A stretch of DNA of 64,000 bases. Source: a virus. Below, piece after piece: positions 1 to 64,000 of this stretch. The stretch is from positions 32,001-96,000 of IMG/VR virus record IMGVR_UViG_3300022699_000302. The stretch is one strand, 5' to 3'. A program made the position numbers and the translations under genes. The notes beneath the pieces are model-generated. The model did not search any database and was not told the DNA's origin. It was given only the letters and a program-made list of their open reading frames with translations. Numbering within the stretch: the first letter of the stretch is position 1; each line of letters starts with the position of its first letter.

Positions 1-1
1 A

Positions 2-556
2 CTTCCGAAGGAGTGGTGGCTTCCCTCCAGAGAGGATTGGCGGGCTCAGTCGAAGTCGAACCATCAAGGCAGTAGCGATGACGTAGTCGGGATCGATACC
101 ATAGCTGACTCGATCTATGAACTCCCCGAGAAAGCCTTTCACACCTATCATCAATTACTCGAGAAGGGTACGGCTAAAGAGCTGGCTCGGTGTCTCCTAC
201 CGAACTGCTTTCACACCAAGCTCGTCTGGAACATCGATCTTCACAACCTGTTCCACTATCTCGGGCTGAGGATGCACGGACACGCTCAGAAAGAGATCCG
301 AGATTATGCCGAGGCTATTGCTCGGATTGTCGCGGACATTTTCCCGGTATCCTGGAAAGCCTTTACTGATTTCAGGCTGGGCGGAATGACGTGGACTAAG
401 CCAGAAACGGAAGTGATGCAGCAGGCGTTCTCCTACGAGTGGGCTCTTCAGGCCCTGAGGATGTTGAAGAATAAGGGTGTGACTAAGCGAGAGCTCAAGG
501 AGTTTTGGGCCAAGGTCCGGCCGGGTCACGCCATGCCAAAAGACTCTGAATACTAA
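2..556 (+). CDS. thyX: FAD-dependent thymidylate synthase ThyX, C-terminal part (5' truncated)
   Basis: Frame 2 is open from base 2 and reads RAQSKSNHQGS...GTAKELARCLLP...WNIDLHNLFHYLGLRMHGHAQKEIRDYA, the typical ThyX C-terminal motifs. Confidence 0.93.
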   Translation, partial: LPKEWWLPSREDWRAQSKSNHQGSSDDVVGIDTIADSIYELPEKAFHTYHQLLEKGTAKELARCLLPNCFHTKLVWNIDLHNLFHYLGLRMHGHAQKEIRDYAEAIARIVADIFPVSWKAFTDFRLGGMTWTKPETEVMQQAFSYEWALQALRMLKNKGVTKRELKEFWAKVRPGHAMPKDSEY

Positions 557-558
557 GT

Positions 559-592
559 AAAAAGAAAAGACCCGGTTATTTCACCGGGTCTT
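559..592 (-). terminator. Intrinsic terminator
   Basis: AAGACCCGGT/ACCGGGTCTT hairpin followed by a T-tract on the minus strand, between convergent genes. Confidence 0.75.
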
Positions 593-1145
593 CTCCATCG
601 TCACGAATCTGTCTTCGAAGTCTTTTATTCACAGACTTCAGATGACTGATTCGACGGCGTACCCGCCAGAGCATGCAGACAGCAAAGGTCTCCCCTCTAG
701 GATCTGTCTTTCCGGGAACGAAGGATTTCTCGGTGATACCAAACTTCTCTATCTCTTTGATGAGTCGACGCAGAGAAGCGGTGTCGTCAGGAGAAGCATT
801 GGGAGAGCTGAAGCGGGCGTCTTCCTTCAGTCTCTCCCTCATGGAATCGGTGAAGGTCCCGAGGTATTCATCGAGCTCCACTACGAGTGCCATGATAGTG
901 GTAAGGCCGGTTTTGGCCTTTTCGAGGTCTGCGCTCGTTTCGAGCGAGTGCATGGTGTCATCCAATCGGGTGTAGACAGCCTCGACAAGTGACCGCGCTA
1001 GATCTGCTTCTGCAATTAGGTCCTCTTTCGAGGTAGCTTGTTGAGCTATGACGCCCCCCTTTCTTTTTAGATGCGAGTCAGAGCCAGCTCGACGCAACGC
1101 GAGGGAGTGAACCCCGGCCAGAAGAAGAACGAAGAGAGTCGGCAT
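576..1145 (-). CDS. Hypothetical helical protein; start uncertain, probably near 1049
   Basis: ORF fills the gap to the terminator; the 5' extension overlaps the upstream gene. Confidence 0.6.
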   Translation of the reverse strand: MPTLFVLLLAGVHSLALRRAGSDSHLKRKGGVIAQQATSKEDLIAEADLARSLVEAVYTRLDDTMHSLETSADLEKAKTGLTTIMALVVELDEYLGTFTDSMRERLKEDARFSSPNASPDDTASLRRLIKEIEKFGITEKSFVPGKTDPRGETFAVCMLWRVRRRISHLKSVNKRLRRQIRDDGEDPVK

Positions 1146-2122
1146 TCACCCGCAGATTCGTGCTTCCGGATCCAGTCGTGCGGTTCGTACGCCGCCGAAG
1201 AGATCGACTCCTTGATCGCGTTGTCTACTCCTTGGAGAAGTTTTTCCACTTTACCGAAGCTTTTGGCGAGACGAGTCCACGACGAAGAGTTGATAAACCA
1301 GTGGTTCTTGAGCAACTTGTCCACCGTCACCGACGCGGGATAGGTGGTGATGCCGCTCTTCTTCCAGAATTGATTGGTTCTAAGCATCATCGAGAGCTCG
1401 CCCCGCCTGGAGCCCCAGTAGATGCCGGGCAGACTGTGGTTTTCGATTTTCCCGGTAGAGCTGGCTTCGAGGATGACGGCTTCAATAGTTTTGCAGATGT
1501 CAGTGACAAGCTTAGCGGTTTTGTCCCCAGCATCCCTGTTGTTTGCCAGTGCAACAGCCCATTCAGGTACGGTCTCGACGTAGATTTCCTTATTGAGCTC
1601 GAAAGGCGGGCACGTATTCAGCCAGCTCCTACGGACCTCCGCGCCGACTGTACCGCCGGGTCGAGTGATCTGGAGAATCACGTCTTTCGGGACTCCTTTG
1701 TGGATGAGGTCCTTAATGGGCACCACATCCGCGAGGGGCACGACATCCGCATTGTCCTTGGCCGCCTTGCTCTTAGCCGCGCGCAGCTGATCCTCTAACG
1801 ACTGGCCTTCCAACAACAGCGTTTTGTTGCTTTGGATCGCCTCCTCTCGTTGTTTTGCGAGTGCGGCGTAGTTATTGGACAAGTCGTGGAGCCGGCTGTT
1901 GAGCTTTTGTGTATCCCCCTTCTTTCTCTCAAGGAGTGTTTGGATCTCTTCGATCTGATTGTCTTTCTCTTGGCACTCGGCATGAAGGTCAGAGACCTTC
2001 TCCCTCAACCGAGTGATTTCTTCATCCTTGGACGTAGGCAGGCCCAGTTGCTGGTTGACCATGTCCAAGATCCCAGGTTTCCCGGGAGGGCAGGGTTTCA
2101 TCTCAGAATCCTGTTCGTGCAT
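1067..2122 (-). CDS. Hypothetical coiled-coil protein
   Basis: 351-aa ORF with a heptad-rich N-terminal half. Confidence 0.75.
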   Translation of the reverse strand: MHEQDSEMKPCPPGKPGILDMVNQQLGLPTSKDEEITRLREKVSDLHAECQEKDNQIEEIQTLLERKKGDTQKLNSRLHDLSNNYAALAKQREEAIQSNKTLLLEGQSLEDQLRAAKSKAAKDNADVVPLADVVPIKDLIHKGVPKDVILQITRPGGTVGAEVRRSWLNTCPPFELNKEIYVETVPEWAVALANNRDAGDKTAKLVTDICKTIEAVILEASSTGKIENHSLPGIYWGSRRGELSMMLRTNQFWKKSGITTYPASVTVDKLLKNHWFINSSSWTRLAKSFGKVEKLLQGVDNAIKESISSAAYEPHDWIRKHESAGECRLSSFFFWPGFTPSRCVELALTRI

Positions 2123-2131
2123 GAAAATCTC

Positions 2132-2965
2132 CTAAATCTGTGACGGAAGAGGAGCGAGATAGAAGTCTTCGCTCATGTCTTGTTCGATTTCGTATATTTC
2201 AGTGGGATACGATGCCCACTCGATCGGCTCGGACGGAGGATCGATAGGTTGGCGGGACCAGGTCTGAGGATCCCAGTTTTGGGCGACGACGTGTTCGGTT
2301 CCGATCTCCACATCTTGGAAGCGGATGAAGAGGCTGCACTCCACATCGCTCCAACTCTGCTTGTGGTTCACCTCTCGCCATGAGTCGAGGTTTACCCTGC
2401 CGGTCCACATCTGATAGGTGCTCGGTGAGACGATTCGCTGGTGATTGTTCCACTCGTGATCGTCATTGATCAGCTTACGGGCGAGACGAAAAGAGCCTTC
2501 CGGGAACTCGATAGTCAGCGGATTGATCACGCAGTTCTGGATCATGTCTTTCACATAATCATCTTTTTCGGGGACCTTGATATTTTTCCAACTGGACTGG
2601 GTTACTTGTTCATTGCCGTGGAACACCGAGAATTTCACTTTGCTGGGGAGACCTCCTGATTTCAGTCGATACGACCCAATTACGAACCGATTGGTTGTCG
2701 GGTAAGCGACTACAAAACTGAGATTGTTGAACGCTTCTGATGACCAATAGACAGGGATGAAAATCCCTGAGCTCATAAGGCCATCTTCGAGACAGTCGGC
2801 AAAGCTGTTACACCACTCCAGGGCCTTGTCCCCGCAGCCTCCCTCGGCGGCTTGGCGTAAGCAGCCCTTCAGGTCTGTTTTTCCAGTGTGGACTCGGAAA
2901 ACTTTGTCCGGCGGGACGGCATCGGCTTTCCGGCTGCCGATAGCGAGATCCAATGCATTTGTCAC
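2132..2965 (-). CDS. Hypothetical protein
   Basis: 277-aa ORF with RBS (AGGA). Confidence 0.75.
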   Translation of the reverse strand: MTNALDLAIGSRKADAVPPDKVFRVHTGKTDLKGCLRQAAEGGCGDKALEWCNSFADCLEDGLMSSGIFIPVYWSSEAFNNLSFVVAYPTTNRFVIGSYRLKSGGLPSKVKFSVFHGNEQVTQSSWKNIKVPEKDDYVKDMIQNCVINPLTIEFPEGSFRLARKLINDDHEWNNHQRIVSPSTYQMWTGRVNLDSWREVNHKQSWSDVECSLFIRFQDVEIGTEHVVAQNWDPQTWSRQPIDPPSEPIEWASYPTEIYEIEQDMSEDFYLAPLPSQI

Positions 2966-3033
2966 GAAATCCTCCTATAAAAGAAAGGCCCCCGCACAGG
3001 TCGGGGGCCAGTGACCATCTTCTTCTGTGCTTG

Positions 3034-3357
3034 TTACATGACCTGATCGATGAAGAGCACTTCACCGGGTCGGGTGAACTCCTTGGTCCATTCAACAAAG
3101 AACGGTTCGCAAGGACGGCTCTCATGCAGACGAGCCTCAACAGCCGCGATCGCGTCAACCTTGGTTTTACTAAAACCTGTGCTGACGGTGATCACGTCGT
3201 TGTGGGAAACCAGAACACGCCAGAAGAATCTCTGTGTGTCCTGGGGGATGATATCGATGATGACGGCACGGCCGTCCTCTTCGATGGTGGAGCTGTGCTC
3301 GGCCATGTTATCCAGGAACTCCTGGATATCGTGCATTGACTCAAGTTCTTCTGACAT
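3034..3357 (-). CDS. Hypothetical protein
   Basis: GGAGG RBS; lies downstream of the promoter motif at 3388. Confidence 0.75.
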   Translation of the reverse strand: MSEELESMHDIQEFLDNMAEHSSTIEEDGRAVIIDIIPQDTQRFFWRVLVSHNDVITVSTGFSKTKVDAIAAVEARLHESRPCEPFFVEWTKEFTRPGEVLFIDQVM

Positions 3358-3387
3358 GGCTAACCTCCATGAAAATCCTGCTCAACT

Positions 3388-3396
3388 CCTTAGGCC
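3388..3396 (-). promoter_or_regulatory. Putative early promoter motif (GGCCTAAGG variant)
   Basis: Variant of the recurrent motif, upstream of the gene at 3357. Confidence 0.55.
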
Positions 3397-3499
3397 ATAA
3401 AAATTCTGGTTCTATGACAGATTCAGATTAGGTTGTTACAAATGGTTGCACACCGTTTGGTTACACCATACAGTAGCACTAACTCTCAGGAGACATAGT

Positions 3500-4126
3500 A
3501 TGGCCCGAATCATAATCAATCTATCCGATTCGTTGTTGGAGCGTCTCGGTGTCGAGGATGATAATAAAGATGTCGTCATGGAAGTCGACGAACTTTTCAT
3601 GCGGAGGTCTCGGTCCGATGAAGGTGTGGTACTTACCGGCATTGTAGGCTACACCGTAGCTCCTGATGAGCTCTCCGAATCTATTCGGGACAAGATCGGG
3701 GATTTTGACACTACTGCTGGATCGTTGGCAGTGGAACTCCGCGAGCAGATTTTCAACTGGTCGTCCCCTAAACCCAACACTGAGCTCCATCCTCCTGAAC
3801 CAGAAACTCCTGAGAAGAAAGAAGGAACTGGCCTCTATAAACCAGATCCCTCGAATTTCGAAGTTCATATTCCCCGAGCTGACGGTAGTACCGAAATCAA
3901 GAAAGTCAAAGAACTCGATTACTACGACGGGGGGACTGCTCAGAAGAAGTTGGCGCCCGATACCGTATTCGGGGAAGATGATCCTCGTCTCTACGAAGAA
4001 ACATTCATCGATCCCGAAACAAAAGAGAAGGAAGTATGCACGGCTCTTACCCTCGAAGTGGATCCGATCCGCAACGAAGGTAAGCGTCAGCGCGTAATTA
4101 AATTGACGCCTGTGAAGCCCAAATAG
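3500..4126 (+). CDS. Hypothetical acidic protein
   Basis: AGGAGA RBS before ATG 3500. Confidence 0.75.
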   Translation: MARIIINLSDSLLERLGVEDDNKDVVMEVDELFMRRSRSDEGVVLTGIVGYTVAPDELSESIRDKIGDFDTTAGSLAVELREQIFNWSSPKPNTELHPPEPETPEKKEGTGLYKPDPSNFEVHIPRADGSTEIKKVKELDYYDGGTAQKKLAPDTVFGEDDPRLYEETFIDPETKEKEVCTALTLEVDPIRNEGKRQRVIKLTPVKPK

Positions 4127-4134
4127 GAGATGAT

Positions 4135-4449
4135 GTGGCGGACGAGCCGACGAAGAAAGAACCGCCGATTACGGCGCAGATGATGGTGGATCTTTTGGGG
4201 GAGAACGATCAGTTCTCAGAGATGGTGAAGGGTAAGCAATTCGCGGAAGTCATGCAGGCCTTGGTGAACTGGGTGGCCAACACGTTCGATTCGGAATGGG
4301 ACAAAGAGCTGGTCCAGATCATGGTCAGCTCTAGCTCCGGTACCGCGATCGCTCGGTGCGCTATGCAGAAGCAGAGCCTGGTCCAACATGTTCCCGAATC
4401 TGAACTTCAGCATCTCGTGAATATGAAACCGGAAAAGCGTGAGCCGTAA
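4135..4449 (+). CDS. Hypothetical protein
   Basis: AGGAG RBS, 104 aa. Confidence 0.7.
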   Translation: MADEPTKKEPPITAQMMVDLLGENDQFSEMVKGKQFAEVMQALVNWVANTFDSEWDKELVQIMVSSSSGTAIARCAMQKQSLVQHVPESELQHLVNMKPEKREP

Positions 4450-4687
4450 AGGACAGAACAACGAGAAGAGGCTGGCTGAGGCTGCAGCCGTAGAGGCATT
4501 GAAAAACCGAGGAGTAGATCTCTCGGTTATCCGCTTAGTCGTGGTTCGGCTCAGCGCCGGCCGACCCGATGTTAGTTTTGTCTGTGCCTCGGGTACTGCC
4601 ACCCATGGCGGGTATCTCTTTTTCGTTTCGGAGCTAGAAGACAAGTTGGATGACGACGGATCCGGCGGTTTCATCTAAACTGTCGGT

Positions 4688-5353
4688 ATGGCGTTGAATG
4701 CTCCAAACAAAGAGGTTCTTCAAAGAACTGACCTACTTTTCGGACCGCTCCCTCGAGAAGCCGTCATCCCTCCTGAGAGATTTAGGGAGGATGACGCTAT
4801 CCGCCGTGCCGAAGAAAAAGAGGGGGCGAACTACCTCGTTTATTTCGAGGGGGCTAAGCGTGTTATCTTCGATCAGTTTCTGATCAGCTCCTGGCAAAAG
4901 AACGTGAACGACATTGCAGTTCCGCAGTATACTCGCGGTCAGCCGGTCATCGAAGTCTTCGGGTCCGGTCAGGTACTCGTACAGGTAGAGCTGAAGTTGT
5001 TCGACAGCCGGACCACTGTCGAGTTCTTGGACGCTAATAGAGGAACGGGGTACGTCGGGTCCTCCATCAAGGAATTCGTGAAGAACTACGATCGCTATTT
5101 CAGAGGATCCGCCGGAGCTAAGAAAGACGCATTTGCGGCCCTGAACGTGAAGGGGCGAAGGGACTACGGGTACCTGACACAGTTCGCGTTCGATCGTGTG
5201 TCGCCTAATGATTATGAGATCACATGTTCGTTTAGTTTTTGGTCTTTTTTCTCTGAGATTGATGACGTAGGCAAGACCCTGGCAGAAGCCTTGATCGCCC
5301 GTACTGCTTCTCCTGGGGCTATCCAAGTCGACATTCCTGAGGATCAATTCTAA
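4688..5353 (+). CDS. Putative tail/baseplate protein
   Basis: Beta-rich 221-aa ORF translationally coupled to the next two genes; assignment is from context. Confidence 0.5.
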   Translation: MALNAPNKEVLQRTDLLFGPLPREAVIPPERFREDDAIRRAEEKEGANYLVYFEGAKRVIFDQFLISSWQKNVNDIAVPQYTRGQPVIEVFGSGQVLVQVELKLFDSRTTVEFLDANRGTGYVGSSIKEFVKNYDRYFRGSAGAKKDAFAALNVKGRRDYGYLTQFAFDRVSPNDYEITCSFSFWSFFSEIDDVGKTLAEALIARTASPGAIQVDIPEDQF

Positions 5354-6060
5354 TGGCGGGACAACAGCGTCTCAGTACTCAGGCTCTCCCCGAGCGATCC
5401 AGCTTTTTGTTCGGGTTCACCGATGGGCCGTCAGACAAAGAACGTCTTCGTCTGGAGCTCTACCTTCAAAACGGAGAGCGACTCTTCCGGTATGACCAGA
5501 TGATCGTCCAGCAAGTCAGTGACATGGACGTTGAAAAAGTCCAGTTCGAGATCTCATCGCACGGTCTGATCAAAGGCCTGTTCTTCAACCGTAACGTTAA
5601 AGCTGTTTCGATCTCGGCTGTTCTCACAGACCTGGTTCAGGACGAAGTCGATCAAGAAAGCTTAGTGGTTCACGACCAGTTGTCGCTTTTCGAGTACCTC
5701 TATCGCCGCTACTTTCGAGCTTCACAGGTGGCACGACACAAATATCAACTCGAAATGACGGTTCGTGGGCATACCTATATCGGGTTGATGGCAAACGCGA
5801 TTTTTGGGCTTGCTTCGGATGATGACACAATCGGCGCTGTGTCGTTCACTTATTTGGTCTTGGATGAACAGCTGGAAATACCCGAAACTCCCGAAGTATT
5901 TGCTGGTGACACCTCGGCTGGTCCTGCTACCTTTAGTCGTGAGACTGCTGAAGAACTAGAACATGAAGGCGACATCCCCCAGGGGGAAGTCCCCAGCTCG
6001 CGGAGAAGTGCGCGCGGAAGTCTAGGCCAGATTATCGATAGTCGTTCCGAGTCGTTTTAA
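5353..6060 (+). CDS. Putative tail/baseplate protein (resembles the preceding ORF)
   Basis: Similar layout to 4688..5353, with a C-terminal 'G(Y/L)..F....D......SF(S/T)' segment. Confidence 0.5.
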   Translation: MAGQQRLSTQALPERSSFLFGFTDGPSDKERLRLELYLQNGERLFRYDQMIVQQVSDMDVEKVQFEISSHGLIKGLFFNRNVKAVSISAVLTDLVQDEVDQESLVVHDQLSLFEYLYRRYFRASQVARHKYQLEMTVRGHTYIGLMANAIFGLASDDDTIGAVSFTYLVLDEQLEIPETPEVFAGDTSAGPATFSRETAEELEHEGDIPQGEVPSSRRSARGSLGQIIDSRSESF

Positions 6061-9000
6061 TGCCGAACAAGACCAAGTACTCGATGCGGCACCACGACTT
6101 CATCGTCTTTATCGATGGAGTCGAGATCCCCTGGCTCACCCTGCAGATGACTGCGGCTATGGGGCAGCCCTCGACTGTTGATATCTACATCGAGCCGGAT
6201 GACTTGATGGAACGGGTCAGGCCTAAAGCTCTTGTCCACGTCTTCATGTCTGATCCCTTCAGGAAGGCGGACGACGCAGATCCAGTCCCTGAAAACGAAG
6301 GGGATAGGCCTCAAAAATATTACCGCAAAAACTACTTCTTAGCTTTTGAGGGCGAGCTCCAGACCATTACGGAGACATGGACCGATAACAGCGCAGCTTT
6401 GGTTCTGGGTTGTTCGGACCTGACCAACATCATCCACAACACATCGCTCGATCTGGTTCAGTTGACTTCTGGCATCCGTATTCCCTTGATCAACGGTTCA
6501 ACGTTCTACGGGGACTTCCTGTCATTGTCCGGCACGAACTCAGCGATGAATGCTGTCATTTACGCTGCCATGGGATTTGACCCCGAAGAGGTCGCTAGTC
6601 AACAAGGCAAGACTGCTGAGGCAAAACTGGCGGCATCCCAGGCCATTCCCGTACTCAAAGACAAAATCTCCACAGACCCGGATGAGTACTACTACCACGA
6701 AGCGGTGCGCATTGCCCTGAAGTACTTTACTCAGTTCAATGCCTCGTACCGCTTGCAGGCGCTCCGTACTCGTTTGTTTGATAAGATCAGTGGGATCCCC
6801 GACCAGACTTTTCGTCGGCTTATGTCGGCTCGAGTAGCTCAAACGCTTATTACGAGTGGTTTCCAGAATGTGCCTAATCGATCATTGGGGCAGTTGTTGA
6901 ACTTCATGCTAAACATGGGGCTCCACCAGCCGACCTCTGTGTTCTTCCCGGTCAAGACAGGAGGAGAACGTAATGCTTGGTCGCAGTATCTGTTCCTTCC
7001 GAACTTGTACTATGCGATTCCGCCTTCTTGTAATTGGCTCTTCAAAGAGAATCTGACGACTATCAACTCTTCACGAGCATTCCTTCGGGAACCCACTCGT
7101 TTGATGGTTCGAGATCCCATGGTGGGCAACCTGGGACTTGTTCATATGGCCCCGCGCAGTTTGACCTCATTTCTGCAGTCAACTGGCAGTGGGGCTCCGG
7201 TGCCCCACACAGTTGATGGTGTACGTAGCCCGCTGACGTTTAATGCTGCGCGTACTGAAGAAGATTTCACTACAGACCCCAATATTAGGGGCGAAGCGGC
7301 CCTGGATCGGGCACCTTTCACGCTGAATCCTGATAGCGATGAGAGCGAATCTAACCCTAACCTTCTCAAGTACCTCACTCCCCTCGAGGTCGAGAAGGGC
7401 ATCCTTTTCCGTACATCAGATATGTCGATCGAGTACTTTGCCGGCAAAAGCACAGTACGCTCCGCATTTGGGGCCAGCGTGGACGCTGATGATGACGAGG
7501 AGCGACGTCAAGACCTGAATGCACAGGTCGAACGAGCCATTCAGAACGATGACTCGTATATCCGATACATGCAGAGTCTCGCGAATTACCGACTGAGCCT
7601 TGAGCAGCTGAATCGAGACATTAACGCTAACGGCCCCTTCAATCCGTGGGCGACCCCCGGCTTCCCCGCTATGATCTGTCGACCAGATCGCAGCTATCGA
7701 GGTTTGTTGACCAAGGTTACCCACACGATCTCGTCTACAGGAACAGCCCAAACCCTGTACGATTTTGCAGTTACTACCCTTTTCCGGCCTAAAACAGGCA
7801 CGCGTAACGAGATTGCTGATCAAAGACGTCTCGAGAATCAGCTTGACGAGGCCGAGGTAGAGCTGAACAGGGCTATTGAGGAATTCAATGAGTCCCTGGA
7901 TTTAGAGGTTGATGAAAGAGATATTTCTGATCTAGAAGAGATTGTCCGTAAGAGCGTCGAACCAACAGACCGAACGCCTTATATCGAAGAGATCAGTACT
8001 TTTCGGGATTGGCGAGGAGTCGAGATCAATCGTGGTTTATTGATGGCGTGGTATGCCATCAGGAAAGCTCGTGATGACCTTCGTGGAGAAGTGAATCTCA
8101 ACCCCCCTCTCGAGCGTCTTCGGCATATCGTGAACTTCGACATCGATCGGAGTCGAGACTATTTCAAACTGAGATCCGCTCCCGTACCGGAGTTGCAGAT
8201 CGTAGAGGGAGAGTCTACTACTGTCTATCGCGACGTTGATTTCACGCCTTTCTTGGACGATAAGTTGGAGGCTGGTCAAATAGCCTTGAATTACTCCCCC
8301 GAGGTATTCATTGGACCGGCAGGAGAGCGCGAGATCCAGCGAAACAACCAGAGACTGGAGTTAACGTATTGGAGTGGAGACTCTAAGGATGGTGATCCCG
8401 GTTCTGTGTCACTTCTGTTTGGCGAGGCGGTGCTTGACCCTAGCGGGTTAGCTAGCGATCTCAAACAGTTCCTCCAGGATATCCAAGCCAACTACGGTCG
8501 GGCTGTAGTCCGAGGAGAGTTTACTGACCTCCAAGTTTCTGGGTCTGATATTACGGTAGAGACTGAATCTGGGGGGACTCAAGTCATCTCGGATCTCGGC
8601 GGTGTTGTCGACTTTCTTCTTGACGATGCGTTAGCACGGCTTCAAGCCGGTCAGCAAGCTGCTAGGATCGCGAATATTAGAGAGCGCAAGCAGGCCCGCG
8701 ATACCGCTCAACTCAACCTGAGGGAGTCCCTGGGTCTTTTCGAAGAAGCTGTAGAGCAGCCCCCAGTGCCTGACTTTCTCAACACTAATTTGCTTGATCC
8801 CCTGAGCGTGGAGAAAGTGTATGAGCCTGTTCTCGGATCTAGCACTGCTCTGTCCCAGACTTTTGACTACTCCGGAGACAGTCCGCCCCCGCTTCTTCGC
8901 CGAAGCGACGGCTCTCTATCAGCTGCTACTCTTCAAGCCAGAGACGCGATCATCACCCTCGCTCTCCGAATTTATGATTTCAGCGAGGACATTAATCCCT

Positions 9001-9440
9001 CACTGGATCAAGCCGAAGAAGAGGGAGACCCGTTTAGAGCCACACCTCTCTATTCTCAGTGGGAAAATGAGGGCGATATCCCGCAACGCATCAATGAGTT
9101 TGCCCGACGAAGCTATGACGACATGGTAACGCTGGACGACTTTTTGAGGATCAACGGCTTGCAGTTGAAGACTGAGGCAGCTTCGTTTGGACCGGTCCAG
9201 CGGTCTTTCTTCCGTATGACCAATAATACCGGACGACAGTCCTACTTCGACAAGCTTCACGACGGCAACACAGGTCAGGAAGGAAGCGACTCTTCGAATT
9301 CGGCTCTGGATGGCATTAACGACGTCAGACAGGTATACCCGCCATCGCTCTACAAATTTCTCTATGAGGCTGGCCGGCAGGAGTTCTTGTTGGAATACGC
9401 GCGCCGCCACTTCGTGCCTCGAGGACTCTCTGGCAAGTAA
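6060..9440 (+). CDS. Putative baseplate hub protein with long C-terminal extension
   Basis: N-terminus FIVFIDGVEIPW...GQPSTVDI...FEGEL...LGCSD and later GPFNPWATPGFP...YRGLLTKVTHTISSTG resemble hub/late-control-D folds. Confidence 0.55.
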   Translation: MPNKTKYSMRHHDFIVFIDGVEIPWLTLQMTAAMGQPSTVDIYIEPDDLMERVRPKALVHVFMSDPFRKADDADPVPENEGDRPQKYYRKNYFLAFEGELQTITETWTDNSAALVLGCSDLTNIIHNTSLDLVQLTSGIRIPLINGSTFYGDFLSLSGTNSAMNAVIYAAMGFDPEEVASQQGKTAEAKLAASQAIPVLKDKISTDPDEYYYHEAVRIALKYFTQFNASYRLQALRTRLFDKISGIPDQTFRRLMSARVAQTLITSGFQNVPNRSLGQLLNFMLNMGLHQPTSVFFPVKTGGERNAWSQYLFLPNLYYAIPPSCNWLFKENLTTINSSRAFLREPTRLMVRDPMVGNLGLVHMAPRSLTSFLQSTGSGAPVPHTVDGVRSPLTFNAARTEEDFTTDPNIRGEAALDRAPFTLNPDSDESESNPNLLKYLTPLEVEKGILFRTSDMSIEYFAGKSTVRSAFGASVDADDDEERRQDLNAQVERAIQNDDSYIRYMQSLANYRLSLEQLNRDINANGPFNPWATPGFPAMICRPDRSYRGLLTKVTHTISSTGTAQTLYDFAVTTLFRPKTGTRNEIADQRRLENQLDEAEVELNRAIEEFNESLDLEVDERDISDLEEIVRKSVEPTDRTPYIEEISTFRDWRGVEINRGLLMAWYAIRKARDDLRGEVNLNPPLERLRHIVNFDIDRSRDYFKLRSAPVPELQIVEGESTTVYRDVDFTPFLDDKLEAGQIALNYSPEVFIGPAGEREIQRNNQRLELTYWSGDSKDGDPGSVSLLFGEAVLDPSGLASDLKQFLQDIQANYGRAVVRGEFTDLQVSGSDITVETESGGTQVISDLGGVVDFLLDDALARLQAGQQAARIANIRERKQARDTAQLNLRESLGLFEEAVEQPPVPDFLNTNLLDPLSVEKVYEPVLGSSTALSQTFDYSGDSPPPLLRRSDGSLSAATLQARDAIITLALRIYDFSEDINPSLDQAEEEGDPFRATPLYSQWENEGDIPQRINEFARRSYDDMVTLDDFLRINGLQLKTEAASFGPVQRSFFRMTNNTGRQSYFDKLHDGNTGQEGSDSSNSALDGINDVRQVYPPSLYKFLYEAGRQEFLLEYARRHFVPRGLSGK

Positions 9441-9466
9441 AAAAGAAAGACCCCCTAGAGGGTCTT
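9440..9466 (-). terminator. Intrinsic terminator
   Basis: AAGACCC/GGGTCTT hairpin with a T-tract on the minus strand. Confidence 0.65.
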
Positions 9467-9904
9467 CCCAAGATAGACAGCGCCACTGAACAATGCGATG
9501 ACCAGGCTGCCGCCGACCAGGTAGCCAAGTGTTTCTTCGACCATTTCTTCCTCTTTCCGGGCTTCGGCCATAGATCGCCGAAGCCTCTGGATCGAGTTGC
9601 CGTACTTCTTGTTGGAGGCATCCCGTTCGACCTTGCTGTGGATGTCTTCGGTCATCAGCTCCTCTTGGAGTTGAGACCTTCGGCGGAATCTCCTGGTAAT
9701 ATTTTGAAGCTTCTCATGGCGCCTTGCGCCAATCAGGACAGTGTTCTCGTGCTTGTCCCACTCTTCTTGGGACATCTCTCCAAGCCCTTGGAAATCAGCG
9801 ACTTTGGGCTTACTTTTTGGGTTGGCCTTCTTGGTTCCTTTCTTTTTAGGCGGGCTGTCTCCTTTATCTGGCTCGATCTCACGCCACCCCGGATCTTTCG
9901 ACAT
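9455..9904 (-). CDS. Hypothetical protein with C-terminal transmembrane anchor
   Basis: Ends LGYLVGGSLVIALFSGAVYLGKTL; GAGGAGG RBS. Confidence 0.75.
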   Translation of the reverse strand: MSKDPGWREIEPDKGDSPPKKKGTKKANPKSKPKVADFQGLGEMSQEEWDKHENTVLIGARRHEKLQNITRRFRRRSQLQEELMTEDIHSKVERDASNKKYGNSIQRLRRSMAEARKEEEMVEETLGYLVGGSLVIALFSGAVYLGKTL

Positions 9905-9949
9905 GCTAACCTCCTCTCTTGCTCTCTTGGGTGAAAAGGGTCTCTATAG

Positions 9950-9958
9950 TCTTAGGCC
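9950..9958 (-). promoter_or_regulatory. Putative early promoter motif GGCCTAAGA
   Basis: GGCCTAAGACTATAGAG upstream of 9904. Confidence 0.65.
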
Positions 9959-9962
9959 ATAC

Positions 9963-9985
9963 TTGGCTGCGTCGGATGCAGCCAA
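9963..9985. repeat. 23-bp palindromic element, copy 1
   Basis: TTGGCTGCGTCGGATGCAGCCAA. Confidence 0.8.
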
Positions 9986-9987
9986 CA

Positions 9988-9996
9988 TATACTGGT
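9988..9996 (+). promoter_or_regulatory. Putative late promoter motif TATACTGGT
   Basis: Exact 9-mer upstream of structural gene 10013. Confidence 0.5.
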
Positions 9997-10012
9997 CGAG
10001 AGAGGACCAGAA

Positions 10013-10963
10013 ATGGCGAAAATCAAAATCTCACAAGACAACGCGTTTGTCTACGGGTACGACGACGGCACCAATATGCCGGAGTACTCAACTGACCATG
10101 GAGCTACGTGGAATGCCATCGGCGGGAGCGGAGGCGCTTTTCAGATTACTGCAGGTGGTGGCGCTGTCGCCGAGAACATCCACGATACTCGATCCACTCC
10201 TGGTGCCAATACTGTTGACGGCACAGCTGACGGTCAGTTCAACGCAGGTGTAGAGCCTGGCCTATTAGGTGGCGCACCCTATGGCACTGACGACGATTAC
10301 GCGACTGTGGGAGGCGGGTCCGACAACTATGCCGGCGCTCCTGGGTCCACCGTGGCAGGCGGTCAAGGAAACAGGATTGCCATAGCGGCTGACGACGCGT
10401 TTTCATGGGGTCGTGAGAATGATGTCGATCTTCCTGCAGGTTCTGCTACAGGCTATGAATCACAGGCTCGTAATACCAACGAGCGAGCTCATGCCTACCA
10501 GGAATACGCCGAAGGTAAGCAGCAGGAGCGGGTTGTTCTTTTGACCCGCGAATTTGATATCGGGGAAGGCGACAATCTTCCTCTTTACACTAACTTCATT
10601 GCCGGCGGTACCGAAGAATTCATCACTCTTTCTGACCACAGCTACCACGTTTCTGTGATGGTTCAGGGTAACCGTCTCGATGCTATCGCCGGGATGGCTA
10701 TGGCAGCCTGGCGTCTTGAAGCAGGGTTCTATCATTGGTCGGGAACCGGACTTGTTCTGGCAACTCCTGGTGTTTCGACGACATTCATCTGTAATACTAA
10801 TTCTTCGGTGTTCGACGTTGTTCCAACTCTTGCGGTAAGCGGCACAAACATTCGAGTGACCGGGTCTGATGATGGCTTGTCTCAGGGACCGATTCGATGG
10901 ATCGCCCGGATGGTTGTGACTGAGCTGGCACCGCTTCCGTTCTTCGGCGGCGGAGGAGCATAA
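10013..10963 (+). CDS. Putative tail fibre/virion protein
   Basis: Gly-rich; ATVGGGSDNYA...STVAGGQGNRI repeats are typical of trimeric fibre/adhesin heads. Confidence 0.6.
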   Translation: MAKIKISQDNAFVYGYDDGTNMPEYSTDHGATWNAIGGSGGAFQITAGGGAVAENIHDTRSTPGANTVDGTADGQFNAGVEPGLLGGAPYGTDDDYATVGGGSDNYAGAPGSTVAGGQGNRIAIAADDAFSWGRENDVDLPAGSATGYESQARNTNERAHAYQEYAEGKQQERVVLLTREFDIGEGDNLPLYTNFIAGGTEEFITLSDHSYHVSVMVQGNRLDAIAGMAMAAWRLEAGFYHWSGTGLVLATPGVSTTFICNTNSSVFDVVPTLAVSGTNIRVTGSDDGLSQGPIRWIARMVVTELAPLPFFGGGGA

Positions 10964-10972
10964 GGATCTGAT

Positions 10973-11704
10973 ATGGCGAATGTACGGTTTCCCAGAGACA
11001 ATTTTGATGCTACTTCCGATCCCGGAGTTGGTGACGACATCAATGACGGATACGGTCCGGGGTCTCGGTGGTACAACACCTCGTCAGGCGAGCTGTTCAT
11101 GTGCGATGATGCTTCGGTAGGCGCCGCTTCCTGGATCAACTTGAGCACGGCCGGAGGAGGCCTCTCCAAAGCCTCGCAGTTCATCTACGGTCACCTGGCA
11201 GAAGAGTTTGCTTTCGGAACGGCCTTCGGATCAGGGAAAGTTGTTATTCCGAACACCGATTTTACGGTCACGGATACCAACTTTCCTTCCAACTCGATCA
11301 TGACCATCGATGCCGGTTTCGTATTTAGGGTCAATTCTGGAGGAGGCCCGACGGGTGTCGCGGCCGATGTTCACCTTTCTTTGGATGGCGCCACACAATC
11401 TGTGGGTCGATCCTACGACACCAGTGGCATAGCTGAATTCGATATGGGGGTACGGTTCCAGGTGATCCGTGATAGTACGGACAAGTACCGTCGCGTAGGT
11501 CAAGTTATTGGCAACGACGAGAATGCGGTGGCGATCTTCAACGTCTTTGATGATCTAGGGTCTCCTCTTCCGACGCTCCCTGCTCGTCCCTTCACTGCAG
11601 AGCTGGAGTGGTTTGTCGGCTACAACTCTGCTGACGTAAGCATCGGAATGTACACGTACTCCGTTCAGATCTCTCAGCTGACCAGCGGCAGTATCGCATC
11701 CTAG
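10973..11704 (+). CDS. Putative tail fibre protein
   Basis: N-terminal DPGVGDDINDGYGPGSRWYNT...FMCDDASVGAASW, a motif common in phage fibre proteins. Confidence 0.65.
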   Translation: MANVRFPRDNFDATSDPGVGDDINDGYGPGSRWYNTSSGELFMCDDASVGAASWINLSTAGGGLSKASQFIYGHLAEEFAFGTAFGSGKVVIPNTDFTVTDTNFPSNSIMTIDAGFVFRVNSGGGPTGVAADVHLSLDGATQSVGRSYDTSGIAEFDMGVRFQVIRDSTDKYRRVGQVIGNDENAVAIFNVFDDLGSPLPTLPARPFTAELEWFVGYNSADVSIGMYTYSVQISQLTSGSIAS

Positions 11705-11707
11705 TCC

Positions 11708-11716
11708 TATACTGGT
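11708..11716 (+). promoter_or_regulatory. Putative late promoter motif TATACTGGT
   Basis: Exact 9-mer upstream of 11761. Confidence 0.5.
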
Positions 11717-11760
11717 TACCGTTCGGTGGGTTTGCCACCGAGATTTGAAATGGAGAAAGT

Positions 11761-13125
11761 ATGTCTACGAACCCTCTCGGCTCCCAACTGAAGTTGGCTT
11801 CCCGGGAAGATCGTCTGGCTCAGGAAATTGTCCAGATGCTGTCGACTATTCGTCGTGCTAGCGAAGGCAAGTTCCTCGAAGCTACGGCGCTTCTGTCTCG
11901 TGCGCGTGTTCCGGTTCGCGAGAGCCGCCTGCGTGTGGCCGACCTTCCGACTCTGCAGGCTGGCCACCTGCTCTTGACCGGCTTTGTCGATGAAGCCCTG
12001 CGTACCCGAAGCCTCACTGTTCCGTCTCGTGTCCGAGGCCCGCTCGATGTGGCTGGTATGGACGGTGGTCTGACGGCTGCTTCGACCGAACTCTTCACCC
12101 TCGAGGGTGCGGATGGCGCGGTTTACGATGCATTCGTATCTCACGGTACCACCAGCGATAGTCTTTTCGGTGCCTTTGGCTCCGGCGATCTCGGCGGTAC
12201 GACCACGAACTTCGCTCAGATCCAGGCTGGTGACGCGGTGCAACCGATCGTGTCCCTGCAGACCAACCGTACGGCTCTGGCCCGTTGCACCCAGGCAGCG
12301 GCGTTTAATGTGTTCCCCTGCACTATCGACTCGACCGGGTCGGTGGCTGTGGGCGCCGCGATTGGTGGTCTGACCGGTGTGGGTACCGATCGCCCGGTGA
12401 CTCGGGACTACACCGACGGGCGTTACCTCTGGTGCATCACGCAGGATACAGTCGGCACGCAGATTCGTCTGCACAAGCTCAATCTGAGTGACGGCACCGA
12501 GGAAGGTTACGAAACGATTACGGCTACTGCCGCTGGTGTGGGCCCTGTTGCGGTCTTCGCCTTTGGTGATGATGCTGTGGTTGTGGTCGAAGACTCTGGC
12601 GGTGTTCTGCGTGCCAACTACATCACGATTGCTGACGGCGCGGGTGCTGGTGCGGGTGTTGCCGCAACTGCGGGAACTGCGCTTCAGACGCCTGGCGGTG
12701 ACGAGCTGGAGAACCCTCTGGTCTCTGCTCCGTTCGATGATGTCGGCGGTTTGCCTAGCGGTCTTCGTCTGTTCTTGGATCCCGAAACGATTCCGAGCTC
12801 GGAGCCGCAGCAACGCATCGACATCTATCCCGCTGAAGGTGCGGCCGGTAACGTCCAGACCAGTATCCTGGGTCTCAACGGTTTCCGTACTGGAGGTGAT
12901 GTAGGAGTCTCTGGATCGGGTCGTAACATCGTTGCGATTGATGATGCGGCTGATGACATCGCGGTGCTCTACGATGTGGTCAATGGCGAACAGCTCGCGG
13001 TCCAAGATCTCGGCAAGTTTGTTGCCGCGATCGACCGAGTCGCTCCTGTGTCGGTCAACGATCAGATCTTGCTGAATGCAACCTACGCCACGGTCGAACA
13101 GATCCTGGAAGTTTCGATTGAGTAA
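11761..13125 (+). CDS. Putative virion structural protein
   Basis: 454 aa, Gly/Ala/Thr/Asp-rich, strong codon bias, in the structural module. Confidence 0.6.
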   Translation: MSTNPLGSQLKLASREDRLAQEIVQMLSTIRRASEGKFLEATALLSRARVPVRESRLRVADLPTLQAGHLLLTGFVDEALRTRSLTVPSRVRGPLDVAGMDGGLTAASTELFTLEGADGAVYDAFVSHGTTSDSLFGAFGSGDLGGTTTNFAQIQAGDAVQPIVSLQTNRTALARCTQAAAFNVFPCTIDSTGSVAVGAAIGGLTGVGTDRPVTRDYTDGRYLWCITQDTVGTQIRLHKLNLSDGTEEGYETITATAAGVGPVAVFAFGDDAVVVVEDSGGVLRANYITIADGAGAGAGVAATAGTALQTPGGDELENPLVSAPFDDVGGLPSGLRLFLDPETIPSSEPQQRIDIYPAEGAAGNVQTSILGLNGFRTGGDVGVSGSGRNIVAIDDAADDIAVLYDVVNGEQLAVQDLGKFVAAIDRVAPVSVNDQILLNATYATVEQILEVSIE

Positions 13126-13157
13126 GGTACCCTATCCCAGTCAAGGGTGGTGCTCGG

Positions 13158-13191
13158 GAAGAGGTCGGTTCGCCGGCCTCTTCTCTTTTTT
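13158..13191 (+). terminator. Intrinsic terminator
   Basis: GAAGAGGTCGG-TTCG-CCGGCCTCTTC followed by a T-tract. Confidence 0.85.
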
Positions 13192-13279
13192 ATCTATCAA
13201 CTTGACTTGTCTTCATGTTCGAAGTGAAATGCAGGTGGTCACGCCCTATTCCTCCATTACCAAAATTCGCAGGTATTGT

Positions 13280-13288
13280 GGTCTAAGG
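13280..13288 (+). promoter_or_regulatory. Possible early promoter variant GGTCTAAGG
   Basis: Context TGGTCTAAGGGATTGAG resembles the 3388 copy. Confidence 0.35.
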
Positions 13289-13425
13289 GATTGAGTAGGA
13301 CGTTTAGCTGGTGAAACGGCGACACACAAGTTCAAGCGCTTAGCTTTTGTTTTAGAGTGTTGTCGGCGTGGCCCACGAGCATTCGTTCTTTTGTTTTTTC
13401 TTCCAGGAAGATTGGAGATTTTCTG

Positions 13426-13839
13426 ATGGACAAGACTGACAAGTTGATCAATGTCGTCGAGAACATGAACGAGCGTCAGGACCGAGTCAACTCGGACATC
13501 GACGGTCGTCTCACGCGTCTCGAGAAGGGCAAGGTCAAGGCCGTGCGCCCGTCCAAGCCCTTCGGTCAGCGTGTTTCCGGTGCCGCCAAGGTCGCGGCCT
13601 ACGCTGGCCCCCGCTTCGGCCTGTTCGTCATCGTGACGCTCGCCTCGATCGCCGGCGCAATGCTGGGCTACGAGGCCGTGTTCACCGATGCCGGACTCTC
13701 GCAGCCGGCCTGGATCGGCCTCTTCGGCTGCTCTGCCATGGTGCTGCCTCTGAGCATCGCCACGTTCGTCACCCGCAAGAAGAACGCCTACAAGGCCGTC
13801 AAGGTGAACGACGTCGGGAGCCGCTACGCCAACTTTTAG
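13426..13839 (+). CDS. Membrane protein, 2 TM
   Basis: Two hydrophobic segments; GGAGA RBS. Confidence 0.75.
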   Translation: MDKTDKLINVVENMNERQDRVNSDIDGRLTRLEKGKVKAVRPSKPFGQRVSGAAKVAAYAGPRFGLFVIVTLASIAGAMLGYEAVFTDAGLSQPAWIGLFGCSAMVLPLSIATFVTRKKNAYKAVKVNDVGSRYANF

Positions 13840-13876
13840 TCCAAGGCTTTAGAGCCAAAGACTGAAGGAGGGTCTT

Positions 13877-14509
13877 ATGAGGTTCTTCCGAAAGAAGAGG
13901 CGGTACAAGGAAGCCGACATGTCTTCCGAGTTGAAGCAGATCCGACAGACTGCGCAGGCAACTGAGCAGCCCAGTTGGGACGATCGACTCGAGGAAATGG
14001 CGGTGGAAGTGTCCCACCTCGCATCCCTTCTGGAACACCAGAAGGACACGGCTCCTCAGTCGAAGGTGGAGGGACCCAATGCTGGTTCGGATCTTGAGCG
14101 TCGTCTCAATGCGTTGATCGACATCGTCGATCAGCTCAACGAGAAGGATGTCAAGATGCAGGACAGCATCGCAGACCTCCGACGGAGAGTGAGTCGTAAC
14201 GAAGCCGAGACCGAGGAAATCGCATCCACGGTTCAAAAGCTTCGTGACGAGTACGAGCCGAAAGACTTTCGAGGGTTGCTGCAGAACTCTCCGAAGTGGG
14301 TACAAAAGATGTACTTCCCGGCACGCACGGCCCTGGCCGTATCGATTGCAGGCATCATTCTGAGCGTCAGCGGAGGCCACGCTGCCGGCGCCTTGGAATG
14401 GTCTTCCCTGCAAGAGGTAGGTCATGCCGCCGGCGCGATGTTCCTGGGAACCGCTATCGCGATGGCTCTGCTGTCGTGGGTGACCAGGCCCAGGAAGTTC
14501 AAGTTCTAG
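13877..14509 (+). CDS. Coiled-coil membrane protein, 2 C-terminal TM
   Basis: GGAGG RBS; heptads followed by two hydrophobic segments. Confidence 0.75.
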   Translation: MRFFRKKRRYKEADMSSELKQIRQTAQATEQPSWDDRLEEMAVEVSHLASLLEHQKDTAPQSKVEGPNAGSDLERRLNALIDIVDQLNEKDVKMQDSIADLRRRVSRNEAETEEIASTVQKLRDEYEPKDFRGLLQNSPKWVQKMYFPARTALAVSIAGIILSVSGGHAAGALEWSSLQEVGHAAGAMFLGTAIAMALLSWVTRPRKFKF

Positions 14510-14645
14510 AGTTGGGGGAGGACAGCCGCGTCCGCTGTCCTCCCCTCTCTCACTCCTTTCTTTTTTGATCAAGTATCAGGCCCTAGCTACCCCCGTGGCT
14601 GAGGGCCGTTTTTATCCGTCAAGTGAACGGGGATTCTACGAAAAT

Positions 14646-14668
14646 ATGGCTGCGTCGGATGCAGCCAA
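14646..14668. repeat. 23-bp palindromic element, copy 2
   Basis: ATGGCTGCGTCGGATGCAGCCAA directly before the RBS of 14680. Confidence 0.8.
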
Positions 14669-14679
14669 GAGGAGGTGCA

Positions 14680-15531
14680 ATGTTCAACCCAGACCATTGG
14701 CTGTGTCCTGGATGTGGGTCGGGACTAGAAAATATCGTAGTCGTGAATGAAGAGTACTCGTCTCAGGTTAATCTGTATGGTCCCGTATTTTCATCGAAGT
14801 CCCCGGGTACACCGCTCACTGATGAGTACATAAAAACTGTTCATGACAATGTTCATGATGAGGGCTGCATAGGCTATGAGTGTCAGGCCTGCACCCTGGA
14901 GTTCTCCAGTCTTGTTCCGGCTGAAGACTCCATCGATAAGGCTTTGTTTGAAGCTCAGAATGACCCTGCATTCGCCGAGCTCATCTCAGTGGTACCCGAA
15001 GGGTTCCGTATGCTTTTCCTCCAACCCAACGGATCTATTTTTGCTGGTGTAAATGCACCCCTACCATCGCCAGGTGGTTGGATACACGGTGGTCCTCTGT
15101 CCTACCAAGGAACCATTGCTCCGATCGTCGAGCATGTGCCCGAGCACATGGATCAGATCACCAAGCTTTACCGTAACCACACCGAACACACCATGCTTGG
15201 AGAACGATTTCTCCACGACGACTTAGACCGGTATCTCTGGACGACGACCTACAACGAAATCGTCATCCATCAAGCGGCCAAAACGGCTGCCCTCTTCCCT
15301 CAGTCGGTGGTTAATGGCGCGCTCTACGATAGCGTGGTGGAAGCTCGCCAGAAGGTCTTGAAGTCGTTTACGTGTTACAAAGACGAGAAAACAGGGGTCA
15401 CCAAGATTGACTTCGCCGCCCCCGTAAAAGCCAAGATGCCGGAGAGCGATCATCCTCTCTCGGGATCTAAAGGGAATGAACCTTGGTGGAAGGTTCGTAG
15501 CTTAATTGAAATGAGTATGGTGACACCATGA
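14680..15531 (+). CDS. WW-motif family protein with N-terminal Zn ribbon
   Basis: CPGC...CQAC; ends WWKVRSLIEM. Confidence 0.75.
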   Translation: MFNPDHWLCPGCGSGLENIVVVNEEYSSQVNLYGPVFSSKSPGTPLTDEYIKTVHDNVHDEGCIGYECQACTLEFSSLVPAEDSIDKALFEAQNDPAFAELISVVPEGFRMLFLQPNGSIFAGVNAPLPSPGGWIHGGPLSYQGTIAPIVEHVPEHMDQITKLYRNHTEHTMLGERFLHDDLDRYLWTTTYNEIVIHQAAKTAALFPQSVVNGALYDSVVEARQKVLKSFTCYKDEKTGVTKIDFAAPVKAKMPESDHPLSGSKGNEPWWKVRSLIEMSMVTP

Positions 15532-16220
15532 AGAAACTGAACAGGCTGATCTATAAAGCGCTAACACCTTTGATGTGGGTTGTTGGAGTGATTGTCGGCG
15601 GCATGTCTTGGATCCATGCAAGGCTTTGGAGGCGCGTAGCTCAGCCCGAACTTCCCAAATCTTTTGAGCCCAAACAGTTGAAGGCTTCTTATGGGCCGAC
15701 TGCGTACTTCCAGTCGACATACACACAGTCGACATATACGCCGTTGGCGTACAAAGGAGGAGGCTTTGGCTTGGGTGCGGGCATCTTCAATGCTGCTCTC
15801 CCCCATCAAGGACTCACTGCTGCACAGATCCAGATCTCAAGATACTTTCAACTGCATCAGTCGATCTTATCGGTCCAACAATGGCTTCAGGGACTGAGTA
15901 GGCAGGGGGAGATACGGGATATTAGCTTTGGATGCGCAAAGGCTGAAGTCCTGGATGATCCGGCTTTTTCTGTCAGCACAAAGACCGAAATAAAGATTCC
16001 GATTTTTGCATCGGTAGAATCCAATAAGCAGGTCCTGGAGAGATCCCGAGTATTCTCTCTGTCCTCTCTTGTCCCGCTCAGTCAGTTCTTGACCAAAGCA
16101 CAGGCCCTCGCCGACCGTTATGTCACGATTTCACCAAAACCAGAAATTCAGCTGATCGAACGATTGTGGTGGAACAGACCACGGTTCGATGAGCTTCATC
16201 TCCAAAAGAAGGGCGCTTAG
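15528..16220 (+). CDS. WW-motif family protein with N-terminal TM
   Basis: Ends WWNRPRFDEL. Confidence 0.75.
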   Translation: MKKLNRLIYKALTPLMWVVGVIVGGMSWIHARLWRRVAQPELPKSFEPKQLKASYGPTAYFQSTYTQSTYTPLAYKGGGFGLGAGIFNAALPHQGLTAAQIQISRYFQLHQSILSVQQWLQGLSRQGEIRDISFGCAKAEVLDDPAFSVSTKTEIKIPIFASVESNKQVLERSRVFSLSSLVPLSQFLTKAQALADRYVTISPKPEIQLIERLWWNRPRFDELHLQKKGA

Positions 16221-16236
16221 GCGCCCTTTTCTTTTA
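16205..16236 (+). terminator. Intrinsic terminator, possibly bidirectional
   Basis: AAGGGCGC-TTAG-GCGCCCTT flanked by A- and T-tracts. Confidence 0.75.
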
Positions 16237-16243
16237 GTTCTAT

Positions 16244-16252
16244 GGCCTAAGA
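16244..16252 (+). promoter_or_regulatory. Putative early promoter motif GGCCTAAGA
   Basis: Follows the terminator, upstream of 16278. Confidence 0.65.
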
Positions 16253-16277
16253 AGATGAGTCCTTTTTGGAGAGTCTT

Positions 16278-16727
16278 ATGCCAACATACGCTAAATCCCT
16301 AAGGCCCGTCCTTCCGATGCGAAAAGCGCTGCCTGAGTCTCGTGGGGAGCTAAGGTCTGCAGCTTGTCGGGCCTACAGGGCGTCCGATGGGTGGCTTTAT
16401 GTTTTACCGGCAGCAGATTATTTGCCTCCTGAAGTAGTTTCTCAGGCTATCGACCACGGGTTCAAGACCATCACGCTGGGAAAAGACTGTTTCAACTACT
16501 TCGACAAGGATCCGTCTGCTAGCTGGTGTTCCGGTCACGGAGGGGATTGGCCGGGATATCATGGGAAATCGGATACGTATTTTCACCGAATCTTAATTTC
16601 AAAGATCTCCGCTGTCACAGTTTTCCGTGTCGATGAATTCGGTCGTGAGTGGTGGAAATCGCCGGCTCTGCATGAGCTGAACATGGGAGCGCAGTCAGGA
16701 GGGTCTAATAGTGAAAGAGTCGAGTGA
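16278..16727 (+). CDS. WW-motif family protein
   Basis: Ends WWKSPALHEL. Confidence 0.75.
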   Translation: MPTYAKSLRPVLPMRKALPESRGELRSAACRAYRASDGWLYVLPAADYLPPEVVSQAIDHGFKTITLGKDCFNYFDKDPSASWCSGHGGDWPGYHGKSDTYFHRILISKISAVTVFRVDEFGREWWKSPALHELNMGAQSGGSNSERVE

Positions 16728-17211
16728 CGTCAATACAGAGAGACAGATCAACCTAGCCCTCACCCGCATGACTTACGAATTGACAGACCTTTTGCCTCGC
16801 ACCACCTTACAGGAGTATGTGGGAGAGTTGTTTGATCGTGCGGCGTACATCTCAGTCGACGGTTCTGGAAGTGTATGGGCATGGACTGTCAAACCTCGTC
16901 TTCACACGCCTTACAATGGAGCCGTTATTTGGGATGCTCCTTTTGAAGAGGAGCCTGATGATGTCGGCTGTCACCTCGTAGGGCTTAGTACTGTCCTGGC
17001 GGGTGTCATGGCCTCGTGTCATCTTACCCCTTTTGTTTGGTTCGACGAGGGTGAGAATGCCTGGTGGATGAACGCCGACGAGGCATGCCTGGAGCTTACC
17101 CCCAATCTCACCTTCCAGGACATATTCCTGAGTCTGCTGGGTGGTCGGAAAAAGATTGAAAGAGACTGGTGGAACCACACCAGTTTCAGGGAGCTTATTC
17201 TTCATGAATAG
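16711..17211 (+). CDS. WW-motif family protein
   Basis: Ends RDWWNHTSFREL. Confidence 0.75.
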   Translation: MKESSDVNTERQINLALTRMTYELTDLLPRTTLQEYVGELFDRAAYISVDGSGSVWAWTVKPRLHTPYNGAVIWDAPFEEEPDDVGCHLVGLSTVLAGVMASCHLTPFVWFDEGENAWWMNADEACLELTPNLTFQDIFLSLLGGRKKIERDWWNHTSFRELILHE

Positions 17212-17728
17212 CAATAACGAATTTCGTGACAAACAGGTGTTGCGACGTGCTATTATCAGGTCTTACTTCTCGAATTACTTGAGAGGTGTAGGCTCCTCAG
17301 AGTCTTTATGGCGTTCCGCTACCACTTACATCCAAGAGCGGGCGTTATCGCTGACTTCGGAGTCTGCTGCATTCATGGCGATTGATCCTTATTTCCAGTT
17401 CTACGCGTACTCAGCCAAGCCGATTTGGAGAGGGGGTGTGTTTACTCGGCCGGAGTGGCACCCGAATGGCTCTCGATGGTCGAAGATGACTTGTTTGAGT
17501 TTGAGAGGATTGTCGGCGCGTGACGCCCTTTCGGAAATGCTACTGATCGACACCCAGACCGAGGGGTGGGGCGACGGTTTCTACTGGGATCGCGCCATCA
17601 TCAGTAGAGACGAGTCTATCTCAATATTGCTCGATAGGTTGCTGGGTTTTTGCCCCGGAATTGAGTTGTCGAAGAAGGAGTGGTGGAAATTTCCCGTGAT
17701 GTCGGAACTGGTAATGCATAGGGCCTAA
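17204..17728 (+). CDS. WW-motif family protein
   Basis: Ends KEWWKFPVMSEL. Confidence 0.75.
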   Translation: MNSNNEFRDKQVLRRAIIRSYFSNYLRGVGSSESLWRSATTYIQERALSLTSESAAFMAIDPYFQFYAYSAKPIWRGGVFTRPEWHPNGSRWSKMTCLSLRGLSARDALSEMLLIDTQTEGWGDGFYWDRAIISRDESISILLDRLLGFCPGIELSKKEWWKFPVMSELVMHRA

Positions 17729-17730
17729 GA
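17722..17730 (+). promoter_or_regulatory. Putative early promoter motif GGCCTAAGA
   Basis: GGCCTAAGACAACAGAG upstream of 17760. Confidence 0.6.
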
Positions 17731-17759
17731 CAACAGAGAAACTTCAACCAGGAGAGGGT

Positions 17760-18020
17760 ATGACTGAGTTTAGTAAGACCTCAGAAGAGGCAGAGTACTT
17801 TGTGATCGCAAACAACAAGGATGAATTCTTGTTGGACAAGAACAACAAGGAATTTCCTTCAATTGTTTTCGTACGACAATTGCGTCGAGCTCATCGGTAC
17901 ACCAAACTAGAGGTGGCTGAAGCCGACGCAATCCATTTCAAGAAGGCGTTGAACCTTGCCGACATCTATGTCGTGGAGGTCAAAGAAACGATCGATTACG
18001 CGATGAGATCATGTCTATAA
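17760..18020 (+). CDS. Hypothetical protein
   Basis: AGGAGAGG RBS; lacks the WW motif. Confidence 0.7.
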   Translation: MTEFSKTSEEAEYFVIANNKDEFLLDKNNKEFPSIVFVRQLRRAHRYTKLEVAEADAIHFKKALNLADIYVVEVKETIDYAMRSCL

Positions 18021-18101
18021 ACAAAAAAGGGCCAACCCCCTAAGTCCTTTGCCGAACAGCTCAAGCAGGCCGAGAAGCAAAAGGTCAAATGGCTGGAGTC
18101 G

Positions 18102-18545
18102 GTGATCAAGAAAATGAAAGCGAAATATATAACAATGAGTAGTGGCTATCCCTTCGAAAAGTATGAACAACACAACTACCGTGTTCTCCAGGAAGATGAG
18201 GAAAAACGGGAAGACTTCTTTCAGAAGCTGTCGCACCGAACCGGATTCGAGGTTCGCGCGATCTCCTGGGTCCGAGATCGTGGGTGGGTAGCTTGGAGTT
18301 ATGACATCGAGTACGACCGATTGCCTTTTGTCGGCATCGCGTCGAATTGGAGGAAGGCAGGGGGCCGGCCGCTCTTACCTCAGGACCACAGTTCCCGTAT
18401 CTTGGATTGCCAAATCACGATGGTCCCTCCGGTCGGGGTAAACCAGGAAGAAGCGACCCTAGTTTTGCGGTATCCCCGTGACCCCAGCAGGTGGTGGATC
18501 TACCCCAGATTCGAAGAGCTGAGGACTTGCCGGCAATCGGCATAG
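18102..18545 (+). CDS. WW-motif family protein
   Basis: Ends RWWIYPRFEEL. Confidence 0.7.
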   Translation: MIKKMKAKYITMSSGYPFEKYEQHNYRVLQEDEEKREDFFQKLSHRTGFEVRAISWVRDRGWVAWSYDIEYDRLPFVGIASNWRKAGGRPLLPQDHSSRILDCQITMVPPVGVNQEEATLVLRYPRDPSRWWIYPRFEELRTCRQSA

Positions 18546-18609
18546 ACTTATTCATTCATTTCTATTTCGAAGCGCGGACGAACCGCGCTTCTTTCATTGG
18601 GGAGGAGTT

Positions 18610-19110
18610 ATGGAAGAAGACGCTGAAGCATCGAATGAGAATCTTCCTGATATTCTAGAAGAACTAGAGCTGCTCGATGCCACAGAGGACGCCCAGGAGG
18701 CTCACGGAATCCCTCCGACGGTCGAATACCCTTTCAGGTTACTGAAGAGGTCCGCTGAAGCACGAGCCGAGCTCTTCGCTATGATCGAGGAAAGATCCTC
18801 GCTAAAAGGTCCGTTCAAGTGTGTGGTCTATCAGCCCACCCTCAGGTCATGGATTACAACCACTGGGATGGTTGAGTTTGAGGGTAAAGCGTGGTTTTGG
18901 GCACGGGGTAAAAACGGAAACCGGTTATACGGCAATACCAAGGACCTGGTGAGTCTTCGGTTGGATGTGGTTCTTCTGTCAGATCTGGACAAAAAGCTCA
19001 GCTTCCAGAATCGAATCATTATCAACGACCGATTCAATCGGTTTTCCCGGCGGGAGTGGTGGAAGGAGGCCCGCATGGCTGAGATGAGGATGGTGAACCA
19101 TGGCGACTAA
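18610..19110 (+). CDS. WW-motif family protein
   Basis: Ends REWWKEARMAEM. Confidence 0.75.
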   Translation: MEEDAEASNENLPDILEELELLDATEDAQEAHGIPPTVEYPFRLLKRSAEARAELFAMIEERSSLKGPFKCVVYQPTLRSWITTTGMVEFEGKAWFWARGKNGNRLYGNTKDLVSLRLDVVLLSDLDKKLSFQNRIIINDRFNRFSRREWWKEARMAEMRMVNHGD

Positions 19111-19588
19111 TGATTCAACCCAGACCTATCAGGCCTGGTACATCGGATACAAACCCGACGGAACCAATTCGCCTCCTGCATATGCAGGGATAAATAACTC
19201 TTGGACTATGGTGCTGAACTACGAAAGGGTGAAATCGGATCCCGAGTATCGGAATAGGGTGCTTAAGACTATTCTCAACGATAAGGGGTGGGAAAACAGT
19301 CAATGCATATTTCTTGGGCGGAAACGCAGCGGCGTCTGGATGGTTTATTCTTATCCGACCCGGTGGAGCTCTTATTTCCAGAACTGGCTTCTGGACGAGG
19401 ATCGTGGAGCTTCTATCCCTCTAAGCGATCATAGATCTCGTCCTCTGGCTGAATTTGGTATCGACCTAATTACTGACAAAGATCTTAGCGAGCCCGTAGG
19501 TATGTACCTCCTGGGCGAGGATCTGCCTATTCAGCGGGACTGGTGGAAGCACAGTAGATTCAAGGAGATCACATGCAGGAAGGCTTAA
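19100..19588 (+). CDS. WW-motif family protein
   Basis: Ends RDWWKHSRFKEI. Confidence 0.75.
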   Translation: MATNDSTQTYQAWYIGYKPDGTNSPPAYAGINNSWTMVLNYERVKSDPEYRNRVLKTILNDKGWENSQCIFLGRKRSGVWMVYSYPTRWSSYFQNWLLDEDRGASIPLSDHRSRPLAEFGIDLITDKDLSEPVGMYLLGEDLPIQRDWWKHSRFKEITCRKA

Positions 19589-20103
19589 CGCCTCAGACGA
19601 TCCAGGATCGTCTTTCCATAATTGCGAACTCTATTTTTGAGCTAACTAAGGACGTAGCGGTCTGGGAGATCGACCAGATCTACCACGTCGTTTATTTTCC
19701 GAATTCATGGGCTCGTTTTCTGGTCTTTCCTCTCAATACCGAATTTACTTTTCTTGACGACAAATACCTGGTCATGTGGCCGACTAGTGTGACTCCGATT
19801 CCGACATGTCGAACCGACGGTCTTAGTTTAGAAAGCTCCCTCAAGAAAGCAGGTCTTTGTCCTGATCAGGAGCGTGGGTTGATCTTCAACATGGTGCTCT
19901 CAGATCCTGAGGGTTCATGGGAGCATGAGGCCCGAGCCACAAGGTCTTCCTATGTCATTGATCATATCGGCGGCGGTGTGCTGATCCCTTTGTCTCGATG
20001 GCTTGCGCGCCCCGCCCTCATGAAAACATGGTGGAACCACTCCCACCTGAAGGAGCTTGTGTTGGTCGCATCGGATGCAGCCAAGGAGGAGATCAGTGAC
20101 TGA
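19573..20103 (+). CDS. WW-motif family protein
   Basis: Ends TWWNHSHLKEL. Confidence 0.75.
   Translation: MQEGLTPQTIQDRLSIIANSIFELTKDVAVWEIDQIYHVVYFPNSWARFLVFPLNTEFTFLDDKYLVMWPTSVTPIPTCRTDGLSLESSLKKAGLCPDQERGLIFNMVLSDPEGSWEHEARATRSSYVIDHIGGGVLIPLSRWLARPALMKTWWNHSHLKELVLVASDAAKEEISD
20062..20084. repeat. 23-bp palindromic element, copy 3
   Basis: TTGGTCGCATCGGATGCAGCCAA before the RBS of 20096. Confidence 0.75.
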
Positions 20104-20539
20104 ATTCTACATGAAGCAAATCATTGTTGCTGAGGACTGGAACGAGCTCCTCAACTCAGCAATGAGGCAAATCATCGCTAAGGCAGTTCGCAAGGCAGTT
20201 CGCAAGGCGAGGCCTCCTCACATAGATACATCCCAGCTGTGGCTGTATTGGTCTGCTCTTTTGAATGAGTGGTGTGTGGCGACACAAAAACTGGAGTTCG
20301 ACTCATATACAGCGGTCTGGAACTGGCCCAAGGACATGCCACCGTACGACCGGAGGCACCGGAGGCAATGGAGAGCTTTCCTGCTGAAGACCTTCAATAT
20401 TCATTTGAAGCTCGAAAACATAGATCTCCCTGATAACCAAGAGGAGCGGATCATCCCGTTGACCAGCACCCCCGATCTTCGGGATTGGTGGAATCACTCC
20501 CACCTGAAAGAGCTGCAATGTGTAAGGAGCAGATCATGA
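20096..20539 (+). CDS. WW-motif family protein
   Basis: GTG start after GGAGGAG; ends RDWWNHSHLKEL. Confidence 0.75.
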   Translation: MTEFYMKQIIVAEDWNELLNSAMRQIIAKAVRKAVRKARPPHIDTSQLWLYWSALLNEWCVATQKLEFDSYTAVWNWPKDMPPYDRRHRRQWRAFLLKTFNIHLKLENIDLPDNQEERIIPLTSTPDLRDWWNHSHLKELQCVRSRS

Positions 20540-21057
20540 CACCAGAACAACAATTGAAATCTATCAGAAAGCAGTTATTCGCTCTCATCAAGGGTTGGTT
20601 CGACGATTACGGTATACCTCTTTCCACGGTATTGATCTGGGAAGAAGCGGTCGAGGCTGCGTATCAGAGGAAACTCGACGGAAATAAGATACAAGCGGTA
20701 ACCATTGAAAAGTACGAAATCGAGGATACCTGGTCGGTCTATGCACACCTGGTCGATCCGATCTACTCGAAGGAGGGGGAGGAGTGGCTCCCCTTCCACG
20801 AAAGTGACTTCCCTTCGATGATCGCCAAGTGTGTGGAGATCACCGCAGTCAACAAGACTCTTTCCGAATGCTTTCTTGACCTTCAGATCGACCCCAACGC
20901 ACATGCCACGCCGGAAAAGGCAGTGATCTATCGCGGTAGGAGCGAGAGTACTTTTGAGCTTCTGGTCGAAAGGATGCTGGGTCTTGCTGCCTCCGGAACC
21001 TTGGTCGAGCCGGATTGGTGGAACCACCGCAGGTTTAAGGAGTTGATCCATGGATAA
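20536..21057 (+). CDS. WW-motif family protein
   Basis: Ends PDWWNHRRFKEL. Confidence 0.75.
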   Translation: MTPEQQLKSIRKQLFALIKGWFDDYGIPLSTVLIWEEAVEAAYQRKLDGNKIQAVTIEKYEIEDTWSVYAHLVDPIYSKEGEEWLPFHESDFPSMIAKCVEITAVNKTLSECFLDLQIDPNAHATPEKAVIYRGRSESTFELLVERMLGLAASGTLVEPDWWNHRRFKELIHG

Positions 21058-21562
21058 AGTCCCTCAACCCAGTGCGTACTGGGTGTTGTACGATCAATTG
21101 AAGCGAAATGTAGATAGTCTCAACGAGCTCGATATCTGGGACCATGCCAAGAAGGACTCCGAAGCTGGTTACGTCTCGGGGTTCAACCCTTTAGCAATAG
21201 CCATGGATCGTGATTTTTCGTGCTATGCCTACGCAGACACGCCGAGATTCACGGACTACGTAGGCATATGGTACCCCCTGGCACTTGCGAAGCCTCCAGC
21301 GCTCGGACGGTATATCAAGTTGGCTGAGCTCACCAATCAGCTTTTGAGAGCAGTAGCGGATCTCGGCTGGAGTGGTGATCTCCGCATACCCTTTCCGCAA
21401 AACGCGGTTGTTCTCTGTGGGGAGCAATCTCCAACACTTGATCTGCTGTTGAAGCGTGCGTTCGGCATAAGAAGCGGTCCTGCTGAAGCAACTCCGGGAC
21501 CCAGTGTTCCGAGGAAATGGTGGACCCACCACCGATTCCGATTGGAGGTCGGTCATGCATGA
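21050..21562 (+). CDS. WW-motif family protein
   Basis: Ends RKWWTHHRFRLE. Confidence 0.75.
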   Translation: MDKVPQPSAYWVLYDQLKRNVDSLNELDIWDHAKKDSEAGYVSGFNPLAIAMDRDFSCYAYADTPRFTDYVGIWYPLALAKPPALGRYIKLAELTNQLLRAVADLGWSGDLRIPFPQNAVVLCGEQSPTLDLLLKRAFGIRSGPAEATPGPSVPRKWWTHHRFRLEVGHA

Positions 21563-22016
21563 TGTTTCCCTAGCCAGCCGGAGAGCCCGTCTCGAACAGA
21601 TTTCATCAATGTTGGAGCGGATATCTCCCTGGAAGTTGGCTGATGAGAGTTTGGGAGTTTACTGCCCCTCTGGTGAAGGTGTTGCGCAGTATCTAGCCAT
21701 AGACTACGACGGGAGCGTATATACATACGAGGGAAAGCCTGTCTTCGACACAAGGGCAGGGGTTTGGATGCCCTCACAGAAACACCCAGACTGCTACACT
21801 CGGGTATCTCCCCTCTCTGACTTGGTTTGCAGCCTTCCGAAGGAGTGTCGTCTCAGCCATACATCGCCGAATCATGAGACGGTGAAACGAGCCTTTGTCA
21901 AACGGGAATCACCGTTCATCATCGCTGTACAGAATTTCCTCGGTCTTGGCGGATACGCCGAACGCGATTGGTGGAATCACTTACGGTTCGAAGAAATGAT
22001 GTTGTCTACGGCCTAA
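21555..22016 (+). CDS. WW-motif family protein
   Basis: Ends RDWWNHLRFEEM. Confidence 0.75.
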   Translation: MHDVSLASRRARLEQISSMLERISPWKLADESLGVYCPSGEGVAQYLAIDYDGSVYTYEGKPVFDTRAGVWMPSQKHPDCYTRVSPLSDLVCSLPKECRLSHTSPNHETVKRAFVKRESPFIIAVQNFLGLGGYAERDWWNHLRFEEMMLSTA

Positions 22017-22018
22017 GA
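22010..22018 (+). promoter_or_regulatory. Putative early promoter motif GGCCTAAGA
   Basis: GGCCTAAGACAATAGAG upstream of 22061. Confidence 0.65.
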
Positions 22019-22060
22019 CAATAGAGCTGATTAGCCGTTCCTAATGGAACAGGAGTTTTT

Positions 22061-22633
22061 ATGTATCCAAAACCCGACTTAGAGGGAGAAGAGGAGGAAT
22101 TGCCGCCTAAGCCCAAACCTAAGAAGCCCAGGCCCAAGCCCGGGCCCAAGTCCAAGCATAAGGCGGTGCCTCCCGGTTTCCCCGAACCACTGGATGAATC
22201 CCAGGAAAGAAAGGAGTTGCTGGAACAGAAGCATCTGGTCAATTACGACAGCTTGGCCAAGTCTGAGCGGAACATGCTCAAGACTACTGCGGAGACCTCA
22301 GTTGAGCTGGAAAAGGCTCGAGAGGTCACAGCGGACCGGTACAACAAACTGTGTGAGGCCGAGTACGAAGTAGAGGATGTCGAGTACGGTTTAGCCAAAG
22401 CAGAACAGAAGCTGGAGGATTACCAGCAATCAACGGTTGGCCGGCTCAAGGCACGCCTGATCAAGCTGATAAGCGGTTACCCCATTATCGATAAGCTTGA
22501 GGAGGAGATCGCAGCCCTACACATCAAGCAGGAGACTGCCATGAATGAGTATGAGGCTGCAACGAAAGCATGGCAGGACGCTCTGGAGAAGGAGCGCCGA
22601 ATCGCGGAGATCAACCGCAAAGACAACCCGTAG
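22061..22633 (+). CDS. Pro/Lys-rich coiled-coil protein
   Basis: PKPK-rich N-terminus followed by heptads. Confidence 0.75.
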   Translation: MYPKPDLEGEEEELPPKPKPKKPRPKPGPKSKHKAVPPGFPEPLDESQERKELLEQKHLVNYDSLAKSERNMLKTTAETSVELEKAREVTADRYNKLCEAEYEVEDVEYGLAKAEQKLEDYQQSTVGRLKARLIKLISGYPIIDKLEEEIAALHIKQETAMNEYEAATKAWQDALEKERRIAEINRKDNP

Positions 22634-22651
22634 CTAAGGGGGATAGAGTAC

Positions 22652-23245
22652 ATGGGTAAGACCAAGGACAAGGACAAGGCCGAGGAGACCGAGGAACGAG
22701 AGTTCCCGACGATCAAGCCGACGTTCCTGCCCGGCCAGATAGTCTGGCTGATCGATGACGACGACGTCGACGAAGAGTACGACTGTCCGGCCTGCAAGGC
22801 ACACGGACAGATCAAGCTCTACGACGAAGAAGCGTATGACTGCCCGAAGTGTCACGGCAAGGGTCAGCTCAAGCGCAAGGTCGTCGAGTTCTTCGTGAAG
22901 TCACCGGCACTGGTCTACGAGTTCGACTTCACCTGCACGCTCAAAGATCAGGCGGTCCGCGAGACCTACGATCTCAAGCTGCCGGAGAAACTCGCAGAGA
23001 ACGATGCCCGGTTCAAGACCGGCAAGGATCTCGACTGGGAGAACGCCACGGCATACCGCCGGGTCAACCGGATCGTGCCGCTCCTGATCGCACCGACCTA
23101 TGAAGAGGCGATCGAACGTGCTGAGACCCTGACGAAAACGGATCGAGAGGCCAAAGAACGAGAAGAGGCCGAGAAGCGGAAGAAGCAGCAGGAAGAGGCC
23201 AAGGAAAAGGCCCGCAAGAATGAGCTGATGTCCGCAATGAAGTAA
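22652..23245 (+). CDS. Protein with DnaJ-type Zn-finger motif
   Basis: CPACKAHG...CPKCHGKG. Confidence 0.7.
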   Translation: MGKTKDKDKAEETEEREFPTIKPTFLPGQIVWLIDDDDVDEEYDCPACKAHGQIKLYDEEAYDCPKCHGKGQLKRKVVEFFVKSPALVYEFDFTCTLKDQAVRETYDLKLPEKLAENDARFKTGKDLDWENATAYRRVNRIVPLLIAPTYEEAIERAETLTKTDREAKEREEAEKRKKQQEEAKEKARKNELMSAMK

Positions 23246-23273
23246 CTGACTTGGTGATGTCGACACCACCAAG

Positions 23274-23308
23274 AGAAGGACCCTCATATCGGGGGTCCTT
23301 CTTTTTTA
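23274..23308 (+). terminator. Intrinsic terminator
   Basis: AGAAGGACCC/GGGTCCTTCT hairpin followed by a T-tract. Confidence 0.8.
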
Positions 23309-23313
23309 CTTCG

Positions 23314-23322
23314 TATACTGGT
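23314..23322 (+). promoter_or_regulatory. Putative late promoter motif TATACTGGT
   Basis: Exact 9-mer just before ATG 23326. Confidence 0.5.
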
Positions 23323-23325
23323 TGC

Positions 23326-24699
23326 ATGAACAGCGTCACCCAGCAGATGAAGCTCAAAAAGGACCCGAACCGGAAGTCTACGGATAGTGATAAACTCCGT
23401 GACCCCGCCGAGGAGAACATGGGCGTGGAAGAAGCCAAGACCGGCAAAGAGAAGGTTCGTGAGAGCCTGAAAGAGCTGCATCAGATAATGTCGGATAAAG
23501 AGAAGCCGGAGCGATTCACATCCGCTACCCGTACCGCCTTGAAAGAACAAGGCAAGAAGCTGGATACCCGAGGGATCGAGAACATGTCGGGAGTATCTCC
23601 TACCGCTAAGGAAAAGCTGGCTCAAACCCAGAACACCTTAGCCCCTGTTCTTCGTGATGTCGGTCGGTATGCTCCTCTTGGTGCTGCCGGGGGTGCTGCC
23701 CTTGGTGCGATGAGTGCTGGTGAGGGTGAGAACAAAGGACAGAAGGCCCTACAGTTCGGAGCGATGGGCGCTCTTGGCGCCGGAGCCCTGGGTGGTTTGA
23801 CCGGCGAGGGGATTAAGCCCTTGCTCCAGAAAGGCAAGGATGTTGTCGAAGCTCCGGCGGCTAGGGCTCAGGCTCAGCAGGCCCAGGAAAAAGCTGTAGG
23901 ACAGGTAGCCAAGAAGAAAGACTTTAGTCGTGTTAAACCCAAGACTGTGCCGGGTAAGCCGCTGACTCAAAAAGGCGTCCAGTCGGCTCAGACCTTGAAG
24001 AAGAAACAGAAGACCCAGTCGGCCCTCAATGCTCGCCGACGTGTGAAAGGATTGCCCGTGAAAGCCGCTGAGAAACTTGCTGATGCGATGCAAGCGATTC
24101 GCTCTGCGATGAGGAACCCGGCTGCTGCAGGAGCGGCCGGCGGTTTAGCTGGTGCCGGTATTGGCGCTGGTGTTGGAGCCCTAACTGCAGGTAAAGATGA
24201 AGAAGGGAAGAAAAGACGAGGTCGAGGCGCTCTGCGTGGTGCTCTTGCTGGTGCTGGCCTGGGCACTGCTGCTGGTGCTGGAGGGGGGCTCTTAGCCCGC
24301 CGCATGGGCAAGTCTCGCCTGGGACGTGAAAACTTGAGAGCGGTGGCGCGAGGAGCGGATACCGGTAAAGCCAAGGCCACGGAAACTGCGGGCAAGGCTA
24401 AGACCAAGCTGAAGGAGCAGAAGGAAAAAATCCAGCAGGCTATCAAGCGGAGACAGGCTGAGGGTCAGGTCAAATCAACTCAGCACGACTACGCTCGTCG
24501 TAAACAAGATCCTGTTACCGGTTCTGGTCCTTCGATAGATAAGGCCAGGGCAGAGGCTGCACGCAAGGGCGAGGCCGAGAAGATCACAGAGAGCGTGACC
24601 GGCCAGAAGTCGAAGCCCGAACCCAAGCCCAAGAAGAAAAAGCGGTGGGGTAAGCGTCGGCCCAAACTCAAACTTCGTGGTGAGCGCAAGGGCAGGTAA
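23326..24699 (+). CDS. Gly/Ala/Lys-rich putative virion (internal) protein
   Basis: Glycine-zipper-like GAAGG/GAG segments separated by basic linkers. Confidence 0.65.
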   Translation: MNSVTQQMKLKKDPNRKSTDSDKLRDPAEENMGVEEAKTGKEKVRESLKELHQIMSDKEKPERFTSATRTALKEQGKKLDTRGIENMSGVSPTAKEKLAQTQNTLAPVLRDVGRYAPLGAAGGAALGAMSAGEGENKGQKALQFGAMGALGAGALGGLTGEGIKPLLQKGKDVVEAPAARAQAQQAQEKAVGQVAKKKDFSRVKPKTVPGKPLTQKGVQSAQTLKKKQKTQSALNARRRVKGLPVKAAEKLADAMQAIRSAMRNPAAAGAAGGLAGAGIGAGVGALTAGKDEEGKKRRGRGALRGALAGAGLGTAAGAGGGLLARRMGKSRLGRENLRAVARGADTGKAKATETAGKAKTKLKEQKEKIQQAIKRRQAEGQVKSTQHDYARRKQDPVTGSGPSIDKARAEAARKGEAEKITESVTGQKSKPEPKPKKKKRWGKRRPKLKLRGERKGR

Positions 24700-25229
24700 T
24701 GCCTCAACAACATCAAGCCATAGACCCGAATCTTTTAGCTGATATGCCGCCGGAGCGGGCACGTCAGCTCGTTGTCGCTATCCTGAAGATGCAGGCGGTG
24801 ATGAAAGCCCGCATGGAACAGGAAGCGATGCGCCAGCAGGCCATGCAGGGTCAGCTCGAGCGCGCCATGATCAAGGAACGAATGATGAACAAAACATCAG
24901 CACAGAACTGGCTCAAACTCACTAGTGAAGCCCTGGAAGAAGGCATCAAAGAAGCTGCCGGCGATCCTATCGGAGGCGCTATCGGTGCTGGCCTGCTCAA
25001 CGCATTGCGTGGCGGACTCGGTGGGGCCGGCACAGGTGCTACTATTGGCGGGGCTGCTGGGCTTCTGGGTAAGCCTCAGGGCGATGAATCTCAGCTCGAT
25101 CTGATCTTGCGTCGTATGAAGAAAGGTTTGCTGCTTGGTGGCGGCATCGGTGCCGGCGTCGGCGGTCTTAGTGGTGCGGCTGGTGGTGCCGCGACAGGTA
25201 ACCCGTTTTTCCCCGTGAACGTGGAATAG
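24699..25229 (+). CDS. Glycine-zipper-like protein
   Basis: KTSA and KEAAG motifs followed by GAGxGGxxG segments. Confidence 0.7.
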   Translation: MPQQHQAIDPNLLADMPPERARQLVVAILKMQAVMKARMEQEAMRQQAMQGQLERAMIKERMMNKTSAQNWLKLTSEALEEGIKEAAGDPIGGAIGAGLLNALRGGLGGAGTGATIGGAAGLLGKPQGDESQLDLILRRMKKGLLLGGGIGAGVGGLSGAAGGAATGNPFFPVNVE

Positions 25230-25234
25230 CCTTA

Positions 25235-25612
25235 ATGGACAAGTCAGCAGCTGAGATGTGGTTCGATCTCGCCAGTTCTGCCTTTGAGGAAGCGGTGAAA
25301 GAAGCCGGCCCTCTCGGGGCAGGGCTCGGTGCGTATGAAGGTGCTGCTCATCTCGGTCTTGGTAGTGCTTTGGGTGGGGGTGCTCTCGGCGGGTTAGCCG
25401 GGGTCATGGGTGTGCCGGATCGCGAGAAAGGCGAGACCCGCTGGGACCTGATCAAGAAGCGTCTGGGTAAAGGCTTGTTGTACGGAGGAGCTGCCGGTGC
25501 CGGGGTCGGTGCTGGCGCCGGCGGATACGCCGGTCATACCATGGAAGAAGGCGCGAATAAGCTTCTCAGCGGTTTGAGGAACAAGATTCAGATCACACCC
25601 GGTAATGTCTAA
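25235..25612 (+). CDS. Glycine-zipper-like protein, paralog of 24699..25229
   Basis: Shared layout K.AG..G...G...G.P..GE...DL...R..KGLL.GG..GAGVG. Confidence 0.7.
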   Translation: MDKSAAEMWFDLASSAFEEAVKEAGPLGAGLGAYEGAAHLGLGSALGGGALGGLAGVMGVPDREKGETRWDLIKKRLGKGLLYGGAAGAGVGAGAGGYAGHTMEEGANKLLSGLRNKIQITPGNV

Positions 25613-26982
25613 TGAAGAAGCTCGGACTCACATCTGATGCGGCTATTGCTCTAGGGTCCCCTGTCGGAGGAGCTCTCCTTGGCGGGGGTGCTGGTGTGGG
25701 CCTGACCCATCTCTACAACAAGCTGTTGAAGCCGCAGGACCCCGAAGCCGAACCTGAGGACATGACAGAACAGGCCAACAAGGCACGCCTGTTACGGGGT
25801 GCGGGCCTTGGTGCAACCGCCGGCGGATTAGCGGGCTTACTCCCTGCTGTTGGTCTGATGGCTAAAGGTGGGGCTGCCGGGTCCACCATGATGGACGACC
25901 GTAATGATCATCACGATCAAATTCCCGGCGGTCTCGCCGATAAGAAGAAACCCGGCGACTTCAGTAAGGAACAGATCCGCAAGGGCATCAAGGTCGAGAT
26001 GGAACACACCGACGATCGGTCTAAAGCTCGTGAGATCGCCATGGACCACCTGACCGAGGACCCGAAGTACTACGACAAGCTCGAGACTATTGAGCCACAC
26101 CACAAAGAAGATGGAGATAAGAAGGCGGGAGATCCCAATATTAGGTCCGGCGATCCCTACCGAGCTCATGGCCAGCATACCCATCGCCGTAACGGCGGTC
26201 GTCCCCCCAAGGACAAGAAGAATTATATTCAAGAGCGGATCAAAGGTGCCGCCAAAGAAGATGCCCCGAATTACCGTAAGTCTGAGTCAGCGGCGATCTG
26301 TGGTAACTGTGCATTCAGCAAAAAAGCATTTTGCACCCGTTACTACTTCAAAGTCAAAGAAGACTGGACTTGTGATGCTTGGGCTGAGGAGAGCGACAAC
26401 AAAACAGCCGCTCAATACGGAGTAAACCCGATCCATGACGCTGTGGATGCCGTTGGGCAGAAAGGTGGGGTGATCCCTGCTGCGCTTTCAGCCCTGGTTC
26501 GAGGCCTGCAGGGTACCGGGAGAGTTGCCGGCAAAGGGATTAAAGCTGTGGGACGAGGAGCTCGACGTATGTTCCCCGAAGTTGAGGAAGCTAAGATGCA
26601 AAGAGGCAAGTACGGACATCGAGTCAAACAGGCCTACTCGGGCCAGAAGATGCTGCAGATGATGGACTCGGAGTATGCTCACGAGCCCTACACTCATTCA
26701 TTCGATGTGTTGAGCACGCCGGAGAAAGCGAACCACTTGCCGATGACTCTGGGTGGTGGTGTGCTGGGTGGTTTAGGAGGACTGGCCGCTACGATGAACC
26801 GTGGTGGTGCAGGCGCAGGACGCTGGGCAACGCCCCTTCTCGGAGGAGGCTTAGGGGCGTTGCTCGGCGGCGGTCTCGGCTACCTGACCAGCCGGTCGAC
26901 CCACGGAGCGGATCTCGAGCGTAAGAAGGATTTCCAGAACGCGGTAAGAGAGGCGATGGGCAGTGGAGAGCAAGGCGTATAA
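25612..26982 (+). CDS. Multidomain Gly-rich protein with DUF5661-like and CxxC (HiPIP-like) segments
   Basis: IPGGLAD...GIKVEMEHT....AREIAMDHL.EDPKYYDKL; NYR...CGNC...C...WTCDAW. Confidence 0.65.
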   Translation: MKKLGLTSDAAIALGSPVGGALLGGGAGVGLTHLYNKLLKPQDPEAEPEDMTEQANKARLLRGAGLGATAGGLAGLLPAVGLMAKGGAAGSTMMDDRNDHHDQIPGGLADKKKPGDFSKEQIRKGIKVEMEHTDDRSKAREIAMDHLTEDPKYYDKLETIEPHHKEDGDKKAGDPNIRSGDPYRAHGQHTHRRNGGRPPKDKKNYIQERIKGAAKEDAPNYRKSESAAICGNCAFSKKAFCTRYYFKVKEDWTCDAWAEESDNKTAAQYGVNPIHDAVDAVGQKGGVIPAALSALVRGLQGTGRVAGKGIKAVGRGARRMFPEVEEAKMQRGKYGHRVKQAYSGQKMLQMMDSEYAHEPYTHSFDVLSTPEKANHLPMTLGGGVLGGLGGLAATMNRGGAGAGRWATPLLGGGLGALLGGGLGYLTSRSTHGADLERKKDFQNAVREAMGSGEQGV

Positions 26983-27025
26983 ACTTGGTTTCGTCGGATG
27001 CAACCAAGATCCCAGGGAGATAGGA

Positions 27026-27277
27026 ATGACCAAAGAGACAGAGAAGGTCAAAAAGCCTGAAATCGAGCCCAAAGACATTTCACATGAGCTGTGGCGAGAA
27101 TACGAATTCGAGGGCAGGGTATACCGCATCGACGCGCCCAAGGAGCTCTATGTCGGTAAAACCACTCATCGTGTTGTCGATTCCGAGGGAGTTGCACATT
27201 GTTGCCCCGCACCCGGGCAGAGTGGTTGTGTGGTCCGCTGGAAGAACCCCGATGGGGAGCCCCCTGTTAATTTTTAG
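27026..27277 (+). CDS. Hypothetical protein
   Basis: GGGAG RBS; WREYEF..RVYRI..P...THRVVD. Confidence 0.7.
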   Translation: MTKETEKVKKPEIEPKDISHELWREYEFEGRVYRIDAPKELYVGKTTHRVVDSEGVAHCCPAPGQSGCVVRWKNPDGEPPVNF

Positions 27278-27294
27278 TTGACTCGCAGTGGTTG

Positions 27295-27382
27295 ACGCGG
27301 AACAATGCCGGTAGGGGCGAGAGTCCTTGTCCGGCATTGTGCTGTTCAAGCCTTTACGCTCCCCGCGTATACTCTCGCCCCT
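27295..27382 (+). ncRNA. Putative pseudoknotted structured RNA
   Basis: Stem 27302-27311/27331-27340; its loop 27313-27324 is perfectly complementary to 27371-27382. Confidence 0.45.
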
Positions 27383-27404
27383 CTACTCTTTTAGTTGAGA
27401 TATT

Positions 27405-27593
27405 ATGCCGAAGCGGAAGCCCGAAACCATGATCAAGGCTCTGTTGAAGAATCCGCAGAAGCCGGCAACCCGTAAGCAATTGGCAGAAGCTCTGCAGCAC
27501 ATGCTCGATATCCGCGAACAGATGACCCAGTTGTCAGTCGGCGGAAGTTCTGATCGTGTTGCTTTGGACGTGATCAACGGCTACTACAAGTAA
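27405..27593 (+). CDS. Small hypothetical protein
   Basis: 62 aa, in the plus-strand run. Confidence 0.6.
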   Translation: MPKRKPETMIKALLKNPQKPATRKQLAEALQHMLDIREQMTQLSVGGSSDRVALDVINGYYK

Positions 27594-27606
27594 CCCAGGA
27601 GATGCT

Positions 27607-28149
27607 ATGTATTTGAATTTGCTGTCGATTTTTAATGGATCGAGTCCCGGTAATGTTTCCACCGGAGGAATCCCCTGGGGAACCGATTGCGGCGGATATA
27701 CCTCTTGTGAGGTTACAAGTACCCCTCCTGTCCAAATCGAAGTGACTTCGTCGTCTGACTCGGCTGAATGGACCCCTACCTTGGGAGAGTCGTTTAAGCA
27801 CTCGAGTCGAGGATCCGCAACTATTCTTGATGCGATCATAGATGCAATGAATCTGGAATATGAGCCCAATACGGTGATGGACGGCGGGGACATCAGCGAG
27901 TACGTCAACATCTACGGGAGTACGACCATTGATATCTGGGAGTACACGCTTCCCCGAGGACAGATCGTTCCTGATCTCTACACGCTTCGTAAGAAGGTCC
28001 GTGAGTCAGTACGGGAGTATCTCGAGGATGTCCCGGCTATTCGTAACTCCACGTTTTGCTGGACCGCATCAGTCAAAGACATTCCTCACCCCACCGGGGA
28101 AGGGTATGGCTACAAGATCTATATCGGATTCTCGCATTTGCCGAGGTAG
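27607..28149 (+). CDS. Hypothetical protein
   Basis: AGGAGA RBS, 180 aa. Confidence 0.7.
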   Translation: MYLNLLSIFNGSSPGNVSTGGIPWGTDCGGYTSCEVTSTPPVQIEVTSSSDSAEWTPTLGESFKHSSRGSATILDAIIDAMNLEYEPNTVMDGGDISEYVNIYGSTTIDIWEYTLPRGQIVPDLYTLRKKVRESVREYLEDVPAIRNSTFCWTASVKDIPHPTGEGYGYKIYIGFSHLPR

Positions 28150-28151
28150 GT

Positions 28152-28544
28152 ATGACCCGACTGAATCGATTCCTTCCGCCGTTCTTAGTCTTGTTGTTCA
28201 TCGGCGGGGTTGTGGCGAGTTATTTCACCGGTCCGAATCTTCTCCAGGATAGCCCAGGATCGACGTCAGAGCCCTTAGGGGCCCCTGGTATAGAGAAGGG
28301 GGTAGAGATCGTCGATATTGACGTTTCTGGTAGCTTGTTCCACCTCAAGTCGGACACTATGGGAGACATGTACGTCGACGAGATTCGATGGCCCTGGGTC
28401 AAACTCCGAAGAGAACACAAGCATATTCCCGGCACCTATTGGGTCAATTGGAACGAGGTCTCGCACTACCGCACAGCCGGTATGAAAGGTCACGACCGAG
28501 AGGTCGAGCGGAAAGACAGCCGGCACAGCCATACAGAAGAATGA
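28152..28544 (+). CDS. Hypothetical exported/membrane protein
   Basis: N-terminal hydrophobic segment; GAGGTAGG RBS. Confidence 0.7.
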   Translation: MTRLNRFLPPFLVLLFIGGVVASYFTGPNLLQDSPGSTSEPLGAPGIEKGVEIVDIDVSGSLFHLKSDTMGDMYVDEIRWPWVKLRREHKHIPGTYWVNWNEVSHYRTAGMKGHDREVERKDSRHSHTEE

Positions 28545-29107
28545 CACAGACCAAACTCGAGTGGAAATTGATCTACTCCGTTGTCGTCGCCGGCAAGAAT
28601 GCCAGGTTTGCCGAAGCGGTGATGGCTAAGCTCTTTGAGAAAAACGGGGCGGCGCCGCTGGATCAAGTCAGGTCCTGGGCCGATATCGATAAGCATCTTC
28701 GCAAAGCACGAAGCGGCAACTACAACAAGATCGCTAGATGTCTGGCACAGCTCATCAAGGACTGCCCCGACCTCGCCACCTGCGAACCACATGAGCTGGA
28801 GAAGTTTTACGGCATCGGACCCAAGACATCCCGCTTCTTCATTTTGTGGACCCGGCCACAGGCCAGATATGCCGCGTTAGATGTCCACATCTTGCGCTGG
28901 ATGTCAAACCAGGGCTACAACGTCCCCAAAGCAACACCTCAATCCATGAAGCGTTACAGGGCCATTGAGGAGCTTTTTCTGAAAGAGGCGGATGCCCGAG
29001 GCGTGCCGCCGGCAAAACTGGACTGGGCTATCTGGGTCGAGGGATCGGGATGGCCTGAGCGGAACGAAGAGACGGCGCTGTTGGTGCAGCCGTTGAATCT
29101 GAAGTAA
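28541..29107 (+). CDS. HhH-GPD superfamily DNA glycosylase (OGG-like)
   Basis: LEKFYGIGPKTSRFF...AALDVHILRW: HhH hairpin, catalytic Lys and Asp. Confidence 0.8.
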   Translation: MTQTKLEWKLIYSVVVAGKNARFAEAVMAKLFEKNGAAPLDQVRSWADIDKHLRKARSGNYNKIARCLAQLIKDCPDLATCEPHELEKFYGIGPKTSRFFILWTRPQARYAALDVHILRWMSNQGYNVPKATPQSMKRYRAIEELFLKEADARGVPPAKLDWAIWVEGSGWPERNEETALLVQPLNLK

Positions 29108-29127
29108 AAGAAAAGCCCCCGGAGGGG

Positions 29128-29475
29128 CTAGTCTTTGTACTCCAAGTTGATCCGGTATTCGGCTACTTTTATCGCCTTCCATCCCACTAGGAGAATAGCC
29201 ACTGTACCAATCGAGAATATAGCGAGCACGATGGCTGTTGCTACGGTCTCGGGGATTCTGGGAAACCCTACGGTCATCACTACGAGGGACCCAAGGGGCC
29301 ACACACCGATGCCGCAGACCAGGGTACTCATCATGATCCTGTCCCACTTAACTTCTTTTCGCTTTGCCTCCTTTAGGAGTTTTTTCTCCTCCTCAGTTCT
29401 CTCTTTCTCTTTTCTCGGTAAATCAGCTGTCGTCGACAAACCAGCTGCCGCGAGCAATAGCAATAGAGTTTCCAT
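29128..29475 (-). CDS. Membrane protein
   Basis: N-terminal hydrophobic stretch plus 2 TM; AGGAGG RBS. Confidence 0.7.
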   Translation of the reverse strand: METLLLLLAAAGLSTTADLPRKEKERTEEEKKLLKEAKRKEVKWDRIMMSTLVCGIGVWPLGSLVVMTVGFPRIPETVATAIVLAIFSIGTVAILLVGWKAIKVAEYRINLEYKD

Positions 29476-29512
29476 ACCAACCTCCTGAGTATTTGTAAGT
29501 TCTGCTCTATAG

Positions 29513-29521
29513 TCTTAGGCC
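29513..29521 (-). promoter_or_regulatory. Putative early promoter motif GGCCTAAGA
   Basis: GGCCTAAGACTATAGAG upstream of 29475. Confidence 0.65.
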
Positions 29522-29555
29522 GTATCTGGAGTAAAAAGAAAAGCCCCCGAAGGGG

Positions 29556-29837
29556 CTAATCTTTCGTTGCGTTCAGCCACCGGCCGAGCTTCTCGTGCAG
29601 GAGTTGCAACTCGTCGGGATCAAGCACACTGAACTCGAGGAACTTCTTGCCGGTGTCAGGATCGACCTGCAGCTCCTTCTCGAAATCAGTGCTATTGTCA
29701 AAGTAGATCTTCGCCTGAACACCAACAGTTCCGTCGAGCGGACTTCCAGAGCCCCGCTCATAGCTCTCGAATCCGACCTCATTGCCGAATTCATCACCGA
29801 TGTTCACGGTTTCGTTGATTACTTCTGATACCTTCAC
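29556..29837 (-). CDS. Hypothetical protein
   Basis: GGAGG RBS, GTG start. Confidence 0.65.
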   Translation of the reverse strand: MKVSEVINETVNIGDEFGNEVGFESYERGSGSPLDGTVGVQAKIYFDNSTDFEKELQVDPDTGKKFLEFSVLDPDELQLLHEKLGRWLNATKD

Positions 29838-29839
29838 GA

Positions 29840-30019
29840 CTAACCTCCCTTTGCTTTGCCCGTGGCGATCATGATGCCGTAGCATCCCTCTTCCTGGCAG
29901 GTGGGCATGTCGCCGGGCTCTACCTCACCTGCCCTGATCCACCGCTTTGCACCGCATTCGATGCACTTGGCTTCAGCTTTCGTCCTGTTTGCCCCCTTGG
30001 GCTTCTTCGGTTTTGCCAT
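29840..30019 (-). CDS. Small Zn-ribbon protein
   Basis: CIEC...CQEEGC. Confidence 0.6.
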   Translation of the reverse strand: MAKPKKPKGANRTKAEAKCIECGAKRWIRAGEVEPGDMPTCQEEGCYGIMIATGKAKGG

Positions 30020-30204
30020 CACTCTTCCTTTTTGCAGTTGGTGATCTCAGCGTAGTAGGCCTCCAGTTGGCCGTTCTGCTTCTCCAGGGCATCGGGGCCC
30101 ATGTTCTCGGCGATGATTTTAGCCGCTGTCTCGTTGTCGGCCTCGACCTCAACATCGCCGGCGTACACGGTGGTGACCGCGAAGCTGACTCGGTATTTCG
30201 GCAT
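30019..30204 (-). CDS. Small hypothetical protein
   Basis: GAGGAGG RBS, coupled stop/start. Confidence 0.65.
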   Translation of the reverse strand: MPKYRVSFAVTTVYAGDVEVEADNETAAKIIAENMGPDALEKQNGQLEAYYAEITNCKKEE

Positions 30205-30515
30205 TATTCCTCCTCGTGAAGTTTCTTGGTTGCATCTAATAGCTCCTCAGGAGCTATATGGACGCCTTTCTCGCCGAGTTTGAAAACTGTCTCGTTCACC
30301 AGTCGGGCCGCGTTGTCTATGATCCGATTCCTTTCCGTTTCGATGCCCAGCTCCAGCATCTCAATCAGGAACGCGGCCTTTTGCTGTCGTTGTTCGCGGC
30401 TTCCATAAGAGCAGCAACGGGCGCACCCCATGCTGGAAGTGGGAACTACACAGGTGCAGTTCTCTCGACACGGGTTGCCGTAGGTACAGGGGCACGATCG
30501 GTTAAGCTCCGCCAT
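30204..30515 (-). CDS. Cys-rich small protein
   Basis: CPCTYGNPCRENCTC...CARCC. Confidence 0.65.
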   Translation of the reverse strand: MAELNRSCPCTYGNPCRENCTCVVPTSSMGCARCCSYGSREQRQQKAAFLIEMLELGIETERNRIIDNAARLVNETVFKLGEKGVHIAPEELLDATKKLHEEE

Positions 30516-30684
30516 AGGTTCTCCTCGCCATTTCGATCAAGATCTCGAGCTGGTCCTCTGTGACCTCCCGAACCGTCATGTCGGGGGTAGGCGCCACCAG
30601 CCATGATTCAGACGGGAAGCGGTGGGCGAGGTCAGAGTCAGCGCCCATGGCGGCCTGCAGGAGCACACATCCCGGCCGCTTCAA
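30502..30684 (-). CDS. Small hypothetical protein
   Basis: Fits the coupled minus-strand run. Confidence 0.5.
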   Translation of the reverse strand: MKRPGCVLLQAAMGADSDLAHRFPSESWLVAPTPDMTVREVTEDQLEILIEMARRTYGGA

Positions 30685-30703
30685 CGTAGTTCGTATGCAA
30701 TCT

Positions 30704-31105
30704 TCATTGCCCTCCTTCTCTCAAGTATTTTCTGATCGGTTCCCAGAGCAAATCCTCTTCGTAGAGGATACCAGTAGAGTGTTTGAGACAAAATTTGAGG
30801 CAGTCGAGCCAGTAGAGGGTCTGCAGGGCGCTGCAGCGCTCTGTCTCTGCCCGGATCGAGCCGATAGAGGCTCCTTTTTCCAAGTCTTTCAATGTGAATC
30901 CGAGAGGGCTCCACGATGTAATTCTCAGCATCTTGTCGTTCAAGCGGGTATAAATCGTCTCGGTATCCTTCTTCATGAAGGGAAACCAGATATTGAGGTG
31001 ATAGCCCTTCCCTATATGACGTAGGTAGGCGGCAGCCTCGGTTATATCTGGCTCGTTGATGTCCCGGAGGATTTGCCATCCCCGGTAGTCTCGTAGGCCT
31101 TCCAT
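30704..31105 (-). CDS. RGWQIL-motif family protein
   Basis: Starts MEGLRDYRGWQILRDINEP. Confidence 0.75.
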   Translation of the reverse strand: MEGLRDYRGWQILRDINEPDITEAAAYLRHIGKGYHLNIWFPFMKKDTETIYTRLNDKMLRITSWSPLGFTLKDLEKGASIGSIRAETERCSALQTLYWLDCLKFCLKHSTGILYEEDLLWEPIRKYLREGGQ

Positions 31106-31113
31106 GTGTCCTC

Positions 31114-31638
31114 CTATCGGGGTCTGGGTATTTGTTGGAATAGCTTTTCGATCTTCAGAAGAGCCTCTCGAGCTTGGTCGGCTCGATCTAGTGATGTCAC
31201 GGGCCGGCGGATGTTCTCGAGAGTCGTGATTGCGGTTTCCAGAATGTCGTAGATCTTCGCCATAACCTTTGGGTTGTGGGCTTCAATGAATAGCCCGTCT
31301 TCTTCCGCCATGACGACATAAGGCCCTTCGGTGTGAATTACATCAGTCCCGTAATCTTCAGGATCAAGCCGGATCTCGAAGTGTCCGACTCTGCGGTGGT
31401 ACCCCGGCATCTGGGTCACTACGCCTCCGCCATAACGCATCAACCAAGCTCCCGGGGACGCCGAGGAGACTCTCGCCCGCTGCAGGTCAATCCACTCGTG
31501 AAGAGTCACCTCTACTTTGTAATCGAGAGAGGCTTCAGCGGCGGCAGTACACTCGACGCACCAATGCCGTTCTCCATCCCAACCCCCGATAGTATGTCCT
31601 TCGATACCACAATCCGGTACTGGTTTCATTGAGTCCAT
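31114..31638 (-). CDS. Hypothetical protein
   Basis: AGGAG RBS, 174 aa. Confidence 0.7.
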   Translation of the reverse strand: MDSMKPVPDCGIEGHTIGGWDGERHWCVECTAAAEASLDYKVEVTLHEWIDLQRARVSSASPGAWLMRYGGGVVTQMPGYHRRVGHFEIRLDPEDYGTDVIHTEGPYVVMAEEDGLFIEAHNPKVMAKIYDILETAITTLENIRRPVTSLDRADQAREALLKIEKLFQQIPRPR

Positions 31639-31763
31639 GGTTTATCTACTCCTTGGGATTGGTATCTCCTCTGGTTTCTTGTCTGAACTTGCCCTCCATC
31701 TCTCGGGTCACTAGGTCTTCTTCGTCGATGGAGCAGTGTCGTATGCACTTTTCATGGGGTCCT

Positions 31764-32006
31764 TTAGTTTAGTGAAGAGGAATCGAACGGATCGGCGTTG
31801 AAGTGCTCTACCTCGATTGGTGAAGCGGAATGCATCTCGACGATGTCGATGACGTCCTGATCACGAAACCCGTAATCGATCTTGAGCTTCTCGAAGCAAC
31901 CGCGTACCGTATCCCCCTCTTCTAGCCCTACGGTGAGCATGATCGGGCCAGTAGTTGACTTCTCGAAGTTGATGATCAGAACCCTCTTGAACGCGGAGTC
32001 GCTCAT
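31764..32006 (-). CDS. Hypothetical protein
   Basis: AAGGAG RBS before MSDS. Confidence 0.6.
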   Translation of the reverse strand: MSDSAFKRVLIINFEKSTTGPIMLTVGLEEGDTVRGCFEKLKIDYGFRDQDVIDIVEMHSASPIEVEHFNADPFDSSSLN

Positions 32007-32016
32007 CGGTGTCTCC

Positions 32017-32319
32017 TTATCCAAAGTGCGCAACACGAACCAGCCATGCAGAAGCAGCCAACTCTCGTGCTCTCGAGCTGTCTGCATCGATCTCGTGGGC
32101 GACTAATACGACGCTTGTGCCGCTTTTGGTCCATGTTCCGTGTGAGTTGCGAATAGAACTCCCTGATCGCCACCATGTAGTCTCGCGTTCGCTCATACCC
32201 TCGAACCAGACTCGGACCGATCCAGTAGGGTGGACGAAGACCCGGAACGCCGGCATCTTCGGTTCTTTGATGTTTCGTAGTATCTGCCAACCCCGATTAT
32301 CGAGATTCAGGTTTGTCAT
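32017..32319 (-). CDS. RGWQIL-motif family protein
   Basis: MTNLNLDNRGWQILRNIKEP...FRVF. Confidence 0.75.
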   Translation of the reverse strand: MTNLNLDNRGWQILRNIKEPKMPAFRVFVHPTGSVRVWFEGMSERETTWWRSGSSIRNSHGTWTKSGTSVVLVAHEIDADSSRARELAASAWLVRVAHFG

Positions 32320-32797
32320 TCTTCCTCTCCTTTTCGAAGGATTCACGACGGATCGACGGATATTTCCCTGTTTTATGGTACACCAGATCTTTGTAGGTCA
32401 GCGGTTTCAACGGCAGCGTGTCCTTGGCGTGTTGAAGGATCTCTTTATCCCAGTAGCCGTTTGAAACTTCTAAGGCACAGCAGCCGCCATGCATGTGCTC
32501 GTAGAGCTGACAGTAACGGCGGTAAAGAGTTAGGGACGGGAGCTTCCAAGTGCCGTCAGGATTTTTCATCTCCCTTAGGTCTTTGAATTGGCGAGCCATT
32601 TGACGGAGGTAGTCCCGTTCTTCGTTCTCGTCGTGAGCTTCTTCCCAGTACTCGTCGATCAGGAATTTATTGAGAGACTCTTGAGCCGCTGATTTCATGC
32701 CTAGTACGACCCTGATAAACCTTCGAGCTTCCGTTTCTTCGTATTCCTTCTTTTTCTGCCTGTTCCTCTTTATCTTTTTTAGGACGGTGAAAAGCAT
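32297..32797 (-). CDS. Hypothetical protein
   Basis: GAGGAG RBS, 166 aa. Confidence 0.7.
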   Translation of the reverse strand: MLFTVLKKIKRNRQKKKEYEETEARRFIRVVLGMKSAAQESLNKFLIDEYWEEAHDENEERDYLRQMARQFKDLREMKNPDGTWKLPSLTLYRRYCQLYEHMHGGCCALEVSNGYWDKEILQHAKDTLPLKPLTYKDLVYHKTGKYPSIRRESFEKERKNDKPESR

Positions 32798-32827
32798 GGC
32801 TACTCCTCGTTCAGTAAGGATCTATAG

Positions 32828-32836
32828 TCTTAGGCC
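32828..32836 (-). promoter_or_regulatory. Putative early promoter motif GGCCTAAGA
   Basis: GGCCTAAGACTATAGA upstream of 32797. Confidence 0.65.
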
Positions 32837-32880
32837 ACACCATAGGTAAAAGAAAAGGCCCCCGGAGAGGCCTTCACTCA

Positions 32881-32905
32881 GTTGGTTGCATCGGATGTGA
32901 TCAAC
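32881..32905. repeat. Palindromic element, copy 4 (variant)
   Basis: GTTGGTTGCATCGGATGTGATCAAC. Confidence 0.65.
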
Positions 32906-33114
32906 TACTCTTCTCCCTGAGGTTGCCACATAAACCCGCAAACAGGGCAGTGCTTGAGATTATCGAGATCCCCGTTGAATTGATTATCGCACTCCGGGCA
33001 GTCTCCGTTATCGAGGCGACGCTGACGCTCTTTATACCGGGCAATGGTCTTACGTCGGCTCTCAGCGTACTTAGCGTCGATGTCATGGAGTTTCCTGGAT
33101 AGATCACTCATCAC
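32905..33114 (-). CDS. Small Zn-ribbon protein
   Basis: CPEC...CPVC. Confidence 0.7.
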   Translation of the reverse strand: MMSDLSRKLHDIDAKYAESRRKTIARYKERQRRLDNGDCPECDNQFNGDLDNLKHCPVCGFMWQPQGEE

Positions 33115-33485
33115 CTCTCCTTATACTCTTGGTCAATCTTCTTGAGCGTTTTGCCGAGCTCGTCATTCTTGGCCCGCTGCTCTTCGAAGAAAGTGTCGAT
33201 ATCGTCGATCACTCCGGACAGTGAGGTATTCTCTTCGAAGGACATGTCCATGATGCGGTTTAACAAGGCTGTAGCGGCATCGCGTTGCTCACACGCCCGA
33301 TCGGCAACAGCGTCACGGCGGGCGTACATGCGCTTGTACTCTTTGAGTTCCTTGAGAGTATCGAGCTCCCGCTTGGCGGCGTCAAGCGCACATTGGGCCC
33401 GTGTTTCCGACTTGATCACTTGCAGATCTTTCCTGAGGCTTTCGATCTCGGCCAGAGCCTCTTCTAGTGTGGTGGGGTCATCCAT
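33111..33485 (-). CDS. Coiled-coil protein
   Basis: Heptad-rich, 124 aa. Confidence 0.7.
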   Translation of the reverse strand: MDDPTTLEEALAEIESLRKDLQVIKSETRAQCALDAAKRELDTLKELKEYKRMYARRDAVADRACEQRDAATALLNRIMDMSFEENTSLSGVIDDIDTFFEEQRAKNDELGKTLKKIDQEYKER

Positions 33486-33805
33486 CTTTTTTCCTCTCTC
33501 TCTCCGCTCCGCCTCTTACGGAGGTTCGGTGTATCGTATCCTTCGAACTCCTCTTTCCGCTTTACCGCATAGAGACCCATGCGGTAGCCGTAAACAAAAG
33601 AGGATGCTTGGCTGAAGCTGTGGTAGGGCCCGCCGGTGCTCTCGTGGTCATCCTTTTCGTGAATCGCGGGGAAAATGATCGTGTATTTCCCGTTGGCCTG
33701 CTGCATCTTACCGCCGAGCTTTTCGATCTCGTCCTTGAGCTGGTTGGCCTTTGAGGCAACCGCCATTACATCCCGCAGTGAGTCGGGGTCAATCGTCATG
33801 TCCAT
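33464..33805 (-). CDS. Hypothetical protein
   Basis: GGGAGG RBS. Confidence 0.65.
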   Translation of the reverse strand: MDMTIDPDSLRDVMAVASKANQLKDEIEKLGGKMQQANGKYTIIFPAIHEKDDHESTGGPYHSFSQASSFVYGYRMGLYAVKRKEEFEGYDTPNLRKRRSGEREEKRWMTPPH

Positions 33806-34323
33806 ACCTCCCAGGTAACTTCGTCTTTGATTTCACACCGCTTGTCGAGACCGCCGTTCCAGACACTACCCCTACCGTACCGGATATAGAGCGTGGGAAC
33901 CCATACTCCTGGTACAAGCTTTTCCCAGGCATCGATGTGTTCTTGTGCCGGGACCCCGAAGATTCGAGGCTTTTTGTGTTGATTGAACAGCGGCGGGCAT
34001 TCGGTCTGCAGCCAATCGATCGAACACCATGCCAGGGAGAACTCTCCCTCAACAGCGGAGCACTCTATGCCTTTGTGACCCCACCTGCGCCCAAGACGGA
34101 AGTAGTGTCCTCTGATGACCCTTTCTTCGTAGTCGGGTTGGTACATCGAAACGTAGATGTCAGCGTTATAGGTGTAGATTCGTTTGGGTTGCTCACACCA
34201 GATTTCGGCTTCCCGGAGGAACACAGCAGTGGCTTCTTCAATCTTGATCTGCGGAAGGTTCTCGTTGATCCAACACTGACCGTCACCGATTCGGGCGAGG
34301 GTCAGGTGTCCGTCAGCTCCCAT
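33796..34323 (-). CDS. Hypothetical protein
   Basis: GGAGGA RBS before MGADGHL. Confidence 0.65.
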   Translation of the reverse strand: MGADGHLTLARIGDGQCWINENLPQIKIEEATAVFLREAEIWCEQPKRIYTYNADIYVSMYQPDYEERVIRGHYFRLGRRWGHKGIECSAVEGEFSLAWCSIDWLQTECPPLFNQHKKPRIFGVPAQEHIDAWEKLVPGVWVPTLYIRYGRGSVWNGGLDKRCEIKDEVTWEVWT

Positions 34324-34660
34324 TATCTTCCTCCTTTGCGTGTTTGAGGTGGTTTTCGATGGTGGTGGCCAGCCCCTCACCGTTTTGGCGGAGAAGCTGC
34401 GCGGCCTGTTCCAGCAACTTCTGGGAGTACTCGCGGTCTTCACACCACGAACACTGGTGTTTGCCCGGTCGGACGACCTGCAGAGGCGCCCCGCACCCAT
34501 CACACCACGCCGGTCCATGGCCGTCGTCGCTCTGTTCGATGCGGGCGAGTTGGTCGTGGACCTCGTCGTATCGAACCCACTCGCCATTCTCGTCGGGGAC
34601 AATAGCGGAAACGGTGCTTCCCGTGCAGTTTTCTCGGATCGTTACTGTGTATCGTTTCAT
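34313..34660 (-). CDS. Hypothetical protein with Zn ribbon
   Basis: CDGCG...CSWC; DENGEWVRY motif. Confidence 0.7.
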   Translation of the reverse strand: MKRYTVTIRENCTGSTVSAIVPDENGEWVRYDEVHDQLARIEQSDDGHGPAWCDGCGAPLQVVRPGKHQCSWCEDREYSQKLLEQAAQLLRQNGEGLATTIENHLKHAKEEDNGS

Positions 34661-34677
34661 CCTACTCCTCCTCGTTT

Positions 34678-34700
34678 TTGGTTTCGTCGGATGCAGCCAA
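34678..34700. repeat. 23-bp palindromic element, copy 5
   Basis: TTGGTTTCGTCGGATGCAGCCAA. Confidence 0.75.
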
Positions 34701-34732
34701 GATCTCGAGCCTGAATTGGTCATGGGTTCTCC

Positions 34733-35140
34733 CTATAAATTCGGACTTGCCGCTGCGCAGATTTCGTATAGCTTCGCGCTGAATACGCGAGAGTTGACGC
34801 GAGAGTTGACCTGATCGGTTAGGACTGCGGTAACGAATTTTTTGATGTAAGGAAGACTTGCTGAGCGATTGAGTTCGACTCCTGTGCCGTTCTTTACTCG
34901 CTCCTGTACCGACTCGAAAGTCATACCCGATTCGATATCACTGTCTAACTTGCCCTTGCTAAAGAAGAATGTGCGGCCATGCAGGGTGTTCGCGGACTCG
35001 ACCCATATGTTGACATCTCCATCGGCAAACGATCCTGGACCAAACCTGAAAACGCGGAACAGCTGAAGCGGGTTTATATGGATATCGTTGAGTATCTGCC
35101 AACCTCGTTGGTCAAGGTTTAGAAGGGATGGCGTTGTCAT
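34733..35140 (-). CDS. RGWQIL-motif family protein
   Basis: LNLDQRGWQILNDI...FRVFRF. Confidence 0.75.
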   Translation of the reverse strand: MTTPSLLNLDQRGWQILNDIHINPLQLFRVFRFGPGSFADGDVNIWVESANTLHGRTFFFSKGKLDSDIESGMTFESVQERVKNGTGVELNRSASLPYIKKFVTAVLTDQVNSRVNSRVFSAKLYEICAAASPNL

Positions 35141-35544
35141 GACAACTCCTTTTTTGGGGGATATGCCCGGATAAGATCGTTGATTGCGTCTGCATGAGCC
35201 TCGGATCGCTTCGACAGGGACAGCTGTTCCTCTATGTGATTTGAAAGCGCTTGAAGATAAAGGCGGATCTCAGTCTCGTCGGTCAGCTCTTCGGCCTCCT
35301 GTCTAGCTAAGTAGTCCTCCATATCGTGAAGAGTGCATCCCAGGCCACCAAAGCAGCCCCTCTTCCCGAGGTTGAAAAAGAAGGTGGCTTGGCGGAGACC
35401 CAGGGGAGCTATCCAGACGTTGACATCGCCGTTGCCGACATCTTCGGTGAACCGAAAAACCCGACACTGAAGGTCGGGCTCTCTGATATCTCGTAATATT
35501 TGCCAGCCTCGGTGATCATGCCCCGGCAGTTTCTTCACAGCCAT
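35137..35544 (-). CDS. RGWQIL-motif family protein
   Basis: GHDHRGWQILRDIREP...RVFRF. Confidence 0.75.
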   Translation of the reverse strand: MAVKKLPGHDHRGWQILRDIREPDLQCRVFRFTEDVGNGDVNVWIAPLGLRQATFFFNLGKRGCFGGLGCTLHDMEDYLARQEAEELTDETEIRLYLQALSNHIEEQLSLSKRSEAHADAINDLIRAYPPKKELS

Positions 35545-35777
35545 TACTCCTTCTCCTCTTCTTTTGCTTCGAGGATAGATCCTGTAAAACGAATGCCGTC
35601 CCACCCGAGATCCGAATCGATTTCGCCTCCGGTGTGCCGGTTGAATTTCCAGTCACCGCAGATGATGAGAATGTTGGTTACAGAGGTAACCTTGAGTTCT
35701 ACAGGTACACCGCCGTGTTTCCCACCTATCCATCGGGTGACGGCATCTCCTGGTCTGAGTTCTTTCAGTTCTTTCAC
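35544..35777 (-). CDS. Hypothetical protein
   Basis: AAGGAGG RBS, GTG start. Confidence 0.65.
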   Translation of the reverse strand: MKELKELRPGDAVTRWIGGKHGGVPVELKVTSVTNILIICGDWKFNRHTGGEIDSDLGWDGIRFTGSILEAKEEEKE

Positions 35778-35786
35778 TGCGCCTCC

Positions 35787-36110
35787 TTACCCTCCTTTAT
35801 CGATGTACTTATTTGTTTCGACGGCATGATTAGCCAGTTCGGTTAAGATATGATCGGGGAGCTCTTCATCAGGCTCTTCGTTGTAGATCAGATCTACGAA
35901 GAGATCGACGGTGTCGATATAGTCGTAGGTGCTGTCTTCGTGGTGAGACAAAACCCCGTCGAGAGCAAGACCGGCATCCCGGCACAGCCCCCAGAGTCCA
36001 GGGAAGCCGCCGAGTAACGGACCATAGTCGTCGTAGAACTTTTGGTATCGTGAATCCTGGTGGAATACTGCTGAAACAGCAGCTACCACAGTCCAGCTAT
36101 CATCGCTCAT
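35787..36110 (-). CDS. Hypothetical acidic protein
   Basis: AGGAG RBS. Confidence 0.7.
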   Translation of the reverse strand: MSDDSWTVVAAVSAVFHQDSRYQKFYDDYGPLLGGFPGLWGLCRDAGLALDGVLSHHEDSTYDYIDTVDLFVDLIYNEEPDEELPDHILTELANHAVETNKYIDKGG

Positions 36111-36173
36111 GAATTCTCCTATCCGCGTATAAAAAAGAGGGCCGAAGCCTCGTACGGGAAAACCTCTCTATTG

Positions 36174-36182
36174 TCTTAGGCC
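36174..36182 (-). promoter_or_regulatory. Putative early promoter motif GGCCTAAGA
   Basis: GGCCTAAGACAATAGAG upstream of 36110. Confidence 0.65.
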
Positions 36183-36188
36183 GCATCC

Positions 36189-36533
36189 CTACGAATCTTC
36201 CGTAGTCTTGCTAAACCGCTGAAAGTCAGCAGATGCCTGAACTTTCTTGATGATACGCCGGATCTTGGACTTATCGGTTACCGGGTCCAATTCGGTGTAT
36301 CCGCCGACCGACGTCATTTCTTCCATGTTGATCCCGCACTTTCTAAACCCCTTGCGGACATAGTTCTTTCCCCGGTATTGGTGGTAGGTACTAGCGTTCT
36401 CTGACATGCCTTTGTGCCATACCAATAGGGCTTGATCACTCCGGAAGACCCGCCAGTTTCTCAGATCGGATAGAGTGTCGGTCTGAGTGAGGTACTTCCA
36501 GTTTCGTTCGTCGTGACCGATCCATCGCTCCAT
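36189..36533 (-). CDS. Divergent RGWQIL-motif family protein
   Basis: GHDERNWKYL...WRVF. Confidence 0.7.
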   Translation of the reverse strand: MERWIGHDERNWKYLTQTDTLSDLRNWRVFRSDQALLVWHKGMSENASTYHQYRGKNYVRKGFRKCGINMEEMTSVGGYTELDPVTDKSKIRRIIKKVQASADFQRFSKTTEDS

Positions 36534-36582
36534 AGTGGTCTCCTATAAAAAAGAGGTTCCCCCGGGGGAACCTCTTCAGGAC

Positions 36583-36954
36583 TCAGTCCTTTTTCTCTTT
36601 CTTCTTTTCTTCCTTTGCGGCCTTCAGCGTGGCGAGCCGCTCCTCCCGCTTTGCCCTGAGCGTTGAGGAGTCTTCGAACGGCTCACTGGGGAGGAGCATG
36701 ATCTCATTGACTTCGACGGCCCGACCGATGTGGCCGTTGGTCTGAACGGCTCGGATCAGGTAGTGGAGTTGCACCCCGCCGATGCAACGTTGCATCTTCT
36801 GCTCCAGCACGACGAACCTTGCTTGAGCGTCGGAGCTGAACGGAAGATCGTCCTGCTCCTCTGGTGTGCCGACCGCCCGGACGATGTCTCCAATCTCGTA
36901 TTTGAAGACATTATCCATCATTTCCATGCACGTCTTGACTGCTTCCGGTGTCAT
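36583..36954 (-). CDS. Hypothetical protein (SH3/KOW-like)
   Basis: FKYEIGDIVR...HYLIR. Confidence 0.65.
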   Translation of the reverse strand: MTPEAVKTCMEMMDNVFKYEIGDIVRAVGTPEEQDDLPFSSDAQARFVVLEQKMQRCIGGVQLHYLIRAVQTNGHIGRAVEVNEIMLLPSEPFEDSSTLRAKREERLATLKAAKEEKKKEKKD

Positions 36955-37037
36955 GTATTCCTTTCGCTTGCTATGCAAATAAAGAGGGCCTCCACAACGG
37001 AAGCCCCTGATCTCTAGACAAGAATTCGGTAGCATCT

Positions 37038-37046
37038 TCTTAGGCC
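37038..37046 (-). promoter_or_regulatory. Putative early promoter motif GGCCTAAGA
   Basis: Back-to-back with the late motif at 37063. Confidence 0.6.
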
Positions 37047-37062
37047 ATATTTTTGGCATAGC

Positions 37063-37071
37063 TATACTGGT
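37063..37071 (+). promoter_or_regulatory. Putative late promoter motif TATACTGGT
   Basis: Exact 9-mer upstream of the second structural module. Confidence 0.5.
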
Positions 37072-37099
37072 ATCAGATGTCAGGCAGAAGGCCTACCAC

Positions 37100-37639
37100 A
37101 TGCGTGTTGAATATGATAGCCGTCACTCTAGAGAAGCGGTGTTGATCGAGCGAATTCTAAAGAAGCTGGAGTGTTTAAAAGAGACCAGCTTAATTGGATA
37201 TGATTTGATCTTACAGACGCTTAGATCTCAGGGGTACCCAACGACTTATCGTCGATTGGCATTGGTATCTGATCGGCGTAGGCTTGAAGCTATTTTAGCT
37301 ATACTTGATAAGGCCATTGAAGGCGTATTGCCTGGTTTAACTTGGAAGGGGCTTATTGCCGACGGAACACCCGCTAATGGCGGTGATCCGTACATAGCTA
37401 GTGTTGGTGAGATTATTCTAGCCAACGGCACCAACCCGTTTACGATTACGCTGCCAGATCCCGCACAACCAGAGAACGAGAAGGCCCTCATTACAGTAAA
37501 ACTCGTGGCAGGTCCCGGTCCGGTTACCGTTGATGTTGACGGAGGAACTTTAGTAGACGGGGACCCCAATATCGAGCTGCAAGTCGAAGACATCACTTTC
37601 ATGTTTCACGCTGTGGACGGTATTTACCGTGTCTTATAG
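37100..37639 (+). CDS. Putative virion protein
   Basis: C-terminus FTITLPDP...ITVK....PVTVDVDGGTLVDG is a beta-sandwich typical of fibre proteins. Confidence 0.6.
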   Translation: MRVEYDSRHSREAVLIERILKKLECLKETSLIGYDLILQTLRSQGYPTTYRRLALVSDRRRLEAILAILDKAIEGVLPGLTWKGLIADGTPANGGDPYIASVGEIILANGTNPFTITLPDPAQPENEKALITVKLVAGPGPVTVDVDGGTLVDGDPNIELQVEDITFMFHAVDGIYRVL

Positions 37640-37677
37640 GAGGCCTTGCTATTTCTCATACGCTGCCTCTTCATGTC

Positions 37678-38241
37678 TTGTGGCAAGTGCCCGTCGACGA
37701 AGTCGCAGTGTCTCCGTCTGGCGGAGAACTGGGTGACAACGGATATCGCGTGCTTGTTCGAGGGGCCGGAGCGGGTGCTTTTGTCGGTCATGATAATGAG
37801 CTAGCCACCTGGAATGACTCTAATGCTCTGTGGGAGTTTGACGCTCCCGTTTCCGGTATGGCCGTTATCGACGCAAGTACAGGAATTCTGTACACTTATA
37901 ACGGCACGACGTGGGTCATTAGCGGGGGCGGTTTTACTACCGTCAGTGAAGTGATTCTGTCTTTTCCCGACACAGTTCCCGCAGGCACGGCGATCAATAT
38001 TCAAACTGGAGTATATGGAGGCGGAGGCCCTGCTACTGTGTTCGGAGACTTGATCACACTCCCTGCAGTCGGGGCAACGTTCAAGACTGACGGCCGTGTT
38101 CAGGTACACCTGAACGGTCAGAACCTGTTCAAGGGAGACAGTATTGGCGATGAAACAGCTAACTGGGTAAGTAGTACTCAATTAGCTTTTGATGTCAAAG
38201 TGAAAAAGTTTTCTATCGTCAAAGTCGTCACGATTTCATAA
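37678..38241 (+). CDS. Putative tail fibre protein (DUF2793-like N-terminus); start may be further upstream
   Basis: LATWN...WEFDAPVSGMAVID...LYTYNGTTW. Confidence 0.6.
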   Translation: MWQVPVDEVAVSPSGGELGDNGYRVLVRGAGAGAFVGHDNELATWNDSNALWEFDAPVSGMAVIDASTGILYTYNGTTWVISGGGFTTVSEVILSFPDTVPAGTAINIQTGVYGGGGPATVFGDLITLPAVGATFKTDGRVQVHLNGQNLFKGDSIGDETANWVSSTQLAFDVKVKKFSIVKVVTIS

Positions 38242-38262
38242 TAAGACCTCAGGGGAAAGCTC

Positions 38263-39369
38263 ATGCCTAACCGGCTGACACAAGAAGAACAAATACGGAA
38301 CTCCGACGCGTATTCGGATGCCGAAACAACAGGTTCCGGGATGGAGGCCGCTGAAGACGCCTCTAATTTGCAGGCGGACCTGAACAACCTCCGCACCATG
38401 CTGCGTCGTCATGTCAATGGTGCGGGCAGTCGTAACTGGTACGACGATGTCCTCGACGGCTTTGGTCTCGACCAGATCCACGATAAAGCGCTCGTAATTC
38501 GCATGCCGTTTCGCCAGACCGGTGCGAACCCGGCTAACTTCACTCTGGCCGGCGGTCCGCTGGCTGGTGTCCTCACCCCGGCCTCACAGTACCCTGGCGG
38601 TGCAGGCACGATTGCTGTCGGCGGTGGCTCCACGGAAGATGGCGGATTCCAGGCTGCGGACGAGTCCAACTTCACCGTCGCTGGTACGCTGGGTGTGGGT
38701 CTTACAACGGTAACTGACCCGAACGGCGCGGTCCTCAACGCGGTCGATCTCATCGATGCCGCTACCAACGACGTGCCCAAGACTACTGATGATGAGATCA
38801 TCTTCGGTCTCTTGCAGGTGGTGACCGGAACGGCCGACGGCGCTGCGATCGGCGGAGCCGCGTCAGAGACTCTTCAGATCAGTTTTGTTTACCTCGATAA
38901 GGTGACTGATACGATTACGGCGACGACGCTGCCGGACGGGACGTATCACTATGCTCCGGGGCGTCTCTCGACGTTCTACTCGCTGGCACGCGGTGCCCTG
39001 CTCACGCCGGGTGGTTCAATCGCTGAAGCCGGTGGTACGGCTCCTCGTCTTCCGTTCAATGAGTTCGAGATCTCCAGCTCACCGCGTCCCGCCGCGAACG
39101 ACCCGTTCACCATCACAACCGGGACGTTCACCACTGCTGGCGCTCAGACTGCGGTGTCGAGTGACGGTACCGTGGCGCTACCGTCGAGTGGTGCCGAATT
39201 CCGGGACGACTCCCGGATCGAGGTCTACCGTAACGGTGTCTTGCAGTCCAAAGGAGCTGACGCCTCGGAGAACCGGGATGTTTACTGGGTAAGCTCGACA
39301 CAACTCGCGTTTGAGACTAAGCTCAAGTTGAACGACACGATTATGATCGTGACGCCTGAAAGCTTCTAA
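38263..39369 (+). CDS. Putative virion/tail protein
   Basis: Gly/Thr-rich; C-terminal domain shared with 37678..38241. Confidence 0.6.
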   Translation: MPNRLTQEEQIRNSDAYSDAETTGSGMEAAEDASNLQADLNNLRTMLRRHVNGAGSRNWYDDVLDGFGLDQIHDKALVIRMPFRQTGANPANFTLAGGPLAGVLTPASQYPGGAGTIAVGGGSTEDGGFQAADESNFTVAGTLGVGLTTVTDPNGAVLNAVDLIDAATNDVPKTTDDEIIFGLLQVVTGTADGAAIGGAASETLQISFVYLDKVTDTITATTLPDGTYHYAPGRLSTFYSLARGALLTPGGSIAEAGGTAPRLPFNEFEISSSPRPAANDPFTITTGTFTTAGAQTAVSSDGTVALPSSGAEFRDDSRIEVYRNGVLQSKGADASENRDVYWVSSTQLAFETKLKLNDTIMIVTPESF

Positions 39370-39379
39370 GAGGTAGGCA

Positions 39380-39553
39380 ATGCCTGAACTGGCGGACGAT
39401 CAAGTACCGAAGACAGCGTGGCATCTTGGGGGTCGCGGTGAAGATGCAGTGCTTAGTCAGTATGAGCAACGTATGATTTTCGATCACTACGTGATCCCCG
39501 AGGATACGACGCTTACAGTTCACGAGAACGGGCAGTTCAGGGTGACGGCATGA
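39380..39553 (+). CDS. Small protein (57 aa, below the ORF-track cut-off)
   Basis: GAGGTAGG RBS, ATG 39380, stop overlaps the ATG of 39550 (ATGA). Confidence 0.5.
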   Translation: MPELADDQVPKTAWHLGGRGEDAVLSQYEQRMIFDHYVIPEDTTLTVHENGQFRVTA

Positions 39554-41436
39554 CCGCAGGTTACATCGACATTCAGAGTGGCTCAGAACCGAGCAATCCC
39601 CCGAGCGGATTCTTTCGTTTGTTCGGGGAAGGCGGAGCGTTCAAAGTCAAGGACGACGCGGGCGGTATCGGTGTATTGGGGTCCAGCCCTGAGCGTGTCT
39701 TCACGGTTGAGGAAAATGGTAAGGCCGATTTCGACAAGCTGGAAGACGCAATAGCGGCAGTCAACGCGTTGATGCCCGCACCGGATGCTTTTACTCCTGC
39801 CGCGATCAGAGTGTTCCCCGGAACGTATACCGTCCCGAATACGCAGGTTGTTCCCGAGGGCACGACCATTGAGGGTATCGGTTTCCCGATCATCACTACG
39901 GCAGTTACATCCAATCCGGTTTTCGAGCTAACGAATAACGCCAGTGCTTTACGCAACCTCGTTATTTTCGGAGCGTCCGGTGCAGGTGGGGTTGGTGTTC
40001 AATTCACGGGCGGCACAGGCGAGCGAGCGCAGCTAATCGGTTGTGTCATCAGCGGCAATGAGACCGGCATCGAAGTGGTCAGCCCGGATGATCTTGGGAT
40101 ACTCGCGAACTTCTTCAACATCTTCAGCAACAATACTACAGGTTTGCGGATCACTGACGGAACGTTGTTTCAGCGTGACGACACGTTTCAGGCGAACACC
40201 AGTCTTGACCTTGAGGTTCTGACAGCGGACGCTCGATTCCTGTCGGTCGGTGCCAGCTTCAGTCAGTTGACGGCGAATATTGACTCTGCCGCCACGGCTG
40301 TCGGCGCCCATATTTCCGAGGTTGACGGGGACGAGTCTTACCGGATCATGGGAGAGTTTTCGGTCGGTCATCCCGATGAGGGGCATCGAGCGGGGTTCGG
40401 TAAAGGCACTTCAAGCGCACTGAACATTACGGCACTTACGAATACCAACGGAGAGATTGGTACGTGGGCGGACATCACTACACAGCTTGAAAGCCCGCTC
40501 GGTTCCGTCGCCGCTCTGTTTCCCGGCACCGCAGCGGAAAACACGTTCTATCTCGGCCATCCTGAAAAATTCGTGGGCCTCGACAATATTGTTTCAACCG
40601 CAATGGTGCTTGGAAGTGGCGCGGTTGCCGTTGAATTTTGGAACGGTGCGGCATGGGTCGGGGTCAACCACATGTCCACTACTGCTGACGATTCTCCGCC
40701 ACAGCAGTACGCGGATGCTTTGTGGGAGCGCGTGGATGACGAGCACGTCAGATTCGACGACATGCCGGGTTGGGCACAGAAAAGCCTGAATGGGACCACG
40801 GCGTACTGGATCAGGGTCAGGATCACGTCTGCCATCACGACGGTGCCGCAAGCGCAGCACATGAAGCCGCACTTCGATTCGACCGAGATTTCGCGCACCG
40901 GTCAGGTCACGTTATTCGGAGCGGCGGAACCCAAGATTGTTCTGCCGACCAACTGGTCGAACTTCAACGACGTTCAGGGGTTCCCTGCTGGAAACGTTTT
41001 CATCGACTACAGTCCGCAGGTTTCCGTCCTAAGTCTTGACGCTGATTTCGACGACGGATCGGTCAACGCGGTCGGGACACTGATCCAGATTCCCTCGGGT
41101 CTCGACACGTCGAAACCGATTGAGCTTTCGGTGCAATGGATTCCGAAAAGTACCGGAGGTGATGTTGAGTTACAAACCGTCGAGACTTTGGTGCGTGAAG
41201 GGGATACTCTCGACGGTACACTGGCTGAAACATTCAGCAGTAAAGTCGTCACGGCTCCGGCAACAAACGTTCTCGTCACGACTACGTTCCAGTTCGACGT
41301 GTCTGAGTTGACTCCGTCGGACTTTCTGGCCATCACCTTGTTTCGTGATGCCATGGGCGGTAACGCAGACGACACTTTGTTGGGAGACGTGCATATCGTG
41401 CGTGCTTCGATAAGGGGCTTTAGGTGGCTGGCATGA
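39550..41436 (+). CDS. Tail fibre/spike protein with pectin-lyase-like beta-helix
   Basis: ADFDKLEDAI...IRVFPGTY...EGTTIEG followed by beta-helix-like repeats. Confidence 0.7.
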   Translation: MTAGYIDIQSGSEPSNPPSGFFRLFGEGGAFKVKDDAGGIGVLGSSPERVFTVEENGKADFDKLEDAIAAVNALMPAPDAFTPAAIRVFPGTYTVPNTQVVPEGTTIEGIGFPIITTAVTSNPVFELTNNASALRNLVIFGASGAGGVGVQFTGGTGERAQLIGCVISGNETGIEVVSPDDLGILANFFNIFSNNTTGLRITDGTLFQRDDTFQANTSLDLEVLTADARFLSVGASFSQLTANIDSAATAVGAHISEVDGDESYRIMGEFSVGHPDEGHRAGFGKGTSSALNITALTNTNGEIGTWADITTQLESPLGSVAALFPGTAAENTFYLGHPEKFVGLDNIVSTAMVLGSGAVAVEFWNGAAWVGVNHMSTTADDSPPQQYADALWERVDDEHVRFDDMPGWAQKSLNGTTAYWIRVRITSAITTVPQAQHMKPHFDSTEISRTGQVTLFGAAEPKIVLPTNWSNFNDVQGFPAGNVFIDYSPQVSVLSLDADFDDGSVNAVGTLIQIPSGLDTSKPIELSVQWIPKSTGGDVELQTVETLVREGDTLDGTLAETFSSKVVTAPATNVLVTTTFQFDVSELTPSDFLAITLFRDAMGGNADDTLLGDVHIVRASIRGFRWLA

Positions 41437-42035
41437 AATACGTTTATCTTGATGCCGACGGGTTGGTGGTTGCTACGTCGAATGTGCAGCGCGAGATCAC
41501 GTTGCCCAAGTTGGTCGAACTTGGCGTGGTTGAGCGTATTGATGGCGCACCGGATGAGGTTTCCGCTCCGGGCGATTTCGGTTCAACCTCGACGTACACC
41601 AAGGTTAAGGGCGACGGCACCAGTACTGACGACTACGAGAAGTCCGACAACCTTCAACCGATCAAAGAACGTAGGTATCGTGAAATTGACTCACGCACGT
41701 CTCAGTTGATCGCACAGGGGTTCAAGCATCAGGACAAAACATTCAGTCTGTCGGAACAGGCGCAGAACAACATGATCGGGGTTCGCACGGCTATTGCGGA
41801 TCACCGGGCCAGCGGGACACTGCCAGACTTTGAATCAGCGTTCTTTCCGATCACGTTCAACACCTTGAACGACGACGACTCAATGAAGATTATCGACTCC
41901 GACGAATACATGGCGTTCTACGACGACGCGATGAGCACGATTCGGTCACACCTCGATGGAGGCACTGCACTCAAGAAAGACATCCGTGCCGCGACTACCA
42001 AGGCAGAAGTTGACGCTGTGGTAGACAACCGATGA
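41433..42035 (+). CDS. Tail fibre assembly/chaperone-like protein (DUF4376-like)
   Basis: IKERRYREID...GFKHQDKTFSLS..AQNN...ITFNTL....IRAATT.AEVDAV. Confidence 0.65.
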   Translation: MKYVYLDADGLVVATSNVQREITLPKLVELGVVERIDGAPDEVSAPGDFGSTSTYTKVKGDGTSTDDYEKSDNLQPIKERRYREIDSRTSQLIAQGFKHQDKTFSLSEQAQNNMIGVRTAIADHRASGTLPDFESAFFPITFNTLNDDDSMKIIDSDEYMAFYDDAMSTIRSHLDGGTALKKDIRAATTKAEVDAVVDNR

Positions 42036-42931
42036 GGGCTTTAGTGCTTAGCGGTGGCGGTTCCAAAGGATCCTGGCAGGCCGGTGCTATTAAAGCAGTG
42101 GCCGATAGTTGTTGGGGCAAAAAAGGCTTTGATTTCATCTCAGGCACAAGCGTTGGGGCCATTAATGCTGCCGGTCTAGGCATGTTCCGAAAGGATGAGT
42201 TTCGGAGCGCAGCTATCATCCTCGAAGGGATATGGTACGACCGCTTGAAGGTGTGGCGTCTAAAATTTCCCTGGTATCTTTGCGGGTTATGGAGTCCCTC
42301 CATAGGCACGAATAAGAGACTCGAGAAGTTCATCGACAAGAAGCTTAATCTCGAGGACCTTCAGAAGAGTGATGTCGATCTTTGCTTCAGTGCAGTCGAT
42401 ATCGAGAGCGGGGAACTCAAGCGATTCACTAAAGACTCGAATGATATCAAAGCCGCCATTATGGCTAGCGCCAGCTTTCCTGTAGCCTTTCCTCTACAAG
42501 AAGTGGAACGGAGGCTTTACACCGATGGCGGTGTACGAGACATAGCGCCGTTGAAGCCGGCCATCGAGGCAGGGGCCAGTGAGATTATTGTCTTGATGAC
42601 GGAAAACCCGTTTGAGGCAGCTGAGGTAGAGCCCCCCAAGAATGCTGTGTCGATGGCTATGAGGGTGGTTAATCTACTCACCGCTGAAGTTCTGCTCAAC
42701 GATATCGAGAGATGCTACAAGATCAACGAGCAGATCATTCATCACCCCGGCAAGCGAAAGGTTCTAGTTCATACCTATTGGCCGGAAAAACCCCTGGCGG
42801 ACTCTTTGAATTTCAAGACGAAGCTCATGAGAAAGCAGATCGAGCAGGGGTACGATGAGGTCCGAAAGCAGCTCGACGACGTCTCCCCGCTGGATAAACA
42901 AAGACAAGCTAAAAGAAAAGGACTTAGTTGA
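42032..42931 (+). CDS. Patatin-like phospholipase
   Basis: LVLSGGGSKG oxyanion loop, GTSVG catalytic Ser, ASASFP, DGG catalytic Asp. Confidence 0.92.
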   Translation: MRALVLSGGGSKGSWQAGAIKAVADSCWGKKGFDFISGTSVGAINAAGLGMFRKDEFRSAAIILEGIWYDRLKVWRLKFPWYLCGLWSPSIGTNKRLEKFIDKKLNLEDLQKSDVDLCFSAVDIESGELKRFTKDSNDIKAAIMASASFPVAFPLQEVERRLYTDGGVRDIAPLKPAIEAGASEIIVLMTENPFEAAEVEPPKNAVSMAMRVVNLLTAEVLLNDIERCYKINEQIIHHPGKRKVLVHTYWPEKPLADSLNFKTKLMRKQIEQGYDEVRKQLDDVSPLDKQRQAKRKGLS

Positions 42932-43211
42932 CCGGCTTGTACTTGCCGGTCTTCCAGTCCTTTTCTACGTCCTCGATGAAATTCCTGAATGCGTCCATGA
43001 GGAGCATCTCTTCAACATCGCTTAGCTGAAGATCGGCGAAAGCGTCCCAGTACCCCCGCATGCATGAGTTAGCGGTAAGGTAGGTGATGAATCGCGGTTT
43101 CGGCCAGTTGGTGTGCCAGACCGCTACTCGTTCTTCGTGTCTATGGTCGGGTCTCTTGTCTTCGACCCGATAGACATACCAATCGCCGTGGGACCACCTC
43201 AGATACGGCAT
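42924..43211 (-). CDS. Hypothetical protein
   Basis: GAGG RBS; MPYLRWS..DWYVY. Confidence 0.65.
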   Translation of the reverse strand: MPYLRWSHGDWYVYRVEDKRPDHRHEERVAVWHTNWPKPRFITYLTANSCMRGYWDAFADLQLSDVEEMLLMDAFRNFIEDVEKDWKTGKYKPVN

Positions 43212-43254
43212 AGACCACCTCTACAATCAGTGTAGATCGGTCTTTGTTTTTAGT

Positions 43255-43638
43255 TCAGATCTTGAATCGCTGCTCCGGCGGTTTGACTTCCTCGAACTCG
43301 TCGATCAGCTCATCGATCTTTCCGATGATGACCCGAATCTCCATGTAGTGCCGGCTTTCCGGGTTGATCTCGTGGCAAAGACTCTCGAGTCTCTGGCGGG
43401 TAAACCGTAGACCTGGGATTCGGGCATGACGTTCTTCTTCGACGATCTCGCGTACACGCTTGTCATCGATAGGCAAGGCAAGATCTTTGACTGACGGTAC
43501 AGGAATTGGTTGTTCCGGCATAGGTAGGGCCTCCGGCTCTTTGTAGGGCTGACGGACATCGTGACCACAGGTCATGCAGCGGAAGGCGGTGTCCGAGTTC
43601 CAGCTTCCGCATTTAGTGCATTGGTAAATCTCAGTCAT
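43255..43638 (-). CDS. Zn-ribbon protein
   Basis: CTKCG...CMTCG. Confidence 0.7.
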   Translation of the reverse strand: MTEIYQCTKCGSWNSDTAFRCMTCGHDVRQPYKEPEALPMPEQPIPVPSVKDLALPIDDKRVREIVEEERHARIPGLRFTRQRLESLCHEINPESRHYMEIRVIIGKIDELIDEFEEVKPPEQRFKI

Positions 43639-43694
43639 TTTACTTCCCCCTACTTAGGCCGTTCTTCTCGTGCTTTTTCCAGCGCTTCCTTATT

Positions 43695-43717
43695 TTGGTT
43701 GCACCGGATGCAACCTA
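43695..43717. repeat. Palindromic element, copy 6 (variant)
   Basis: TTGGTTGCACCGGATGCAACCTA. Confidence 0.65.
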
Positions 43718-44095
43718 TTCCGCGATCGGGCCGGGACGTCCCGGACCAGTGGATTTCAAAAGTTTTTGGGCCGATCTGATGTGGGTTTCGGCCCGGACGC
43801 GCCAGTCATAGCTGGGCTCATCGACTAATGCTTCAGCCAGGGTGTCCTGCAAGGTGTCGATCATCTGGCGATAGTTGGCTTCGCGGGCCTCAATAAACTC
43901 CTTGAGAGTATCGAGGATCCGCTGATCCTCGGTCACGTAGATCAAGGCATCCTGAGTGGTTGCTAGTTCGTGATTCAGTTCCTTGATCTTCGCCAAAGCC
44001 TCTTCAGCTTCGACATAGTCCCCGTCCTTGTTTTCTTCTCTGAAGACGTAGGGACCGTTGGCGTTTTCGCCCACACTGAAAAAGTATCGGTTCAT
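43715..44095 (-). CDS. Hypothetical coiled-coil protein
   Basis: ENKDGDYV motif followed by heptads. Confidence 0.7.
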   Translation of the reverse strand: MNRYFFSVGENANGPYVFREENKDGDYVEAEEALAKIKELNHELATTQDALIYVTEDQRILDTLKEFIEAREANYRQMIDTLQDTLAEALVDEPSYDWRVRAETHIRSAQKLLKSTGPGRPGPIAE

Positions 44096-44757
44096 CGCTT
44101 AATCCCCCAGTAAGTGTCGGTCAACTCTCCGATCGTATCGAAAAACTCATCGTCAGTGATCTTGTCGTCGTTCATCCTTTGATTGGCTTCTACGACCTTG
44201 CGTACCGCTACAGCGAGTTCGGTGTGTTTCCGGGCTTCTTTGGCGAACTCCCTTTCGATCTCTTGGTAGACCCCGTAGATCTGGCATCCCGCAATGATGT
44301 CGGGACTATCGTGCTTATAGAAGACCTGAACATAGGGGTTGAGCCATTTAGCCGTAGTAGGGCAGTCCTGCCAAAAGACCGTGATCATGTTGCCGGCGTC
44401 GCTGAAGACCCAGCCCGGTTTCCATTCGCGTTCCGGTGCTCTCTCTATCAAGTACTTGAGAGCATCCTCTGTGTCAGGGATGGAGTCGACGCCGAGGAGA
44501 AAGAGGATGTTCTCGATACGAGTCTCCCTCGTGTCGAAATGCCGATTAGCCCAGGTCAGAAGTAAGTCGTAGGCTTCCTGTTCTGTGATCGGTGTGCCCC
44601 GAATCATCCAAGTACTGCCGCTCTTAGTTCGGAACAAGCCGGAGCGCTTCGGCATCTTGTATTTAGATCGGAGCTCCTTGTACATCATCCCCAGGTCCCT
44701 TGCCTTTGGGATCTTTTTTCCGATCTCGTCCTTTTTGTAGTTCGGCGTATGATTCAT
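44092..44757 (-). CDS. Hypothetical protein
   Basis: 221-aa ORF. Confidence 0.7.
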   Translation of the reverse strand: MNHTPNYKKDEIGKKIPKARDLGMMYKELRSKYKMPKRSGLFRTKSGSTWMIRGTPITEQEAYDLLLTWANRHFDTRETRIENILFLLGVDSIPDTEDALKYLIERAPEREWKPGWVFSDAGNMITVFWQDCPTTAKWLNPYVQVFYKHDSPDIIAGCQIYGVYQEIEREFAKEARKHTELAVAVRKVVEANQRMNDDKITDDEFFDTIGELTDTYWGIKR

Positions 44758-45337
44758 GGGTCTCTCTCAATTCAGTCAATAAAGGGTCCAGTTCTTTTTT
44801 GTTAGTCTCCAGCTGTTTAACTAGTTCCCGCTCTCTGTGTCTTAGCCGTTCATAGGACTGGCGAGTGAATCGTCCTTGTTGGTGGTACTGAGTGATCTGA
44901 TTCAGGACTTTAATCAGCTCTTCCTGGAGAGTCATGTGCAGAGCAGCAGACCACACGAAATTTCGCCAGCACCTGATCTTACTTGCGGCTTCTTGGGCCA
45001 GGGTCCCGGGAGTATGCTCGCCTACGCAAACTCCGTCTTCTTCTGTTGCTCCAGGAAAAATTTCAGGATCATCTTTGTACCAAGGATACCCTAATACCGG
45101 TCCTAGCGACTGTTCAACATCGACGAGTTCTCGGTGATACGCTGTATCCAGTCGATCTGCTTCGCTCATCAGGTTTTCGATAAAGGAGGCGGATCTCTTT
45201 AGAGGATCTCGAAGATAAGGAAATTTTTTACTCAGAGAGTCTAGTATCTTGGGCAGTTCGAGATTGGACGGATCATTTCGAACGCTCTTCTTTTTCTCGT
45301 CGGTAGTCTCTGGGAATGAGGGCTTTTCGTTCGGCAT
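44663..45337 (-). CDS. Hypothetical protein
   Basis: 224-aa ORF overlapping both neighbours; boundaries uncertain. Confidence 0.55.
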   Translation of the reverse strand: MPNEKPSFPETTDEKKKSVRNDPSNLELPKILDSLSKKFPYLRDPLKRSASFIENLMSEADRLDTAYHRELVDVEQSLGPVLGYPWYKDDPEIFPGATEEDGVCVGEHTPGTLAQEAASKIRCWRNFVWSAALHMTLQEELIKVLNQITQYHQQGRFTRQSYERLRHRERELVKQLETNKKELDPLLTELRETHESYAELQKGRDRKKDPKGKGPGDDVQGAPI

Positions 45338-45758
45338 CTTCTTTCAACCTTTCTTTGATATCAGCCAAGCTTCTGAGTAATTTGAGTGTCCCTTCAGCAT
45401 GCCAGTCACGGACATCAGGAGAAGCGTATTTGAGATGATCAATGGCAGCCTCCAGCTCTTTGATATAGAGGTCACGCCACTTTATCTGCTGGCCAACAGG
45501 AGTAATAAGCAGTTCCGATACGGACTCCCAGTCGACCTCCCCTCTGGCCAGGCGTACACCACGATCGTGATTACACCGTTTATGGGTTAAGCGGATGTTC
45601 TCCAGCGTGTTATTGCCGCCGAAACTGCGGGGTAAGATATGGTCGATCGATGTGTCCTTCATCTTCATTTTCTCTCCGCAGATAGCACACCTACCGTTTT
45701 GTCGGAGGAACAGTTTCTGCTTTCGGCGCCGTGACGGCTTCTTACGTTCATTTACCAT
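45273..45758 (-). CDS. HNH endonuclease
   Basis: CAICG...SIDHILPRSFGGNNTLENIRLTHKRCNHDRG. Confidence 0.9.
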   Translation of the reverse strand: MVNERKKPSRRRKQKLFLRQNGRCAICGEKMKMKDTSIDHILPRSFGGNNTLENIRLTHKRCNHDRGVRLARGEVDWESVSELLITPVGQQIKWRDLYIKELEAAIDHLKYASPDVRDWHAEGTLKLLRSLADIKERLKEDAERKALIPRDYRREKEERSK

Positions 45759-46252
45759 GCATTCCCCAACCCATCCCAAGGGACCAAGCTGACGATCCAC
45801 TGACTCCTGCCACTTGAACTCATGGGGGCTTTATTGATGTGAGAGATTAGAAAGATGTCCTCGTTCCCTGAAGGTTTTTCAACAACTTTGGTGCTTCCGG
45901 TGACTATCGAGGGGGTCGTCTCCTTGAGAATCATACGGTCGCGTACACGGTAGTCTTCTGCGAAGAGGATAAGATATGAGCGATCGCCATTGATGATCTG
46001 CTGGTACTCTTCTGACTTGATCTTAAGGACATGCTCGACGGCCTGAAAGTCTCTCACGGTTCCTGATTTATCACAAGACGCACAGACGCAGCGATTCATA
46101 CGATTCCACTCTACGTCGCCGAAATCGGAAGTGCCGTCATCGAAGACGTCGAACATTGCAGTACCCTCGATTTTAAATTGTCGGTTGTTACCGCATTTCG
46201 GACAACGAAATCCCTCCAAGCAATTCGTGTTTCTTTCGGTTGAATCATTCAT
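45752..46252 (-). CDS. Zn ribbon fused to ASCH/DUF3850-like domain
   Basis: CPKCG...CASC, then HVLKIKSEEYQQIING..SY....DYRVRDRMILKE. Confidence 0.6.
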   Translation of the reverse strand: MNDSTERNTNCLEGFRCPKCGNNRQFKIEGTAMFDVFDDGTSDFGDVEWNRMNRCVCASCDKSGTVRDFQAVEHVLKIKSEEYQQIINGDRSYLILFAEDYRVRDRMILKETTPSIVTGSTKVVEKPSGNEDIFLISHINKAPMSSSGRSQWIVSLVPWDGLGNAW

Positions 46253-46274
46253 GTCATCTCCTGGTTTAGGGAGG

Positions 46275-46640
46275 CTAAGACGCGAAGCCTTTTTGGTAGA
46301 GCATGTGGTTCAGCCCCTTAGCTCTTAGGGCGGCCCTACATACCAGCTCTGGGGTAACTTCCGTGTTCGTGTTGTCCTGGACTGAAACGTGACGATCCTT
46401 CACAAAGACGACGTGAGCGTCGCGATAGCTATTGTGAAAAACCCGTCGGTCCCTCATTTCGAAGACGTAGCCGTCACGGCGCATCTTTTCGACAACTGAA
46501 AAAGCCGCGTCCCAGTTATCGATGTAATTTGGGACCCAGGGAATCCCTGGTTTATCCAGCTCGGTCAACTCCATTAGTTCTGTGGCTACGTAAAAGTTGA
46601 ACTGATCGCGTCGGCGTTTCTCATTCCTGTCGTCTGTCAT
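46275..46640 (-). CDS. Phage ABA-sandwich-like domain protein
   Basis: VPNYIDNWDAAFSVVEKM...PELVCRAAL. Confidence 0.55.
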   Translation of the reverse strand: MTDDRNEKRRRDQFNFYVATELMELTELDKPGIPWVPNYIDNWDAAFSVVEKMRRDGYVFEMRDRRVFHNSYRDAHVVFVKDRHVSVQDNTNTEVTPELVCRAALRAKGLNHMLYQKGFAS

Positions 46641-46845
46641 CGTCCCCTCCTTGAGGTATGCCCTCGTTCGCAAGGATGTAGGATACTGATACACAATCTC
46701 CGACCAGCCTTGTGTCGAATTGGGTTGTTTCAGCTTCGTCTTTGGCGGCGGCATCTGAGTGCGATACCCCAGTCCAGATACCTTGATCGAATCTTTCACC
46801 GGTTTCCAGGTTTTCAGCCCAGACTTGGATTGCATAGAATTTCAC
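46621..46845 (-). CDS. Hypothetical protein
   Basis: GAGAAGAGG RBS, GTG start. Confidence 0.6.
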   Translation of the reverse strand: MKFYAIQVWAENLETGERFDQGIWTGVSHSDAAAKDEAETTQFDTRLVGDCVSVSYILANEGIPQGGDDDRRQE

Positions 46846-46890
46846 CTCTTCTCCTTTTCGTGTAAATAAAAAGACAGGCCCGGAGGCCTG

Positions 46891-47220
46891 TCAGTTCTTG
46901 TAGATTTTCTCAAGATCTTCAGGAGAGAGGACATCAGGATCCTCTTTCCATTCTTCTGTACCGAAGATTCGGTACTCCGCGCAGATTTTCTTGCGGTGCT
47001 TCTCCAGCCACTCTAGCAACTGACCACAGGCCTCGACTCGTTGCTTGTAGTTCTCGAACTCTCGGAAGGTCAACCACGATCCTTCGGGATCGCCGTAGAA
47101 CCATACCCGGAGACCATCTTCGTCCACTGCTTTTATCACAGTGAACTGCGCATTCTCCGGTTCTCCTTTTGGAATGGCGGTCAACCTCCACAAGATGACC
47201 CGTAATTTCTTGATGTTCAT
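46891..47220 (-). CDS. Hypothetical protein
   Basis: AGGAGG RBS. Confidence 0.7.
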   Translation of the reverse strand: MNIKKLRVILWRLTAIPKGEPENAQFTVIKAVDEDGLRVWFYGDPEGSWLTFREFENYKQRVEACGQLLEWLEKHRKKICAEYRIFGTEEWKEDPDVLSPEDLEKIYKN

Positions 47221-47249
47221 ACCAACCTCCTGGAATAGTGTCTCTACAG

Positions 47250-47258
47250 TCTTAGGCC
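47250..47258 (-). promoter_or_regulatory. Putative early promoter motif GGCCTAAGA
   Basis: GGCCTAAGACTGTAGAG. Confidence 0.65.
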
Positions 47259-47298
47259 GCATATGAACTAAAAAGATAGGGCCCCGAAGGGCCCTATT

Positions 47299-47583
47299 CT
47301 AGTCTTTGTTCTGCTCGTACCTCTCAACTGCAGTACCAGCGGTACCGACGAGGGTACAGAGGCCCGCGATGATGGAAGCAGTCATCAGTAGAGCAAAGAC
47401 TACTTCGTGGGCGTTCTCGGCGCTCCAGCCTCCGCCTACCTGAGCGCCTTGCACCAGCCAGCCGCCGAAAAACCAAAGGGGAAAAATGCAACCGAGGCCC
47501 AGCCATCCCCCGATGGCCAGACGTAAGAAGACAGCTACGCGGCTGCGCCGCCGAAGCTGTCGAAGCTCTTCGTGCTCATTCAT
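47299..47583 (-). CDS. Membrane protein, 2 TM
   Basis: AAGGA RBS; two hydrophobic segments. Confidence 0.65.
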   Translation of the reverse strand: MNEHEELRQLRRRSRVAVFLRLAIGGWLGLGCIFPLWFFGGWLVQGAQVGGGWSAENAHEVVFALLMTASIIAGLCTLVGTAGTAVERYEQNKD

Positions 47584-47659
47584 GGGTTCCTTTCTCTCAA
47601 AGTAGAACAGGCTCCCCGAGGGGGCTAGGGAGCCTGTTCTGGTGGTGAGGTGAATGGGT

Positions 47660-47890
47660 TTAGTTGACGGGTTTGTCTTTGCCCTGCAGGTAGTCGCGGT
47701 TGACCTTCCAGAACTCCGCAAACTTCTCGGAGTCCCCGATCTTTTTCCCCAGCGACAGCGTCTCGTCCGGGGTCATTTTATTGGCCTTGTCTATCGCGGC
47801 CTCTACTTGATCGGCGGATTCGGGATCACCGTCGAACTCTAGCTCAACAGTGGTTTCCTCCGCAACTACAACTTGAATCTTTATGGGCAT
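47660..47890 (-). CDS. Small acidic protein directly downstream of array 1
   Basis: GAGG RBS abuts the last repeat. Confidence 0.65.
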   Translation of the reverse strand: MPIKIQVVVAEETTVELEFDGDPESADQVEAAIDKANKMTPDETLSLGKKIGDSEKFAEFWKVNRDYLQGKDKPVN

Positions 47891-47900
47891 AAGATTTCCT

Positions 47901-48518
47901 CGGTTCACTCGCGGTCGACGTTGCTGTCCGTGTGTACGGCTCACTCTGCGGCAGTGTTACAGTTGTTGACGACGATTCACTTCTACGGCACGGCGTGGCT
48001 CACCTCGTACGGTTCACTCTTTTTGTACGGAACAGTTCTACGTCCCGGTTCACTCCTAATGAAGCAGTTCCAGGTCTAGGCTCAATCCTGTGTAGTGGTA
48101 CAGTCGGTGACGACGTTTCGATCAGCGCTTGCGGTGTAATCCAGAGTTGACGGCTCATTCCGGGTGCTTGGTACATTCGGGCGGGACGATTCATTCAACG
48201 AATCGGTACAATTTCTTTCTGCGATTGCTTTTCCTCTGAGAAACAGTCAAAGCCTACGGCTCATTTCATCTAAACAAAGCTTTCGCCAATGTCGATTCAT
48301 TCTGTTCATGCGTAGCTATCTTTTGATGTGATTCATTCGAGGCAAGCGGTACAGTCTCTTATGACGAGTCATTCGACGCAAACACTACAGTCAAATATGC
48401 CGATTCATTCGTTTGTTTTGGAGCAGTTCCTCCTGCCGATTCGATTTGTTACTCCGGTACTGACGTGTGTTACGTCTCGGTCGCGCGGATCGAAACAGTT
48501 ACCTGCTTCGATTAAAGG
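47901..48518 (-). repeat. 36-nt dual-repeat/dual-spacer array 1 (TIGR-like), 17 units
   Basis: Unit starts on + at 47901, 47937, 47973, 48010, 48046, 48078, 48114, 48151, 48187, 48222, 48257, 48293, 48329, 48365, 48401, 48437, 48473, 48509. Minus-strand consensus GARTGARYCG-N8-RACTGTWCCR-N8. Confidence 0.85.
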
Positions 48519-48520
48519 TG

Positions 48521-48650
48521 ATCAGGGCGACAAGGTGGCGTAGAGATACTAGAGCTCTTCCAGTTGAGCTACGGCCGAAGCCGACGGGACTCGAACCCGC
48601 AACCTCTTCGTTATCAGCGAAATGTAATCCCTACAGGTATTCGCCCTGAT
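48521..48650 (-). ncRNA. yrlA: YrlA-type Y RNA (tRNA-like, T arm before D arm)
   Basis: 10-bp terminal stem ATCAGGGCGA/TCGCCCTGAT with CCTTG; T arm GCGGGTTCGAGTCCCGT; CGGC-TTCG-GCCG closed acceptor; D arm TAGCTCAACTGGAAGAGC. Confidence 0.85.
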
Positions 48651-48651
48651 T

Positions 48652-48816
48652 TTAAATCTCATCGAATTCAGTGAGTTGGTGCTGGTCACGCTCTTTCGGG
48701 CTCATATTATCCCAGCAGCTCTTACAGACCACCGGGTACCCATGAGAATCCTCAAAGCAGCTTCCGCAGCACGAGCATTGAAGGCCTTCGACGATATCGT
48801 CAGCAATCTCTCCCAT
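48652..48816 (-). CDS. Small Cys-rich (Zn-finger) protein, 54 aa
   Basis: MGEIADDIVEGLQCSCCG...HGYPVVCKSCW; not in the ORF track (<60 aa). Confidence 0.65.
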   Translation of the reverse strand: MGEIADDIVEGLQCSCCGSCFEDSHGYPVVCKSCWDNMSPKERDQHQLTEFDEI

Positions 48817-48846
48817 CACTTCTTCTTTGCGTGAGATAAAAAGAAG

Positions 48847-48949
48847 CCACCGACAGGTCGCGTCATAAGCCTATCCCCTCTCGTCATCGGCGGATTTCCA
48901 GGGAGACGTGACTACAGGGAGCTTCGTACCCAAGATGGGCTGTCGGTGG
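48847..48949 (-). ncRNA. Unknown structured RNA E
   Basis: Perfect 10-bp terminal stem CCACCGACAG/CTGTCGGTGG. Confidence 0.6.
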
Positions 48950-48975
48950 TGCCACTCCTCAAGCGGCAAAACAGA

Positions 48976-49113
48976 GAGAGTAACTGGGGGAAGGCTACTA
49001 TTCCCGGGGAAAGGCGGTCGCGACAGGTCAAACCTTTCCGTCTTCTTGTGTGACTTCAACCCTTCGTGCATCACACTCAGACGCCCTCGTTGTTTTGAAC
49101 ACCAGTTACTCTC
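48976..49113 (-). ncRNA. Unknown structured RNA D
   Basis: Perfect 12-bp terminal stem GAGAGTAACTGG/CCAGTTACTCTC with internal hairpins. Confidence 0.65.
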
Positions 49114-49121
49114 AAAAGGCT

Positions 49122-49230
49122 AGCAGCAGGCGCGGGTCGTCCGTCTTTCTAAAGCGCCCCCGAGCGCGGGATCTGCGCCGGCGCCGGGCCGAGGTTTAGG
49201 TGCCTCGGTAGCCACCATGTTCCTGCTGCT
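49122..49230 (-). ncRNA. Unknown structured RNA C
   Basis: 9-bp terminal stem AGCAGCAGG/CCTGCTGCT; GC-rich internal hairpins. Confidence 0.6.
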
Positions 49231-49243
49231 GTAAGGAAGGTCA

Positions 49244-49371
49244 GGGAGTAGGGTGTATACTGTGCCGTTCGGACTATAATCCTACCCACCTCTCGGCTTC
49301 GACGTGTATTTCAACACGCTAGGCCAGCCACCCATCGGCTATTTGCCTCTAGGCCACACTCGCCTACTCCC
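49244..49371 (-). ncRNA. Unknown structured RNA B
   Basis: 9-bp terminal stem GGGAGTAGG/CCTACTCCC with internal hairpins. Confidence 0.6.
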
Positions 49372-49381
49372 ATAAAACCAT

Positions 49382-49494
49382 GCGCGGAGAAACTACTGGC
49401 CGGCAGTGGGTCCAAACCCGAAAGCCTATCCCGACTCAGCAGGGTGTGCCATCGAAGGCAGCAGATTCCTAAAGGTCTGCCACTCTCCCCGCGC
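49382..49494 (-). ncRNA. Unknown structured RNA A
   Basis: 11-bp terminal stem GCGCGGGGAGA/TTTCTCCGCGC whose mismatches are G-U pairs only on the minus strand; starts ~15 nt after the promoter motif. Confidence 0.65.
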
Positions 49495-49509
49495 GAAAAG
49501 TGTCTACTG

Positions 49510-49518
49510 TCTTAGGCC
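49510..49518 (-). promoter_or_regulatory. Putative early promoter motif GGCCTAAGA driving the ncRNA cluster
   Basis: GGCCTAAGACAGTAGA. Confidence 0.65.
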
Positions 49519-49538
49519 GAACTCGGCCGGGAAAATGG

Positions 49539-49682
49539 TGCGGTGACAAGGTGTTGGAGAGATATTTACGCGCTCTATCCACTGAGCTACCCCACCACTT
49601 AGCTATGGTGGTGGGGGTGAGGAATCGAACCTCACGACCTCGTCCTTATGATGGAATGTAATCCCTCACGGCATTCACCGCA
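49539..49682 (-). ncRNA. yrlA: YrlA-type Y RNA (tRNA-like, T arm before D arm)
   Basis: Terminal stem TGCGGTGA/TCACCGCA with CCTTG; T arm GTGAGGTTCGATTCCTCAC; closed acceptor CCCCACCA..TGGTGGGG; D arm TAGCTCAGTGGATAGAGC; adjacent to Ro60. Confidence 0.87.
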
Positions 49683-50010
49683 TTTTCGTTTCGCGTCTCA
49701 GGCACAATCGGCTGCTACGACTCGTTCTTCATGTGCGCTACAGACGATATAGGCAACTCATTCAGACACTACGAGACCGTCTAGTTTGACGATTCGCTCG
49801 GTTGGTTCGAGACGCTCTAGAGATCCAGCTCGTTCTTCATGCACGTTGTGGTCATTTGAAGTGACTCACTCATTGACTACGGAGCCTGCGTTCAGCACGG
49901 TTCATTTTGCATCGGAGGATACGGTCGTCTGTGACGATTCAATGTTGGCGGACCGACAAGGTTGTGTGGAGTCACGGTTCATTTCCAGTAATGATGTAGA
50001 CCCCTACGGC
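49682..50010 (-). repeat. 36-nt dual-repeat array 2 (TIGR-like), ~9 units
   Basis: Unit starts on + at 49682, 49718, 49754, 49790, 49826, 49862, 49898 (36 apart), then 49935 and 49975; same two motifs as array 1. Confidence 0.78.
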
Positions 50011-50020
50011 ATTCGGTCCA

Positions 50021-50043
50021 TTGGTTGCGTCGGATGAAACCAA
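50021..50043. repeat. 23-bp palindromic element, copy 7
   Basis: TTGGTTGCGTCGGATGAAACCAA. Confidence 0.75.
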
Positions 50044-50072
50044 GTTGTCAAAGAAGCCACAAGAGGGCCCGG

Positions 50073-51686
50073 TTATACCAGGCCCTTCTTGATGGCGTCA
50101 ACCCAGTGATTCGTGCCCCCTCTGTCTTCCAGGAAGGTTGAGATGGCGTCGAACACTGAGTCATTGAACCCCCCAACATTCAGAACGTCGGGACGATTCA
50201 CGACCTGTGTGGTCGGGTGGGGCTGAAGGTCGATTAAGACCAACTTGGCATCGGGTCGGTCGGCTCGCTTTTTCCACTCATCCCAGTAATACTGCAGACC
50301 AGTACGATTCTTGGTGTAGTGGCGTGCAGGATCATTGGAGAAGTCCGCCCAGGACTCCATGTCCGAGAGAATGACAACAGCATCGAGATCGAATATCTTG
50401 TTGTCGATCAAGTACTGGATCGCCGAACTACAATCAGTCCCCCCGCCGGAACGTGCCAGCTGATTTACCAGGGTAAAAATGGAGTCACGGTCGGTAACCG
50501 ACGCGAGTTTCGCTGCAGTATCAAATTGGACGACCTTTGCGTCGGGCTGGGAGTGAAGGATGCATGCTGCCATGAGCGCTGCAACCTCACAGCATCGCAC
50601 GTCCCGGGCACCGGCACGCCTCCAGCCTCCCCGGGTGGTGGCCTTACCGACTGCGAGAGCTTGCATCGAGTACGACACGTCCACGCAAACAGCTGCCTTT
50701 CCGAAACGGGGCACGTTATCGATCGAGATCTCGACCGTATCGTGCAAGGCATTTTTGATCTTGGTCGGAATGCCTTCATTGAGGTGGCGGTAGGTCTGGT
50801 AGAGCTGGTACGGGAAGATCCGCTGCTTCTTGATTTGCTCCACATCGGTCAGCTGTTCGACTGCATACTCGACGAATCCCGTATCCTTGAGCACTTCATG
50901 GCGCTCCAGGGTATTGAGGTTCATCCGAAGAGCATGAAGTCCCATCTGGTGCCCCAAGACCTTCCAGTCCCGGGTCGAGAGATCGGGGATCGAAGTCAGG
51001 AGGCGAAACTCGATGCCCTTGGGCTTGCGGTTGCGATACCCCGCCTTCCATTCCTCGAAAACCTTCGCTACTTCGGGGAGCAGCTCCTCGTTGTAGTTGC
51101 GCCCGATCAGGTATGCATACAGGTTTGAGCGGGCTTGATCCGAGGGCTTGGGATGGATCATGTGAATGATGTCAGCGATCGACGGATCGTTACCAACTGA
51201 ATCCCTGAACAGAGCGGCGGGATGACGCTTGTTCAACCAGTGCTCGATCAGCTTCTTCAGCCAGGTGCCGAAGCTTTTTCGACCGAACCGCCCCGAACGA
51301 ATGAATTGCGCGAAGTTGCGGAGCATCCTCCCGTTATCGATCACATGCGGGAATGCCTCGTTGAACTTAACACGGTCGACTCCGGTCTGACTTGCCGCGA
51401 ACGCCATGAGAGCGGCCGGCATATCCTTCATCCACGCTTTCTTGCGCGAGTACACCGCGACATCGATGACGAAGTTCGGGTCGACCTTGCGCGCAGCCTC
51501 CAGGAGGGTCTCGAGCTGCTTCTCGCCGGTGGCGTAGAACGTGTTGTAAAAAGTACCGGTACACGCGTATTGTGCCAAGAGCTCTTCCGGATCGAGCTTC
51601 ATAGCGGCGCCTCCAGCCTCGTTGACCGTATGCTTGACCTCGATCTCGTGGGCCTTGGCTGACTTGAACATTTTCTTGTTCGCCAT
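50073..51686 (-). CDS. rsr: Ro60/TROVE-vWA RNA-binding protein
   Basis: NEAGGAA..L.P...LAQYACTGTF.NTFYA...VYSR...MKDMPA TROVE motifs; vWA MIDAS DVSYS, GGGTDCS, LSDMESW, LIDLQP..GGFNDSVF. Confidence 0.93.
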   Translation of the reverse strand: MANKKMFKSAKAHEIEVKHTVNEAGGAAMKLDPEELLAQYACTGTFYNTFYATGEKQLETLLEAARKVDPNFVIDVAVYSRKKAWMKDMPAALMAFAASQTGVDRVKFNEAFPHVIDNGRMLRNFAQFIRSGRFGRKSFGTWLKKLIEHWLNKRHPAALFRDSVGNDPSIADIIHMIHPKPSDQARSNLYAYLIGRNYNEELLPEVAKVFEEWKAGYRNRKPKGIEFRLLTSIPDLSTRDWKVLGHQMGLHALRMNLNTLERHEVLKDTGFVEYAVEQLTDVEQIKKQRIFPYQLYQTYRHLNEGIPTKIKNALHDTVEISIDNVPRFGKAAVCVDVSYSMQALAVGKATTRGGWRRAGARDVRCCEVAALMAACILHSQPDAKVVQFDTAAKLASVTDRDSIFTLVNQLARSGGGTDCSSAIQYLIDNKIFDLDAVVILSDMESWADFSNDPARHYTKNRTGLQYYWDEWKKRADRPDAKLVLIDLQPHPTTQVVNRPDVLNVGGFNDSVFDAISTFLEDRGGTNHWVDAIKKGLV

Positions 51687-51730
51687 TTGGGTCTCCTGTT
51701 CCCAACAAAAAAGAAAGCAGTATTGCTCTA

Positions 51731-51739
51731 CCTTAGGCC
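51731..51739 (-). promoter_or_regulatory. Putative early promoter motif (GGCCTAAGG) upstream of Ro60
   Basis: GGCCTAAGGTAGAG. Confidence 0.55.
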
Positions 51740-51761
51740 AGATCACCAACGAAATCTGGGT

Positions 51762-52223
51762 TCATGTCCTGAGTTTGAGCTCGACAAAAGTATGCAGATC
51801 CCACCACGGCACTAATCCCTCAGCAGACCATAACAACACGGGGAGCGGGTGCGGGTCATCGCCGTCAGCGAAATCGTCCTTTATTGCGCGGATGCCGCTA
51901 ACCTCGACAGAGTTGGTAGACATGTTTTTTGGAGGATGCCCTACGTGAAGGATGGGGGGAGATTCATTTCCGTACCTCTTGTAATAGATCAGTGAAGGAG
52001 GTTCTTTGGAAAAGCGGACTTTCCTCCAAAAGCAAGTAAACATGAATCGAAATCCCTCTGCAGCCTTCTCTTCCTGCATGTTTCGGATTTCACTTAGAGG
52101 GACTAAGCGGTCGGTTTTATTCCCGTAATAGAGCCGGATGTGCGGGCGATAGACAAGATGTTCCATCCGAGAGGCTGGTCTCTTCTTCTTCTTTAGATAC
52201 ATCTCTACTGTCGTTTCCGTCAT
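51762..52223 (-). CDS. WW-motif family protein
   Basis: Ends PWWDLHTFVEL. Confidence 0.72.
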   Translation of the reverse strand: MTETTVEMYLKKKKRPASRMEHLVYRPHIRLYYGNKTDRLVPLSEIRNMQEEKAAEGFRFMFTCFWRKVRFSKEPPSLIYYKRYGNESPPILHVGHPPKNMSTNSVEVSGIRAIKDDFADGDDPHPLPVLLWSAEGLVPWWDLHTFVELKLRT

Positions 52224-52227
52224 TTCG

Positions 52228-53613
52228 TCATCTCCAGTTCCTTGCCTCCTGTGCTTCGAGATCCCACTTGCGATTCAATGCGACTTGGATACAGATCTCT
52301 TGAAAGCTGGCCGGCGTGATTTCTTGGTGGCGTTGGGCTAATTCCTTAATCTCGTCGGAATGGCCGAGGTCTCCTATGATCCGTTCAGCCATAGTCAGAC
52401 GTCCTTCATATCCAAGATTTCCGAGCTCGACTACGCGGTCGACACGTCCAGGCCGTGAACCAACTTCATCGGTGGAACCTCCGCCCAGAGCCGGATCCAA
52501 AACATCGAGGCGATTAGTAGTGATGAACAAAAGAGTGCCGTCGGTTCGGTCGACACCATCGATCAGGTTGAGGAGGCAGTCGAAAGTCACACCCTGAACG
52601 TCGTTCGGAGCTGCGATGTTCTTCCGACCTTCGAACACACCATCGATGTCCTCAATAAGGATGATGCGCCGGCGGTAGAGCTGGCATCTTAAGCTCCATG
52701 CCTTGCTCAGATACTGGTTGTCCATTGATGCCAAATCGAAGATATAGATTGGGAGGTCGAAGTTCTGACCGACAGCTCGTACAAAACTGGACTTGCCGGT
52801 ACCCGGTTTTCCGTGAAAGACGTAACCACGCCTCCAAGGGATGCTGCGCTCCTGGTACCATTCGCGATGATCCAGCCAGAATTGAATTTCTTGCAGGATA
52901 CGCTTTTGATCGGATCCCAGAATCAGAGATTTGAAGGCGTCAGATCCTTGATTCTCGCCAATATCATCCCAGTCAAATCCTAATGCCAGATTGGATCTGA
53001 GACTCATATCGGCACCGCCTGAACCGCTTCTCGCTAGAGACGGAGACTCTCCTTCGGCGGAAGCATTCTCACCTTTACGTAGATTTCCGATGACGTATTC
53101 GACGAAGAAGTCTGTCGACTCTGCCTCTTCCCTTTTCTTGCGCTCTTCTCGTTGCTTATTCAGTATCCTCAAACCTTGATTGATGAAGTGATAGTAGGGG
53201 AAGCTCCATCGGACAAAGCGGACCATCGTGGGATGTGAGATTCTCTGGCCTTCCTTTGGTTCCTCTTTTGATGGCTCAAACCAGACCGGACGAAAATTGA
53301 CCCAGAAGATGTTGGAGTGCTTGTTCAAGTTTTCGAAAGCGACATGCTGCCAATCACCTTTAGACTTGAGGAAAGCAAGGAAGGCAGTGAATGAGCGAAT
53401 ACCTAGCTTTCGGCGGCGTCCTCGGGATCCGAGATATTTCTGGATCGCCATGCTGAGCTCGTGATCATTGATTTGCTGGGGGACGACGATGAAAGAGAAC
53501 ATCTTGATCAGGAACTGACGACTCTTGTTCCATGCAGTGGCGGCATAACCAAGAACGAGAATTCCGGTTGCCCCAATGGCAGCCTCGAGACCGCCGATAG
53601 CAGGTAGTTCCAC
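52228..53613 (-). CDS. BCS1-like AAA+ ATPase with N-terminal TM
   Basis: WY.ER.IPWRRGYVFHGKPGTGKSS (Walker A), IILIEDID (Walker B), LLNLIDG, ITTN....LDPAL..RPGRVD. Confidence 0.9.
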   Translation of the reverse strand: MELPAIGGLEAAIGATGILVLGYAATAWNKSRQFLIKMFSFIVVPQQINDHELSMAIQKYLGSRGRRRKLGIRSFTAFLAFLKSKGDWQHVAFENLNKHSNIFWVNFRPVWFEPSKEEPKEGQRISHPTMVRFVRWSFPYYHFINQGLRILNKQREERKKREEAESTDFFVEYVIGNLRKGENASAEGESPSLARSGSGGADMSLRSNLALGFDWDDIGENQGSDAFKSLILGSDQKRILQEIQFWLDHREWYQERSIPWRRGYVFHGKPGTGKSSFVRAVGQNFDLPIYIFDLASMDNQYLSKAWSLRCQLYRRRIILIEDIDGVFEGRKNIAAPNDVQGVTFDCLLNLIDGVDRTDGTLLFITTNRLDVLDPALGGGSTDEVGSRPGRVDRVVELGNLGYEGRLTMAERIIGDLGHSDEIKELAQRHQEITPASFQEICIQVALNRKWDLEAQEARNWR

Positions 53614-53615
53614 AG

Positions 53616-54056
53616 TTACTCCTTGTATGTCAGTTGTAGTTCAGAAAAACATGGGTGATTCCACCAATCTTGAGGCTGGTGACATCGGTAAAACGGATTA
53701 GCCCATATGAGGCGAGGAGAATAAGCGTAGGGAGGATTTAGAGCAAAAAGGTGGGGGATGTTTACCCCTGTCATGGTGTAAGTGGTTTCTGGCGAGAATA
53801 TGTCGTGTGCGTCGGATAGCCTTCGAGCATCTCCGGAAGCGCCAGATCCCCAAATGAAAAGAGGGGTCTTTGAGAGAATCAAAGCGTTTCCGTGGAAGGC
53901 TGTATAGATGAAGTTTAGGTCTATCCCGCCTCTCGCGGCCTTGAGCTTTGCTAGCGTAATAAGCTCCTCCAGGCAAGTCACCTTTCTCCACTTGTTCTCT
54001 TCTAGGATGTCTATCTTTAGCTTGGAAAACGCTACGGGTTCAGGTACAAAAGGCAT
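53616..54056 (-). CDS. WW-motif family protein
   Basis: Ends QDWWNHPCFSEL. Confidence 0.75.
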   Translation of the reverse strand: MPFVPEPVAFSKLKIDILEENKWRKVTCLEELITLAKLKAARGGIDLNFIYTAFHGNALILSKTPLFIWGSGASGDARRLSDAHDIFSPETTYTMTGVNIPHLFALNPPYAYSPRLIWANPFYRCHQPQDWWNHPCFSELQLTYKE

Positions 54057-54085
54057 GGTCGTCGATCTTTCTGTAGTAGGAAAGG

Positions 54086-54379
54086 TTACCCCCTCACTTC
54101 CCTGTGAATTGAAGACAGAAGGGTCAAGGCGTACCCTATTTGTTTTTTCGAGCCGTTGTTCTTTTGATGATCTGAGATGCCGCGTGAGGCTTCGCCCAGG
54201 ATGTCCCCGATCTCTTGGAGACGGCCGGGGAGATCCTTGAGAAGAGACCAGTACTCACCGGCTTCTTTTTTACGTTCGTCGTGGTATGTGATCATGTTGT
54301 GGTAGAGTTGGCGGTACTCATCTCGCTCGGCTACCAAGCGAGTGATCTCGTTGGACATTTCCTGTAGGGCGACCCGCAT
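54086..54379 (-). CDS. Coiled-coil hypothetical protein
   Basis: Heptad-rich; start uncertain. Confidence 0.6.
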   Translation of the reverse strand: MRVALQEMSNEITRLVAERDEYRQLYHNMITYHDERKKEAGEYWSLLKDLPGRLQEIGDILGEASRGISDHQKNNGSKKQIGYALTLLSSIHREVRG

Positions 54380-54390
54380 ATTAGGTCGAT

Positions 54391-54810
54391 TTAGGATGGG
54401 GTCTTCATCATCTTCAGGTCGGTCAGTAGGCGGGCTTCCCACCACTTTCTCCTTGATCTCGGGTGAATCCATATGATCTCCGGTACTTTGGGTCTGTGAA
54501 ATCTCTGTACATCAATCTTGGCCTCAAGGACTTTAACCAGCATTTCAGCGGAGTCCTCTCTGAAGAGTTTCCCGGTCTCATCGCGGTAAACTCCAAGACA
54601 TTGCCTGGGCCCAAGCAAAGGCTCGAACTTCGAGAGATAGATTCTAGTGCTCGAGTAACAGGTGTAAGCAAACAAAAAGTCGGGGTAGGTCCGGCGGATA
54701 AACTCAGCAGTGAGAGGAGTACCGCCGGGGGTTATAAGACCTAACTTGTCGAGTGAATCGCTTATCCGCAGAGGCTTAGTCTTTCCAGGATCTATCAGTC
54801 TAGGTGCCAC
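54391..54810 (-). CDS. WW-motif family protein
   Basis: Ends RKWWEARLLTDL. Confidence 0.7.
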   Translation of the reverse strand: MAPRLIDPGKTKPLRISDSLDKLGLITPGGTPLTAEFIRRTYPDFLFAYTCYSSTRIYLSKFEPLLGPRQCLGVYRDETGKLFREDSAEMLVKVLEAKIDVQRFHRPKVPEIIWIHPRSRRKWWEARLLTDLKMMKTPS

Positions 54811-55165
54811 TATCGAACCTCCTTCTCGCCATCGTCATTTCCCCTAGAGTCGGCGTCTCCCACCATTTACGAGGTGTGCGGACCCAAAGAATGACAGGCT
54901 CAGGGATCGCCTTCATATTGAGGGGAAGACGAACAATGCATCGATCCGAGGAGGGAGTCGGATCCTTACATGGTTTTCCTAAGGCATCACGGCCAGCAAA
55001 GATTCTGCCTTCTTCCCGGAGTGGTTGATGTACCGCCCAGAACAGTGCCCGACCTCCGTACCCGGAATAGACGTAATTAGCTTTATCAGGAATATCATCC
55101 TGAATGAGTTCCCACTCTCTCGACGAAAACCAGAGCAGGGGGTCGTTGTGCGGTAAGTTTCTCAT
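54800..55165 (-). CDS. WW-motif family protein
   Basis: Ends RKWWETPTLGEM. Confidence 0.7.
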   Translation of the reverse strand: MRNLPHNDPLLWFSSREWELIQDDIPDKANYVYSGYGGRALFWAVHQPLREEGRIFAGRDALGKPCKDPTPSSDRCIVRLPLNMKAIPEPVILWVRTPRKWWETPTLGEMTMARRRFDSGT

Positions 55166-55209
55166 GATTCTCCAAGAAAAAGAAAAGGGCCCCTCCGGGG
55201 GCCCTTTGG

Positions 55210-55845
55210 TTATGCTTGGTTGTCGTTTTTCAGGCCGAGATCCCGAAGCCGCTTACGGTTGAGCTGAATCTTTCGTTCTCGAACTTCGATGAAACTCTGT
55301 TCGTAAACTGGATCCCAAGCCTTCTGCTTCACAATGACAGTTTCGTACCAGAAGCCGTTGACCTTCTTGTAGGTCCGGCCACCCAGTTTGAACTCGTTGC
55401 GTCGTTTGGCGTCGCGGTGCCGACGAATCCGCTGGCGACGCCACTTGCTGTGAGTGTTGTGATCGCAACGGAGAATCCCGTCACTGTCTACATACAAGTC
55501 TTTCCACCGCCAGGGCCTGTCGTGAAGTTCTCCCGTCGTGTCAACGGCACTGAGGATGTGTTCGCGGAGATGCCAGCCATCCACGGACCGGGCATCAGCG
55601 TGTTCACAGATCTCGGACCAAACATCATTCCAGGGTCGGCCGACATTCTTGTACAGAAAACCGTACATCGGTGCCAGCCGATCATTGAAGGACTTTGTTC
55701 GACGAGTCCTCATGGGCTCGCGTGCGGGAAGGTCCTCCATATCCTCACACTTCGTGTTGATGCGGAATGTTGCGCGTCTCTTGAGGCCCCACTCGTCGTA
55801 ACGGCGGGTGCATTCAATGATAACGCGTTTCATGTCCTTTCGCAT
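55210..55845 (-). CDS. Conserved basic hypothetical protein
   Basis: MR.DM..VI.E...LP.RE.M...FND.L.P...L...VGRPWNDVWSEI; AAGGAG RBS. Confidence 0.75.
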   Translation of the reverse strand: MRKDMKRVIIECTRRYDEWGLKRRATFRINTKCEDMEDLPAREPMRTRRTKSFNDRLAPMYGFLYKNVGRPWNDVWSEICEHADARSVDGWHLREHILSAVDTTGELHDRPWRWKDLYVDSDGILRCDHNTHSKWRRQRIRRHRDAKRRNEFKLGGRTYKKVNGFWYETVIVKQKAWDPVYEQSFIEVRERKIQLNRKRLRDLGLKNDNQA

Positions 55846-55982
55846 GACACAACTCCTTTAGACCATCTAAATAGGTCTCATGTCGGGCCTCCTTCCTTAG
55901 TGACTGGAGAACCGGCAGGACGCACTCTGCCGGTCCCCATCGTCGTTGCTTCTCTTAGTTGCCGCTCACAGGTGCGTCAGCG

Positions 55983-56540
55983 CTAACATCCTGCTCGAAC
56001 ACTCGATACTGCCTCCATCAGGAACTTCAGGGTGTCAATAGGATCCCTGGGCTCAGGTTCCCATGGTAAGAACTGATTCTCTTCTCGCGACCAGTGATAT
56101 CTCTTCATCTGGTCTTTGTTGATTTCTTCCGGAATATCGTCCTCGTTGCTGAAGATCATCAATTTGCCGTCGAAAGTCCTGAGTACCCAAAGCCAGGCCG
56201 AAGGAACGTAGGTCCAGTACCCCTTGAGAACGAGAGCCCACTCCTTCATCTCGAGGAAGCAGTAGTACCACCACTTGAACCAGCACTTGATGTGCTTGGG
56301 CTTAGCAACAAATGCGGCGATCAGATGGATCATCCTCGGAACGCGAGGGTATTGCATGCGCTCGCTCAACAAATGGATGCTGGGAGCGCACATCAACCCA
56401 AAGCCGGCCCGGTGTTCATTGTCACGACCGTAGAGCTCAACACCCTCTTTGTTTCGATGGAAGTACATCCCCAGAGGGTAAGGATGTTCGCTGTCATCCC
56501 ATTCGATAACCAGGGCCTTATCTATCGATCCGCTATCCAT
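55983..56540 (-). CDS. Hypothetical protein
   Basis: AAGGA RBS before MDSGS. Confidence 0.7.
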   Translation of the reverse strand: MDSGSIDKALVIEWDDSEHPYPLGMYFHRNKEGVELYGRDNEHRAGFGLMCAPSIHLLSERMQYPRVPRMIHLIAAFVAKPKHIKCWFKWWYYCFLEMKEWALVLKGYWTYVPSAWLWVLRTFDGKLMIFSNEDDIPEEINKDQMKRYHWSREENQFLPWEPEPRDPIDTLKFLMEAVSSVRAGC

Positions 56541-56737
56541 CGTTTGTCCTTTGAGTGAGTGAGTAGAAAGCAAAGACAGGCAACGACGGCGGGCCCCTAC
56601 AGCGAAAGGAGAGGAGCAGGGGCCCCCGCCGCCTGTACACGCCCGGTCACTCCGGACGTAACACTGTCCCATCTCTACGCTCACCAAGATTAATGATAAG
56701 CCGGCCGAGTAACGACTCTAGAGAAGGGGCATCATGG

Positions 56738-56746
56738 TCTTAGGCC
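56738..56746 (-). promoter_or_regulatory. Putative early promoter motif GGCCTAAGA
   Basis: Follows the glnS terminator; ~200-nt leader downstream. Confidence 0.6.
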
Positions 56747-56762
56747 AAAAAGAAAGGGCTCC

Positions 56763-58364
56763 TTAGGAGGAGCCCTTCTTTTGTTTCTTCTTCCACGGAT
56801 CTTTCAGTGGCACAACTTCGACTAAGTCGATACGGGTACCTACGATACAGACTTTGTAGTATCCTTTTCGCATGAGCTGCACGATCTGCCCGTGTTGGAG
56901 GTCAAGAGGCTCCATAAAGGCTATTGGGAGCTCTTTCATGCTGTCCTCATTGAACTCTCCGTTTTCGTCGAACAGGGGACCCAACTGGTAGATGTTGACC
57001 GGTCGAGCTCCTACGGAGACCCAATGGATCGTGCCTTTGACTTTTTCTTCCGGAAGGAGCTCACACTCGATACCGGTTAGATCCTCGTCCACCTGGAACG
57101 GTCCTACGTGCTTCAGGATACCGGCACCCTTGATCCGGACCTTACCTCCAGGCTTCAACCGTTTGAACTTCGGTGGCGGGTCCCCGGAGAAGTCATCCTT
57201 CTCGATCATGATGAAGTTGTCAACGAGAACCTTCCGAGTCCCGGCTTCGGGATCTTCGGGGTTGTTCTCGATCTCGACATACTCGCCGGCGGGCGATGAC
57301 AGATTGGAGATCCGAACCGATAACGGGTCGAAGACGCACATCACTCGCTGGGATGTCTTGTTGTAGCGGTCCCGGGCGATGTTCTCGAGCTTGTTCGGTG
57401 CGATCACCGAGTGGGTCTTGGACACCCCGATCTCTTCACAGAAGTCCTGGAGCATCTCGGGGGTATACCCCCGATTGCGGAGACCACGGAGAGTAGGCAT
57501 GCGGGGATCGTCCCATCCGTCGACCCTCTTGTCGTAGACCAGTTTACGGAGCTTGCGCTTTGAAAGCACCACTCCATCGACTTCGCATCTTGCGAATTCA
57601 CGCTGTTTTGGGAGGTAGTGGGTGTCGTAAACGGCATCATCGAATTCGGCGTGTTTGAGGAACCAGTTGTAGAGTTGGCGGTGCTCTTCGAATTCGAGAG
57701 TGCAGAGTGAGTGGGTGATCCTCTCGAGATAATCGACCAGAGGATGGCTGAAGTCGTAGCTGGGGTAGATGCAGTACTCAGCGCCGGTGCGGTGGTGAGG
57801 AGTGTAGATGATGCGGTACATCACAGGATCCCGCATCAGAGCACTGGGGTGCTTCCAGTCGATCTTGGCCCTGAGGGTGCACTCACCACCCTTGTAGATC
57901 CCCTTGAACATGTTGTCCCAACGGGCCAGGTTCTCAGAGATCGTGCGGTCGCGATAAGGGCTGGGCTTGAGCTCCTTGTTCGAGTCGCGGTAGTCGGCAG
58001 CATCTCGCGGCGAGAGATCACAGACATAAGCATCACCGCACTCCACCATCTTTCGAGCAACAGTTAGGAGATCCGGAAAGTAGTCCGAGGTGTAGGTGAC
58101 CTCGGGTTTGAATCGTAGTAGCCACGACAGATCTTCAATGATGGCCTTCTCATAGATCGGGGATTCGGTCAAAGGGTTGGTATCATCGAATCTGAGGTGG
58201 CATTTGCCCATGTACTGGGCGGCGATGCCGAAGTTGAGACACGCTGCTTTAGCATGCCCTAGATGCAGGTATCCGTTGGGTTCTGGCGGGAACCGAGTTC
58301 GCACCTCGGAGTACCGCCTTTCTTCGAGGTCCTTATCGATCTCGAGGGTGATGAAGTTCTTCAT
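56763..58364 (-). CDS. glnS: Glutaminyl-tRNA synthetase
   Basis: RTRFPPEPNGYLHLGHAK (HIGH), LRFDDTNP, YPSYDF.H..VD..E.ITHSLCTLEF, VLSKRKL (KMSKS equivalent), GWDDPRMPTLRG, KVKGTIHWVS. Confidence 0.95.
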   Translation of the reverse strand: MKNFITLEIDKDLEERRYSEVRTRFPPEPNGYLHLGHAKAACLNFGIAAQYMGKCHLRFDDTNPLTESPIYEKAIIEDLSWLLRFKPEVTYTSDYFPDLLTVARKMVECGDAYVCDLSPRDAADYRDSNKELKPSPYRDRTISENLARWDNMFKGIYKGGECTLRAKIDWKHPSALMRDPVMYRIIYTPHHRTGAEYCIYPSYDFSHPLVDYLERITHSLCTLEFEEHRQLYNWFLKHAEFDDAVYDTHYLPKQREFARCEVDGVVLSKRKLRKLVYDKRVDGWDDPRMPTLRGLRNRGYTPEMLQDFCEEIGVSKTHSVIAPNKLENIARDRYNKTSQRVMCVFDPLSVRISNLSSPAGEYVEIENNPEDPEAGTRKVLVDNFIMIEKDDFSGDPPPKFKRLKPGGKVRIKGAGILKHVGPFQVDEDLTGIECELLPEEKVKGTIHWVSVGARPVNIYQLGPLFDENGEFNEDSMKELPIAFMEPLDLQHGQIVQLMRKGYYKVCIVGTRIDLVEVVPLKDPWKKKQKKGSS

Positions 58365-58587
58365 TTTTCTCCTTTTGCTGAAGTAACGAGGAGGGGATCC
58401 TTGCGCGTTGGGAATGTAAGACGCATCTCCCTCCGTACTGCAGGTCGTTTCTGATTATTTGGACTTGAAGAGCGGGCTTTGTCTTGCTTTTCACGTCTTC
58501 TTCGATAAACCTGAGTTCTACCTCCAGCGACTCGAGAGCATCTCTGATCATTTCCTCAACTATCTGCTCTACATCCATAGGATCCAT
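58333..58587 (-). CDS. Small hypothetical protein
   Basis: AAGGAGG RBS. Confidence 0.6.
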   Translation of the reverse strand: MDPMDVEQIVEEMIRDALESLEVELRFIEEDVKSKTKPALQVQIIRNDLQYGGRCVLHSQRARIPSSLLQQKEKNEELHHPRDR

Positions 58588-58600
58588 TTTGTCCTCCTTG

Positions 58601-58609
58601 TCTTAGGCC
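58601..58609 (-). promoter_or_regulatory. Putative early promoter motif GGCCTAAGA
   Basis: Heads the glnS operon; only 14 nt from the ATG. Confidence 0.5.
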
Positions 58610-58647
58610 GTGTTGAGACTAAAAGAAGGGGCCCTGGGGCCCCGTTC

Positions 58648-59136
58648 TTACTTCTTCAGACGGACGTGAATACGAGGCTGTCCGCCCCTGGTTACGACCC
58701 CGCCGCAGGCGCGGTATGCCCTCAGGGAGAGCTTGGAGGTAACACACGTCCCGAACTTGTTCATGATTGCCCGTCGACAGTCGGCGTGACTGTACGCGGG
58801 CTTCTCGCGCCGGAGTTTGGCGATGTGTTTCAGCTTCTTCATCGTCGCTTTCGATCGACCTTCCAGCCTCATCTCTTCGATAAAGCTAGCCCACCCCTCC
58901 TCATCGAAGGGCGGCTCATTGCCGGGCTCGAACAATTCCTTGGGTTCGTGCGACTTCTCTTCCTCGGGTTCGTGATCGATACCGGAAGACTCTGAGTCCA
59001 GATTCAGGCTGTCGAGAAGCGACCGTTTTTCGAGCTCGTCCCGCTCTTTGACCGCTTCCCGATATGCCTTGGCGGCACGCTGAAGATGTTCTCCGGCACG
59101 CCGCACCTTTTCATTTGCTTCGTTTAGCTTGCTCAA
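58648..59136 (-). CDS. Hypothetical basic/helical protein
   Basis: AAGGAGG RBS, TTG start. Confidence 0.7.
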   Translation of the reverse strand: MSKLNEANEKVRRAGEHLQRAAKAYREAVKERDELEKRSLLDSLNLDSESSGIDHEPEEEKSHEPKELFEPGNEPPFDEEGWASFIEEMRLEGRSKATMKKLKHIAKLRREKPAYSHADCRRAIMNKFGTCVTSKLSLRAYRACGGVVTRGGQPRIHVRLKK

Positions 59137-59170
59137 GCTAACCTCCTTTCGGTTTCAAAATCCTCTATAT

Positions 59171-59179
59171 TCTTAGGCC
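59171..59179 (-). promoter_or_regulatory. Putative early promoter motif GGCCTAAGA
   Basis: GGCCTAAGAATATAGAG. Confidence 0.65.
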
Positions 59180-59249
59180 ACATCTGAGATAAAAAGAAAA
59201 GACCGCTGGATCAGCGGTCCTCTCTTCTCTGCTCTAGTAGCTGGTTATT

Positions 59250-60125
59250 CTACGGGTGGAAGACGTCTTCCTTCAACAACTCGTGCGCGTGCTCTTCGCG
59301 GAGCTTCTCGAGTTGGATGTAGTTATCGCACCCCAGCTTCTTCAGATATTTCAGCGTGACTTTCTGTTTGTCATGGGGTGACTGGGCTTTGTTGAGCTGC
59401 CGGCGGTAGCTCGCCTTGTTCCCTGCCCCCGTGAGACTTCGGTATACCAGAATCTGTTTTTCTGTCATGTCGTCCATACTGATTTCCTCGCCTTCCTCGT
59501 TTTCGTAAATATCGACAAACAAGCCGCCGGCAAAACCCAGAACCCACATCGGACAACTGTCCCGATATGTAACTTCATCAAAAAGAACAAGATCGGCAAA
59601 AACTTGCTCGATCCTGTCCCGGGTCCAATCCCTCGGCTTTTTGTCGGTGTTCCCTTTTCCCTCCAGGCACCACAACGATCCCGGCATAAGACGGACCGTC
59701 AGGGTCAACCAAACCACACAATCCTCGGCTAGAGACGGGTAGAGGACATTCTCTAGCCAGGTATGCAGCACGGGAGTGTATGCATTACATGTGTCGAGAT
59801 TGACAAAGTCAAAGCTCCGACCCCCTAGATCAGAAGGCCGAAGGGTCTCGAGTCGGTCGATGAAAAGTTCGTAGCTACCGGGGTAATTTCGGTAGTACTC
59901 ATCAATAGCTGTTGCGATCTCGATGTCGCGCTCGACCAACACGAAGTTGGTCTTGTCGTCGAAACAGCCGTTGATGAATCCTTGTTGGAGATCCAGCAGT
60001 TCTGCTCCCGGCAATAAGAGCACTTCCCTGAATGCCCCTGTGGGTGGAGCGGTATAGATACGATCTCGGACCAGGCCTTTTTGCGGTCGGTCCCTAGAGA
60101 ATGTATCTGGTATGATCTTTGGCAT
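59250..60125 (-). CDS. Putative SAM-dependent methyltransferase-fold protein
   Basis: VLLLPG (motif I-like), FVLVERD (acidic end of beta2), FDFVNLD (motif IV-like). Confidence 0.45.
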   Translation of the reverse strand: MPKIIPDTFSRDRPQKGLVRDRIYTAPPTGAFREVLLLPGAELLDLQQGFINGCFDDKTNFVLVERDIEIATAIDEYYRNYPGSYELFIDRLETLRPSDLGGRSFDFVNLDTCNAYTPVLHTWLENVLYPSLAEDCVVWLTLTVRLMPGSLWCLEGKGNTDKKPRDWTRDRIEQVFADLVLFDEVTYRDSCPMWVLGFAGGLFVDIYENEEGEEISMDDMTEKQILVYRSLTGAGNKASYRRQLNKAQSPHDKQKVTLKYLKKLGCDNYIQLEKLREEHAHELLKEDVFHP

Positions 60126-60139
60126 ACGCTCCCCTTAGT

Positions 60140-60634
60140 TTATATGGTTTGAGCTGCGGCACAATTGGCTTTCTTGGTTACGTGCTTGTAGGAGTGGCCA
60201 TTGACGATCTTCACCGTCCGTTGGTAGCCCAAGCCGAAGAACCGAGAAATTTCGGTAACCAGCCAATCATGTTCCCACCGAAGATCTCGAAGACGTCGGA
60301 CACAGTCGTCCGGTAAGAGTAGGGAGCTATTCGCTATTGCGGGCTCCCAGTCTTCAGGAATCTCTTCGGTTTCCTGCATTTTCTTGACGCGTTCCCTCCT
60401 TTGCTTATTGGCCTTAAGGACGACGTCTTTGAGCCCTATGGGCGGGGGTTTCAGCCAGTGATCCGGGGTGTCTGCTTTCACCCACTTGAACATCTTGTTG
60501 TTGACGATCAAGCAGACATTGCTGCTGGGCATCCCTAGTTTTCGCGCGATCCAGGCTTGGCTCTTTCCCTCGGCATGCCACTTCCGGATCTTCTTTATTG
60601 TTCCTGCTGTGTTCTTTCGTTTGCCCACAGGCAC
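60140..60634 (-). CDS. Protein with two HTH-like repeats
   Basis: GKSQAWIARKLGM..SNV..IVN..FKWV and LVTEISRFFGL......KIVNG.SYKHV. Confidence 0.65.
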   Translation of the reverse strand: MPVGKRKNTAGTIKKIRKWHAEGKSQAWIARKLGMPSSNVCLIVNNKMFKWVKADTPDHWLKPPPIGLKDVVLKANKQRRERVKKMQETEEIPEDWEPAIANSSLLLPDDCVRRLRDLRWEHDWLVTEISRFFGLGYQRTVKIVNGHSYKHVTKKANCAAAQTI

Positions 60635-60645
60635 AGTTGTCCTCC

Positions 60646-61203
60646 CTATAGATGTTTGACGAGTTCCGCTCCTTTCTTCACAGCGTCCAGGAGCATACGA
60701 GTATCCGCGAGTGCGCGATGGGGGTTGTCTTGCGGGTCCCCAATTCCAGTCATGTCAAGGAAGAGGCTGGTGTCCCATCCGCAGTAGTGGAAGGGCCACT
60801 TTTTGCCAGCAATCCTGAACAGCTTCTTGGTGAGCTGATATTCGAATTGGATGTTGTCTGAGATTAAGATCCACTTCTTGTTGTGATCCGGATCGATATC
60901 CCTAAGTCGACTCATCAGCTCTCGAACCACAGCTAAGCCGTGACGAGATTTCCTGAAGTACTCAGAGGGGGTAATCTGGTGGAATTCAAAGGCTTTCTGG
61001 TACGGCTCTTTCCAGACCTCTTCACCGCTTTCAATTGTTTGGGTCAGGTCATGCCACAGGATCATGTCTTCGAATTCAAAAAGCTCATGGAGCCTGTTAT
61101 CGGTCGCGATCACTCCTATTTCGATCGGAAAATGATCCGCAGCAGGAACACCAGTGGTCTCGTAATCACAGAACACGAGAAGAACGTTGTCGGCGATGGG
61201 CAT
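60646..61203 (-). CDS. DEDDh 3'-5' exonuclease (DnaQ/oligoribonuclease-like)
   Basis: FCDYETTG (ExoI), DNIQFE (ExoII), HRALAD (ExoIII). Confidence 0.88.
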   Translation of the reverse strand: MPIADNVLLVFCDYETTGVPAADHFPIEIGVIATDNRLHELFEFEDMILWHDLTQTIESGEEVWKEPYQKAFEFHQITPSEYFRKSRHGLAVVRELMSRLRDIDPDHNKKWILISDNIQFEYQLTKKLFRIAGKKWPFHYCGWDTSLFLDMTGIGDPQDNPHRALADTRMLLDAVKKGAELVKHL

Positions 61204-61233
61204 GAATTCTCCAGTGCATACGAAGGTCTATGG

Positions 61234-61242
61234 TCTTAGGCC
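61234..61242 (-). promoter_or_regulatory. Putative early promoter motif GGCCTAAGA
   Basis: GGCCTAAGACCATAGA. Confidence 0.65.
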
Positions 61243-61280
61243 ACAGATCTAAAAGAAAAGGGGCCCGAAGGCCCCCTTTT

Positions 61281-61544
61281 TTACTTCGAAAGAGTCAGGC
61301 GTGCGTGAGGAAGATTCTGGAAGATCTCATTGCGGAGGTCTTCCACCCCTGACAGGGCCGAAGCTAACTTTCGCGCCCGATCGACGGAGTCGTCGGGCTC
61401 ACGGCCGGCAATAGCGCCAGCCTCCTCTTCGACATCGAGTAGGTCGTTGATCGCTCCTACCGCTTTTTGTTCGAGTTTACGGAGTGCGTCCTCCGTGATA
61501 TGCGGTGAGGGAAGGTCTTTCACCCCTGTTGATCCTTCAGTCAT
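61281..61544 (-). CDS. Small helical protein
   Basis: AAGGAGG RBS. Confidence 0.7.
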   Translation of the reverse strand: MTEGSTGVKDLPSPHITEDALRKLEQKAVGAINDLLDVEEEAGAIAGREPDDSVDRARKLASALSGVEDLRNEIFQNLPHARLTLSK

Positions 61545-61553
61545 ACCACCTCC

Positions 61554-62051
61554 TTACTTGGTTGCATCGGACGAAACCAAGACTGAGTAGTGATCCCAGT
61601 CGATCTTCTTTAGGGGATCGCCGTAATGCCGATGCATGAAATCATCAGCGATCTCCAGTTTCTGACGGGCTGTAGCACTGACCAACCACCAACCAAAAGT
61701 CAGGGTCTTGGGACACTGGTTGGCCATGGTGTTGAGGAACAGGTCGTAGTCGCCTTTCATGTAGAGGAACTCTGAAACACACGACCAGAGCTGGTCATCA
61801 CCTTCATCCCAGTTCCACCGAGGATCTTTTCCTCCCCAGGCGTTGGGTAGTGGGACTAGGCGTCCTTTTCGGTAAAACCGTCCTTGATCCTTTTCCAGAT
61901 CGTGTCGAGCTACTTCTAGCCAGGTATCCAGGTCCCGGCATTTGTACCCGATTTCTGTCCCTCCACATCTGATTCCCCAGGTTGCGAGGCCTAAATGGAG
62001 TGCGAGACGTGTGTCTACGTCGAACTCGGCGTAGACGGGGATGTCTGACAT
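61554..62051 (-). CDS. Hypothetical protein
   Basis: AGGAG RBS before MSDIP. Confidence 0.7.
   Translation of the reverse strand: MSDIPVYAEFDVDTRLALHLGLATWGIRCGGTEIGYKCRDLDTWLEVARHDLEKDQGRFYRKGRLVPLPNAWGGKDPRWNWDEGDDQLWSCVSEFLYMKGDYDLFLNTMANQCPKTLTFGWWLVSATARQKLEIADDFMHRHYGDPLKKIDWDHYSVLVSSDATK
61558..61580. repeat. 23-bp palindromic element, copy 8
   Basis: TTGGTTGCATCGGACGAAACCAA. Confidence 0.72.
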
Positions 62052-62398
62052 GTAAGCTCCTGTTGAGATTGATTCCATAGCTTTTCCAGGTGTTCCTGCA
62101 TCTCTCGATACTCGTAAGTCCCGGGAGGATACCACGAGTCCATGTAGTCAAGGAACTTCTTCAGGAATTTTTCTGCTCGGTACCATGCAGACGCGATTGC
62201 GTACTGCTGGTCGGTCCATCGCCCCTTTCCAAAAATTTTGATGCCAACTGAATAAAGATGAGCCAAGGTGTTTTCTGCGTGAGCCGCTCTCACGATCAAT
62301 GGCCCAGCGGATTTCCGGGGATCAGGGTCTAGCCCCTCGTCCATGATCGTACGAAGAGCGCCGATGTCCCGGAGAGCTGCTCGAATGCGTTCTTCCAT
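62015..62398 (-). CDS. Hypothetical protein
   Basis: GAGG RBS; downstream of the promoter motif. Confidence 0.7.
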   Translation of the reverse strand: MEERIRAALRDIGALRTIMDEGLDPDPRKSAGPLIVRAAHAENTLAHLYSVGIKIFGKGRWTDQQYAIASAWYRAEKFLKKFLDYMDSWYPPGTYEYREMQEHLEKLWNQSQQELTCQTSPSTPSST

Positions 62399-62428
62399 AG
62401 GAACACCCTCAAAAAGTTCTCACTACAT

Positions 62429-62437
62429 TCTTAGGCC
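62429..62437 (-). promoter_or_regulatory. Putative early promoter motif GGCCTAAGA
   Basis: GGCCTAAGAATGTAG. Confidence 0.6.
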
Positions 62438-62469
62438 ACGAGAATGTACTCTTTACGGACGAGTTCATC

Positions 62470-63177
62470 ATGGCAAAGAAAAAGAAATGGCCGCCCAACG
62501 AAGAGGCGTTGTGCTCGGTTCTGATCGATTGGCTGGAAGAAGAAGGATGGGACGTCTACCAGGAGGTAAGTTTTCACTCCTGGGTAGCAGACATTGTTGC
62601 GGTTCGACGAAAGATTATTTGGGTCATTGAAGCCAAGACCGGGTATAACATGACCGTCATGGAGCAGGCCCACAGGTGGCTGAGTTACGCACATCTGGTC
62701 TCAGTCGCTACTCCCGATATCAAGAAGCGTAAAGGCCACTTCATGGCTGATTCGATCCTGCGATACTACGGTATCGGCCGGCTTGTCGTTCCCGCCCCTA
62801 TCAACTTTCGAGGCCGGAATGAGATCGTAGTCCGGCAGGGAATCTACCCGAAGTACAATCGAAAGAGAGGGATGTTGAAAAAGTCAGCTCAGCGTCTTCT
62901 CGATACCCTCAGGCCTGAACATAAGACCTGGGCGAAAGCAGGGAGCCAGCACGGCAAGCGGGTTACAGCTTTTGGCCTGACCCGCGATAAGGTCCAGAAG
63001 ATCGTGAAAGAAAATCCGGGAATCACTCTTCACGACTTGATCAATAAAATAGATCATCACTATTCCTCAGATTCTGGAGCACGTCGTTACATCGCGTTAT
63101 ACGTCACCACTGGCGTAATCGGCGGCGTTCGCATCGATCGTGAGGGGAGGCGGTTGCGTTTCTACCCGGAGGGCTAG
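62470..63177 (+). CDS. PD-(D/E)xK nuclease-fold protein with C-terminal winged helix
   Basis: DVYQEV...ADIVAV...WVIEAK motif. Confidence 0.75.
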   Translation: MAKKKKWPPNEEALCSVLIDWLEEEGWDVYQEVSFHSWVADIVAVRRKIIWVIEAKTGYNMTVMEQAHRWLSYAHLVSVATPDIKKRKGHFMADSILRYYGIGRLVVPAPINFRGRNEIVVRQGIYPKYNRKRGMLKKSAQRLLDTLRPEHKTWAKAGSQHGKRVTAFGLTRDKVQKIVKENPGITLHDLINKIDHHYSSDSGARRYIALYVTTGVIGGVRIDREGRRLRFYPEG

Positions 63178-63179
63178 CA

Positions 63180-63458
63180 ATGGCAAAACTGACGGCTGTG
63201 TGGAAGAGGTCTTGGAAGGCGATCGATAAGATCTGCCGGCGCAATAGAGATCACCTAAAAACTGAACTTGAGCTCGACGAGAAGGATCGCGAGGTCCTAT
63301 CGGAAGCCTTAATGGCAGCGGCGTATTGCATGATCAATGCGCCGAATAATCACATTTCTGTAGGATATGAACACGAACGAAATACGGCTCCTGCTGTGGT
63401 GTTGAGGATCAACGTTGACGGTGTTGGGGTCATCGGTATTGGGAGGAAGTCGGTATGA
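63180..63458 (+). CDS. Hypothetical protein
   Basis: GGAGG RBS. Confidence 0.7.
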   Translation: MAKLTAVWKRSWKAIDKICRRNRDHLKTELELDEKDREVLSEALMAAAYCMINAPNNHISVGYEHERNTAPAVVLRINVDGVGVIGIGRKSV

Positions 63459-63871
63459 TCGATCATGAATTCAAGCAGTTGACTAAAAAGATCACGAAGT
63501 ACCCGAACCGGAAGGTCATGTTCGCTGACGAGCAGAAGATGCTTCTGACCGTGATGGAGTGGCTGTTCCGTAAGCGGCATTCCCCGGCAGACGAGTACGA
63601 GGATGCTCTTTTCAAAAAGGCTATGGAAGCGACGTCTAACGTGGCGAATTTCATGGCATTGAATAATCGCTGGTTCGAGGACCAAATGAACGTGTTCGTC
63701 CAGACCGGGAACATCCCCGCGCATAAGTGGGACGCGATTCAGGATCGGGCGGCGGAGAAAGAAGACTACAGCGATGTACCGTCTATCGCGAAGGATATGG
63801 GGATCTGGGACGCTAGTGGCGAGGCCAACACGAATACTATCTCTGGACAGATGGACGGACACAATGCCTAA
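63455..63871 (+). CDS. Hypothetical protein
   Basis: Coupled to both neighbours. Confidence 0.7.
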   Translation: MIDHEFKQLTKKITKYPNRKVMFADEQKMLLTVMEWLFRKRHSPADEYEDALFKKAMEATSNVANFMALNNRWFEDQMNVFVQTGNIPAHKWDAIQDRAAEKEDYSDVPSIAKDMGIWDASGEANTNTISGQMDGHNA

Positions 63872-64000
63872 AAAACGACCCATGCTAGTTGCTGTAGACT
63901 TCGACGGGACGATCGTTAAACATGCCTTTCCCGAGATTGGTGAGCCTCTCCCCGATGCTTTTAGGGTTCTGAAGAGGATTAACCGTGCTGGTCACCACAT
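63864..64000 (+). CDS. HAD-superfamily hydrolase, N-terminus (3' truncated)
   Basis: MPKKRPMLVAVDFDGTIVKHAFPEIGEPLPDAFRVLK, with HAD motif I DxDGT. Confidence 0.85.
   Translation, partial: MPKKRPMLVAVDFDGTIVKHAFPEIGEPLPDAFRVLKRINRAGHH

What the first reader, a model, noticed from the sequence alone, without database searches (positions are those of the whole stretch)
47901..48518. 17-unit, 36-nt dual-repeat/dual-spacer array (TIGR-like) with no Tas gene nearby
Seen: 12 of 17 unit intervals are exactly 36 nt (others 37, 32, 37, 35, 35). Each unit has two related motifs, GARTGARYCG and RACTGTWCCR on the minus strand, both fitting RA.TG..YCR and giving an 18-nt sub-period. They are separated by two unique 8-9 nt segments. 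The most plausible reading frame has stops and indels. Established: 36-nt units with two alternating short repeats and two ~9-nt spacers describe TIGR arrays, not CRISPR. Inference: a tandem-spacer guide array whose effector acts in trans or is not a canonical Tas. The repeats are more degenerate than I would expect of a young active array.
Basis: partly seen in the sequence, partly recalled or inferred. Interest (0 to 1): 0.88.

Follow-up and report, generated by a model that had tools for sequence, protein, structure and literature searches.

The report
Detached TIGR guide array, distant TasA
This is a real array of about 17 tiny guide RNAs of the recently described TIGR-Tas system. It only looks orphan because the phage's single, nuclease-free Tas protein gene lies about 23 kb away, and the guides sit unusually inside a Ro60/Y-RNA locus.

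Summary
Window 47901-48518 (minus strand) has 17 units: twelve of 36 nt, two of 35, two of 37 and one of 32. Each unit is a 10-nt edge repeat GARTGARYCG, 8 nt, a 10-nt loop repeat RACTGTWCCR, then 8 nt. Periodicity at 36 and 18 nt is 8.0 and 7.2 SD above dinucleotide shuffles.

It is a dual-repeat TIGR array. The geometry is the 10-8-10-8 of the Salicola phage SpTIGR array. The window lies in a complete 194-kb phage. That phage encodes one Tas protein, which scores 163.5 bits on NCBIfam TIGR_Tas_endo (cut-off 100). The gene is at genome 103577-104632, 7.6 kb past the window end and about 23 kb from the array, on the same strand. It has no nuclease domain (TasA type) and keeps the Tyr/His pre-tigRNA processing dyad.

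Among 80 relatives of this Tas, 67 carry a same-strand array, at a median of 8 nt from tas. Their consensus is GAG[CT]GA[GA]CC[AG]-8-GAGAGTACC[AG]-8, the repeat family seen here. The degeneracy here falls on positions that also vary across that family.

A second, more decayed array lies at 49692-50023. Both arrays abut YrlA-type Y RNAs beside a Ro60 gene.

No targets were found and expression could not be tested. The system is known; the layout is unusual. This scan has already noted detached TIGR arrays in other phage genomes.

The parts
47901..48518 (-). TIGR array 1: 17 units of about 36 nt plus a terminal edge repeat. Each unit is edge GARTGARYCG, 8-nt spacer A, loop RACTGTWCCR, 8-nt spacer B. 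It begins with a 5'-degenerate edge 3 nt after YrlA-1 and ends with an intact edge at 47910-47901.
   Evidence: Unit layout. Periodicity z = 8.0 at lag 36 and 7.2 at lag 18. 25 of 35 repeat slots keep all five family-invariant positions. Nine of the genome's ten triple-slot matches fall here, all on the minus strand, against 0.02 expected (my estimate); the tenth is in array 2.
49692..50023 (-). TIGR array 2: about 9 more degenerate units of the same motif and period. It starts about 50 nt after the Ro60 stop codon and ends about 10 nt before YrlA-2.
   Evidence: Second-highest place in the genome in a motif x 18-nt period scan (54.6 against a background maximum of about 20), and not part of the training set. 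Layout. Only 7 of 18 slots are fully intact. One triple-slot match.
48521..48647 (-). YrlA-like Y RNA 1: a Ro-binding stem plus a tRNA-like module. Its 3' end lies 3 nt before array 1.
   Evidence: Rfam RF02553, full-length match, 56.1 bits (gathering score 69), E = 2.4e-11. 10-bp closing stem, (I9).
49537..49681 (-). YrlA-like Y RNA 2, directly after array 2.
   Evidence: Rfam RF02553, full-length match, 44.6 bits, E = 5.1e-08.
50073..51689 (-). Ro60/Rsr homologue (TROVE plus vWA domains), upstream of array 2 on the same strand.
   Evidence: Pfam vWA_Ro60 E = 2.8e-11 and TROVE E = 4.4e-06. NCBIfam Rsr E = 9.7e-17 (60.6 bits, below the equivalog cut-off of 900). PHROG 850 E = 2.6e-40.
47660..47890 (-). 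76-aa ORF of unknown function. Its AGGA ribosome-binding site begins immediately after the last edge repeat, so it is probably on the same transcript as array 1.
   Evidence: ORF list. Sequence, (unit 18). No Pfam, NCBIfam or PHROG match.
47605..47640 (-). Hairpin of about 11 bp after the 76-aa ORF; a candidate end of the YrlA-1/array 1 transcript. It has no clear T tract.
   Evidence: Read directly from the sequence. Not called by the terminator scan.
48652..48819 (-). 55-aa Cys-rich (CxxC ... CxxC) ORF just upstream of YrlA-1.
   Evidence: Only weak family matches.

Best explanation
Window 47901-48518 (minus strand) is a dual-repeat TIGR array. [quoted passage not shown]

Its partner is the phage's only Tas protein, a 351-aa nuclease-free TasA. 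The gene is at genome 103577-104632 on the same strand, about 23 kb upstream in the direction of transcription and 7.6 kb outside the window. That gene has no array of its own.

Inferred mechanism, by homology to characterised TIGR-Tas systems:
- The array is transcribed, probably together with the adjoining Y RNA and the downstream 76-aa ORF.
- TasA dimers bind the edge and loop repeats through the conserved A2, G5 and C9 anchor positions.
- TasA cuts the precursor inside the edge repeats with its retained Tyr/His dyad, releasing 36-nt tigRNAs.
- The two 8-nt spacers then pair with opposite strands of a 16-bp DNA site.
- With no nuclease domain, the complex most likely blocks transcription or replication rather than cutting. 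The targets, in the host or in a competing element, are unidentified.

A second, more decayed array (49692-50023) belongs to the same system.

Shown here: the array architecture, the repeat-family match, the Tas gene, its fold and its processing residues. Inferred: transcription, processing, loading in trans and repression.
For: 1. Architecture: the 10-8-10-8 = 36-nt unit has the same geometry as the validated SpTIGR array of Salicola phage CGphi29, which I read as a positive control (L001 15353-15750). It also fits the published definition (PMC12045711).

2. Effector gene: NCBIfam NF052498 TIGR_Tas_endo matches G000:C1:103706-104518(-) at 163.5 bits (cut-off 100, E = 4.5e-49), in an intact 351-aa ORF. 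The SpTasH protein finds the same ORF. PDB sequence hits are TasH (E = 6.8e-06) and TaTasR 9MTY (E = 8.9e-05).

3. Effector fold: the AlphaFold model (pLDDT 89.6) is almost entirely helical. Its ten best PDB matches are all TasH or TasR chains bound to tigRNA (probability 1.00, E = 5e-06 to 6e-04).

4. Effector type: Pfam finds no HNH or RuvC domain. Residues Y322 and H331 align with the SpTasH processing residues Y289 and H296 (their role is from PMC13421893).

5. Relatives: of 80 phage loci encoding relatives of this Tas (35-47% identity), 67 have an array with the family motif. All 67 are on the tas strand, 62 lie within 500 nt of tas, and the median distance is 8 nt. Their consensus units are GAG[CT]GA[GA]CC[AG]-8-GAGAGTACC[AG]-8. 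L012 has GAGTGAACCA and L049 has GAATGAATCA, the two edge variants seen here apart from the last base, which is G here and A there; G occurs there in L054-type arrays.

6. Pattern of degeneracy: per-position conservation within array 1 tracks cross-array invariance in the family (Spearman rho = 0.71, p = 4e-4). The variation falls on positions 3, 4, 7 and 8, which the family also varies.

7. Specificity: a training-independent motif, [GA]A..G...C[AG] at an 18-nt period, picks out only arrays 1 and 2 in the whole 194-kb genome, on the minus strand only.

8. Need for these guides: the genome is complete (direct terminal repeats, 100% by CheckV) and has no other array. An intact tas therefore has no other guide source.
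Against: - The array is about 23 kb from tas, whereas in relatives the median distance is 8 nt.
- The repeats are more degenerate than in most relatives. The loop repeat carries about 0.6 bit per position against about 1.1 in the family, five of 17 units are off-length, and array 2 keeps only 39% of its slots intact. Part or all of the arrays could be decaying.
- The loop repeat has CT at positions 3-4 where the family mostly has GA.
- Expression and processing into 36-nt RNAs were not observed.
- No sigma-70-like promoter or canonical terminator was found on the minus strand.
- No target was found for any guide.
Confidence: 0.85

Rival explanations
1. Relic arrays. These are genuine TIGR arrays by descent, but they were displaced from tas and are now decaying and no longer make working guides.
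For: Off-length units of 32, 35 and 37 nt and degenerate loop repeats. Array 2 keeps only 7 of 18 slots intact, below nearly all 67 arrays in relatives. The arrays are 23 kb from tas. No targets were found.
Against: Degeneracy in array 1 is concentrated on positions the family tolerates; the invariant positions are kept (rho = 0.71, p = 4e-4). Its 71% of intact slots is within the range of tas-adjacent arrays. Seven units are fully canonical with exact 8-nt spacers. The tas gene is intact, keeps all 33 family-invariant residues and the Tyr/His dyad, and has no other guide source in a complete genome.
Confidence: 0.12
2. The arrays belong functionally to the Ro60/Y-RNA module, not to Tas. For example, they could be Ro60 substrates, decoys, or guides for a Ro60-tethered nuclease.
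For: Both arrays abut YrlA-like RNAs within 3-10 nt, downstream of Ro60, inside a 2.3-kb stretch with no ORF of 90 aa or more.
Against: The repeat motif is the one found next to tas in 67 relatives that have no Y RNA beside the array. YrlA-like matches occur in only 6 of 50 tas-bearing phage records, and in the four of those records I located the array in (L056, L071, L073; none found in G018) it does not adjoin the YrlA. No tRNA adjoins arrays in 60 relatives. No RNA-guided role is known for Ro60 (PMC4201824).
Confidence: 0.03
3. It is a degenerate protein-coding 12-aa tandem repeat, or a chance periodicity.
For: 36 nt is a multiple of three.
Against: No frame is open across the array; the longest ORF is 72 aa, and the 32-, 35- and 37-nt units shift the frame. 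The 18-nt sub-period with two distinct repeat types and variable 8-nt spacers is not a codon pattern. z = 8 against shuffles. The motif is strand-specific and matches the TIGR family.
Confidence: 0.01

Closest known systems
Dual-repeat TIGR-TasA systems (e.g. Flavonifractor plautii FpTIGR-TasA, Faure et al. 2025, PMC12045711; TasA as an RNA-guided repressor, bioRxiv 10.64898/2026.09.09.750476)
   Same: 36-nt units with alternating edge and loop repeats and two short spacers. A solo Nop-domain Tas without a nuclease. Array and tas on the same strand. The Tyr/His processing dyad typical of dual-repeat systems. A phage host.
   Different: Published arrays lie upstream of, downstream of, flanking or inside tas. 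Here tas has no array beside it, and both arrays lie 22-23 kb away with about 30 ORFs of 90 aa or more between them. They are embedded in a Ro60/Y-RNA locus. The repeats are more degenerate than usual. Spacers are 8 nt, as in SpTIGR, not the 9 nt of FpTIGR.
SpTIGR-TasH of Salicola phage CGphi29 (NC_020844; PDB 9W03)
   Same: Identical 10-8-10-8 unit geometry giving a 16-nt combined guide. Edge and loop repeats share the A2, G5 and C9 anchors and a purine at position 10 (R10). The Nop domains are homologous (hhalign probability 96.9%). Same Tyr/His dyad.
   Different: SpTasH carries an N-terminal HNH nuclease and cuts DNA, and its array starts about 30 nt after tasH. The Tas here has no nuclease domain and has two insertions in the Nop domain.
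'Arrayless' tas loci noted by Xu et al. 2026 (bioRxiv 10.64898/2026.09.09.750476, Discussion)
   Same: A tas gene packed among coding genes with no intergenic room for an array.
   Different: That branch comprises compact TasR proteins, and its guide source is unknown. Here the effector is TasA, and a guide source of the matching repeat family is identified elsewhere in the same genome.
Orphan or remote CRISPR arrays served in trans by cas genes elsewhere
   Same: Guide arrays physically separated from the effector genes that use them.
   Different: A different system: 10-nt dual repeats and split 8-nt spacers that pair with both DNA strands, a Nop-domain effector, and no PAM or adaptation genes.
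Bacterial and phage Ro60 (Rsr)-YrlA Y RNA modules (Chen et al. 2014, PMC4201824)
   Same: The flanking RNAs match YrlA over its full length and lie next to a Ro60 homologue. This is the neighbourhood, not the array itself.
   Different: No TIGR-like array has been described within a Ro60/Y-RNA locus. The YrlA matches here fall below Rfam's gathering score.

Membership tests
Dual-repeat TIGR array (TIGR-Tas) | [quoted passage not shown] | tested here: met
   17 units, 12 of them exactly 36 nt, laid out 10-8-10-8. Lag-36 and lag-18 periodicity z = 8.0 and 7.2.
Dual-repeat TIGR array (TIGR-Tas) | Two distinct alternating 8-12-nt repeats separated by 8-12-nt variable spacers | tested here: met
   Edge GARTGARYCG and loop RACTGTWCCR, both 10 nt, with 8-nt spacers carrying little information. 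Definition from PMC12045711.
Dual-repeat TIGR array (TIGR-Tas) | Edge and loop repeats share the same anchor (box C/D-type) positions, and these covary between the two repeats | tested here: met
   A2, G5 and C9 are the best-kept positions in both repeats. In the family, the last base of edge and loop covaries: A/A in 39 arrays, G/G in 9, mixed in 2. This array is of the G type in its edge repeats, while its loop repeats mix G and A.
Dual-repeat TIGR array (TIGR-Tas) | Repeat sequence matches the arrays used by relatives of the associated Tas | tested here: met
   Consensus of 50 arrays next to relatives of this Tas: G1, A2, A6 and C9 are the majority base in 50 of 50, and G5 in 49 of 50. Both edge variants here also occur in relatives apart from the last base (L012, L049). 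Conservation profiles correlate, rho = 0.71.
Dual-repeat TIGR array (TIGR-Tas) | A Tas (Nop-domain) protein is encoded by the same element | tested here: met
   NF052498 at 163.5 bits against a cut-off of 100. Fold matches TasH and TasR. Pfam Nop PF01798 misses it, but also misses the validated SpTasH.
Dual-repeat TIGR array (TIGR-Tas) | Array lies next to, or inside, the tas gene | tested here: not met
   tas is at genome 103577-104632 and the arrays at 79901-80518 and 81692-82023, so 22-23 kb apart. No motif cluster or 36-nt periodicity occurs near tas. In relatives the median distance is 8 nt, though L021 has an array 9.3 kb away.
Dual-repeat TIGR array (TIGR-Tas) | Array on the same strand as tas | tested here: met
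   Both are on the minus strand, as in 67 of 67 relatives.
Dual-repeat TIGR array (TIGR-Tas) | [quoted passage not shown] | tested here: inconclusive
   The first edge is degenerate in its 5' half (CCTTTAATCG) and the last repeat is an intact edge. However, a 76-aa ORF intervenes before the only hairpin (47605-47640), which has no T tract.
Dual-repeat TIGR array (TIGR-Tas) | Transcribed and processed into 36-nt tigRNAs bound by Tas | not testable with these tools
   No sequencing run was listed for this stretch. Indirect support only: the Tas keeps the Tyr/His processing dyad.
Dual-repeat TIGR array (TIGR-Tas) | Paired spacers match DNA targets on both strands | tested here: inconclusive
   No match with 0-1 mismatch in the phage's own genome, and two 2-mismatch matches against roughly five expected by chance on my estimate. 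No match with up to 1 mismatch in 1.3 Mb of other tas-bearing phage loci. The host is unknown.
TasA (nuclease-free Tas) | Nop domain with a coiled-coil arm and no HNH or RuvC domain | tested here: met
   Pfam finds only the IS110-type C-terminal domain. The model is almost entirely helical (H16-348) with no beta-rich domain. The 95 N-terminal residues are long helices.
CRISPR array | One 25-36-nt repeat alternating with spacers of similar length | tested here: not met
   Two different 10-nt repeats and 8-nt spacers.
Protein-coding tandem repeat | An open reading frame through the repeats | tested here: not met
   No ORF longer than 72 aa in any frame, and the 32-, 35- and 37-nt units shift the frame.

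The most novel reading that the evidence does not exclude
The placement is functional. Both arrays are fused end-to-end with tRNA-like Y RNAs in a Ro60 operon, so tigRNA production would be coupled to the Ro60/Y-RNA machinery. One possibility is that the Y RNA's tRNA-like module recruits RNase P or RNase Z to define the ends of the precursor. Another is that Ro60/Y-RNA-tethered exonuclease trims or protects the precursor. Either would link two RNA-protein systems never before connected.
Probability: 0.06. Interest if true: 0.8.

Novelty: new variant of a known kind. Interest (0 to 1): 0.42.

Why it matters
TIGR-Tas was described in 2025, and its arrays are annotated by looking around tas genes. 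The 2026 TIGRFinder survey found arrays for 6,685 of 20,096 tas loci and left open whether some tas genes are 'arrayless'.

This locus is a clean case in a complete phage genome. An intact TasA has no array beside it, and its only possible guides, of the matching repeat family, lie 23 kb away. That shows that:
- guide loading in trans is the expected mode here;
- surveys centred on tas will miss such arrays;
- 'orphan' 36-nt arrays should prompt a genome-wide search for tas with a Tas-specific profile, because Pfam Nop misses both this Tas and SpTasH.

The pattern of degeneracy also gives a natural mutational map of which repeat positions TasA needs (A2, G5, C9 and a purine at position 10).

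The Ro60/Y-RNA neighbourhood is a curiosity worth one experiment. The system itself is not new, and this scan has already noted similar detached arrays in other large phages.

Tried and rejected
- Pfam Nop (PF01798) six-frame search of the genome found nothing. I rejected this as evidence of absence because the same model also misses the validated SpTasH. NCBIfam NF052498 found the gene.
- Blastn of 44500-52000 against 50,697 phage records gave no match.
- Single-protein scans for close relatives of Tas and of Ro60 in viral contigs, and of Ro60 in metagenome contigs, found none. No orthologous Ro60-YrlA-array locus could therefore be compared, and spacer turnover could not be assessed.
The contigs of the closest Tas relatives (P0002 at 86% and P0003 at 50% identity) could not be read.
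- Sequencing runs: none was listed, and no RNA holder was listed.
- Target search, with spacer A joined to the reverse complement of spacer B in both orders, for 26 guides. The own genome gave no hit at 0-1 mismatch and two hits at 2 mismatches, no more than my estimate of roughly five expected by chance. The 1.3 Mb of other tas-bearing phage loci gave no hit at up to 1 mismatch, against 0-3 in shuffled-spacer controls.
- Searching large public collections for 16-mers was not attempted. About 280 chance matches per guide are expected in 596 Gb, and the host is unknown.
- Sigma-70 promoter and intrinsic terminator scan found nothing on the minus strand of the locus.
- ARAGORN finds no tRNA in the window. 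The tRNA-like stretch at 48581-48636 is part of YrlA-1.
- TasParB partner: no ParB-like domain in the ORFs flanking tas.
- tRNA or Y RNA next to arrays as a family trait: not seen in 60 and 50 relatives respectively.
- The 36-nt periodic peak at genome 1536 is an acidic low-complexity coding stretch, not an array.

Full report
**Where the window lies.** The window is bases 32001-96000 of a 194,114-bp IMG/VR phage record. The record has direct terminal repeats and is rated 100% complete. It shows no nucleotide similarity to 50,697 deposited phage genomes.

**The observation.** I read the stretch on the minus strand from 48518 down to 47901.
- Each unit is a 10-nt repeat of the type GARTGARYCG, 8 variable bases, a 10-nt repeat of the type RACTGTWCCR, then 8 variable bases.
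- An 18th copy of the first repeat closes the array at 47910-47901.
- Base identity is 0.397 at lag 36 and 0.385 at lag 18, against 0.255 +/- 0.018 in 1000 dinucleotide shuffles. That gives z = 8.0 and 7.2, and neighbouring lags are at background.
- No reading frame is open across the region, and the off-length units shift the frame.

**What kind of array it is.** Faure et al. (PMC12045711) define dual-repeat TIGR arrays. These have two alternating 8-12-nt repeats (edge and loop) separated by spacers of about 9 nt. [quoted passage not shown]

As a positive control I fetched Salicola phage CGphi29 (NC_020844; the accession is confirmed in PMC13421893). Its validated array reads AAGCGAGCCA-8-AAGACAACCA-8 just downstream of tasH. 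This is the same 10-8-10-8 geometry as here.

**Finding the effector.** Pfam's Nop model found nothing in the genome. It also fails on SpTasH, so that blank means little.
- NCBIfam has a dedicated model, NF052498 (TIGR_Tas_endo), which SpTasH hits at 118.9 bits.
- Searched over the whole phage in six frames, NF052498 gives a single match of 163.5 bits (cut-off 100, E = 4.5e-49) at G000:C1:103706-104518, minus strand. The match lies inside an intact 351-aa ORF at 103577-104632. SpTasH itself finds the same ORF.
- That ORF is 7.6 kb beyond the window's end and about 23 kb from array 1, on the same strand.
- It sits in a mostly leftward gene block: 33 of 43 ORFs of 90 aa or more between genome 74 and 108 kb are on the minus strand.
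- The protein's PDB sequence hits are TasH and TaTasR.
- Its AlphaFold model (pLDDT 89.6, almost entirely helical) has TasH and TasR chains bound to tigRNA as its ten best structural matches.
- Pfam sees only the IS110-type C-terminal domain and no HNH or RuvC, so it is a TasA.
- A profile alignment to SpTasH places its Y322 and H331 on Y289 and H296. Those are the residues shown to cleave pre-tigRNA in dual-repeat systems (PMC13421893; bioRxiv 10.64898/2026.09.09.750476).

**Tying the array to this Tas.** The protein has 1716 homologues at E <= 1e-5. A profile of 40 of them (A1) retrieved 80 phage loci encoding relatives at 35-47% identity.
- A motif taken only from the family, [GA]A..G...C[AG] at an 18-nt period, finds an array in 67 of the 80 loci. 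The array is always on the tas strand, lies within 500 nt of tas in 62, and has a median distance of 8 nt.
- Their consensus units are GAG[CT]GA[GA]CC[AG]-8-GAGAGTACC[AG]-8. L012 has the edge GAGTGAACCA and L049 has GAATGAATCA, which are the two edge variants of array 1 apart from the last base. That base is G here, as in L054-type arrays.
- Across 50 well-resolved family arrays, the edge positions G1, A2, A6 and C9 are the majority base in 50 of 50 arrays and G5 in 49 of 50. Positions 3, 4, 7 and 8 vary.
- Array 1 shows the same profile within itself: high information at positions 1, 2, 5, 6, 9 and 10 and low at 3, 7 and 8. Over the 20 repeat positions, Spearman rho = 0.71, p = 4e-4.
- The last base of edge and loop covaries in the family: A/A in 39 arrays, G/G in 9, mixed in 2. 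Array 1 is of the G type in its edge repeats, while its loop repeats mix G and A.

So the 'degeneracy' is largely variation where the family tolerates it.
- 25 of 35 repeat slots (71%) keep all five invariant positions. The median is 82% (range 19-100%) in tas-adjacent arrays.
- Seven units are fully canonical with exact 8-nt spacers.

**Other arrays in the genome.** Three consecutive motif slots at exact spacing occur ten times in the 194 kb, against about 0.02 expected on my estimate. All ten are on the minus strand, nine in array 1 and one at 49772-49817.
- That second place is array 2 (about 49692-50023, roughly 9 units).
- It also ranks second in a motif x period scan although it was not used for training: 54.6 against a background maximum of about 20.
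- It is clearly more decayed, with 7 of 18 slots intact.
- Nothing resembling an array lies near tas, whose flanks are tightly packed with ORFs.

**The neighbourhood.** On the minus strand the order is:
- Ro60/Rsr homologue, 51689-50073;
- array 2;
- YrlA-like Y RNA, 49681-49537 (E = 5e-08);
- about 700 nt without ORFs;
- a 55-aa Cys-rich ORF;
- YrlA-like Y RNA, 48647-48521 (E = 2e-11; family described in PMC4201824);
- array 1, starting 3 nt after that Y RNA;
- a 76-aa ORF whose AGGA ribosome-binding site begins right after the last edge repeat;
- a hairpin at 47640-47605.

Both arrays therefore abut a tRNA-like Y RNA. This is not a family habit. YrlA-like matches occur in 6 of 50 tas-bearing phage records. 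In the three of those records where I located the array (L056, L071, L073) it sits next to tas and kilobases from the YrlA, and in a fourth (G018) I found no array. In addition, 60 relatives have no tRNA beside the array. I therefore treat the adjacency as lineage-specific, possibly just an island of non-coding RNA genes. A functional coupling to Ro60 gets a low probability.

**How it most likely works (inferred by homology).**
- The array is transcribed leftward, probably with YrlA-1 and the 76-aa ORF.
- TasA dimers bind the edge and loop repeats.
- The Tyr/His dyad cuts inside the edge repeats to release 36-nt tigRNAs.
- The two 8-nt spacers pair with opposite strands of a 16-bp site.
- Lacking a nuclease, TasA most likely acts as a guide-dependent repressor or roadblock, as shown for MbTasA.

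Targets remain unknown. Joining spacer A with the reverse complement of spacer B in both orders gave no match with up to 1 mismatch in the phage itself, and only two 2-mismatch matches, no more than my chance estimate of roughly five. It gave no match in 1.3 Mb of other tas-bearing phages. The host is unidentified, and 16-mers are too short for open database searches. Expression could not be examined.

**Comparison and novelty.** This is a member of the dual-repeat TIGR-TasA kind in every feature I could test except one: adjacency of array and tas. Published descriptions place arrays upstream of, downstream of, flanking or within tas, and the authors leave open how 'arrayless' tas loci get their guides.

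Here a complete genome shows an intact TasA whose only guide source is 22-23 kb away. One relative in my set has its array 9.3 kb away (L021). Another complete 58-kb phage (G018) has tas but no detectable array at all.

Earlier notes of this scan, read only after I had located tas independently, reach the same reading for this genome's tas gene. They also report detached arrays in several other large phages. Those notes are unchecked leads, but they suggest the layout recurs.

I rate this a layout variant of a known system. It is useful for annotation and for the 'arrayless tas' question. The Ro60/Y-RNA context is a curiosity, and the mechanism is not new.

Noticed in passing
window 48521-48647 (-), 49537-49681 (-), 50073-51689 (-): A phage Ro60/Rsr homologue with two full-length YrlA-like Y RNAs (E = 2e-11 and 5e-08, both below Rfam's gathering score). 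An AAA ATPase gene lies just upstream at 52228-53613 (-).
   Followed up: partly
window 48830-49536 (-): About 700 nt with no ORF of 90 aa or more and no Rfam match, between YrlA-2 and the Cys-rich ORF. It may hold further non-coding RNAs.
   Followed up: no
window 48840-48850 and 50050-50060 (-): The exact 11-mer GTGGCTTCTTT occurs twice. One copy lies just upstream of array 2. The other lies just upstream of the Cys-rich ORF that precedes YrlA-1 and array 1. It could be part of a phage promoter or terminator. With one mismatch allowed, the count is not above chance.
   Followed up: partly
window 47946-48410 (-): Array 1's edge repeats fall into two groups: GAATGAATCG in units 4-10 and GAGTGAACCG in units 14-18. 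This suggests two blocks of different ancestry or a duplication history.
   Followed up: no
window 45273-45800 (-): A free-standing HNH endonuclease gene lies about 2 kb downstream of array 1 (Pfam HNH_5, E = 4e-11). It is probably an ordinary phage homing-type nuclease, and no link to TasA was tested.
   Followed up: no
window 56763-58364 (-): A phage-encoded class I Glu/Gln-tRNA synthetase (Pfam tRNA-synt_1c, E = 4e-90).
   Followed up: no
L002:2348-3205 (+) = genome 105066-107456: A long ORF (796 aa in the ORF call) divergent from tas, with a LigD 3'-phosphoesterase domain and a ligase-like KxDG motif: a nucleic-acid repair gene next to tas. The two small ORFs after tas (L002:511-846 and L002:221-514) look like paralogues of each other.
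   Followed up: no
L025, L091, L093, L094 (record G018, 58,393 bp, direct terminal repeats, 100% complete): This complete phage encodes a relative of the Tas but has no 36-nt periodic array and no family-motif cluster anywhere in its genome: a candidate truly arrayless tas. It also has a YrlA-like match at 7094-7202.
   Followed up: partly
L021:20274-20908 (+): This relative's TIGR array lies 9.3 kb downstream of tas, a second example of a detached array within my sample of 80 loci.
   Followed up: no

What the first reader, a model, noticed from the sequence alone, without database searches (positions are those of the whole stretch)
48847..49494. Five tandem unknown ncRNAs, each closed by a 9-12 bp terminal stem
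Seen: five adjacent segments (103, 138, 109, 128 and 113 nt), each bounded by an inverted repeat and containing internal hairpins. Linkers are short (8-26 nt), and a GGCCTAAGA motif lies 15 nt upstream of the first. G-U pairs in RNA A favour the minus strand. They are not tRNAs (no T loop or CCA) and are not similar to each other by eye. Inference: a polycistronic precursor cut into distinct small RNAs, possibly non-YrlA Ro60 ligands, decoys for anti-phage RNases or antitoxin-like RNAs.
Basis: partly seen in the sequence, partly recalled or inferred. Interest (0 to 1): 0.8.

Follow-up and report, generated by a model that had tools for sequence, protein, structure and literature searches.

The report
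Five stem-closed RNAs beside phage Ro60
A 194-kb uncultured phage has a roughly 665-base non-coding unit, with its own promoter and terminator, that folds into five different RNA modules of 103-138 nt, each closed by a long end-to-end stem; it lies among the phage's Ro60 gene, Y RNAs and TIGR guide arrays, the modules match no known RNA family, and their function is untested.

Summary
Five abutting segments (A 48847-48949, B 48976-49113, C 49122-49230, D 49244-49371, E 49382-49494) are each closed by a 9-12 bp stem. None of 2000 shuffles gives four such segments, and this is the only such run in the genome.

New evidence points to one minus-strand transcription unit:
- A copy of the phage's own promoter motif (26 exact copies genome-wide) lies 15 nt before E.
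- RNA A ends in the phage's usual terminator tail.
- All five U-runs of the unit fall in the linkers.

The RNAs are not tRNAs, not TIGR units and not any Rfam family. They fail the Y-RNA test: no GNCGAA motif at the 5' end, and no hit with Rfam YrlA, a YrlA HMM or my own Y-module model, which does find the three flanking Y RNAs. A and D share a 25-26-nt block, and A and E share an 11-mer.

In other Ro60 phages the same neighbourhood holds tandem Y RNAs, tRNAs and tmRNA with similar U/C-rich linkers. My best reading is an array-like precursor of small stable RNAs.

Covariation, expression, processing and function therefore remain untested.

The parts
49500..49518 (-). Phage promoter motif (GGCCTAAGACAGTAGACAC) driving the unit
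   Evidence: GGCCTAAGA-N3-TAGAG-like motif. There are 26 exact copies of GGCCTAAGA in the genome, lying between genes and often just after a terminator. It is enriched over shuffles in the window: 29 matches against 12.4 expected.
49382..49494 (-). RNA E, 113 nt; 11-bp closing stem with two G-U pairs; predicted 4-way junction
   Evidence: closing-stem pair probability 0.97. Shares GGGAUAGGCUU with A.
49372..49381 (-). Linker E-D, containing a UUUU run
49244..49371 (-). RNA D, 128 nt; 9-bp closing stem, a 3-nt bulge, then a second helix
   Evidence: pair probability 0.88. Shares the block CGAGAGG(N)GGRUAGGMUUAU with A.
49231..49243 (-). Linker D-C, pyrimidine-rich (CCUUCCUU)
49122..49230 (-). 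RNA C, 109 nt; 9-bp closing stem; predicted 4-way junction
   Evidence: pair probability 0.98.
49114..49121 (-). Linker C-B, containing a UUUU run
48976..49113 (-). RNA B, 138 nt; 12-bp closing stem; predicted 4- or 5-way junction
   Evidence: z = -3.35; pair probability 0.98.
48950..48975 (-). Linker B-A: a UUUU run followed by a small hairpin of 7-8 bp (about 48951-48970)
48847..48949 (-). RNA A, 103 nt; 10-bp perfect closing stem that also serves as the terminator stem
   Evidence: pair probability 0.97. Related to D (z = 4.3).
48832..48846 (-). U-rich terminator tail (CUUCUUUUUAUCUCA) directly after the closing stem of A
   Evidence: Same tail as the phage's other terminators, for example ...TCTTTTCTTTTTATCTCAG before the promoter at 59179.
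49537..49681 (-). Context: YrlA-type Y RNA (Y1) just upstream of the unit
   Evidence: Rfam YrlA 44.6 bits, E = 4e-8, below the gathering score. Own model R1, E = 8e-6.
48521..48647 (-). Context: YrlA-type Y RNA (Y2), downstream of the unit and the small Cys-rich ORF
   Evidence: Rfam YrlA 56.1 bits, E = 2e-11. R1, E = 4e-4.
50073..51686 (-). Context: Ro60/Rsr gene (537 aa; TROVE and Ro60 vWA domains)

Best explanation
The stretch is a dedicated non-coding transcription unit of about 665 nt on the minus strand. It is started by the phage's own promoter motif and mostly ended by the closing stem of RNA A plus a U-rich tail.

The transcript folds as it is made into five independent multi-branched modules and one mini-hairpin. 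Each module is sealed by pairing of its own 5' and 3' ends.

By analogy with the tRNA and Y-RNA arrays that fill the same neighbourhood in other Ro60 phages, I infer that host endonucleases cut the single-stranded U-rich linkers (RNase E-type cleavage, then exonuclease trimming back to the stems). This would release five stable RNAs of about 100-140 nt whose paired termini protect them.

Their role is most likely tied to the Ro60/Y-RNA machinery encoded around them. They could be extra scaffolds or ligands that use a binding mode other than the canonical Y-RNA helix, or structured RNAs that engage the same host RNases. That last step is inference only.

Shown: the architecture, the strand signals, the promoter and terminator, and the absence from known families. 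Inferred: transcription, processing, stability and partners.
For: - Architecture is beyond chance: 0 of 2000 shuffles, the only such run in 194 kb, and closing-stem pair probabilities of 0.88-0.98.
- The promoter motif has 26 exact copies genome-wide, one of them 15 nt before E.
- The tail after A matches the phage's terminator tails.
- All five U>=4 runs of the 681-nt stretch analysed lie in the 12% of bases that are linker.
- D and E fold 9-10 kcal/mol better on the minus strand, and E's closing stem has two G-U pairs.
- There is no ORF over 71 aa, and no Pfam or PHROG match or protein homologue for the short frames.
- Every neighbour (Ro60, three Y RNAs, two TIGR arrays) is on the same strand.
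- Other Ro60 phages carry arrays of stem-closed RNAs with U/C-rich linkers at this locus. G005 has seven tandem Y RNAs plus tRNAs. G001 has YrlA, two short Y RNAs and a probable fourth, a tmRNA and tRNAs, plus a 122-nt non-tRNA RNA closed by an 11-bp stem between two tRNA-Leu genes and followed by UUCAUUUU.
- The partial paralogy of A with D and E suggests the family grew by duplication.
Against: - No homologue was obtained, so there is no covariation or conservation evidence at all.
- No expression data exist.
- The overall folding energy is not better than shuffles (z = -0.84), and the single-module z-scores are modest (-1.9 to -3.4).
- The closing stems are too short for classical RNase III sites, and nothing marks RNase P recognition (no T-arm, no CCA).
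- The RNAs lack the Ro60-binding motif, so a Ro60 link rests on position alone.
- No promoter motif lies between A and the downstream Cys ORF, Y2 and TIGR array 1, so the unit may also act as their leader.
Confidence: 0.45

Rival explanations
1. One large multi-domain RNA of about 665 nt that works unprocessed, like the large ornate phage-associated RNAs GOLLD and ROOL. The five stem-closed modules would be its domains.
For: One promoter and one terminator bracket the whole stretch. All five domains persist in the full-length fold. Only A's stem is followed directly by a strong U-tract. From my own knowledge, large structured RNAs are known to sit near tRNA genes in phages.
Against: No Rfam large-RNA model matches even at E <= 10. 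No inter-domain pairing is predicted. The U-run punctuation of every linker and the array style of related loci fit separate units better.
Confidence: 0.2
2. A structured leader or attenuator for the genes downstream. Transcription from the promoter at 49518 must pass E to A to reach the Cys-rich ORF, Y2 and TIGR array 1. The closing stem of A plus its U-tail would set how much reads through, perhaps through the alternative pairing GAUAGG/CCUGUC inside A.
For: No exact copy of the promoter motif lies between 49518 and 47258 on the minus strand. A's closing stem with its tail looks like the phage's terminators. The motif shared by A and D can pair with the start of each 3' closing strand (read directly from the sequence).
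Against: Five elaborate modules are far more than an attenuator needs. No ligand-binding family matches. The alternative pairing has no comparative support.
Confidence: 0.15
3. Decayed or non-functional remnants, for example degenerate Y-RNA or tRNA-like gene copies whose terminal stems survive.
For: Weak, non-significant resemblances exist: A to Y3 and Y2 (z about 2.2) and E to the tRNA-like part of Y2 (z 1.4). The canonical Ro60 motif is absent. No homologue was found in any collection.
Against: Perfect 9-12-bp stems, a dedicated promoter and terminator, and clean U-run punctuation are not expected to persist without selection.
Confidence: 0.1
4. DNA-level elements: inverted repeats serving as protein-binding, recombination or replication sites.
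For: Perfect inverted repeats are symmetric, so strand-neutral readings are possible. C and A fold as well or better on the plus strand.
Against: The five arm pairs are all different sequences with 83-114 nt between them, which suits no repeated DNA-binding site. G-U pairs, the promoter, the terminator and the U-runs are all strand-specific.
Confidence: 0.03

Closest known systems
Bacterial and phage Y RNAs (YrlA/YrlB; Rfam RF02553; Chen et al. 2014, PMC4201824)
   Same: Encoded next to Ro60 on the same strand. Size 100-140 nt. The 5' and 3' ends pair into a terminal stem that encloses a variable module. They occur in tandem with short U/C-rich linkers, as in the seven-copy Y array of phage G005.
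   Different: No GNCGAAN0-1G motif in the 5' strand and no bulged Ro60-binding helix. No T-arm or D-arm mimic. No hit with Rfam YrlA, a YrlA HMM or a purpose-built Y-module model that does recover Y1-Y3.
Phage tRNA/tmRNA gene arrays and the small stable RNAs embedded in them (T4 rnaC and rnaD, species 1 and 2 RNAs, function still unknown; PMC9697503)
   Same: Tandem RNA genes with linkers of a few bases. T4 rnaD (119 nt) and rnaC (139 nt) follow tRNA-Arg with 1- and 6-nt gaps, the same size range as A-E. Relatives of this phage have tRNAs and tmRNA at the Ro60 locus.
   Different: No sequence similarity. T4 rnaC carries a tRNA-like T-arm, and neither T4 RNA is sealed by a long terminal stem. 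A-E have no tRNA features. That the T4 RNAs are processed with the tRNAs rests on my own knowledge.
Unannotated stem-closed RNAs in other Ro60 phages (G001 L026:5116-5237; L020:1445-1524, 1103-1245, 770-870)
   Same: 80-143 nt, 9-14-bp closing stems, multi-branched interiors, sited between tRNA or tmRNA genes with U-rich 3' flanks. Their folds are significantly stable (z = -2.6 to -4.95).
   Different: No significant sequence similarity to A-E (z <= 1.5). They are single elements among tRNAs, not a five-member block. They are themselves uncharacterised.
TIGR arrays / tigRNAs (Faure et al. 2025, PMC12045711), including the stem-loop array variant
   Same: Same locus and strand. Tandem non-coding units processed from a precursor. 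The stem-loop variant has variable palindromic flanks.
   Different: No 36-nt period. No box C/D-like edge or loop repeats next to the closing stems (read). Units are 3-4 times longer.

Membership tests
Y RNA (YrlA/YrlB type) | GNCGAAN0-1G motif in the 5' strand of the terminal helix (Chen et al. 2014, PMC4201824) | tested here: not met
   The 5' strands are CCACCGACAG, GAGAGUAACUGG, AGCAGCAGG, GGGAGUAGG and GCGCGGGGAGA. Only an internal GUCGAAG occurs in D, at chance level.
Y RNA (YrlA/YrlB type) | Match to a covariance or profile model of the family | tested here: not met
   Rfam YrlA at E <= 10 hits only Y1 and Y2. nhmmer with a 9-sequence phage YrlA profile, run with --max and E <= 100, gives no hit. 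Own Y-module model R1 finds Y3, Y1 and Y2 (E = 2e-18, 8e-6, 4e-4), but within A-E only a 1.8-bit match at E = 6.5.
Y RNA (YrlA/YrlB type) | Encoded within about 2 kb of Ro60, with 5' and 3' ends paired | tested here: met
   0.6-1.2 kb downstream of Ro60 on the same strand. Closing stems of 9-12 bp.
Y RNA (YrlA/YrlB type) | Bound by Ro60 | not testable with these tools
   Needs RIP-seq or EMSA.
tRNA / tRNA-like | Cloverleaf with T-loop and D-loop | tested here: not met
   ARAGORN finds none in the window, with or without introns. The Rfam tRNA model hits only inside Y2.
TIGR array | 36-nt period with alternating edge and loop repeats | tested here: not met
   Tandem Repeats Finder reports a period only in array 1. 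The 36-nt register seen in the arrays is absent from A-E.
Large ornate RNAs (GOLLD, ROOL and other Rfam large ncRNAs) | Match to the family's covariance model | tested here: not met
   No such hit at the gathering score or at E <= 10.
Phage RNA-gene array (tRNA/Y-RNA style polycistron) | Tandem stem-closed units, short single-stranded pyrimidine-rich linkers, one promoter | tested here: met
   Comparators in G005 and G001.
Phage RNA-gene array (tRNA/Y-RNA style polycistron) | Precursor cut into discrete stable RNAs | not testable with these tools
   No sequencing run was listed.
Intrinsic terminator (3' end of RNA A) | Stem directly followed by a U-tract, like the genome's other terminators | tested here: met
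   CUGUCGGUGG followed by CUUCUUUUUAUCUCA, against tails such as TCTTTTCTTTTTATCTCAG elsewhere. The simple scanner misses it because the enclosed loop is 83 nt.

The most novel reading that the evidence does not exclude
A-E are new families of phage RNAs that act together with the flanking Ro60, Y RNAs and TIGR guide arrays as one RNA-based host-takeover or counter-defence island. One version: modular scaffolds that Ro60 (or TasA, or a host RNase such as PNPase) binds by a mode other than the canonical Y-RNA helix. This would widen the known set of Ro60 RNP partners in prokaryotic viruses.
Probability: 0.15. Interest if true: 0.8.

Novelty: new variant of a known kind. Interest (0 to 1): 0.55.

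Why it matters
Ro60 and Y RNAs are conserved from bacteria to humans, but what phage Ro60 systems do is largely unknown. Only one phage Ro60 has been studied biochemically (PMC12135203). This locus packs three Y RNAs, two TIGR guide arrays and five further structured RNAs of unknown type behind one Ro60 gene. If the five RNAs are stable products, they are new RNA families and a ready test set for three questions: does Ro60 recruit RNAs that lack the canonical helix, how do phages process non-tRNA RNA arrays, and do Ro60 and TIGR-Tas cooperate? If they are only a leader or remnants, the finding is of local interest.

Tried and rejected
**Searches for homologues, all without result**
- blastn (distant mode) of 48400-49800 against 50,697 phage records found no match.
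- Ro60, the neighbouring AAA ATPase and a distant gene of this phage found no close relative in viral contigs.
- Ro60 in metagenome contigs gave only 40-43% relatives.
- The Y-RNA pattern scan gave 22 loci. Some hold true Y RNAs, but none holds A-E-like sequence.
- The A/D motif scan gave one chance hit, a terminator hairpin in an unrelated phage.
- The A/E motif scan gave 102 chance hits.
- No paralogue lies elsewhere in the genome.
- Searching protein databases with short frames from the RNA region, in case a relative had been mis-called as a gene, found nothing.

The 3180-nt contig that encodes an 83%-identical Ro60 (P0002) therefore could not be read.
- The look-up of sequencing runs: none was listed, and no RNA holder was listed, so read laying could not be used.

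**Ideas considered and dropped**
- Y-RNA derivatives: only weak resemblances, and all model tests were negative.
- tRNA-like or anticodon decoys: no 7-nt anticodon-like loops or T-loops.
- Box C/D or k-turn units for TasA: no motifs beside the stems.
- 5S-rRNA-like RNAs: no Rfam hit.
- Circularisation or repair substrates: the phage has no RtcB, RNA ligase or CCA-adding enzyme.
- Antisense regulators of phage genes: only chance-level 11-16-nt matches.
- Coding region: no ORF over 71 aa and no family hits.

Full report
**Where the stretch lies.** The window is bases 32001-96000 of a complete 194,114-bp virus record with direct terminal repeats. On the minus strand the local order is as follows:
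- a Ro60/Rsr gene (50073-51686; TROVE and Ro60 vWA domains);
- a short Y RNA (Y3, about 49944-50020);
- a 36-nt-period TIGR-type array (49682-49943);
- a YrlA-type Y RNA (Y1, 49537-49681);
- the finding (49494-48847);
- a 55-codon Cys-rich ORF;
- a second YrlA-type RNA (Y2, 48521-48647);
- a second TIGR-type array (48517-47901).

ARAGORN finds no tRNA in the window, and no Rfam family reaches its gathering score.

**The observation.**
- Perfect Watson-Crick closing stems of 10, 12, 9 and 9 bp bound A, B, C and D. E has 11 pairs, two of them G-U.
- When the whole 676-nt stretch is folded, all five closing stems are kept, with mean pair probabilities of 0.88-0.98.
- The genome has only 86 perfect inverted repeats of 9 bp or more at 50-160 nt spacing, about 0.44 per kb. 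The run Y2-A-B-C-D (with E added) is the only run of four or more abutting ones.
- None of 2000 dinucleotide shuffles of the unit gives four non-overlapping stem-closed segments.
- Stability itself is ordinary. Single modules have z = -1.9 to -3.4, and the whole unit has z = -0.84. The evidence is therefore the architecture.

**Strand and unit boundaries.**
- GGCCTAAGA followed by N3-TAGAG-like bases occurs 26 times exactly. It lies between genes, usually a few bases after a hairpin with a TTTTCTTTT tail and 20-40 nt before a ribosome-binding site (enrichment).
I did not test this. It would explain a private promoter.
- One copy ends 15 nt before RNA E.
- At the other end, A's closing stem is followed directly by CUUCUUUUUAUCUCA, the same tail seen after the phage's other terminators.
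- The stretch 49518-48832 is therefore a promoter-to-terminator unit of about 665 nt with no credible ORF. The longest frames are 67 and 71 aa, with no Pfam or PHROG match and no protein homologue.
- Every U-run of four or more in the unit lies in a linker, the 5' leader or the tail. These make up 12% of the bases, so the chance that all five runs fall there is roughly 0.12^5.
- D and E fold 9-10 kcal/mol better on the minus strand.

**What the RNAs are not.**
- Not tRNA.
- Not any Rfam family, even at E <= 10 on a 2.5-kb search.
- Not TIGR units: no 36-nt period, and no edge or loop repeats.
- Not Y RNAs. Chen et al. (PMC4201824) define a GNCGAAN0-1G motif near the 5' end, and none of the five 5' strands has it.
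- A profile HMM of nine phage YrlA RNAs finds nothing in the stretch, even with filters off and E <= 100.
- A covariance model I built from five short phage Y RNAs recovers Y3, Y1 and Y2 (E = 2e-18, 8e-6, 4e-4) but gives only noise in A-E.
- Weak pairwise resemblances (A to Y3 or Y2, z about 2.2; E to the tRNA-like part of Y2, z 1.4) are not significant after multiple comparisons.

**Internal relationships.** A and D share CGAGAGG(N)GGRUAGGMUUAU within a longer alignable stretch (z = 4.3). A and E share GGGAUAGGCUU. This points to duplication within the block and to a shared hairpin-loop motif, GAGNN-GGG-R-UAGG, that could be a binding site. In A and D the motif can also pair with the start of the 3' closing strand. 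I read this directly from the sequence and it is untested.

**Comparison with other Ro60 phages.** No close relative was reachable. Four large phage records found through Y-RNA patterns encode Ro60 at 36-42% identity.
- In G001, a 195-kb record with Ro60 at about the same map position, Ro60 is followed by a YrlA RNA, two short Y RNAs, a tmRNA, a probable fourth Y RNA and a tRNA array.
- Between two tRNA-Leu genes of that array sits a 122-nt non-tRNA RNA closed by an 11-bp stem and followed by UUCAUUUU.
- In G005, Ro60 is followed by seven tandem Y RNAs interleaved with tRNAs. The linkers are pyrimidine-rich, for example UUUCCUCUUUUU.
- Elsewhere in the G005 record (locus L020, about 20 kb from its Ro60 gene), 80-, 143- and 101-nt RNAs closed by 13-, 9- and 14-bp stems (z = -3.3 to -4.95) sit beside a tmRNA and tRNAs.
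- The block A-E thus has the organisation of the RNA-gene arrays typical of this neighbourhood, but its members belong to no known family.
- The classical analogy is T4. There rnaD (119 nt) and rnaC (139 nt), whose functions are still unknown (PMC9697503), follow tRNA-Arg with gaps of 1 and 6 nt. They are not homologous to A-E and are not sealed by long stems.

**Mechanism.** The best-supported account is that the phage polymerase transcribes the unit, each module closes on itself, and the U-rich single-stranded linkers are cut by host endonucleases. That is how polycistronic tRNA precursors are separated in E. coli, where RNase E cuts A/U-rich spacers (my own knowledge). Exonucleases would then stop at the closing stems. 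None of this is shown.

A link to Ro60 is suggested only by position and by the fact that Ro60 also binds non-Y structured RNAs with single-stranded 3' tails (background in PMC12135203). The phage has no RtcB, RNA ligase or CCA-adding enzyme, so repair or circularisation models have no local support.

Two rivals remain serious. One is a single multi-domain RNA of about 665 nt. The other is a structured leader that meters read-through into the Cys ORF, Y2 and TIGR array 1, since no exact copy of the promoter motif lies between 49518 and 47258.

**Limits.**
- No sequencing run was listed.
- Scans of phage, viral and metagenome collections gave no homologue.

**Verdict.** This is a real, strand-defined, promoter-to-terminator non-coding unit of five stem-closed modules. 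The modules represent new RNA families in an array layout of a known kind. Their function is open.

Noticed in passing
whole genome; window copies e.g. 9950-9958(-), 16244-16252(+), 47250-47258(-), 49510-49518(-), 56738-56746(-): GGCCTAAGA-N3-TAGAG-like motif. There are 26 exact copies, lying between genes, usually just after a hairpin with a TTTTCTTTT tail and before a ribosome-binding site. It is probably the promoter of the phage's own transcription machinery.
   Followed up: partly
window 49944-50020 (-): Short Y RNA (Y3) directly after Ro60. Its apical part (GGAAAUGAACCGUG) looks like the edge repeat of the TIGR array that begins right after it, so the Y RNA and the first guide unit seem to overlap.
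   Followed up: partly
window 56763-58364 (-): Full-length class I Glu/Gln-tRNA synthetase gene (Pfam tRNA-synt_1c, E = 4e-90) in a phage. ARAGORN finds only two tRNA-like genes in this genome, both outside the window at genome 122788-122942: a CUA (amber-reading) tRNA and one with a 4-base anticodon call.
   Followed up: no
window 42032-42931 (+) and 45273-45800 (-): Patatin-like phospholipase gene (E = 3.5e-25) and an HNH endonuclease gene (E = 4e-11).
   Followed up: no
window 44921-45380: Three abutting segments (137, 173 and 153 nt), each bounded by a perfect 9-bp inverted repeat, inside coding sequence. It is the only other run of three abutting such repeats in the genome and is unexplained.
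   Followed up: no
window 48652-48816 (-): Small Cys-rich ORF (two CxxC pairs) between RNA A and Y2, with a weak ribosome-binding site and no promoter motif of its own. Another Ro60 phage (L016:6812-6991) also has a small Cys-containing ORF between Y RNAs.
   Followed up: no
L026:5116-5237 (G001); L020:1445-1524, 1103-1245, 770-870: Unannotated RNAs of 80-143 nt, closed by 9-14-bp stems and with significantly stable folds, sit between tRNA or tmRNA genes of other Ro60-encoding large phages. They may form uncharacterised families.
   Followed up: partly
L034:5120-6300 (G005, minus strand): Seven tandem Y-RNA-like genes (each with GAAUGC...UACAU) interleaved with tRNAs directly downstream of Ro60. 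Some carry tRNA-like modules in normal D-anticodon-T order.
   Followed up: partly
L030:181-215: An unrelated AT-rich 267-kb phage has a 22-nt exact match to RNA D (GCCGAGAGGTGGGTAGGATTAT) as part of an ordinary terminator hairpin. I judge it a coincidence.
   Followed up: yes

Follow-up and report, generated by a model that had tools for sequence, protein, structure and literature searches.

Two described systems come closest to the locus analysed here. The first description of TIGR-Tas systems dates from 2025. In the dual-repeat form, repeats of 8-12 nt alternate with spacers of ~9 nt (8 in SpTIGR) in units of 36 nt, of which an array holds 5-15 or more; processing falls midway along the edge repeat, the array opens and closes with a truncated edge, box motifs are common to edge and loop repeats, and a rho-independent terminator after the array is typical, though not obligatory (PMC12045711). 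Repression by TasA has been demonstrated in other systems, and a Tyr/His dyad in the Tas protein is reported to be specific to dual-repeat TIGR systems (Xu et al. 2026, preprint 10.64898/2026.09.09.750476). The TIGRFinder survey searched around tas loci and makes no mention of orphan or distant arrays, of tRNAs or of Y RNAs. The second system is the Ro60/Rsr-Y RNA locus. Y RNAs carry a Ro-binding motif, the GNCGAAN0-1G region; those of M. smegmatis are processed from a single precursor, and the YrlA of that species is an RNase P substrate with a 7-bp stem. Where RNase P cleavage of YrlA is known, it falls inside the tRNA-like module and not at the 5' end (PMC4201824). Among the papers searched, none in which tigRNA or TIGR-Tas occurs also mentions Ro60 or Y RNA.

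The phage studied here has a genome of 194 kb with direct terminal repeats, and the window, the whole stretch of 64,000 nucleotides that was analysed, corresponds to genome positions 32001-96000; positions below are those of the window unless the genome is named. On the minus strand the locus reads, in order, AAA ATPase, a small ORF, Ro60/TROVE, the array 2 stretch, YrlA-1, about 0.7 kb of non-coding DNA, an ORF of 55 aa, YrlA-2 and array 1, with both arrays at genome 79.9-81.9 kb. A lag-36 scan combined with a Tas search counted one Tas gene and only two TIGR arrays in the whole genome. A megablast search with the locus found nothing among GenBank phages, and neither Ro60 nor TasA, used as a single-protein query against viral contigs, found close relatives; the sole close relative (Ro60 P0002, 83%; TasA P0122, 86%) is represented by short Logan contigs for both proteins. 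Homologues of Ro60 number more than 2400, and RtcB and RtcA are absent among the ten ORFs around the locus that were scanned with Pfam. The features on which the argument rests are as follows.

50073-51749, minus strand: Ro60/TROVE gene (Pfam vWA_Ro60, E 3e-11, and TROVE)
50062-50090, minus strand: GC-rich hairpin that takes in the Ro60 stop codon and has a weak U tract; read from the sequence
50021-50043, strand not assigned: 23-bp palindrome of the TTGGTTNCATCNGANGCAACCAA type, one of the copies dispersed genome-wide, flanked by the Ro60 3' hairpin and Y3
49945-50019, minus strand: Y3, a short YrlB-like Y RNA (fold; motif comparison with YrlA-1 and YrlA-2; without an Rfam match of its own)
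49682-49943, minus strand: TIGR dual-repeat array 2 (coordinate parse, periodicity against shuffles, per-position conservation, and the same repeat skeleton as beside TasA homologues)
49935-49943, minus strand: first edge E0 of array 2 (AUUGAAUCG), 9 nt, 5'-short in that it has no leading G; it begins 7 nt past the closing stem of Y3
49682-49691, minus strand: last edge E7 of array 2 (AAACGAAAAU), 5' half AAACG kept and 3' half degenerate; it abuts YrlA-1
49537-49681, minus strand: YrlA-1, a Y RNA with a tRNA-like module (Rfam RF02553, E 6e-8, full model length)
48521-48647, minus strand: YrlA-2 (Rfam match)
47901-48516, minus strand: TIGR array 1, 17 units (lag-36 z 7.7, coordinate parse, conservation)
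genome 103577-104632, minus strand: tasA, 351 aa, the only Tas gene of the phage (sequence, profile, AlphaFold/Foldseek)

Two arrays and three Y RNAs

The 36-nt periodicity on which the original prediction was built is significant. Over 49682-50010 the lag-36 self-identity reaches 0.369, compared with 0.253 +/- 0.025 for dinucleotide shuffles (z 4.6); over the shorter 49682-49898 it rises to 0.431 (z 5.1). In neither case did any of 500 shuffles reach the observed value. Lags 18, 72 and 108 are elevated as well, and the signal at lag 18 means that each unit consists of two related half-units. The stretch between the two arrays has no lag-36 signal. A coding reading of array 2 was rejected because no ORF spans it.

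Each of the seven units of array 2 is made up of spacer A (8 nt), a loop repeat (10), spacer B (8, or 9 in unit 1) and an edge repeat (10), the edge approximating GAAUGAGUCG and the loop GACNGUCUCG. Full edges start at 49907, 49871, 49835, 49799, 49763, 49727 and 49691, and loops at 49926, 49889, 49853, 49817, 49781, 49745 and 49709. The 10+8+10+8 format is that of a TIGR unit, and six consecutive units, as predicted, measure exactly 36 nt; one more measures 37 nt because its spacer B has 9. Position by position, A2, G5 and A6 are invariant in the edges and G1 and C9 in the loops. Both kinds of repeat follow the skeleton R-A-N-Y-G-N-N-N-C-G, which array 1 has too, and both keep R1, A2, G5, C9 and G10, so that they share terminal box motifs, although three of the eight edges (E3, E5 and E7) have no C9. 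At its two ends the array begins with a 5'-truncated edge and closes with a 3'-truncated one. As RNA the array is no more structured than shuffled sequence (z +1.3).

The claim that arrays 1 and 2 have motifs in common and differ in their variable segments was borne out, all 48 spacers of the two arrays being different. An internal duplication had also been suggested. Units 3 and 6 do share CAUGAA and a GAACGAG edge, but the statistics are weak, since an identity of 6/8 occurs in 9 cases among 1104 spacer pairs. Array 1 begins 4 nt beyond the point where the Rfam match to YrlA-2 stops and extends to the ribosome-binding site of the following gene; along it the edge consensus changes from GAAUGAAUCG on the YrlA-2 side to GAGUGAACCG at the opposite end. 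It contains irregular units: spacer B of unit 13 is 4 nt long, units 8 and 9 combine a 9-nt edge with a 7-nt spacer, and units 11 and 15 have 9-nt spacers. The ORF listed at 47660-47944, with a GTG start at 47944, overlaps the last units of array 1; its true start is likely the ATG at 47889, after GAGGAAA, which would place a protein of ~76 aa directly behind the array.

On the side of Ro60 the picture departs from the original prediction, in which intervals of 37 and 40 nt were read as decay of the array. The 37-nt unit exists; the 40-nt step falls inside Y3, where there is no unit. What had been taken for decaying units at 49945-50019 is instead a stem-loop of the Y RNA type with a 12-nt copy of an edge repeat in its apical part. 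The array proper is thereby limited to 49682-49943, that is, to seven units and a leading partial edge, and the supposed decay, belonging as it does to a separate Y RNA, tells nothing of which end of the array is old and which is new, as its polarity had been thought to do.

Y3 belongs with the YrlB-like Y RNAs. Its fold (z only -1.8) consists of a terminal stem of 7 bp (GGACCGA/UCGGUCC), an internal loop and, at the apex, a hairpin, and the terminal stem joins the RNA end to end beside a Ro-binding motif region and next to the Ro60 gene. With YrlA-1 and YrlA-2 it shares a 5'-side motif, AAUGCC(G)U(A/G)(A)GGG, and a 3'-side motif, ACCUUGUC, and the terminal stems of all three RNAs are fully paired and yet different in sequence, as compensatory change would have it. 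No tRNA-like module was found in Y3 (no Rfam YrlA or tRNA match, no ARAGORN match), which makes it YrlB-like and not a YrlA. Its apical part (49970-49981) is identical over 12 nt (AAAUGAACCGUG) to edge E1 plus 2 nt (49896-49907) on the minus strand, an agreement that we roughly estimate would arise by chance within 330 nt with a probability of ~0.003. Judged from this identity, the 12-mer could be a trace of recombination between Y RNA and array, or a TasA-binding element inside the Y RNA.

As had been predicted, array 2 follows Ro60 on the minus strand, and its register continues up to the 5' end of YrlA-1, the last edge ending at 49682 and the Rfam match starting at 49681. YrlA-1 scores 44.6 bits, under the RF02553 gathering score of 69, and its fold has a z of -4.1; at gathering thresholds Rfam finds nothing in the window, and ARAGORN found no tRNA there. 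Within YrlA-1 (49600-49660) we note an acceptor-like stem of 9 bp (CCCCACCAC/GUGGUGGGG); as this exceeds the 7 bp of the M. smegmatis YrlA, internal cleavage by RNase P is conceivable. The ~0.7 kb between YrlA-1 and the 55-aa, Cys-rich ORF (48820-49536) holds no convincing ORF and no Rfam match.

TasA and the arrays of its relatives

No tas gene flanks array 2; the only one in the genome lies ~22 kb away on the same (minus) strand. Pfam Nop (PF01798) has no match in the six-frame translation of the genome, so the Tas protein was located through its IS110 C-terminal domain, PDB sequences and fold. The 351-aa sequence matches TasH (21kl, E 7e-6), TasR (9mty) and Pfam Transposase_20 above the cut-off, and a profile of 50 homologues matches 9mty with E 7.5e-22. 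The AlphaFold model (pLDDT 91.3) finds TasH or TasR in all ten of its best Foldseek PDB matches, each with probability 1.0, the next chain having E 0.5. Because the model is all-helical and has neither an HNH nor a RuvC domain, the protein is a TasA. In the family-profile alignment its Tyr322 falls on the catalytic Y289 of SpTasH and its His331 on the catalytic H296 (PMC13421893), and His331 is kept in 50 of 50 homologues. The genome thus encodes a Nop-fold Tas with the Tyr/His dyad, both of which belong to dual-repeat TIGR systems. A protein of 796 aa is encoded near tasA on the opposite strand (genome 105066-107456, plus; L004 5067-7457) and combines LigD-type 3'-phosphoesterase and ATP-dependent DNA ligase domains with glycine-zipper segments.

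A lag-36 array lies next to tas, on the tas strand, at 70 or more of 80 viral loci that encode TasA homologues. On that strand the consensus repeats are GAACGAGTCA and GAGAGAACCA in one relative (L007), GAGTGAACCA and GAGTACCA in another (L012) and GAATGAATCA in a third (L050), all with 8-nt spacers. The first edge of the relatives' arrays is degenerate at its 5' side and the last keeps only its 5' half (GAACGACACG in L012, GAACGTTTTA in L007); the L007 array, like array 1 here, runs into the ribosome-binding site of the next gene. The box motifs of the arrays described here are GA...CG and not the UG...CCA of TasR, in agreement with relatives in the TasA clade. Since consensus type, strand and end edges recur in this way, array 2 is a canonical TIGR dual-repeat array for this TasA clade. 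Four lag-36 signals were rejected as false positives: a Pro/Thr-rich coding repeat (L094), a simple repeat (L112), what looks like a coding Gly-Pro-rich, collagen-like repeat (L117) and, in the phage itself, an apparent acidic low-complexity coding stretch on the minus strand (genome 1422-1988).

Expression, processing and competing explanations

Signals that might govern expression of the array are few. The promoter scan saw no sigma-70-like promoter on the minus strand. The 23-bp palindrome (TTGGTTGCATCCGATGCAACCAA type) occurs in ~20 or more copies genome-wide, mostly intergenic (e.g., genome 41964, 58982, 93555, 138577, 152751 and 162017), and several of these are followed by ATGGCCTAAGA; it probably serves a phage regulator as its operator or forms part of a phage promoter. 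The GC-rich hairpin at the end of Ro60 may be a leaky terminator, although the terminator scan did not flag it and found no intrinsic terminator on the minus strand. Nor did that scan see a terminator-like site after the last edge of array 2, where YrlA-1 begins one base on.

Given the anatomy of the array and the protein encoded in the same genome, we consider it likely that array 2 is a genuine dual-repeat TIGR array specifying seven 36-nt tigRNAs, and that its partner in processing and target binding is the only TasA of the phage. We infer that one non-coding precursor would carry Y3, the seven tigRNAs and YrlA-1, starting either near the palindrome behind Ro60 or by read-through from Ro60. 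A TasA dimer would bind each edge and each loop repeat, and the Tyr322/His331 dyad would cut inside each edge, releasing 36-nt guides in which an 8-nt spacer A, a 10-nt loop and an 8-nt spacer B, in that order, are framed by a half-edge on each side; the same cuts would separate off Y3, with ~11 nt left at its 3' end, and YrlA-1, with ~5 nt left at its 5' end. The original prediction had suggested that the folding of YrlA could set the processing register, with RNase P, Z or E as candidate nucleases. Neither is needed: in dual-repeat TIGR systems, edge repeats cut by the Tas Tyr/His dyad set the register (Xu et al. 2026 preprint; PMC13421893), which leaves YrlA folding unnecessary for this purpose, and the known RNase P cut of YrlA does not fall at its 5' end (PMC4201824). 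The TasA-tigRNA complex would then recognize split targets of 16 bp, spacer A pairing with one DNA strand and spacer B with the other, and could block transcription or replication of non-self DNA, whether of the host or of rival mobile elements. The phage genome contains no self-target at one mismatch or fewer in either split-target geometry, and 3 at two mismatches against 4.4 in mispaired controls.

A different reading would make array 2 a decaying relic, stranded far from tas and holding no guides that are usable now. The array is detached from tas, its repeats are the less well conserved of the two arrays (C9 is missing from three edges), and array 1 already contains defective units, with its 4-nt spacer B in unit 13 and its indels in units 8, 9, 11 and 15. 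The peak lag-36 identity of array 2 is ~0.46, where 0.55-0.72 is typical of relatives, and its repeats are more degenerate than most; lying as they do at the degenerate end of the family range, they leave this reading some probability. Neutral decay, however, would not keep six units in exact 36-nt register without an indel. The invariant edge and loop positions, the canonical form of both array ends and an intact tasA with its dyad also argue against decay, and secondary arrays of similar degeneracy (lag-36 identity 0.42-0.48) are common beside intact tas genes in relatives. On balance we think a relic unlikely. Still harder to credit is the notion that the repeats act as DNA, be it as iterons, a partition site or a protein-bound promoter array. 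A periodicity of 18 and 36 bp with short conserved blocks would suit such an element, and some units resemble -35/-10 hexamers of the TTGACG...TACAGT kind on the plus strand; yet the promoter scan flagged nothing inside the arrays, an interval of 36 bp does not equal an integral number of helical turns, and the 8-nt segments between blocks all differ, which is typical of guides and not of iterons. Moreover, the motif is strand-specific and of a type identical to that of the tas-coding-strand arrays in at least 70 phages. We regard this explanation as very improbable.

A further proposal adds to the TIGR explanation and does not replace it, namely that the Y RNAs and the array are functionally coupled. 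Coupling could take one of three forms: (i) the Y RNAs could serve as stable caps or processing boundaries for a guide precursor that has no terminator; (ii) cuts made by TasA could mature the Y RNAs; or (iii) the Ro60-Y RNA particle could help to trim, check or tether tigRNA-TasA. At three junctions an array and the end of a Y RNA are 0-7 nt apart, and the 12-mer that Y3 shares with edge E1 sits in its apical part, where other Y RNAs have an effector-binding module. Clustering of non-coding genes in a shared transcription unit would nevertheless suffice to explain the arrangement, the TasA dyad accounts for processing without Ro60, and the resemblance of the Y-stem GAAUG to the edge repeat may be chance, GAAUG being a general YrlA motif (PMC4201824). 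Evidence from other phages is similarly divided. In an unrelated phage (L150/G092; IMGVR_UViG_3300030508_000013, a 165-kb record, 58% complete, with a Ro60 38% identical), which stands out among 80 Ro60 loci examined (L150 4001-9647; L180, contig 124400-131000), Ro60 is followed by 2.7 kb with few long ORFs, containing a YrlA-like RNA, tRNA-Glu, a tRNA/YrlA-like element and tRNA-Thr, and then by a 36-nt dual-repeat TIGR-type array of ~54 units. That array (AGUGUAUCA / AGUAAACCA, 9-nt spacers) differs from those described here and begins ~520 nt past the last tRNA, unfused, and no Tas gene turned up in this incomplete record. Four of 50 TasA phages (G025, G032, G035 and G046, 62-96 kb; loci L085-L088, L090-L092 and L095) also have Ro60-like vWA genes with adjacent YrlA-like RNAs; these phages, however, are mutually related and keep their arrays beside tas, 7-36 kb from Ro60. 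A tRNA lies within 4 kb at only 1 of 60 ordinary TasA loci, so TIGR arrays are not generally found in RNA islands. On the other side, a search of 50 Ro60-encoding viral records that included a positive control found no A1-type TasA. The association of TIGR arrays with Ro60 islands recurs, then, and direct fusion of the kind seen here is rare.

We hold functional coupling in any of these forms to be doubtful. The fullest version, in which the Ro60/Y RNA particle and TIGR-TasA would constitute one system with shared precursors, TasA would mature the Y RNAs, and the effector module of Y3 would have been replaced by an edge repeat that TasA binds or cuts, so that Y3 would link Ro60 to the RNA-guided DNA binder, seems to us rather unlikely. 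Were it true, function, and not chance clustering, would account for the TIGR-type arrays that unrelated phages carry in their Ro60 islands. The locus is in any event a testable case of possible cross-talk between the Ro60-Y RNA and TasA-tigRNA machines: if the two are coupled, it would provide the first functional context for phage Ro60 and for nuclease-less TasA, and if they are not, it still illustrates cleanly how an island of non-coding RNAs recruits guide arrays. With the TIGR reading that we prefer, it means that guide arrays can lie tens of kilobases from tas, embedded among other small RNAs, and finders that scan only around tas would miss them.

Comparison with known systems

Array 2 is an array of a known kind in an undescribed layout, detached from tas, lacking a terminator, and capped by Y RNAs inside a Ro60 island. 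In common with the TIGR-TasA systems of Faure et al. (2025, PMC12045711) and Xu et al. (2026) it has a 36-nt unit, two alternating repeats, two short spacers and truncated end edges, together with a phage-borne, Nop-fold Tas that carries the Tyr/His dyad; with SpTIGR, from Salicola phage CGphi29, it shares the format of 8+8-nt spacers. It differs from the published systems in that tas is 22 kb distant from the arrays and not beside them, the array is not followed by a terminator, Y RNAs adjoin array 2 on both sides within a Ro60 locus, and the repeats are unusually heterogeneous within the array.

Seen from the other side, the locus resembles the Ro60/Rsr-Y RNA loci (Chen et al. 2014, PMC4201824; RF02553), where several Y RNAs with a Ro-binding stem in common come after a Ro60 gene, some of the YrlA type with a tRNA-like module and others of the shorter YrlB-like type, here represented by Y3. 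Guide-RNA arrays between the Y RNAs, present here, have been described at none of the rsr loci. CRISPR systems likewise have tandem repeat-spacer arrays that are processed to guides, and their arrays may sit apart from the effector genes; here, in contrast, the 36-nt period comprises a pair of repeats and a pair of 8-nt spacers, the effector is a Nop-fold protein, there are no adaptation genes, and targeting would be split over both DNA strands. In plants, dicistronic tRNA-snoRNA genes are reportedly processed by RNase Z. Polycistronic box C/D snoRNA clusters and these plant genes offer an analogy, and only an analogy, in that guides are co-transcribed with a tRNA-shaped RNA that acts as a processing boundary; those systems are eukaryotic, guide RNA methylation and employ other enzymes.
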